A DNA stretch of 64,000 nt from Octopus vulgaris (Eukaryota), in the NCBI GenBank assembly GCA_951406725.2, contig OX597836.1:45756001-45820000 (forward strand). Direction: 5' to 3'. This document shows, one piece after another, positions 1 to 64,000 of the stretch. The notes under the pieces were generated by a model that saw only the letters and a list, made by a program, of their open reading frames with translations, did no database searches and was not told the DNA's origin. Position 1 is the first letter of the stretch. Every line of letters starts with the position of its first letter. The position numbers and the translations under genes are program-made.

Positions 1-27087: not shown

Positions 27088-27489
27088 CGTACACATATAT
27101 GCTGCCCCCACTCACAAACTACTATAAAATCAGTATTTACTAAGAAATATATTTAGTTTTAAACTAATTCACTCTACTTCGATCGGAGATTCAACTTTCA
27201 GTTGAATGGTAAATTCCAAAATGCATTGAAAGATGTAGTTTTAGTAAATATAACAAAACAGTCACTTAACTCATAAAAAATAATTCATTAAACACTTCTG
27301 GGACTCTTTTAATTTAGCACAATTTTAATAGTTTTATATCTGTGTCCTGAGGGTTTGGGAGGAATCATTAAATGGTTGTTAATCAATCGATCTCTTTTGC
27401 TCTTTATGTTCCTCACTCTGTATTCCTATATCATTCTCTTTGTCTCTCCCTCTCTCTCTTTCTCTCTGGTTCGGTTATACAACATACAA

Positions 27490-27716
27490 CTCTTTTACTC
27501 TTTTACTCTTTTACTCTTTTTACTTGTTTCAGTCATTTGACTGCGGCGATGCTGGAGCACCGCCTTTAATCGAGCAACTCGACCCCGGGACTTATTCTTT
27601 TGTAAGCCCAACACTTATTCTATCGTTCTCTTTTGCCGAACCGCTAAGTAACGGGGACATAAACACACCAGCATCGGTTGTCAAGCAATGCTAGGAGGAC
27701 AAACGCAGACACACAA

Positions 27717-27811
<95 letters not shown>

Positions 27812-28002
27812 CATACATACATACATACATACATACATACGACGGGCTTCTTTCAGTTTCTGTCTACCAATTCCACTCACAAGGCTTTGGTCGGCCCGAG
27901 GCTATAGTAGAAGACACTTGCCCAAGGTGCCACGCAGTGGGACAGAACCCGGAACCTTGTGGTTGGTAAACAAGCTACTTACCACTCAGCCATTCCTGCG
28001 CC
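27490..28002 (-). mobile_element. SINE family A with expanded internal (TA)n
   Basis: Reverse full copy. Confidence 0.85.
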
Positions 28003-28065
28003 AGCATACACTAATATACTAATACGCCATTTTATTTTATTAATAGCAGAGAGAATGTTTTTTCA

Positions 28066-28119
<54 letters not shown>

Positions 28120-28322
28120 AAATGGCAGAGACGGAAAATGGAATACACGAAAAAATTAATTGCTCATTTCCCGTGTATTCCATTTTCCGTCTCTATCATT
28201 TGTTATATATACTCTGAGGAATTCCCGAGGTAGATCCAGTGGTAATCGTCTAATTACCGTGTATAATGTCAGGTAGCCATAGGTATGAACGTGCTTTTTC
28301 TGCGTGCTATTAGAAACATATA

Positions 28323-28474
<152 letters not shown>

Positions 28475-28729
28475 AATATAAAAGTAGTGGTTGTGTGGTA
28501 AGAAGCTGGTTTCCCAACCACATGGTTCCGGGTTCAGTCCCACTGCGTGGTACCTTGGGCAAGTGTCTTTTACTATAGCCTCGGGCCGACCAAAGCCTTG
28601 TGAGTGGATTTGGTAGACGGAAACTGAAAGAAGTCCGTCGTATATATGTATATATATGTGAATGAATGTATTTGTTATTTGTGTCTGTGTTTGTCCCCCT
28701 CACCATCGCTTGAAACCGATGTTGGTGTG

Positions 28730-28990
28730 TTACGTGCTTAGATCTTGGGTGCATACAGGTGGTGTTATATTTATTTTTCTGCTTAAACAGAGTGTTGGTT
28801 ACAATCAGATTATTCTCAGTACAAAACGTCAAAAGAGTTACTCCATTTTTATTATATTCTCCAATCCCAATTCGACCTAAAACAGGGCATGAAACATAGT
28901 CCTTTCCAACTCTTGCATTGAAATCTCCCTATATGACTAGCTTGTCAGAAATTGGTGCTTTCCTCAAGAATTGTGCTAGATCATCATAGT
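28730..28990 (-). pseudogene. RTE-type LINE AP endonuclease fragment
   Basis: GDFNARVGK ... NGVTLLTFCTENNLIVTNTLFKQK...MHPRSKH. Confidence 0.78.
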
Positions 28991-29547
28991 AAAAATCGTA
29001 AATGAGTTCGCAGACGTATTCATATCACATGATTTCGAACCCTGTAATAAACACTTAGTCCTGATTAGTGCATATTACTGCCGAGGGCTAAATATACCCG
29101 CATTACCATGTGGGTATTGACCATATGAATGTAGCGGCAAATTCAAAATGATCGAAGTGAATAAAATTATAAAAATATATTAAGATATTATTATTAATAA
29201 ATAATAATATTTATTAGTGGCTAGCAAGTAGAAAATAATGCAAAAGGTAAAATTATTAATTTATAGTCAGGGTACTAGAAAGTACACGGCATTGCTAGGA
29301 GTTCAAATGGCTCAAGAACCACAGTAAACTAGTAAGTTGTGGTTTTTTATATACTAGTTTTTTTGAATTCACCAGTGTGAATAAATGATTTACTGTGGTT
29401 CTTGAGCAATTTGAATCCTTATTCCTAGCAAAGCTATATACTATCTTGTACATAATGAAATAATTTTATTTTCAAATGCAGAATAATGCTAATAATATAG
29501 CATGAACAGGATAAACTATCCATATTTTGCAGTAAAAAAACGTCTGT

Positions 29548-29618
29548 GGTCAGCCATGAGATTCGAACTCACATCCTTGTGATTACGCGTCAAGTGCTTT
29601 ACAATTAAGCTAAACTTT
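29548..29618 (-). pseudogene. tRNA-like sequence (Thr-CGT-like), degenerate
   Basis: tagcttaattgtaaagca D arm, cttga-cgCGTaa-tca anticodon arm and gtgagttcgaatctcat T arm. The acceptor stem pairs poorly. Confidence 0.55.
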
Positions 29619-30039
29619 CTAGCGACAAATCCGTGTGAAATTTTATATATAAATCTAGCTTTATAAGACACTATAGTACGTTAAATTGAATTTACAGGTT
29701 GAAAGTTAACAAAGTTTGCTTTAGAAGCGTTGAGATGTACTGAAAAGTACAGATAAGGAAATAATTTTTATTCTCAAACGTAGATTTCTGCAAAATATAG
29801 ATAATTTATCCTGTTCATTCTATGATAGGTGAATAAACAACAGACATGTGTATTAGTTTGACGTTCGGGAAGGTGAGAAAGTCTTCACGTTTCGTGCCTG
29901 CGCTCTTCAACAGAAAGGAATATGCAGAACTAAACAAAGAGAGGATATCTTGCGTGTGAGAATAAAATTATTTTCTTATCTGTATCTTTCAATACATCTC
30001 AACGCTTCTAAAGCAAACTTAGTTGACTTTCAACGTAAG

Positions 30040-30096
<57 letters not shown>

Positions 30097-30606
30097 TTTT
30101 GTGTATAGAGATACCTCTAAAAGGATGTTGCCGGTTTAATCTTATATATCGATGTAATAGTTCAACAGTCCAGTAGAACTTAATAGTATTGGTGTTTATT
30201 GTTTAAATAGGCACCAATTAAGTATATTACGGACTTCAATGATTAATACATTTCGATATAATATATTATAAGGAAAAAAGGAGAGTTTTAACTGATAAAA
30301 TTTACCTTTTGTCAATTTTCTTTGTAATCTACAGTTGTTTTATAGTTACCTCAATCAATTACAAATTAATAAATTAAAAATTAAAAAACTTGGATCTTGA
30401 AATAGCGAGTTAAATATTTCCTCAGAGTAACAATTAGACACATATAAGACTCACATCATAAACGAACGGGTGATGGTCGACAGATTTATCATGGCAATAA
30501 TCTTTGAGTGCTAACTTTGGAAACAATTATAGGTTACAGAGAATTTTGACAAAATGTAAATAAATTGAATTTTATCAGTTAAAACTCTCCATTTCTATAT
30601 ATATAT

Positions 30607-30678
<72 letters not shown>

Positions 30679-31589
30679 ATATGAAATACACATGTGTGTA
30701 TGTGTGTGTATTCGCTTTTCACGTGAAAACGGCTGCACGAATTGCTTCCATACATGGGATGCATGAATAATTTGACTTCGGATACATAATAGGGTTGATT
30801 TTTTCTTATTAAAAAATAAATAATATTGCTTTCTATATATGATTGATTGTTTTAAAAATGTTTCTCACTGTCAACTTGCGGTACTGAGAGAGCAACGGCG
30901 AAGTTTTCCGTTTTCATTTGCAAAATCTCTCACTCTCTATTTTAATGTTTTCATTTCAAGTTTTCATTCGCTATTTGCAAATAACTCTGTTAAATTACTG
31001 TAAGAAATATTTGCTAAGTTCACAAATTTAAATATTCGGTGGAAACGAGCTTTTATTTATACGATTTTTTCATTTCGTATTTATTTCATTCGTTGTTTGC
31101 AATGTACTCGCTCCCCACCCTCTCTCTCACACACACACAAGTCAGTCACACACGCACACGTGTGCTTTTGTACGTACGTTTGTTTAAATTTATGCATGTG
31201 TGTTTGTGTGTGTGTGTCTGTGTGTGTGTGCGAGAGAGAGAGAGGGGGAGAAAGAGAGAGTGAGTCAGACAATGGGTCTGTTGTCATGTATACGTACCTA
31301 CATAAATATATATGCATACATCATTTTTGTATGTATGTATGTGTGTATGAGAGAAACAGAGATGTTTAAGTGGCAATCTCTCTCTCACACACACATGCAC
31401 ACATGCATACAAAAATGACACACACATACACACAAAGTATTCATGTATGTACGTATACATGACAACACACGTCTTCTCTCTCTCTCTATCTCTTACACAC
31501 GTCCATGTCACCTGATGTTTGATACTATATGTTTATATGTGTGTATGCGTGGGGCGTTCCACAATCGCCATTGATTTCATTCTCTCTTG

Positions 31590-32009
31590 TGAAGATATTC
31601 ACGTAACTCATTTTGTCATTTAATCCCCATTTTAATTTTCGAAAAAGTTTCCGAGAACAATGTTCTCACTCTCTGCAAGAGGAGACGGGTAGAAGTAGAT
31701 GATAAGTATTCTACAGGGAAGCAAAGACGAATACAAGTAGCCAGAGTCAAGGCTGAATTCAGCAACTCTGTTTGCTGTATCAAGTATGTTTGCAAATATA
31801 TAAACAAAGGTTTAGATGCTGCAACACACACTCTTAAAAATGACGAAGATGCAAGCGTGGCTGTCTGGTAGAAGCTTGCTTCCCAACCACTTGGTTCTGG
31901 GTCCAGTCCCTCTGCGTGGCACCTTGGGCAAGTGTCTTCTACTATAGCTTCGGGCCAACTAAAGCCTTGCGAGTGGATTTAGTAGACGGAAACTGAAAGA
32001 AGCCCGTCG

Positions 32010-32044
<35 letters not shown>

Positions 32045-34506
32045 GTGTGTGTTTTTGTGTCTTTGTGTTTGTTTGTCACCCCACCATCGACGTTGATGCG
32101 TTTACGTCCCCATAACTTAGCGGTTCTACAAAAGAAACCGATAGAATAAGTACCAGGTTTACAAATAATATGTCCAGGGGTTGATTTCTTCGACTAAAAG
32201 GCGGTGCTCCAGTATGGCCACAGTCAAAATGACTGAAACAAGTAAAAAAAATTAACGAAGAATACACTGTATGACAGAGGGCGATACGTCAGTACCAATG
32301 AGGCTTTTTGGTGCAGCGTTAATTTTGCCATTCATGAGAAGCACCCAGCCAACATCTATCTGAGTTTCTATCTAGAGAATGGCCACAGCGTTAACAAAAC
32401 AAACAGCCTTTCATGAAAGTCTTTCTCCAAGAGAAACTACTCTTACTGCCTTTTTCAAGTTGCAAGAAAACTCCTTTACCCACAATTACCCAAGTAATTA
32501 CCTGAACAATTACCCAAATATTAGACCTGAAAAAACAATATTTGGCGCAAGAGGAAATGTGGGGCTGACGCTCTTGTAAGAGTTTACAGTGTCCCTACCA
32601 AGCCAAGTAGAATGCTATTACTTACGGATCCTTTAGAATGAAGTACGTGGTCCCAAATCATTCCAAGATTCGAGGAGGGTAAATGGTCATGTGTGTGAAA
32701 TTTATAGGGAGGCATGCTATCAGCAAGGTTTTTTTTTTTAAATGATGAGCATTGATTGAAGCATCAGTATCAGATTCTCCAAGGAAACTCTAACCGTTTT
32801 GCAATTATACTGAACATGTGTCAGTCTCCCCTGGTCTTTGGATGAAACATCGTGAGGACATGGCTGAGGACTTAAAGTATGCCGTTCAGTAGGCAAACCC
32901 CAGGTATCAATATTCAGTTCTCTGAAACAATTTTTAATCAAACACTGATTGAAACTGAGGATCAAATTCTGGCTATGGGAGGCAAATATTTGCAAGGTGA
33001 TTGCTCTGAACTGCCAAAATCAAACCGTCAAATTGGTGATTTAACTTCAAGAGACATAGCTAGAGGGACAAATTATGACATCACAGACTTTGTGAATGAA
33101 CATAAACTTAAACTTCTTCCAGAACAACGCTGTGCATATGATATAATTATTTCGTTAGTCAGAGAAAAAATCGGAGGAATTTTCTTTCTTGATGCACCTG
33201 GTGGCACAGGTAAAACGTTTGCAACAACATTGCTTCTCTCCAAGGTAAGGCAACAAAAAAGAATTGCAGTTGCTGTAGTATCGTCTGGCATTGCTTCCAC
33301 CCTTCTCCCAGGAGGACGAACAGCTCATTCTATTTTGAAATTGCCGCTCAACCTGGTCACAAACGGCAGTCCAGTTTGTAACACAAGGTTCAGCAGAAGT
33401 GTTGCGTCAATGCCACCTGATCATTTGAGATGAATGCACCATGTCACTTACTGCTGCAATGGAAGCTCTTGATGAGACCTTACAAGACATAAGAGGCAAC
33501 AGTAAATCTATAGGAAGAATCACATTAGTTTTATCGGTAGACTTCAGATAGACATTACCAGTCATTCCGAGACGAACAAGATCTGATGAAATAAAAGCAT
33601 GCATTAAGTCTTCACACCTATGGAATAAAGTACAGAATTATCCTTCAATACTGACATGCGAGCTTTATTACACGGGGACCAATGTGCAGAACAGTCTTCA
33701 GCCTGACTCTTCCAATTAGGAAATGGGAAAGTACCATTTGATGGGAATGGTGATATCAGTTTGGCTTATATTGCTATCATGGCGAATTCCCCAGCTGAAT
33801 TGAAGAACAGGGTATTTCCAGACTTAAGTAATAATTATAATTCACATAAATGGTTGTGTGAGAGGGCAATTCTTACCCCAAGCAATGAAATAGTAGCAAT
33901 AAGGTTCCGACAGTCATTAAGGAGTACAAATCAGTTGATTCACTTCTTGATGAAAATCAAGCTGTCCATTACCCAACGGAGTTCCTTAATTCTTTTGAGC
34001 CACTTGGAACTTCTCGAAATAAACCTTTTCTGAAGATAGGTGTCCTAATAATGCTTCTAAGAAATTTAGATCCTCCTAAATTATGCAATGGCACAAGGTT
34101 GATCGTGAAGACATTATCACCTAATGTGTTAGAAACTAGCATCATCAGTAGATGTGCCTCTGGGGAAAAGGTTTTCATTCCAAGATTTCCAATCGAACCA
34201 ACAGACATGCCATTTGAGATCGAACGATCACATTTCCCAGTGCAACTTTGCTTCGCAATGTTTAAATAATAAAACTCAAAGTCAGAATTTGAAATCTACT
34301 GGCTTGCATTTAAATGAGCCTTGCTTTTCTCATGTTGATTTCTCATGTTGATTACTCCAGGGTAAGTAGTTTGCAAGACTTATTTGCCTATGCTCCAATG
34401 TAGAAAACAAAGAATGATGTTTACCCAGAAGCTCTTACGTAATTTCCTCCAACATATGTGATAGAATTAATCTCCCTTCAGAAAAGTGGTAAATTTCGTA
34501 TTTTCG

Positions 34507-34584
<78 letters not shown>

Positions 34585-34764
34585 TAATTATTAATTTTTT
34601 TACTTATTATTATTAATTTTGCCTTGTGAATTCAGAATTGAATTTCCCATTTGAAGAATAAATTGAATTTAGAATAAGAAATTTCTATACAACATATTTT
34701 GCATTTTCCTTCCAATATATAAGGAACAATTTTATTCCCGGGCAACGCCGAAGGCCTATGCTAG
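31590..34764 (+). mobile_element. Helitron Rep/PIF1-helicase pseudogene with 3' terminus
   Basis: KYVCKYINKG, FFLDAPGGTGKTF, ASTLLPGGRTAHS, DECTM, MLLRNLDPPKLCNGTRL and FPVQLCFAM, with many stops and frameshifts. Ends in cccgggcaacgccg...CTAG at 34764. Confidence 0.92.
31848..32250 (+). mobile_element. SINE family A, diverged, inside the Helitron
   Basis: Similar to the other copies. Confidence 0.8.
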
Positions 34765-35059
34765 CATATATATATATATATATATACGCACATAGACAGC
34801 ACATTATAGACCTCAGGTGGGACACATAGATGTTCCACAATTTTATAGAGAGTTTTCTCTATAAAATGTGTTTAAATATATTCTTTTACTTTTACTTGCT
34901 TGAGTTCTTTGACTGCTGGAACACCGCCTTGACAATGTGTGTTATGTATATTTTATAGAGAGCTTTCTTAATTCAATAGAGTAATTTAGTAATGTTAGTG
35001 CTCACTGCACCACTTACGTAGATATGCCCATGAACATACACGTGCACACCTACACCCCT

Positions 35060-37620
35060 CCCCAGCGCACATGGTTCAATTACATGTGTGCCACGGCACA
35101 GTGGTGTGCCGAGAGAGATTCCTGGAGTGCCGCGATAAATAATTTTGGCATTTTCGGGAATCAGCGATCCACAAACACCCACAAAGTTCGCGCGTAAATA
35201 TATTATATTAATTATATAAATCGTAAATATACATTAATTACGTTACACGACGAACAGTAGTTTTGCTGCAATATATTACATTTCTGCATTTAAACCAGGA
35301 TTGTCTGTAAGTAAATTGTTTAGTAGTTCTAGTAGTTTTTAATTTTTGATTTATTTATAATTTACATAAATTATTTTACGTTAATTTTAGTTATAGACTT
35401 TTTAATTTCAGTTAATTTTAATTTTAGTTTTAGATTTAAACATTCACAAATTTTGTTGAAACTTCAGTAAAATGAGAAAGAAAGTCATAGCAAACCAGAC
35501 GAACACCAGAATAAGAAGTCCACCTCATCAAAACAAAAATATAACAAAAATCACATCCAATATGGTTTTATATTATTGGTAAAAGAGAACTTCATTCCTT
35601 TTTGTATGGTTTGTTTAACAACACTCTCAAATGAAGCGATGGCTCACAGGGAACTTCAACATCCTTTAATAACAAATCATCCGCAACATAAGGACAAACC
35701 GAAATAATACTCTGAGATACTAAGAAATAATTTAAGAATTTAATCAAAAAGGCTGAAGAAATTTCATTCAATTTCTGAGAAATGTCAAATCGCTAATTAC
35801 AAGGTTGGAACAAAAAAAAGGAAAAAACCCACATTCTGATGTTGAAAACATTATTTTACCAACCTTGGAGATCGCCGTTGGCACAATGATAAGTAATGAA
35901 GCTGTCAAACAAATTAAGACCATTCCTTTGACTGCCAACACACGATTTCTCGTAAAATTCAAGACATTTCGCGTGACATTGATGATCAGCCCCAAGAACA
36001 TTTCACTGAGCAAAAATTAAACTCGAAACTTGTGGGTCTTACAAATCGATGAAAGTACAGACATCAGTAACAAAGCTCAACTAATTTCATTTCTACGAAT
36101 CATCAAAGGTGGTAAAATCGTAAGTCAGTTTTTTCTTTTGTTGTGAATTGAAGGAAAGAACGACAGGAGAAAATGTCTTTAAACCTGGTAAACCAAAATG
36201 TCGTATTGAGACGGATGCAGTGGCAAACTTGTATTAGCGTTTTCACTAATGGCGCTCCATCCATGCAAAGTCGAAAAAGGGCTTCGTGGCTCATATATTA
36301 CAAAATCCATAAGTTAAAGTTGTACATTGTTGTTGTTTGTTCCTTCTTGAGCCGTGCCTTGCTCATAAGGGCCGGTTTCCCGGTTTCCTTGGCGTATAGG
36401 TTCCCCAACGGGACGGGACGCCGGTCCATCGCAGGTGAGCTGCAAGATGCAGGAGGAAAGAGTGAGAGAAAGTTGTGGCGAAAGTGTCAGCAGAAGTTCG
36501 CCATTACCTTCTGCCGGAGCCGCGTGAAGCTTAGGTGTTTCGCTCATAAATACACACATCGCCCGGTCTGAGATTCGAACCCGCGATCTCTCGACCATGA
36601 GTCCGCTGCTCTAACCACTACGCCATGTGCCTCCACAAAATTGTATATTGCATAATTTACCGCGAGGTTTTGGTGTTAAAAATCTCTACCTGATGGTCTC
36701 CTGAAGACGATGGACAACGTTGTTAAAGTGGTGAATTGCATAAAATCGCATTCCCTTCGGTGCAGACTTTTGCATTCCTATGTGAAAGTATGGGTTCTGA
36801 TTTTTAAGTGTTTACTGCTTCATACAGAAGTGCGATGTCTCTCGAAAGGAAAAGGGCTCTCTCGATTTATCTCTTTGCGAACCGAAATAATATTTTTCTT
36901 CGATGCTGAAAACTCTGGATTTGAATTTCTTAACGAAGATAATTGGTGACTGGAAGTAGCATTTCTCATCGATCTTTCTGAGAAGTTGAACGTTTTAAAT
37001 TTGAATCTGCAAGGAGCGAACGAAAATATTATTACAATTACAGGTAAATTAAAGTCTTTCAACGACAAGTTAGAAATGTGGATAAGGAAAGTTAAAAACA
37101 CGCTGTTAAAAAACTTCTTCCCAGGCGTTGAGGCTTTGCCAAACAAATTAACGATTTTGTCAGAAACGCAGAAAACCATCTCTGTATCATTTTCTAACTA
37201 TTTTCCATCACTTGATTATGAAATACACGAGTGGATTATCAATCCTTTCGCAAGATACGACACTACACAATTGTCATTAACATTAATAGAAGAAAATTTA
37301 GTTGACTTAAAAAACTATCCCGTCTACAAAGCCTCATTTTCTTTGCTAGAATTCTCAGAATTTTGGATTTCGTTTTGGAGCCAATATACTCGATTAGCTA
37401 TTACAGCTGTTAAGTCTCTGTTGCCCTTTGGATCACCGTATCTTTGCGAATTAGGTATTTCTGCGCTTATGGAAATGAAGTCAAAACACGGGAACGATTC
37501 CAAATGGTAGATGAGGAGTTACATATTTATCTAATTTAGAGCCGTGTTTTGACAAAATTCTTTCTCAAAATCAATTGCATCCTTCTCACTAAAAACATTA
37601 TTATTGTATTATTTTACCTA
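35060..37620 (+). mobile_element. hAT (Charlie/Buster-like) transposon, decayed
   Basis: LQIDESTDISNKAQL, FTNGAPSM, LLLHTEVRCLSKG, LLPFGSPYLCELGISAL and terminal QLHPSH*. The left end has gtgccacggcac-type subterminal motifs. Confidence 0.88.
36330..36636 (-). mobile_element. SINE, family B variant, inserted in the hAT transposase
   Basis: tRNA-like head (gggttcgaatct). Imperfect TSD aaagttgtacattg / aaaattgtatattg. Confidence 0.75.
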
Positions 37621-37654
37621 TATTTCAAGTATGAAATTTGTAGAAAAGGAAAAA

Positions 37655-38830
37655 CACTTTCCTAATATTTTATAAATACAAGGAATAGTTTTATTCATCA
37701 AAGTATGCACCCATATTGTCAATACAGTTTTGCCATTTCAGCGGTAGCTTGTCCAACTCGGAACTATAAAAGCCTGGCAATCTAGAGTCAATAAAATCTT
37801 GGAAGACCTGTTTTATCCAAATTCTGGAAGAAGTGATAGTCAGTGGGGACAAGATCAGGTGAGTATGGTGGACGATGGAGAACTTCCAACTCCAACTCCT
37901 GTAGTTTCGTCAATATCATTTTTGCGATGTGTGGTTTAGTATTGTCTTGCAATAAAATAGAAGTGGATCTGTTGACTAACCTAGGCTGTTTTTGTTGTAA
38001 GTTTCTGCATCATTTGGTCCAGTTGGCCGCAGAATACTTCGGCCGTGACTGATGAGCCAGGTTTAATGAAATCATAATGGATCACACCTGAGCTAGACCA
38101 CCAAACACACGACTAGCTTCTTTTGATGAATTTTGCTTTTTGGACTGTGTTGTGGTGGCTCGTCTTTGTCCAGCCATTGCGCCGAATATTTACGGTTGTT
38201 GTACTGCATCAATTTCTCATCCCATGTTACAATTCGATTCAAAAATGGTTCATTTTTATGACGAGAAAGTAGCAGAATGTAGGCTTGCAGACGTTGCTGT
38301 TTCTGATTTTCATTGAGTTCATGTGGAACCCACTTATCCAACCTTTTCACTTTACTGATTTGAACTAGGTGAGTCAATATTGTTTGCTTGCTAACACCAA
38401 ACGACAACGATAATTCGCGGGCACTTTGAGATGGATCTGACTCGACAGTGGCTTTCAGTTCGTCATTATCAATCTATCTTTCTAGTCGACCGCGTTGCTC
38501 TTTTGTGAGGTCAAAGTTACCACTACGAAATTTTGCAAACTAATTTGTGTAATAACATTAGAATGAAACACTCCATTAATATTCCGAGCTGTCTGTGATG
38601 CTGCATTTTCAAGAAAGATCTCATATTTCAAAACTGTACAAATTTCCGACTTATCCATCTCTAAACAAAACTAGCAAAAATCGGTTTATAAATATTTTAT
38701 AAAGCGCAAAATGAGTAAGAATAAAGAAATAGATGTCAGCTTTCTAACAAAAAATAAATATTGCCAAAATATAATAACAGCACAAAATGAGCAGCTGTCA
38801 AAGTTTACCATATACCTTTCTACAAATTTC
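37655..38830 (-). mobile_element. mariner (DD34D) transposase pseudogene
   Basis: KWVPHEL, RIVTWDEK, LQDNTKPH and PPYSPDLVPTDY motifs, frameshifted. Confidence 0.88.
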
Positions 38831-38842
38831 ATACTTGACGAC

Positions 38843-38902
<60 letters not shown>

Positions 38903-39425
38903 CTTTTTAATCCGAGGGGAGGCAATGTGAGGAGCAACTACAAGAACACTACAAGATCCACAGAAAGATCAAACACATACATATATTCATATATTCATTT
39001 ATATCTACAGAACAGATATAAAGCCCGACGTTCAAAAATATAGTAAAATATAAATATATAAACATCATATAAAAATATATGAATATATAAGAATCAATGT
39101 TGCATATATAACACCTTGAATTTACGTTTAAACTCGTAAAACATTTGGTATAAATTTGTTGAATTAAAAATTTGGGGTAATAAAACACAAAATGACATTA
39201 AAATGACGAATTAAAATTCCAGAAAATACAGAAAAGATAAATATACAAATTTACAAAAATACATAAGATATACATAAAATACTTACATACATACATACAT
39301 TCACACATACATACATGCATACATACATACATATACATGCATGCATGCATGCATACATACATACATACATGCATACATACATACATACATACATACATAC
39401 ATACATACATGCATACATACATACA

Positions 39426-39457
<32 letters not shown>

Positions 39458-39548
39458 CATTCACACATACATACATACATACATATATACATACATTCAC
39501 ACATACATAATACATACATACATACATACATACATTCACACATACATA

Positions 39549-39595
<47 letters not shown>

Positions 39596-40141
39596 CATAC
39601 ATATATTCATTTGTGTGTGTGTGTGTTAGTCCGTGTAGGTGTCTGAGTTCATTTATGCATGTGCATGTATGTTGTGTGTGAGTGTGTATGTGTGTTTAAC
39701 CGTGTATGTTGTGTGTGTGTGTGTGTGTGTATGTTATGTGTGTGTGTGTAGTATTTTATCGGCAAAATGCATCAAGAAACCTTCGCGATAAACACCTCTC
39801 CCCCCGATCAACAGATCGACGCTCAAAATACCTTGTGGTATTTGTTTTAGCCACAATTCTCGACTGTCCCTCATCACTCTCTCTCTGTCATGGATTCACT
39901 GAACCATATCCTGCTCCGTTCCGGTTCATCTTTATGCAACAACACTAACGTTGACCAATGAAGATATAATAGGAAAATACAGAAATACAGAAAATAAAGC
40001 GAAACTAATACATAACTGAGAAAAATCTTGGGTGAAATTACGGTGGAACGTGACCAGATTATCTTCTGCTATTCTTGTATTCTTTTATTCTCTTATTCTT
40101 TTATTCTCTTATTCTTTTATTCTCTTATTCTTTTACTTTAC

Positions 40142-40541
40142 TCTCTTTTAACTCTTTTACTTGCTTCTGTCATTTGACTGCGGCCATGCTGGGGCACCGC
40201 CTTTAGTCGAGCAACTCGACCCCGGGACTTATTCTTTTGTAAGCCCAGTACTTATTCTATCGGTCTCTTTTGCCGAACCGCTAAGTGACGGCGACATAAA
40301 CACACCACCATCGGTTGTCAAGCAATGCTAGGGGGACAAACACAGACACACAAACATACACGCACATACATATATATACATATATACGACGGGCTTCTTT
40401 CAGTTTCCGTCTACCAAATCCACTCACAAGGCATTGGTCGACCCGGGGCTATAGTAGAAGACACTTACCCAAGGTGCCACGCAGTGGGACTGAACCCGGA
40501 ACCATGTGGCTGGTAAACAAGCTACTTACCACACATCCACT
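40142..40541 (-). mobile_element. SINE family A
   Basis: Reverse full copy. Confidence 0.85.
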
Positions 40542-40944
40542 CAGTCTTTTGACTGCGGCTATGCTGGAGCACCGCCTTAAAGGGTTTTGCGTGTGTACAC
40601 TTGAGCACGCGCGCGTGCGTATGCGCATGTGCAAGCACATGCGTGTGCGTGCATGCACTCACTGGTATGCAGGCGTACATGCATGCGGATATATGTACAT
40701 ATGAATGAATACGCATGTGTGTGTGTGTATGTATGCGTGTATGTATGTGCATGTATGCGTATGCGTGCGTGTGTGTATGTGCGCGCGCCTGCTACTTCGT
40801 GGGAGTGAACTCGGAGCCATGTAGTTCGGAAGTAAGCTTCTTAACACACATCCACGTCGACAATAACAATGACGATGGCCGGAAGTGTCGATTTTGACGT
40901 ATGAATGTTTGCTGGGGAGGATTTACCAAAAGATGAAAAGAAAT

Positions 40945-40946
<2 letters not shown>

Positions 40947-41002
<56 letters not shown>

Positions 41003-41645
41003 GGAGAGAGAGAAAGGGAGAGAGAGAGATGAGAAAGAGAGAGGGGGAGAGAGAAAGGGAGAGAGAGAAAGGGAGAGAGAGAAAGGGAGAGAGAGATGAG
41101 AAAGAGAGAGAGAGAAAGGGAGAGAGAGATGAGAGAGAGAAAGGGAGAGAGAGATGAGAAAGAGAGAGGGGGAGAGAGAAAGGGAGAGAGAGAAAGGGAG
41201 AGAGAGAAAGGGAGAGAGAGAAAGGGAGAGAGAGAAAGGGAGAGAGAGATGAGAGAGAGAAAGGGAGAGAGAGAAAGGGAGAGAGAGATGGGAAAGAGAG
41301 AGAGAGAAAGGGAGAGAGAGATGAGAGAGAGAAAGGGAGAGAGAGATGAGAGAGAGAAAGGGAGAGAGAGAAAGGGAGAGAGAGAAAGGGAGAGAGAGAT
41401 GAGAAAGAGAGAGGGGGAGAGAGAAAGGGAGAGAGAGAAAGGGAGAGAGAGAAAGGGAGAGAGAGAAAGGGAGAGAGAGATGAGAAAGAGAGAGAGAGAG
41501 AAAGGGAGAGAGAGAAAGGGAGAGAGAGAAAGGGAGAGAGAGATGGGAAAGAGAGAGAGAGAGAAAGGGAGAGAGAGATGAGAGAGAGAAAGGGAGAGAG
41601 AGATGAGAAAGAGAGAGAGATGAGAAAGAGAGAGGGAGAGAGAGA
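40947..41645. repeat. GA-rich polypurine tandem array
   Basis: ~700 bp of (ga)n-aaggg / (ga)n-tgag units. Confidence 0.93.
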
Positions 41646-42029
41646 AAACAGGTTTTAAAAATTAAAGAACAAAAGAATCTGCATCTACTGCCGATGGATG
41701 CTTTCATGTAATTTGAATCCAGGCATGGATTTTGCTATGGAGGCACAATGGGGAGGGACACTGGTGGGTTTGATTTTGCCCGGGATTCGGCAAATTTATC
41801 CGTTGATTGCACGACGATATAGTTCTTATGTGGGAAGGGGCTAGTCGATTAAATCGACCAAGGTGCTCAACTGGTACTTATTTCATCGATCCTGAAGGGT
41901 GGAAAGCAAAGTCGATCTTGACGGAATCTGAACTCAGAAGGTGAAGACGGACGAAAGGCTGCTAAGCGTTTCGTCCGGCCTGCTAATGATTCTGCCTGCT
42001 CGCCGTCTTGTAATAATAATAATAACCTC

Positions 42030-44450
42030 AAAAAAGTTTTACAGGAAGATGGGAAAAACAGTGACAGTAAAGTCTGTTCCATCAAAAGAAATGTAGGAAT
42101 ATTGGAATAAAATTCGAACAGAAGAAAAAACACACAATGAAAAGGCCCCTTGGATTGATATAATATCTACAGACTTAGACTCCTTAGAAGAGTAAAAGTG
42201 GGAGGGTGTATGGTAGAAGAGATAAGGTCTGCTCTCAGGAGGTCAAGCGACTGGAAGTCTTCAGGAAAGAATAAAATTCCTAACTTCTGGTTGAATGTCT
42301 TCCCATTCAAAAGTTAGTGCTCATGGGAACTGCTCATATCTTACGCAAAATACTTTCTATGTAATCTCAGATTTTAAAACAAACTCATAACTTTCTTATG
42401 GCTTTTAAAACATTCTCTAGAACAACACTATGTACAAAACCAAATATATGACACCCTAGGCATAGCACCAACATGAACTTCTAACTTGTTGTCTCTTGAG
42501 GTCTCTGGGTGAGACTTGGAGCCAACTTGTACAAATCATCATCATCATCATCTCATCATCATCATCATCATAAGAAGAATCAAATATTCAACGATGAGGG
42601 AAAAAATCAGAAGAGAATGTTATCACAGGATAATACTCAAGACAGAGCTGAATACAAGAAACACGATCGAAGCGATCAATACTTTAGTCATACTGGTCGT
42701 GACTTACTGTTTCAATATCATTAATTCGTCAATTACTGAAGTAATCTTCACAGAAAAATACGAAAACTGTTGACAATGCACAGAATGCACCACCCTAAGG
42801 CAGAAGTAGAACGACTTTACCTGCCAAGTAAAGAGGGTAACCATGGACTTTTACAACGAAGCCCATAACGCTAAATGCTAAGCAAGTATAAAGGCCTTGA
42901 AATAGAAATTCAAAAGTTAGTGCTCATGGAGACTGCCCATATCCTACGCAAAATACTTTCTATTTAATCTCAAATTTTAAAACAAACACATAATTTTCTT
43001 ATACTTTCTTAAACATTCTCTAGAACAACACTATGTACAAAACCAAATATATGACACCTTAGGCATAACACCAACATGAACTTCTAACTTATTGTCACTT
43101 GAGGTCTCTTGGTGAGACTTGGAGTCAACTTGTACAAATACAAAGTCAAAGATATAACAACAACAACAACAACGATAACAATAATAATAACAATAATAAT
43201 AATAATAATAATGAAGATTGTCACAATTGGCCACAATACGTACCTGTAAAACTCTAATGACTGGATGTTAAAACTTGTCTCAAAATATGAAAACAAGAAA
43301 GCATCATACTCTGTAACAAAACAGGCAAAGGAATACCTAAGTGAATTCCGAATACAACAAATCCCAGAATTAGACGTACTGGAAACAAGAACAGAAAAAG
43401 CTAAGCGTATGAAAATAGATGCTAAAACTGTAGCCTTAGATATTCTGAATGATAAATGGCAAGAAAAACCTCTCAATGGCAAATACCCAAAGAGAGCTAA
43501 TAATGGTTAGTGGATTGTGTGGAGGCGCAATGGCCCAGCGGTTAGGGCAGCGGACTCACGGTCGTAGGATCGCGGTTTCGATTCCCAGACCGGGCGTTGC
43601 GAGTGTTTATTGAGCGAAAACACCTAAAGCTACACGAGGCTCCGGCAGGGGATGGTGATGATCCCTGCTGTACTCTTTCACCACAACTTTCTCTCACTCT
43701 TTCTTCCTGTCTCTGTTGTACCTCTATTTCAAAGGGCCGGCCTTGTCACTCTCTGTGTCACGCTGAATATCCTCGAGAACTACGTTAAGGGTACACGTGT
43801 CTGTGGAGTGCTCAGCCACTTACACGTTAATTTCACGAGCAGGCTGTTCCGTTGGTCGGATCAACCGGAACCCTCATCGTCGTAACCGACGGAGTGCTTC
43901 CACTAGTGGATTGTGGCTTAAAATCTGAAGGGTTTATCAAAGCAGCTCAAGATCAATATGTACCTACAAGGAACTACCAGGCTAACATATTAAAGAATGC
44001 CAGTAGCCCAACATGTCGTGTATGTCAACAATGCCTCCTCATCGATATGACTGTCCCAATCGATATAAACGTATCTGTCAAGACCTACCGAAAATTGAGC
44101 AAATATAAAGATCTTGAAATAGAAATTAGCAAAATGTGGAACCTGAAGACTAAAACAAATTATTATTATTATTATTATCATTGAGTTAGAGAGCAGTGCT
44201 AGAAATTCAAAAGTTAGTGCTCATGGGAACTGCCCATATCCTACGCAAAATACTTTCTATTTAATCTCAAATTTTAAAACAAACACATAATTTTCTTATA
44301 CTTTCTTAAACATTCTCTAGAACAACACTATGTACAAAACCAAATATATGACACCCTAGGCATAACACCAACATGAACTTCTAACTTATTGTCACTTGGG
44401 GTCTCTAGGTGAGGCTTGGAGTCAACTTGTATAAATACAAAGTCAAAGAT
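42030..44450 (+). mobile_element. Cluster of truncated R4/Dong-like LINE fragments
   Basis: Three copies of the 3' end IQKLVLMGTAHILRKILS* plus 3' UTR (~42306-42535, 42905-43152, 44200-44450). Also EGFIKAAQDQ, KLSKYKDLEIEI and MHHPKAEVERLYLP. Separated by (AAT)/(CAT)/(AAC) repeats. Confidence 0.82.
43520..43903 (+). mobile_element. tRNA-derived SINE, family B
   Basis: ggcgcaatggcccagcggttagggca...ggtttcgattccc head. TSD tagtggattgt on both sides. Confidence 0.88.
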
Positions 44451-44477
44451 ATAACAACAACAACAACAACAATAACG

Positions 44478-44543
<66 letters not shown>

Positions 44544-44620
44544 TAATAATAATATATTTTACCCCAGTGTCACTTTGATGGCATGAACTGCTCTCTCACT
44601 CAATACTCATAATAATAATG

Positions 44621-44694
<74 letters not shown>

Positions 44695-44708
44695 GCGGGG
44701 GGAGAGGA

Positions 44709-45740
44709 ATGATGCAATTAGAGCTGTGCTATAAGACCTCTACTGTAGGAATGAACAGGTACCTATCTAGTACAAAGGACTGGATGCTGCGACTTGTGTG
44801 CGAACACGAAAGCAACAAAAAGCTGCATTCTATTGTCAAGGAAGCTTATAAGTTCGAAAGGGAACTAGACATTAACCTTGAATCAGATGAAGAGCCGGAA
44901 ACCACTGCTACCAAGCAAGCAAAGCGAATCAAGCAGACTGCAAAAAAGAACGGGCAGAATCAAATTGAGAGGCGGTGGAGCCAGAAGCCCCTGCATGGAC
45001 AATATATTCTCCGAAGCCAAAATGCTGATGTAGACCAAGCAACAACCCATCAGTGGCTGAAGAGCTCTGGATTGAAAGCAGAGACTGAAGGTTTCATAAT
45101 GGCAGCACAAGATCAAAGCTTGTTTACCAGAAATTACCAGGCTAACGTTCTCCGAAACGGTACTGACCCTAAATGCAGATTCTGCGACACATTTGACGAA
45201 ACGATAGACCATCTCGTTTCGGGATGTCCTGTGCTGACACCAAACGAATACAAAAATCGCCACGATAGGGTAGGACAGTATATACATTGGAAGATATGTA
45301 AACACTACAAATCCGACACTCCTGCTAACTGGTATGAACACCATCCTCAGCCAGTTGTTGAAGGTAAAGATGTCACCATCCTCTGGGATTTTCCAGTCAA
45401 CACTGACAGAAGGATCAAGGCTAATCGACCAGACATAATTGTTAAAGACAGGGAAGAAAATACCTGCAGACTAATAGAAGTAAGCGTCCCCACTGATAAA
45501 AATGTATCTGTCAAGGAATTTGACAAACTTAGTAAATATAAGGACCTGGAAATCGAAATACAGAGGATGTGGAATCTTAAAACAAAAACTGTTCCTGTTA
45601 TTGTAGGTGCCCTAGGTATGATAAAAAAGGGATGTCAGAAACACCTAGACAATATCCCTGGAAAACCATGTCTCAAGGAAATCCAAAAGATTGTGCTAAC
45701 AAGTACTGCCCACATCCTTAGAAAAACCCTATCAATGTAA
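44709..45740 (+). CDS. C-terminal part of an R4/Dong-clade non-LTR retrotransposon protein (CCHC knuckle plus restriction-like endonuclease), 5'-truncated
   Basis: Uninterrupted 343 aa ORF with CRFC..ETIDHLVSGC, RHD, RPDII..D, E.SVP and KLSKY. The element (44695-45890) is flanked by (AAT)n. Confidence 0.9.
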   Translation: MMQLELCYKTSTVGMNRYLSSTKDWMLRLVCEHESNKKLHSIVKEAYKFERELDINLESDEEPETTATKQAKRIKQTAKKNGQNQIERRWSQKPLHGQYILRSQNADVDQATTHQWLKSSGLKAETEGFIMAAQDQSLFTRNYQANVLRNGTDPKCRFCDTFDETIDHLVSGCPVLTPNEYKNRHDRVGQYIHWKICKHYKSDTPANWYEHHPQPVVEGKDVTILWDFPVNTDRRIKANRPDIIVKDREENTCRLIEVSVPTDKNVSVKEFDKLSKYKDLEIEIQRMWNLKTKTVPVIVGALGMIKKGCQKHLDNIPGKPCLKEIQKIVLTSTAHILRKTLSM

Positions 45741-46025
45741 ATGTCTGTGTTTGCATTACATGGAGATATATCTCTACTTCCCCTCCCCAAGCTTTCAGCT
45801 ATATTTCAACAACTCTTAACCTTCACTTGCCCTAGGGCGCTGGGTGTGCCCCGGCAGGTGATTGCATCAAACATGCAGATTAAAAGTAAATGACAATGAT
45901 AATAATAATAATAATAATAAGAAGAAGCAGAAGAAGAAGAAGAAAAATCTTTCCTACCCTAGGCACAAGGCCCGAAATTTTGGGGGAGGGGGCCAGTCGA
46001 TTAGATCGACCCCAGTACGCAATCA

Positions 46026-46060
<35 letters not shown>

Positions 46061-46638
46061 ATAATAATAATAATGATGATGATGATGATGGTTATGATGA
46101 TGATGATGACAATAATAATAATAGTAAGCAACAATGAGTATGTGTATTAGTGTATGTGTGCACGTGCGTGTTATTGTGAATTACTTTGCATGTAAACAGG
46201 TGTTTAAAAAAACAGGTAGCAATAACATTTCAACAGTGAGCAATTCTCCAATAATGAGGGGACGTTCCAGATATAATACTGATGGAAAAAAAAACAACAA
46301 CCCATGACAAGGATGATGTCGATGGTGATAACAACAACAACGACAACAACAACAACAACAGCAACAAAAACAACAACAACCAATGTCAAAGTAGGATGCT
46401 GCAGTTTCTGATTACAGCTGTCATAGATTTTAAGAGCTGAGGGACACCGCTTTCTGGTGGCGTCCCGTCTATCAGATGACAGTTGGGATTCCATTCAACT
46501 AAACTGATCAAGCTTTTTTCCATACTTTTCTCGACACATACATACATACATACGTACATATATATATACATACATACATAGAATATATACACATTTGTGC
46601 GCGTGTTTATATTTCTTATGAAAAATAACTGAGCTGAC

Positions 46639-46826
46639 ATATAAGCATGACGAAGGTGTAAACGTTCTAGGTTAGTGTTTATTTTGTATTCTACTCGTCA
46701 TGTTATATGCGATATATATATACATATATATATACATATATATATAAGCATGACGAAGGTGTAAACGTTCTAGGTTAGTGTTTATTTTGTATTCTACTCG
46801 TCATGTTATATGCGATATATATATAC

Positions 46827-46850
<24 letters not shown>
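46639..46850. repeat. Tandem duplication of a ~104 bp fold-back unit
   Basis: atataagcatgacgaag...ctcgtcatgttatat occurs twice, with a partial third copy at 47037-47090. Confidence 0.8.
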
Positions 46851-46886
<36 letters not shown>

Positions 46887-46962
46887 CATATATATATACA
46901 CACACATAAATATATGCATATATGTACACACACGTGTGTGTGTGTATGTGTCTATATATTTG

Positions 46963-47012
<50 letters not shown>

Positions 47013-47244
47013 GTGTGTGTGTGTGTATGTGTGTGTGAACGTTCTAGTTTAGTGTTTATTTTGTATTCTACTCCTCATGTTATATGCTATATATATATAT
47101 ATATATACATACATACATACATATACATCTATCTATCTATCTATCTGTCTATACATACACACATATATATATGTGTGTGTGTATATATATGTTATATGCA
47201 ATTTATATATATATATATATTTACAAGTATATATATTTACATGC

Positions 47245-47289
<45 letters not shown>

Positions 47290-47457
47290 ATATACATGTT
47301 ATATATATATATGTGTGTGTTTGTGTGATATGCATATATATACATATATATGTATATGTTATATATATGTTGTATATACATGTTATATATATATGTGTGT
47401 GTGTGTGTTGTGTGTTGTGTGTGGGGTGTGTGTGTGTGTGTATGTGTGTTGTGTTGT

Positions 47458-47493
<36 letters not shown>

Positions 47494-47879
47494 TATGCCT
47501 ATATACGTGATGGTTTTGTATTCTCTGCGTTGTTGCATTGCATTTGTATCTACCAAGTGCGAAACGAGATTCCCATTTATATTGAGTGGTGACAGGAAGA
47601 AGAGGAATCGGGAGAGAGAAAAAAAATGAGCTCTCTTTGAAGAGGAAGAAGATCTGGCTTTGCTGAAGGGGAACATCATAAAATGAGAACAACAACAACA
47701 ACAACAGCAGCGACAACAACAAAACCAGCGGCAGCAGCAACAACATCAACTGCAATAACAAATACACCAACAAAACCATTTACGAACGTCGAAAGCAAAG
47801 AACGAAACTAGCGCGCGCACACACACAACACACACACACACACACACACTCACGCACATACGCACACGCACAGTCATTA

Positions 47880-47886
47880 TGGTGAC

Positions 47887-47923
<37 letters not shown>

Positions 47924-48005
47924 ATGATAAACATTATCACCACAACCATCAAGAACACTACTACTACCACTACCGCCACTATCACCATCACCGACACCAC
48001 CCCAC

Positions 48006-48052
<47 letters not shown>

Positions 48053-48240
48053 GCCACTACTACTACTACTACTACTACTGCCACTACTACTACTATATCT
48101 ACTACTACTACTACTACTACTACTGCCACTTCTACTGCTGCTGTTGCTGTTGATACTACTACTACTACTACTACTACGACTACGACTACTACTACTACTA
48201 CCACCACCACTACAACAACAACAACAACAGCAACAATATA
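47880..48240. repeat. (GAT)n/(ACT)n microsatellite
   Basis: Seen directly. Confidence 0.93.
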
Positions 48241-48449
48241 AAACGTGTTGTTTGTGTTAAATGTTTCCACGTTGAACGGTTGCGCCGTCTATCGTTAACA
48301 CCGACAAACCATCGATATTTCCAGAAGCAAGCCTCTCCACTGTTGTTTCAGAAAATATATCAACGTTACAAACACACAGTCGCGATAAATATTATTTAGC
48401 CAACCACTGTTTTTATAATAGGATGTGACCGCTGTTAGATTTATTATGA

Positions 48450-48844
48450 GTGGAGGCGCAATGGCCCAGTGGTTAGGGCAGCGGACTCGCGGTCGTAGAA
48501 TCGCGGTTTCGATTCCCAGACCGGGCATTGCGAGTGTTTATTGAGCGAAAACACCTAAAAAGTTCCACGAGGCCCCGGCAGGGGATGGTGGTGATCCCTG
48601 CTGTACTCTTTCACCACAACTTTCTCTCACTCTTACTTCCTGTTTCTGTTGTACCTGTATTTCAAGGAGCCGGCCTTGTCACTCCCTGTGTCACGCTGAA
48701 TATCCCCGAGAACTACGTTAAGGGTACACGTGTCTGTGGAGTGCTCAGCCACTTACACGTTAATTTCGCGAGCAGGCTGTTCCATTGATTCGGATCAACC
48801 GGAACCCCCGTCGTCGTAACCGACGGAGTGCTTCCATTCCGTCC
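48450..48844 (+). mobile_element. SINE family B
   Basis: Near-identical to 43520-43903. TSD agatttattat. Confidence 0.88.
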
Positions 48845-49534
48845 AGATTTATTATAAGAGTGCAGCATTAAACGCTGTAAACTTGGCAGAAACGTCAGTG
48901 CGTCGAACAAAATGGCTTCGGGCGTTTCTTCCAGCTTTTTACGTTCTGAATTCAAATCCCGCTGCGGTCATCTTTCCCTTTGATGCTTTCGGACAGGAGT
49001 CGATAGCATCGCCTGACCCCCAGCTTCGAAGTTTTAGGTCATTACAATTATTGACGTTATGATGTCATAAGAGTAAATATCTTTATGACGTCATCATGTC
49101 ATAAAATTCGTCACAGTTATGACGTATTGTAATCATCAGATTTATTACAACTCTGACGTTATGATGTCATTGAGGGAAATTTGGCTGGTATTTCTGGTAG
49201 GTTGATCGACAACGCCTAGGCATCCTCCGTGGCATCTATTTGATGTTCATGCTGTTGTTGTTGGTGGTGGTCGGGCTATTGTTAGTGTTACTATTGTTAT
49301 TGTAGTTGTTGGTTAAAGGGCGGTGAACTGGCAGAATCGTTAACACGCTGGGCAAAATACCTCGCGAATTTTAATCCGTCTTTATGTTCTGAGTGCAAAT
49401 TCCGCCGAGGTTGACTTCGTCTTTCATCCTTTCGGGGCCAATGAAATAAGTACCAGTCACGCACTGGGGTCGATGTAACCGATTAGCCCGTCCCCATCAC
49501 CTATATCAGGTCTTGTGCTTTTAGTAGAAAGGTT

Positions 49535-49932
49535 TACTCTTTTACTCTTTTACTCTTTTACTTGTTTCAGTCATTTGACTGCGGCCATGCTGGAGCACCA
49601 CCTTTAGTCGAGCAAATCGACCCCGGGACTTATTCTTTGTAAGCCCAGTACTTATTCTATCGGTCTCTTTTGCCGAACCGCTAAGTTACGTGGACGTAAA
49701 CACACTAGCATCGGTTGTCAAGCAATGCTAAGGGGACAAACACAGACACACAAACACACACACATACATATATACGACAGGCTTCTTTCAGTTTCCGTCT
49801 ACCAAATCCACTCACAAGGCATTGGTCGGCCCGGGGCTATAGCAGAAGACACTTGCCCAAGGTGCCACGCAGTGGGACTGAACTCGGAACCATGTGGTTG
49901 CTTAGCAAGCTACTTACCACACAGCCACTCCT
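49535..49932 (-). mobile_element. SINE family A
   Basis: Reverse full copy. Confidence 0.85.
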
Positions 49933-50711
49933 GTTTTGTGGTTGTTGGTTGCATTAGTGCCGCTGCTGCTGTTTTCATTGGTTTAGTTATTCCTGTTGTT
50001 GTAGTTGTTGGTTTGGTGATTTATCAGTGTTATTGTTCTTACTCTTTTTATCGCTGGTCACCAATTTTTATAGTCACGTTTTGTTACTGTTTGTGTAACA
50101 CTACTTTTATATGTTTCCTATTAGGAAATAGATAATAGATATTTTACTTTTGAAGTAGGAATGTAAATTTATAAACACATCACTTATAACTTACTTATAA
50201 GTGTTATCATAATACATAAATCCTAAATCCAGCAACATAAACGCCATAGCGAGAAATATATATATACTCTGAAAAGCTAACGGACATTTTATGGGTGCAT
50301 ATATGTTGAAAATAAATATATTCGTTTAAATTTATTGAAGATAAATAAAACCGCTATAAAAAATAGTTTCATAATTGCAGAAATAAATTTCATTAACAAG
50401 TTGAAGAACGCGAAGAAAGAGAAAATAATTACTACATTATTTTATTCATGTACATTTAGCATTTATAGTACAATTGGAAAGTAAAGTCATTTTGCCGTAG
50501 AGAATTACGACTTAAAATTCACACTAAATAATCCTTCATACTAACTACTAGAGTTCACAACAACTCAAATAAGTCTTGTCGGATTTTTATCATAGACATA
50601 GCATAAAAAATAGCCAATATCTCAATGAGTGAGTGTCGTGGAGTTTTGTAACATCTAACGAACACTGATTATTTTCCCCCAAATCAGGGTTTTTATAACT
50701 GCTCATACCTA

Positions 50712-50937
50712 TTTCTTTACTACAAGGGGCTAAACACAGAGAAGACAAACAAGGACAGACAAACGGATTAAGTCGATTACATCGACCCTAGTGCGCAACT
50801 GGTACTTAATTTATCGACCCCGAAAGGATGAAAGGCAAAGTCGACCTCGGCGGAACTTGAACTCAGAACGTAGCGGCAGGCGAAATACCGCTAAGTATTT
50901 CTCCCGGCGTGCTAACGATTCTGCCAGCTCGGCGCCT
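50712..50937 (-). mobile_element. SINE family C
   Basis: Reverse copy of the 15820-16030 unit. Confidence 0.8.
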
Positions 50938-51539
50938 TTTTTATAACTGTTCATACCTGAATTCTAAGAACCGTATTTCGTGAAAGAATTCTCTTTGACG
51001 AAAGTTTAGAATTCAAATATGGGCAGTAATTTTAACCAATGGATTTACCTTTAATTATGCTTGATCGAGCAAACGACCATTAAGTCATATTGCCGCCTTT
51101 TATGACTTGCTACACTCTTTTCAGTGTTGTTGTTGTTGTTGGTCTTTATACTATTGCAGTAGTTGTTTCTTCTGTTGATGTTGATGCTGTTCTTGTTGTT
51201 GTTGTTGTTGTGTCTGTTCAAGAAGACACAGTGTAATGCAATACAACTTAAAAATAATAATTATTGTTTACATAAAGTTTGGAAAATGCAATTAGACGAA
51301 ACAAGGAAAGTGTTGAAATAAAATTAACGGAACAAAGACGCGAACCATCTCCAATTACTTGATTCTATTCGTAATCCAATAAAGTCAATTACTATTGTGA
51401 GAGATAAGTTTGCTTGGCGAGCTTCTAATCCGGACGAAAGACACGGCCATAATGGAATGATAGAATCACTTACATGTCCTATTGTGTGAGTGACCAGCGG
51501 TGAGGGAAGGAAGCGCGATGTATCGTGGATCAGTTCGCA

Positions 51540-51675
<136 letters not shown>

Positions 51676-51696
51676 CATCCATCTATCTATCTATCC

Positions 51697-51822
<126 letters not shown>

Positions 51823-52436
51823 ACCTGTTTGTCTATTTATCAATCTGCCTGTCTGTCTATCTGTCCGACTGTCTGTCTGTCTGTGTGTCTGTGTCTCTCT
51901 GTCTGTCTGTCTGTCCTCTCTCTCTCTTTCTCTCTGTTAATCAATCTATCTATCTGTCTCTCTTTTTGTTTCTCTCTTTGTCTGTCTGTCTCTCTCTCTC
52001 TTTCTCTCCCCCTCTATCTATCTGTCTATATATCCATTCCTTTAATCCATCCATCCATGTATGTATGTATTATGTATGTATGTATGTATATATGTATGCA
52101 TGTATGCATGTATGTATGTATGTATGTATGTATGTATGTACATACGTGCGTATGAACGACGTACGTACGTATATAGGTGTATATATATGTATAAATCGAT
52201 GTCAATCAACCAATCAATCAATCAATCTATCTATCGATCTCTCTATCTCTTCATAGATACATATACAAACGCTCCTGCGCGTACACAAACACGTAGACAC
52301 AGACACACACACACACACATGTGCACGCACCCACACCCACACACATATTCTGATGCACACATACACACACATATGTAAATTATTTATGTATCTACGGCTG
52401 TATTTATGGATGGATGTTTAGATATGTCAATGTATG

Positions 52437-52818
52437 GGGAAGCACTCCGTCGGTTACGACGACGAGGGTTCCGGTTGATCCGATCAACGGAACAGCCTGC
52501 TCGTGAAATTAACGTGTAAGTGGCTGAGCACTCCACAGACACGTGTACCCTTAACGTAGTTCTCGGGGATATTCAGTGTGACACAGAGTGTGACAAGGCC
52601 GTCCCTTTGAAATACAGGTACAACAGAAACAGGAAGTAAGAGTGAGAGAAAGTTGTGGTGAAAGAGTACAGCAGGGATCACCACCATCCCTGCCGGAGCC
52701 TCGTGGAGCTTTTAGGTGTTTTCGTTCAATAAACACTCACAACGCCTGGTCTGGGAATCGAAACCGCGATCCTACGACCGCGAGTCCGCTGCGCTAACCA
52801 CTGGGCCATTGCGCCTCC
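52437..52818 (-). mobile_element. SINE family B
   Basis: Reverse copy. TSD tcaatgtat. Confidence 0.87.
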
Positions 52819-52979
52819 TTCAATGTATAGACTCGTGTCTACAATGCATTCTTTCTGATACTCTGAGTGAGATGATGAATACATCATGGACACATACGCT
52901 AGCCACTGCTGTGATGGAATACGAAATATTGCACCAATTCCAAGAAAAGGACAGAAGGGAATTAAGAAATACAAAGTAA

Positions 52980-53680
52980 CCTCAAAACATGATATGAAAT
53001 TCCATCAATCAAAGAGACCCTCAAACACAAAGTACAGTTGAAAATTCAGAGTATCAGAAGATTCGAAAAACGAAACGGGTTTTACAGGCCAAAGAATATG
53101 TTTATGTCAGGTGCAAAAAGGTTTTGCAGGGAAATTGGGACACAGACAATTCAGGTAAAGTAACCGCCTTAAATTCATGAGATTGTAGAATTTTGGAAAA
53201 CAGTATGGAATACAGAAAAATTCCATAATGTGATTGCAGAATGGATGAAGAACGCGGAGAAAGTATTCAATAATTTAGAAAGACAGACTTGACAAGACAT
53301 AACTATGGAAGAACTTGAGTTATCACTAAAGAAAGACAACAAATGAAAATCACCTGACATTGATAAAGTGCCAAACTTTTGATTATCGTCGCTTACAGCT
53401 AGCCATAATATGTTACTAAAATGTTTTACGAAATTATGCACAACCCCGAGAAAACTCCTGGCTGGTTTGAACAAGGTATAACGTAGTTCTTGTCCAGAAA
53501 CGAATATTCCGCCCGCCAAGAAACTATTGTCTCATCATCTGCTTCTCCACATCATACAAATTTCTCAACACAATTTTGTCTCGCCTACAAATTTATGAAC
53601 AAAAATCATCTTTTCCCTATTGAGCAGAAAGGTTACCGTCATTGGCCTTACAACTGCGAAAACCAAAAAGCTTAAATGTA
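52980..53680 (+). pseudogene. Old R4/Dong-like LINE fragment (pre-RT region)
   Basis: EFWKTVW, KSPDIDKVPNF and EQKG-like motifs, heavily decayed. Confidence 0.55.
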
Positions 53681-53869
53681 AAAAATCCATGGATGGATGG
53701 ATTAAAGGAATGGATATAGACAGATAGAGAGAGGGAGAGAGAAAGAGAGAGAGAGAGACAGACAGACAAAGAGAGAGACAGATAGATAGATAGTTAGTAA
53801 AAAGATAAAAGAGTTCTTCTTAAATGATAAGGCTGGAAAGATATCAAGACGGTGAGGAATAGGCGGCAT

Positions 53870-54400
53870 TTTCCAATTGTTTAAAATATATTTATACATA
53901 TGCATGCAGTGACTGAACATTTCTGACCTAGAGTTCAATAGAGAGTTAGGGATCTTAGATCTGAACAGGATCTGCGCCCTTTCAGCCAAACAAAGCCTAC
54001 ATTTCCTCGATCAATTCACATAAGGTATGGATTTCTCAATTACTTTCCATTTAATAATATGCGGTGTTTCGTTATCTTTCAAAGTCCATACGTAGCTAGC
54101 CAACTTAGTAAGCATTACTTTTGTCCGTGATGGACATAGCGATTTTAAAATTTACTTTCACATAATCCAAACAATCCTATATAGGTCTTCTTATCAGTTC
54201 TAATATTCTTTGGGGCTGCAGTAACTTCTGCCTCGTATATGATAGCTTTAATTATACATCGTTGGTCAAGTGGACAGGATCCTGGGTCGCGACAGTTGTA
54301 ACTGGATTTAGGCTATTGGTATTGACCACGTGTAATGATGCTCTTCATTTAGGGTAACAGGTATATGATAATTTCACAGAACGTCTATTAAATATTTTCC
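53870..54400 (-). pseudogene. Penelope-like element GIY-YIG endonuclease domain
   Basis: KIFNRRSVKLSYTC; NCRDPGSCPLDQRC; AIIYEAEV...TYIGL; TKLASYVWTLK...IKWKVI; CRLCLAERAQI...LLNSRSEMFSHCMH. Contains frameshifts and stops. Confidence 0.88.
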
Positions 54401-54879
54401 TATATCTATGAGTTGTGGAAAGTGTTCGCCTTGGAGAAACAAGAATATTTTACCTATGTTAGTTTTTATATTAAAGGAAAATGCAGGGGCGAAACAATTA
54501 ATTTTCCTTGGCATATTTTTAGCTTTCTTATTATTATTCTGTTGTCGTTTTCCGTTTTCCGTTCTTTACTTTCTGCGTTTTCTATATGCTGTCTTCGCAG
54601 TTTTTCGCGTTTCTTCTATTATTCAATTTTTTTAGTTCGTTATGATATGTGGTTTGCGTCTAAAGAATATGTTTGAGTTTTCTCAACATATAAAATTATT
54701 TGAAGCGCTTTAATACATGTATTGAGCCCATTAAGTAATATATATATAAAGAAACACTCTGTCGGTTAGGACGACGCGGGTCCCAGCTGATACGATCAAC
54801 AGAACAGTTTGCTCGTAAAATTAACGTGCAAGTGGCTGAGCACATCAGCACATCTGAGTATGCTTGATCCTCACGAAGA

Positions 54880-55720
54880 CAACGAGTTCAGAAAAGCACA
54901 TTTTGATTTAGTCTCTTTCAAAGTATTCGCCTTGGGAGTCTACACACTTCTGTTAGCGTTCCTGTCACTGCTGGAAAACATTTCTGGAAATCACTTTTTG
55001 TGTTGCTGTTTAGCTGAGCGGTCGAATTTTGTTTAATGTCCTCTGTTGACTCTAATCTCCCTTTCAGTGTTTTTTTGAGCTTTGGGAATAACTAAAAGTC
55101 ACACGGAGTCACGTTTTGGGAGTAGGAAGCCTGGCGAACAAGTGGTGTGGTTTGCTTGACGAGTAATGCTTGGACGATGTGGACGGAATGAGCGGTTGCG
55201 TTGTCATGGTGGAGTTTCTAGTTCTTTGCTTCACACAGATCGGGTCGTTTTCCGCCGCACAGCTTCACGAAGGCGACGAAGAACCTTTGCAATCATTTCG
55301 TCGTTTCTGCTAGTCAATGGTCTACTACAACGTGGTTCACTGTCCACTGAGGTGCGGCCATCTTTCAATCGGTTGTACCACTCCTTTATTTGTGTTTATC
55401 CCATAGCACCATCTCCAGAGGCCTTCTGAATATTCTCGATGGCCTGGGCTTGCGTATCACCAAGTGTTCGTCAGAATTTGATACAGTATCTCTGCTCAAT
55501 GCACTCGGTCATCTTGACTCAAAAGAAAAATCGCGCAGCACACTCTTCAAGTCTGTACTCAAAGCATCACTGCGGCGAATGGAACAACCTACAGATATGA
55601 AAATTTTTGCGCATGCTCAGGAAGGACGCGGCCACCTAATACCCATGCGAATTTTGCTCACACATTATTATTTTGTGCAAAAACAAGATCCAAAATCAAG
55701 GCCGGATACTTCTTGGCCAC
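54880..55720 (-). mobile_element. mariner-like remnant, internally deleted
   Basis: Reverse strand shows traces of HTH-region and RLPTPKRDSV-like mariner sequence. Strongly decayed. Confidence 0.5.
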
Positions 55721-56533
55721 ACTTCGTATCCACTGGTTTCGCTGAGTTTGCCGAGGTTAGATGTGACCATTTTTTAGTCAATGAAGAGTGGTAGAATAAC
55801 AAAGAGTCACTTACAAAGCACTACAGCAGCTTAAAAGTTAGAAAAGCCGGAATACTGTACTCCTACTCCTGAGATATCGGGTTAAAGAACGTTTCAAAAT
55901 ATTTCCAAAAACTGGTGGTATTTGTTGATAAATAGAAATCACATTTAGCAGCTAATTGATGCAATGTTTAAATATAGAGATGTCACGAGAAATCTTGCAA
56001 CATCACGAAATAAACCGCAACCTAAAACATGCTTATTGTTTGAATTGTGAGACGAGAGTATAGGAGAGCGGAGTCACAGCGAGAGTCATTATCTCCCGTT
56101 ATTATAAGATAGTTTTAAGAGATAGAGAGGAAGGATGAGGGTAGGATTTAAAAGAGACAATAGCAGAAAGCATTCATGTATCGTCAATAGAAAGATTTTA
56201 TTGATATCTTATGATTAATATATTAAGTTATGAATTAGTGCCTAGCAACCTTTGACACTGCTCGTCATTTCGCCGTAATGAAAGCGGAAATATTGTGAAC
56301 TTAGGAGATCTTCGTCTTCGACAGGTTCACGTTAAATGGATTTTACTCAAAGATGCATCTCATGATGTATTAATTAATACATGAATATTTACACACACAC
56401 ACACACACACGCACACACACACAGATGCACGCACGCAAGGGTGCGCATATACATATGTAAGTGCACCTCACATAGTAAACATGTAAGTATATGCATATAT
56501 GTCTATGTGTATATATATATGTGTATGTGTGTT

Positions 56534-56564
<31 letters not shown>

Positions 56565-56583
56565 GTATATTTGTATGTATGTA

Positions 56584-56669
<86 letters not shown>

Positions 56670-56673
56670 TACA

Positions 56674-56737
<64 letters not shown>

Positions 56738-56861
56738 CATACATATGTATAGGCGCAGAATGGCTGCATGGCAAGAAGCTTTATTTCCAACCACATTGTT
56801 CCGGATTCAGTCCCGTTGCGCGGCACCTTAGAAAAATGTCTTCAACTGAAAGATGCCCATC

Positions 56862-56911
<50 letters not shown>

Positions 56912-56946
56912 GTTTATATATATATGTGTAAAACATATATATATGT

Positions 56947-57282
56947 GAAGGCGCATGGCTCAGTTGTTAGAGCGTCGAGCTTAGAATCGTGAGGTTGTGA
57001 GCTCGAATCCCGGACTGGGCTGCGTGTTGTGTTCTTGAGCAAAACACTTTATTTCACGTTGCTCCAGTTCACTCAGCTGTAGAAATGAGTTGCGACGTCA
57101 CTGGTGCCAAGCTGTATCGACCTTTGTCTTTCCCTTGGATAACACTGGTGGCGTGGAGAGGGGAGGCTGGTATGCATGGGCGACTGCTGGTCTTCCATAA
57201 ACAACCTTGCCCGGACTTGTGTCTAGGAGGGTAACTTTCTAGGTGCAATCCCATGGTCATTCATGACCGAAGGGGGTCTTTA
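56947..57282 (+). mobile_element. tRNA-derived SINE, family D
   Basis: tggctcagttgttagagc A-box and gagctcgaatccc B-box. The body is shared with 63815-64000(-). Confidence 0.8.
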
Positions 57283-57455
57283 TATATATACGTTAAATAT
57301 AGAGTAGTGAGGTTTTTTTTAGAAATTTCACTTCCAGTGGCCTAGCATGTATAAATAGTCAATAGACAACATATTCTCAATATAAAATAGTGTACATTTA
57401 AACACAATATATATATAAATAGAGTTAAACGTAGGTATTATTCAAGTCTTTATAC

Positions 57456-57541
57456 TTCCGACATATGTTTCGAAGAAAACATTGATATTATTCCAGAAGG
57501 TATAAAATGATGAACAACAATGCAATCTTCTCATCAGGGAA
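57456..57541 (-). ncRNA. Type I hammerhead ribozyme
   Basis: ttcc-CTGATGA-gaaga...tcttc-GAAA-catatg-TC-ggaa. Perfect core, GUC triplet, palindromic stem III. Confidence 0.87.
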
Positions 57542-58144
57542 AAAAGAGAAGCAAAATGCATCAATAAGACATTTTAACCGAATGTGATTACTGCATATAT
57601 GATGAAGGAAACGATGGTCTACATTTAGACATATCAATAAACGCAACAATACTGGGCTTAGTAAATTAATTTGGTCTCTAAATGAATATAATAAACAATT
57701 TCATTTGGAATGGAATATTCTATCTAGGTGTTTTCCTTATGATAAAGTGAGATATTTTTGTTCTCTCTGTAACGATGAACTACATTTCATCCTGTTCTCA
57801 GAGAATCCTCTTGTGAACACGTTGAAATAACGCGTTTATCGTTGCAAACATTGGCAAAAACATACCTAATTTCTACTAGTCGAAGTCTATAGAATTCGAC
57901 CTTTATCTGTCTTCTTACATTTAATTTCCATTAAATATATTTATTTCCCCGCCTTTGATCTGTATTTCTATTCACCTATCGCACTATATTTCTCCATTCT
58001 TAGTTTTTTCTCCTAATTTCTCTCTTCCTCCTTCTCTTTCTATAAATTGCCTTTGACGTTATTTCTATTAACGGTTCTCTTCATCATATATGCAGCATCA
58101 CATCCAATTAAAATATCTTATTGATGCGTTTTGTTTCTCTTTCT

Positions 58145-58231
58145 TTCCCTGATGAGAAGATTGTATCGTTTTACATCGTTAAAATTCCTTCTGGAATAAA
58201 ATCAATGTTTTCTTCGAAACATGTGTCGGAA
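58145..58231 (+). ncRNA. Type I hammerhead ribozyme
   Basis: ttcc-CTGATGA-gaaga...tcttc-GAAA-catgtg-TC-ggaa. Confidence 0.85.
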
Positions 58232-58660
58232 GAATAAAGACTTGAATGACACCTGTGTTTAACTCCATTTATTTATTTATTTATTTATGTGACATAAAAG
58301 CATTTCACTAAACTCAGGAAATTCTACCTTTATAAGTAGGCTGTTACATCCTTGGTATTTATGTGAATTTTTGCTACCCTGGTAATTATTTATTTATTTA
58401 TTTTTTTCGGTGTTATTTGTACACATTGAAAAATACACATACATTTATATGTGTGTGTGTGTGTTTGTCTCCGTACCATCGCTTAACAACTGATGGCAAT
58501 GTGTTTACGTTCCCGTAACGTAGTGGTTCGGCAAAAGCTACTGGTAGAATAAGTACTAGGGTAGATTTCTGCGATTAAATCCCTTTAAGGCGATGCTCCT
58601 GCATGGCCGCAGTCAAATGACTGAAACATGCTAAAGAGTAAAAGAATATGTATATATATA

Positions 58661-58998
58661 CTTGGGCAAGTGTCTTCTGCTATAGCCCCGGGCCGACCAA
58701 TGCCTTGTGAGTGGATTTGGTAGACGGAAACTGAAAGAAGCCTGTCGTATATATGTATATATATATATGTGTGTATGTGTTTGTGTGTCTGTGTTTGTCC
58801 CCCTAGCATTGCTTGACAACCGATGCTGGTGTGTTTACGTCCCCGTCACTTAGCGGTTCGGCATAAGAGACCGATAGAATAAGTACTGGGCTTACAAAGA
58901 ATAAGTCCCGGGGTCGATTTGCTCGACTAAAGGCGGTGCTCCAGCATGGCCGCAGTCAAATGACTGAAACAAGTAAAAGAGTAAAAGAGTAAAGAGTA
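58661..58998 (+). mobile_element. SINE family A, 5'-truncated
   Basis: Body and tail match the other copies. Confidence 0.85.
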
Positions 58999-59455
58999 AT
59001 GTTATATATGTATATATATGTATATGATATGTGTGTGTGTGTATGTATGTGACAGTCATTAGGACGTTGGAATTCCTTGCAGTATTTGTCCCAGCACTTT
59101 ACGCTCTCTGTTCAAATTCAACCGAGGTCAACTTAGAATTTCATTCTCTCGGGGTCGATAAATAAAGTACTAGTCTGGAGTAAAGGATTGATTATCTATT
59201 CCAAGCATTAGTTGTTGGCATTCCGTCAACAGTCAGGTTGCTATCGCTGGAACACCAATAAAGCTTCGAAAACTAATGTTAGGTAAATAAGACCGTTATA
59301 TATAAGACTGTATCCGGATGGTGCGGTACGATTGTCATTTCATTTGTGTGTGTATGAGAGCGTGTATGTTATTTATACAGTAATTAATAGGACATTAGCA
59401 ACGACTCGAGTTTCATGTCCGCGTTTGGTTTCAACGTAACTTTTACTACAGTCAG

Positions 59456-59518
<63 letters not shown>

Positions 59519-59557
59519 CTCTCTCTCTCTTTATATATATATATATATATATATACA

Positions 59558-59619
<62 letters not shown>

Positions 59620-60422
59620 TGTAATAAATAAAATATATGCATACATACATACATACATATATGTACGTACCTACATCTACATGTATATATACATGCATAT
59701 ATAAATATATATACGTGAGTACAGGACACCACAAGTAGACGTAGAACTCAACGAGAAACAAAAACGGAAAAAACAAGTGTGGAACGCACCATTTTTTTTA
59801 CAACGAAAAACAGAGCACAAGACAAACTACACAAGGAAAAATACCCTTCATCAGCTGTCCCTAGTTCAACTTCAGCGTGTTTCGAAGGTAGGAAAGAACA
59901 CGACTCTCCTGCGAAGAAATTAAATAAAATTACTTCGCAGAGGGGTAAAAACAAAGAAAGAAAAAAATGTAACAAAAACAGGACGTAAAAACGATACAAA
60001 TAAAATTACAAAATAAAATACAAAATAAAATAAAATACAAAATAAAAATACAATTACAAAAAATTACAATACGAGAAATAAAAACAAAACAAGAAAACAA
60101 ACGAAAGGCCTATTTTGGGCCTAGACGAGGAAGATTGTGGAGAGCGCAAGGTAAAACCGTGTGTTTACAGTTGGAATGCCGCATGTAAAAAGGAAGAGTT
60201 GGCTGGCTGTGAGAGAGATGAGGAGGAGTGAGAGAGAGAGATAGAGGAAGACAAGCGGCTGAGAGAGAGATGAGGAGGAGTGAGAGAGAGAGAGATAGGG
60301 AAAAAAGGGAAGGTAAAGCAAAGTGGTATAGGGTTTCGCGTCATAATTATATATAAAAACAGTACTTGGAGAAGAAGAACGAAACGAAACGAACGAATCG
60401 AATCGAATCGACGCGAGGGCGC

Positions 60423-60453
<31 letters not shown>

Positions 60454-60749
60454 AAATATTGTGTATGTAATTTCCTTGTAAGGGATTTTTTTTTATAAAG
60501 ACCCGGATATCAACTGGTGTTATCAAATATATTAAAAGAAAGTTCCGCAATATATATATGGATAAACTGACCAATAATGTGTAAAGTTAATAAAAGAAAA
60601 TTATGTTTTTTTTACCCCCCTCAAAAATCTATTTCATCTCTCAATTTGTCTCCAATACCCTTAAAAGCCCATAATATCCCATATAATTAAACACTACTTT
60701 AAGTCCCTTAACACTTATATGAATAGTTTTCAAATACATTATAGTATTT

Positions 60750-61010
60750 ACTTGTCGATTTCTTTGGACTTCGAGCAATCCTTTCGTGAATGATCTGAGA
60801 AATTTCCAGTGTTCGAATTGTAGGGTTTCTTTGTTTTGGGGTGTTGCGCACTGACCCCGTAGCGTGCCACTCCTTAACCAATATTTATATCGTTCTCTTT
60901 GCTGCTAAGCCTTTACCCAGAAACCTGACTTCAAAAATTTCATCCTTCTGCTTAACAGAACCTCTTCTCCCATACGCTTTCGCTGTCTCTATTCTTTCCG
61001 CTCTTGAGTA
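60750..61010 (-). pseudogene. Tc1/mariner N-terminal HTH remnant
   Basis: YSRAERIE...TI*ILVKEWHATGSVRN...TIRT...RSPKKST. Confidence 0.6.
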
Positions 61011-61854
61011 CGTGATATAAAAGCATTTCACTAAACTCAGGAAATTCTACCTTTATAAGTAGGCTGTTACATCCTTGGTACTTATGTGAAATTTGCTACC
61101 CTGGTAACTATTTATTTATTTATTTTTTTCGGTGTTATTTGTACACATTGAAAAATACACATACATTAATATGTGTGTGTGTGAGAGTTTGTCTTCCTAC
61201 AATTACTTAACTGATGGTAGTGAGTTTACGTTCCCGTAACGTAGTGGTTCGGCAAAAGCTACTGGTAGAATAAGTACTAGGCTCACAAAGAATAAGTACT
61301 AGGGTAGATTTCTGCGATTAAAAACCCTTAGAAAAGTCTAGAGATGTTCACTCAATGCAATCTTACAAGCAACTAATGTGGTGAGGATAACGCAGGGTGA
61401 GGATGCGGTGAGGATAAATTCAGAAAATAGTCGACCAGTGCGCCTTCTTTGTTCAGCAGTTTACAAGCGTTTGAAACAACGCAATGACACTTGCGAAGGA
61501 AGGGCTGTATGCTTTTCCGGGTATGTTAATATATTTCTGTATTAAAAATATGCAGCGGAACCCGGGCTAATTTTTCGTGCGCCAACCTTTACATATATCT
61601 GAAGAGTTGACACTTACGAGGAGTGCCGAAATAATACTGATACGATGTGTTACTACAGTCGTAGTATTGTGCATTAAAACGTGTTGCTCACTCCATTCGC
61701 TTTGTTAATACTTATGTAAACTCAACAGTTATTTACGGATTTCCAGACGTATCTTCCGTTATATGATCAATTTCCGCTGTAAAATCGTGTCTGACACCCG
61801 ATATCCGTAGGCTACAAGATTAATACTCAATTCGAATTTTTATGTGTGAGTGAA

Positions 61855-61967
<113 letters not shown>

Positions 61968-62014
61968 GTCTGTCTGTCTACGTATGTGTGTATGTATGTA
62001 TGTATGTATTTATG

Positions 62015-62080
<66 letters not shown>

Positions 62081-62130
62081 CCTACCTACCTATGTATGTA
62101 TGTATGTATGTATGTATGTATGTATGTATG

Positions 62131-62165
<35 letters not shown>

Positions 62166-62171
62166 ATATCT

Positions 62172-63599
62172 ATCTGACCGTCGTGCCTTGTCCCGACCCT
62201 ACCATCACCAAACTAGAACGCATTCTCTTTCGCTTCTTGTGGAAAGGATGCGTCCCGACGGTCAGGCGATCCATTTGCTGTCAACACCCGTTAAAAGGAG
62301 GACTGGGCATGCCGTGGTTGATGATGCGCAGACACGCGCTGAGACTGCGACATCTCAGGCTCTTCGTAGACGACGGTGAACAGGTGTGGTCGCCGTTTGT
62401 GAGGCACGCTTTCCCGCAGCTAGTCTCCATGACCGAACTGCAGTCGTGGATCAAAAAGAGGCCGAAGAAGGGCGAATGGCACCGCGAGTGTCGCGTTGCT
62501 CTCAAGCAACTCTGCCGTCCCGGGTCGACCCTGAGTGATTCCATCACAACCAAAGCATTCTATAGGGGATTAGTAGAGGGGGAGGTACGACGACGAGCTC
62601 GGGGCGAACCTGGACGTCGACGAGGAATACCTGACCCGCCTGTTCGGGACGACTTTCGGGCCAGGGCCTATGGACAACTTCCAGAGATCCCTGGCCAGGC
62701 AGTGCTACCGAGAAGCGCTACCCGTTCGGGATAAGCTCCACAGACACGGCTCGAGAAACGCGGGGCCGACCTGCCCGAGATGCGGTCAGAGCGACGAAAC
62801 CGTTCTGCACGCACTCGTGCAGTGTCCAACAATTTCCGACCTGTGGGCTTATGTCGAACAACTGCTGTCACGTGTGGGACGAGTCGGTTTATCAGCTGAG
62901 TCTATCGTCAATATTGTCACGCCTCCTTCCTTCAAACGGGAAGGAAGAGCTATTTTCATCATCCTTATGGCTATGGCGAAATAATGTATCTGGTGGACGC
63001 GTCTGAAAGGATTTCCTCTCTGGTCAATCTCTCATCAACTTCTTCAAGTACCACTTGAAAAGGAAAGTGAGAGTAGAGAGGCAAGTTTTGTCTAGCGAAT
63101 GTTTTAAAAATATATGGGTGAATGTAGCAAGGATGGCACGTATGAATGACGAAGCCACCTTGAGCATGATCCTATGAACCCAGAAATTGAAAACAGAGGG
63201 TTACCCACTTGCAAACAAATGTGGTAACATAACAATATTGACCAAGGTTACCGTGGTCTTTTTCGTAGGCTTTTCTTCCCACGGATAAACCTTATTTGCT
63301 TTCCCCTTTACGCCATATATCATAACACTGTGATACACGATCCCTATTGATCGTTTTTTTCCTCTTCCACGTTTTTCCCCTTTTTTCTTCTTTTCTTTTG
63401 TTCCTTTTCCTTTTCTTCTTTTTTTTTTAAATATTTTTTTTTGTTCTTCTTTTTCCCTTTTAAGATCCCTTTTGATCGAAAACCTACGCCATCTTTTTTT
63501 TGTTTCTTTTGTTTTTTGCTTTTTTCATCCCTCAAAAGAAAAGCTCTACCTTGTAACTTGTCCCATCTGTGTGCAGCCCTGTGTGGCCAATAAAGAAAC

Positions 63600-63600
<1 letters not shown>
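62172..63600 (+). mobile_element. 5'-truncated L1/Tx1-clade LINE 3' end inserted in (TATC)n
   Basis: LFRFLWKG...GGLGMP and zinc knuckle CPRCGQSDETVLHALVQC, with a frameshift near 62580. T-rich 3' UTR and AATAAA at ~63588, followed directly by (TATC)n. Confidence 0.85.
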
Positions 63601-63666
<66 letters not shown>

Positions 63667-63690
63667 CATACCCACCTACCTATCTATCTG

Positions 63691-63766
<76 letters not shown>

Positions 63767-63814
63767 CCTACCTATCTAACTATCTATCTGTCTGTCTGTC
63801 TGTCTAAGGTAAAC

Positions 63815-64000
63815 GTAAAGACCCTATTCGATCATGAATGACGATGGGATTGCACCTAATATGCTACTCTCCGAGGCACAATTCGAGCAAGGTTGCTTAT
63901 GGAAGACCAGCAGTTGCCCATGCATACAAGCCTTACCTCTCCACACTACCGATGTTAGCCAAGGGAAAGGCAAAGGCTGTTACAAGTTGGCACCAGTGAC
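63815..64000 (-). mobile_element. SINE family D 3' part
   Basis: Reverse similarity to 57095-57280. Confidence 0.72.

Follow-up and report, generated by a model that had tools for sequence, protein, structure and literature searches.

A decayed head-to-head insertion of a putative Hydra-clade Penelope-like element with two hammerhead cores in Octopus vulgaris

The window analysed here is a stretch of 64,000 nucleotides of the Octopus vulgaris genome (assembly GCA_951406725.2, contig OX597836.1, positions 45,756,001 to 45,820,000 of the forward strand), and all positions below are counted from its first letter. The setting is AT-rich, microsatellite-rich eukaryotic DNA, with interspersed repeats that we take to resemble octopus SINEs and with decayed minus-strand frames (55000-55560 and 60640-61000) that presumably resemble Tc1/mariner transposase remnants. 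The element under study is a compact unit of 0.87 kb with inverted ends (Table 1). BLASTN aligns its arms, 57406-57607 and 58281-58079, with 86.3% identity over 204 nt (E 1e-62). A global alignment contains 178 identical columns out of 211 (K2P 0.156), the differences comprising 17 transitions, 12 transversions and 4 gap columns, and overall arm-arm identity is 84-86% (57407-57617 on the minus strand against 58068-58281 on the plus strand). The layout proposed in the initial annotation, inverted arms with intact hammerhead cores around the C-terminal remnant of a GIY-YIG endonuclease, is confirmed by BLASTN, a descriptor scan and phmmer.

Table 1. Features of the element, with the basis for each assignment
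Feature	Position	Strand	Basis
Inverted, 5'-truncated second copy of the element 3' end (pLTR-like left arm)	57407..57617	-	BLASTN match and contig matches
(TA)n tract, left boundary	57408..57417	none	sequence; usual Hydra target type (available text of PMC8557442)
Left-arm type I hammerhead	57455..57542	-	descriptor scan, folds
Head-to-head junction of both 5'-truncated copies	57617..57618	none	contig loose ends and homolog alignment starts
Hydra-type GIY-YIG endonuclease C-terminal remnant	57618..57869	+	phmmer relatives, profile score 107 bits
Pyrimidine-rich 3' UTR, forward copy only	57870..58067	+	sequence; covered by family contigs
Right arm, forward copy 3' end	58068..58281	+	arm alignments
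Right-arm type I hammerhead	58144..58232	+	descriptor scan, folds
(TTTA)n tract, right boundary	58268..58288	none	sequence, flank mapping

An element end at 58440 had been claimed, but the real end lies at about 58281-58288, because a separate repeat, with 92% likeness to 61009-61281, occupies 58286-58560; the segment 58286-58440 belongs to that repeat and is ruled out as part of the element. The left flank is also a cut repeat (57320-57406, like 22086-22176). No target-site duplication or empty site could be made out at the element boundaries by flank mapping. The TA-rich tracts at both ends match the (TA)n targeting of Hydra-clade Penelope-like elements (PLEs), a match of little weight in a window so rich in microsatellites. 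The pair 58286-58560 and 61009-61281 is a local duplication that begins exactly at the 3' boundary of the element and looks younger than the arm divergence. The right flank matches its duplicate more closely than one arm matches the other and may thus have arrived later. Separately, the repeat at 57320-57406 recurs at 22018-22176 and 3135-3509, adjoins both hammerhead pairs of the window and terminates in (TA)n; within 2994-3548 it forms an inverted pair of its own (73%). The repeat might represent the 3' end of a further PLE with TA targets.

The descriptor scan finds 4 hammerhead cores in the window, one pair at 57460/58227 and another at 3691/3743, versus a mean of 0.01 cores per window in 100 block-wise dinucleotide shuffles, which rules out chance as their source. 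Each arm hammerhead has a GUC triplet, 5-bp stems I and II, and helices in type I order. In the left arm, CUGAUGA lies at 57537-57531, helix II at 57530-57472, GAAA at 57471-57468 and C17 at 57460, with a palindromic stem III. The same parts of the right arm, which is sense to the endonuclease frame, are found at 58149-58155, 58156-58215, 58216-58219 and 58227. The cores are 612 nt apart on opposite strands. The cut predicted after 58227 was placed correctly, at the right-arm C17, cleavage itself being a prediction from the sequence. As first noticed, the pairwise alignment shows no arm difference in the core or in stems I and II; stem III has one. The arms were also said to differ in the stem II loop and the flanks, and differences are indeed found there, but the "loop" is no plain loop and can extend helix II.

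This long helix II is the sole feature outside the range sampled among relatives. From CUGANGA to GAAA the span measures 59-60 nt, versus 12-30 nt in 42 relatives' hammerheads, and it folds into an extended helix at -12.0 kcal/mol in the left arm and less well, at -7.9 kcal/mol, in the right. Rfam returned no match at gathering score in the whole window, and its 7 sub-threshold matches by E-value in 57300-58500 include no hammerhead. Stem III consists of 2-3 bp with a self-complementary loop, and its dimer duplex is predicted at -7.0 kcal/mol (left) and -6.0 kcal/mol (right). A cis dimer between both cores is ruled out, since they lie on opposite strands and cannot pair through stem III within one transcript. 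When the hammerhead fold is imposed, it lies above the minimum-energy fold by 7.9 (right) and 4.2 (left) kcal/mol; the arms folded freely do not form the hammerhead, and their folds are not more stable than those of shuffled sequences (z -0.07 and -1.01). The arm-arm duplex is predicted at -246.6 kcal/mol. According to these models, the arm-arm duplex is the likelier structure for a read-through RNA, and hammerhead activity at the 57407-58281 locus appears unlikely.

The other pair, at 3538-3896, is likewise a head-to-head pair of type I hammerheads, with cores at 3691 (minus) and 3743 (plus), a UA triplet, a palindromic stem III, a near-palindromic junction, (TA)n on both sides and no coding sequence. 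Its arms are identical at 165 of 168 positions, in keeping with arms that are alike at the outset, and it represents a different, younger family. At 59854 (within 59820-59890, minus) another CUGAUGA follows a GAAA, so that the order is permuted; a helix II is possible, but the candidate lacks a valid cleavage triplet and failed the hammerhead descriptor.

Between the arms, the last 84 codons of the endonuclease survive, with CxxC at 57759-57770, E at 57777-57779, N at 57816-57818 and CxH at 57843-57851. The frame contains a single in-frame stop, 57828-57830, which the initial annotation did not mention. The GIY-YIG motifs and RT are absent from the remnant, and no RT match is present in the 64-kb window; the lack of RT at the locus is attributed to 5' truncation. 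A full phmmer scan with the peptide of 57618-57869 yields 554 relatives at E<=0.001 (best 2e-17), with homolog alignments that begin at 57618. Among the best 150 of the 554, CxxC..E is present in 136, the whole CxxC..E..N..CxH in 95, Y[IVL]G in 76, and CxCx5C in 19, many of them partial. One relative is named from Argonauta hians. Another, P0145, is a 690-aa RT-EN protein with 42% identity to the remnant over 65 aa. It contains RLRWR, ADKT, YRDD, a CxCx4C linker and YVG and groups with GIY-YIG/HTH_animal clusters; searches with it returned no Pfam family and no solved-structure match. The peptide thus matches PLE-type endonucleases, as had been predicted, and these 554 relatives, P0145 included, support the proposed tie of the hammerheads to an endonuclease of Penelope-like type.

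Other protein searches were less informative. Pfam gave weak GIY-YIG matches, under the curated cut-off, for 3 of 12 relatives, and no family for the remnant or for a second remnant at 53860-54540. A word-index search of the remnant against longer proteins produced 8 candidates, none significant, and a protein-atlas search with it produced hypothetical clusters and one GIY-YIG lead at 0.88. The remnant also matches, by eye, the Hydra rows of the alignment in the PMC8557442 supplement. Viral or bacterial origin is ruled out by the lack of matches and by the eukaryotic, repeat-rich context. The second remnant (53860-54540, minus) is a longer, decayed one of Hydra type, with a CxCx5C linker, YIG, CxxC..E..N..CxH, stops and frameshifts; it is 27% identical to the remnant at 57618-57869, appears by eye closer to Hydra-1_Obim, and has no hammerhead behind it that the descriptor could find.

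To place the locus within its family, contigs of four sequencing runs were aligned to 57250-58450 at 80% likeness. The contigs matched numbered 3934, 5473, 3101 and 4191, counts that include the flanking repeats. Among the sequencing runs listed as containing the sequence, none is of RNA. The arms and the endonuclease bins are all deeply covered, consistent with an interspersed multicopy family, and the family is high-copy. Contigs with loose ends before 57618 (27 in run X1 and 37 in X2) extend the endonuclease frame upstream, through a conserved R and H, indicating that the forward copy was truncated exactly there. Family contigs also match the left arm from 57407 up to 57617. Together, these two observations indicate that a shorter inverted copy lies head to head with the forward copy. 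The family contigs listed are 10-19% different from the copy at 57407-58281, a range equal to the arm-arm divergence.

An alignment of 14 relatives, used to scan metagenome contigs, gave a wider set: 77 loci were kept from 519 confirmed matches, and these fall into 46 groups when merged at 90% identity across 300 nt. A sense hammerhead lies at most 700 nt after the endonuclease in 33 of the 52 loci whose downstream DNA reaches 500 nt or more, and in 23 of 33 groups once near-identical loci are merged. On the opposite strand it was found in 0 of 52, and shuffles gave 0. RT is present upstream of the endonuclease in 27 of the 43 loci with at least 1200 nt upstream, 16 of these 27 having the hammerhead as well. 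A bracketing inverted match occurs in 5 of the 77 loci, among contigs of which many are short and in which inverted structures assemble badly. The full layout is seen only in L006 (300-1134), which has a 97% inverted, 5'-truncated copy reaching into the endonuclease and, upstream, an antisense hammerhead at 364. No relatives were found in viral contigs, and a family-specific 22-base pattern had 0 matches in the metagenome contigs.

The closest known group is the Hydra clade of PLEs, which is marked by RWK, DKT, a CxCx5C linker, and CxxC and CxH around E and N (Craig et al. 2021, PMC8557442). Its members, such as Penelope-13_HM, Hydra-1_Amil and Hydra-1_Obim, also have a canonical hammerhead and (TA)n targets and no CCHH, according to the available text of that paper. 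The remnant has CxxC and CxH around E and N as in this definition, the parts that would hold RWK, DKT and the linker having been lost by truncation, and its sequence supports assignment of the element to the EN+ PLEs (C-terminal GIY-YIG), narrowed to the Hydra clade. However, the Hydra hammerhead motifs listed in the available text of PMC8557442 have loops of 3-10 nt, unlike the helix II seen here, and the hammerhead listed there for Hydra-1_Obim differs in sequence from the present one, which, together with the long helix II, makes this a different family. The hammerheads themselves agree with the minimal type of PLEs in their common type I order, short helix I, G10.1-C11.1 pair and short palindromic helix III, and the core spacing falls within the 100-700 bp reported for dual PLE hammerheads on opposite strands (Cervera and de la Pena 2014, PMC4209133, as far as its available text goes).

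A head-to-head inverted layout is already published for PLEs, including a Hydra family. In Adineta vaga, 5'-truncated Penelope copies carry inverted pLTRs head to head, for which self-priming has been proposed, and some copies have in-frame stops and lack a target-site duplication (Arkhipova et al. 2013, PMC3846280, in the parts available). Unlike the inverted junctions there, which are often palindromic, the one at 57617/57618 is not, and the clade differs. The same description of truncated PLE copies with an inverted layout is given in the accessible part of PMC8969392. Thus, 57407-58281 is a real but ordinary decayed insertion of a Hydra-clade PLE, and a new family member.

The insertion is probably an old and dead one, made by a high-copy Hydra-clade PLE in a single event from near-identical templates and followed by decay. 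The mechanism is drawn from known PLE biology and set beside an anatomy, homology, truncation point, copy number and decay that were observed. An intact element elsewhere would supply RT-EN protein in trans, and this protein would cut TA-rich DNA. cDNA synthesis would then start from the 3' region of the element RNA, either at each of the two broken DNA ends or a single time followed by fold-back. Both cDNA products would end early and join at their 5' ends to give head-to-head copies. The arms, derived from the same RNA or the same subfamily, would have been near-identical at insertion and would then have drifted neutrally about 15% apart. To judge from the literature, the hammerhead would have been functional in the parent element, in 3' processing of precursor RNA, and probably dimeric through its palindromic stem III; at the present locus it would be without selection. 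A PLE protein from an anole, for which a dimer is predicted, cuts both DNA strands in vitro and extends them, and insertion in that study did not require hammerhead cleavage (PMC11167929, available text).

The initial annotation instead suggested that the arms came from two related templates under functional constraint, or that the core is conserved, and proposed a comparison of substitution density inside and outside the core. The raw deficit it foresaw is reproduced: the core and stems I and II contain 0 arm differences in 33 positions versus 33 in 178 elsewhere (Fisher p=0.002), the deficit persists when ragged ends are trimmed (p=0.005), and for the stems alone, conditioned on the cores that drew notice, p=0.035. 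This raw deficit counts against pure neutral decay and favors an integration that copied two RNA templates of diverged subfamilies whose hammerheads were under selection while active. Such an event would also suit a dimeric RT-EN engaging two RNAs, as might the predicted dimer of the anole protein (PMC11167929, available text), and 10 of the 33 arm differences fall inside the 50-nt interior of helix II. However, the locus was chosen for its two intact cores, and the significance is lost in recounts that take in family-majority letters, wider pairing and selection for intact cores (p=0.10, 0.35 and 0.39), all of them post hoc, hand-tallied and based on the 40 variant rows listed out of 214.

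The letters that distinguish the arms also argue against diverged subfamilies. Of the 29 arm substitutions, the variants listed (40 of 214) allow 12 to be polarised; each time the family-majority letter stands in one arm and a minority letter in the other (4 left, 8 right). The minority letters mostly account for 1-16% of depth in X1 and are therefore rare rather than common subfamily letters. Several of the changes weaken paired parts. At 57542 the majority letter makes a Watson-Crick pair in stem I and the left arm now has G-U; minority letters at 58164 and 58167 weaken the extended helix II, and one at 57501 weakens the inner hairpin; the single stem III difference, at 58223, breaks a perfect palindrome. 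In addition, a one-base length difference at 58147 points to an insertion in the right-arm stem I, supported by only 27-62% of depth. Together with the G-U at 57542, it suggests that the identity of stem I may be a coincidence of alignment. Conversely, both arms have family-rare letters in common at 57446/58241 (about 2%), 57485/58202 (10%) and 57558/58127 (16%), with the variant row listed for one arm only at two of the three sites, and the stop at 57828, in the endonuclease frame, is private, 98% of X1 depth reading otherwise. The polarised and the shared rare letters suit a single insertion that later decayed better than they suit two templates under constraint, and one insertion with decay explains the pattern at least as well. 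An origin from two such templates is therefore unlikely, and it is also doubtful, a little more so, that the arms record one integration copying two different RNAs of a Hydra-clade family with a 59-60 nt helix II.

Two independent insertions in opposite orientation, joined later by deletion or recombination, would fit the flanks, each a cut fragment of a different repeat (57320-57406 and 58286-58560), and the lack of a visible target-site duplication. This origin is improbable: a head-to-head 5' junction is a described PLE product, TA-rich targets mask duplications, and rare letters are common to both arms. A self-standing non-autonomous element, MITE- or retrozyme-like, or a host-kept ribozyme or hairpin-RNA locus is most improbable, for although the unit is compact, with inverted ends and intact cores, and PLE-derived non-autonomous hammerhead elements have been described, family contigs at 57618 run into upstream endonuclease rather than into the left arm, none of the contig pieces listed spans the 57617/57618 junction, and known retrozymes are head-to-tail tandems and not inverted (bioRxiv 10.64898/2026.07.22.740005, in its available text). 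According to the same source, non-LTR retrozymes consist of head-to-tail tandem hammerhead units without coding sequence, their hammerheads likewise being of type I and related to PLE pLTRs; identity with them was rejected, as the present cores are inverted around a coding remnant.

How the inverted structures of PLEs form is posed as an open question in the discussion of PMC8557442, as far as its text is available. If the arms did come from two templates, they would be genomic evidence for two-template, two-ended priming in PLE transposition and, with the long helix II, for a new long-helix ribozyme variant. A single decayed copy cannot separate one template from two, but comparing the arm pairs of this high-copy family across the genome could. 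No description of the present long-helix family was found in the literature searched, mostly open-access papers. The insertion analysed here, which probably goes back to one event with near-identical templates, adds one PLE family, by its sequence of the Hydra clade, whose hammerhead Rfam misses.
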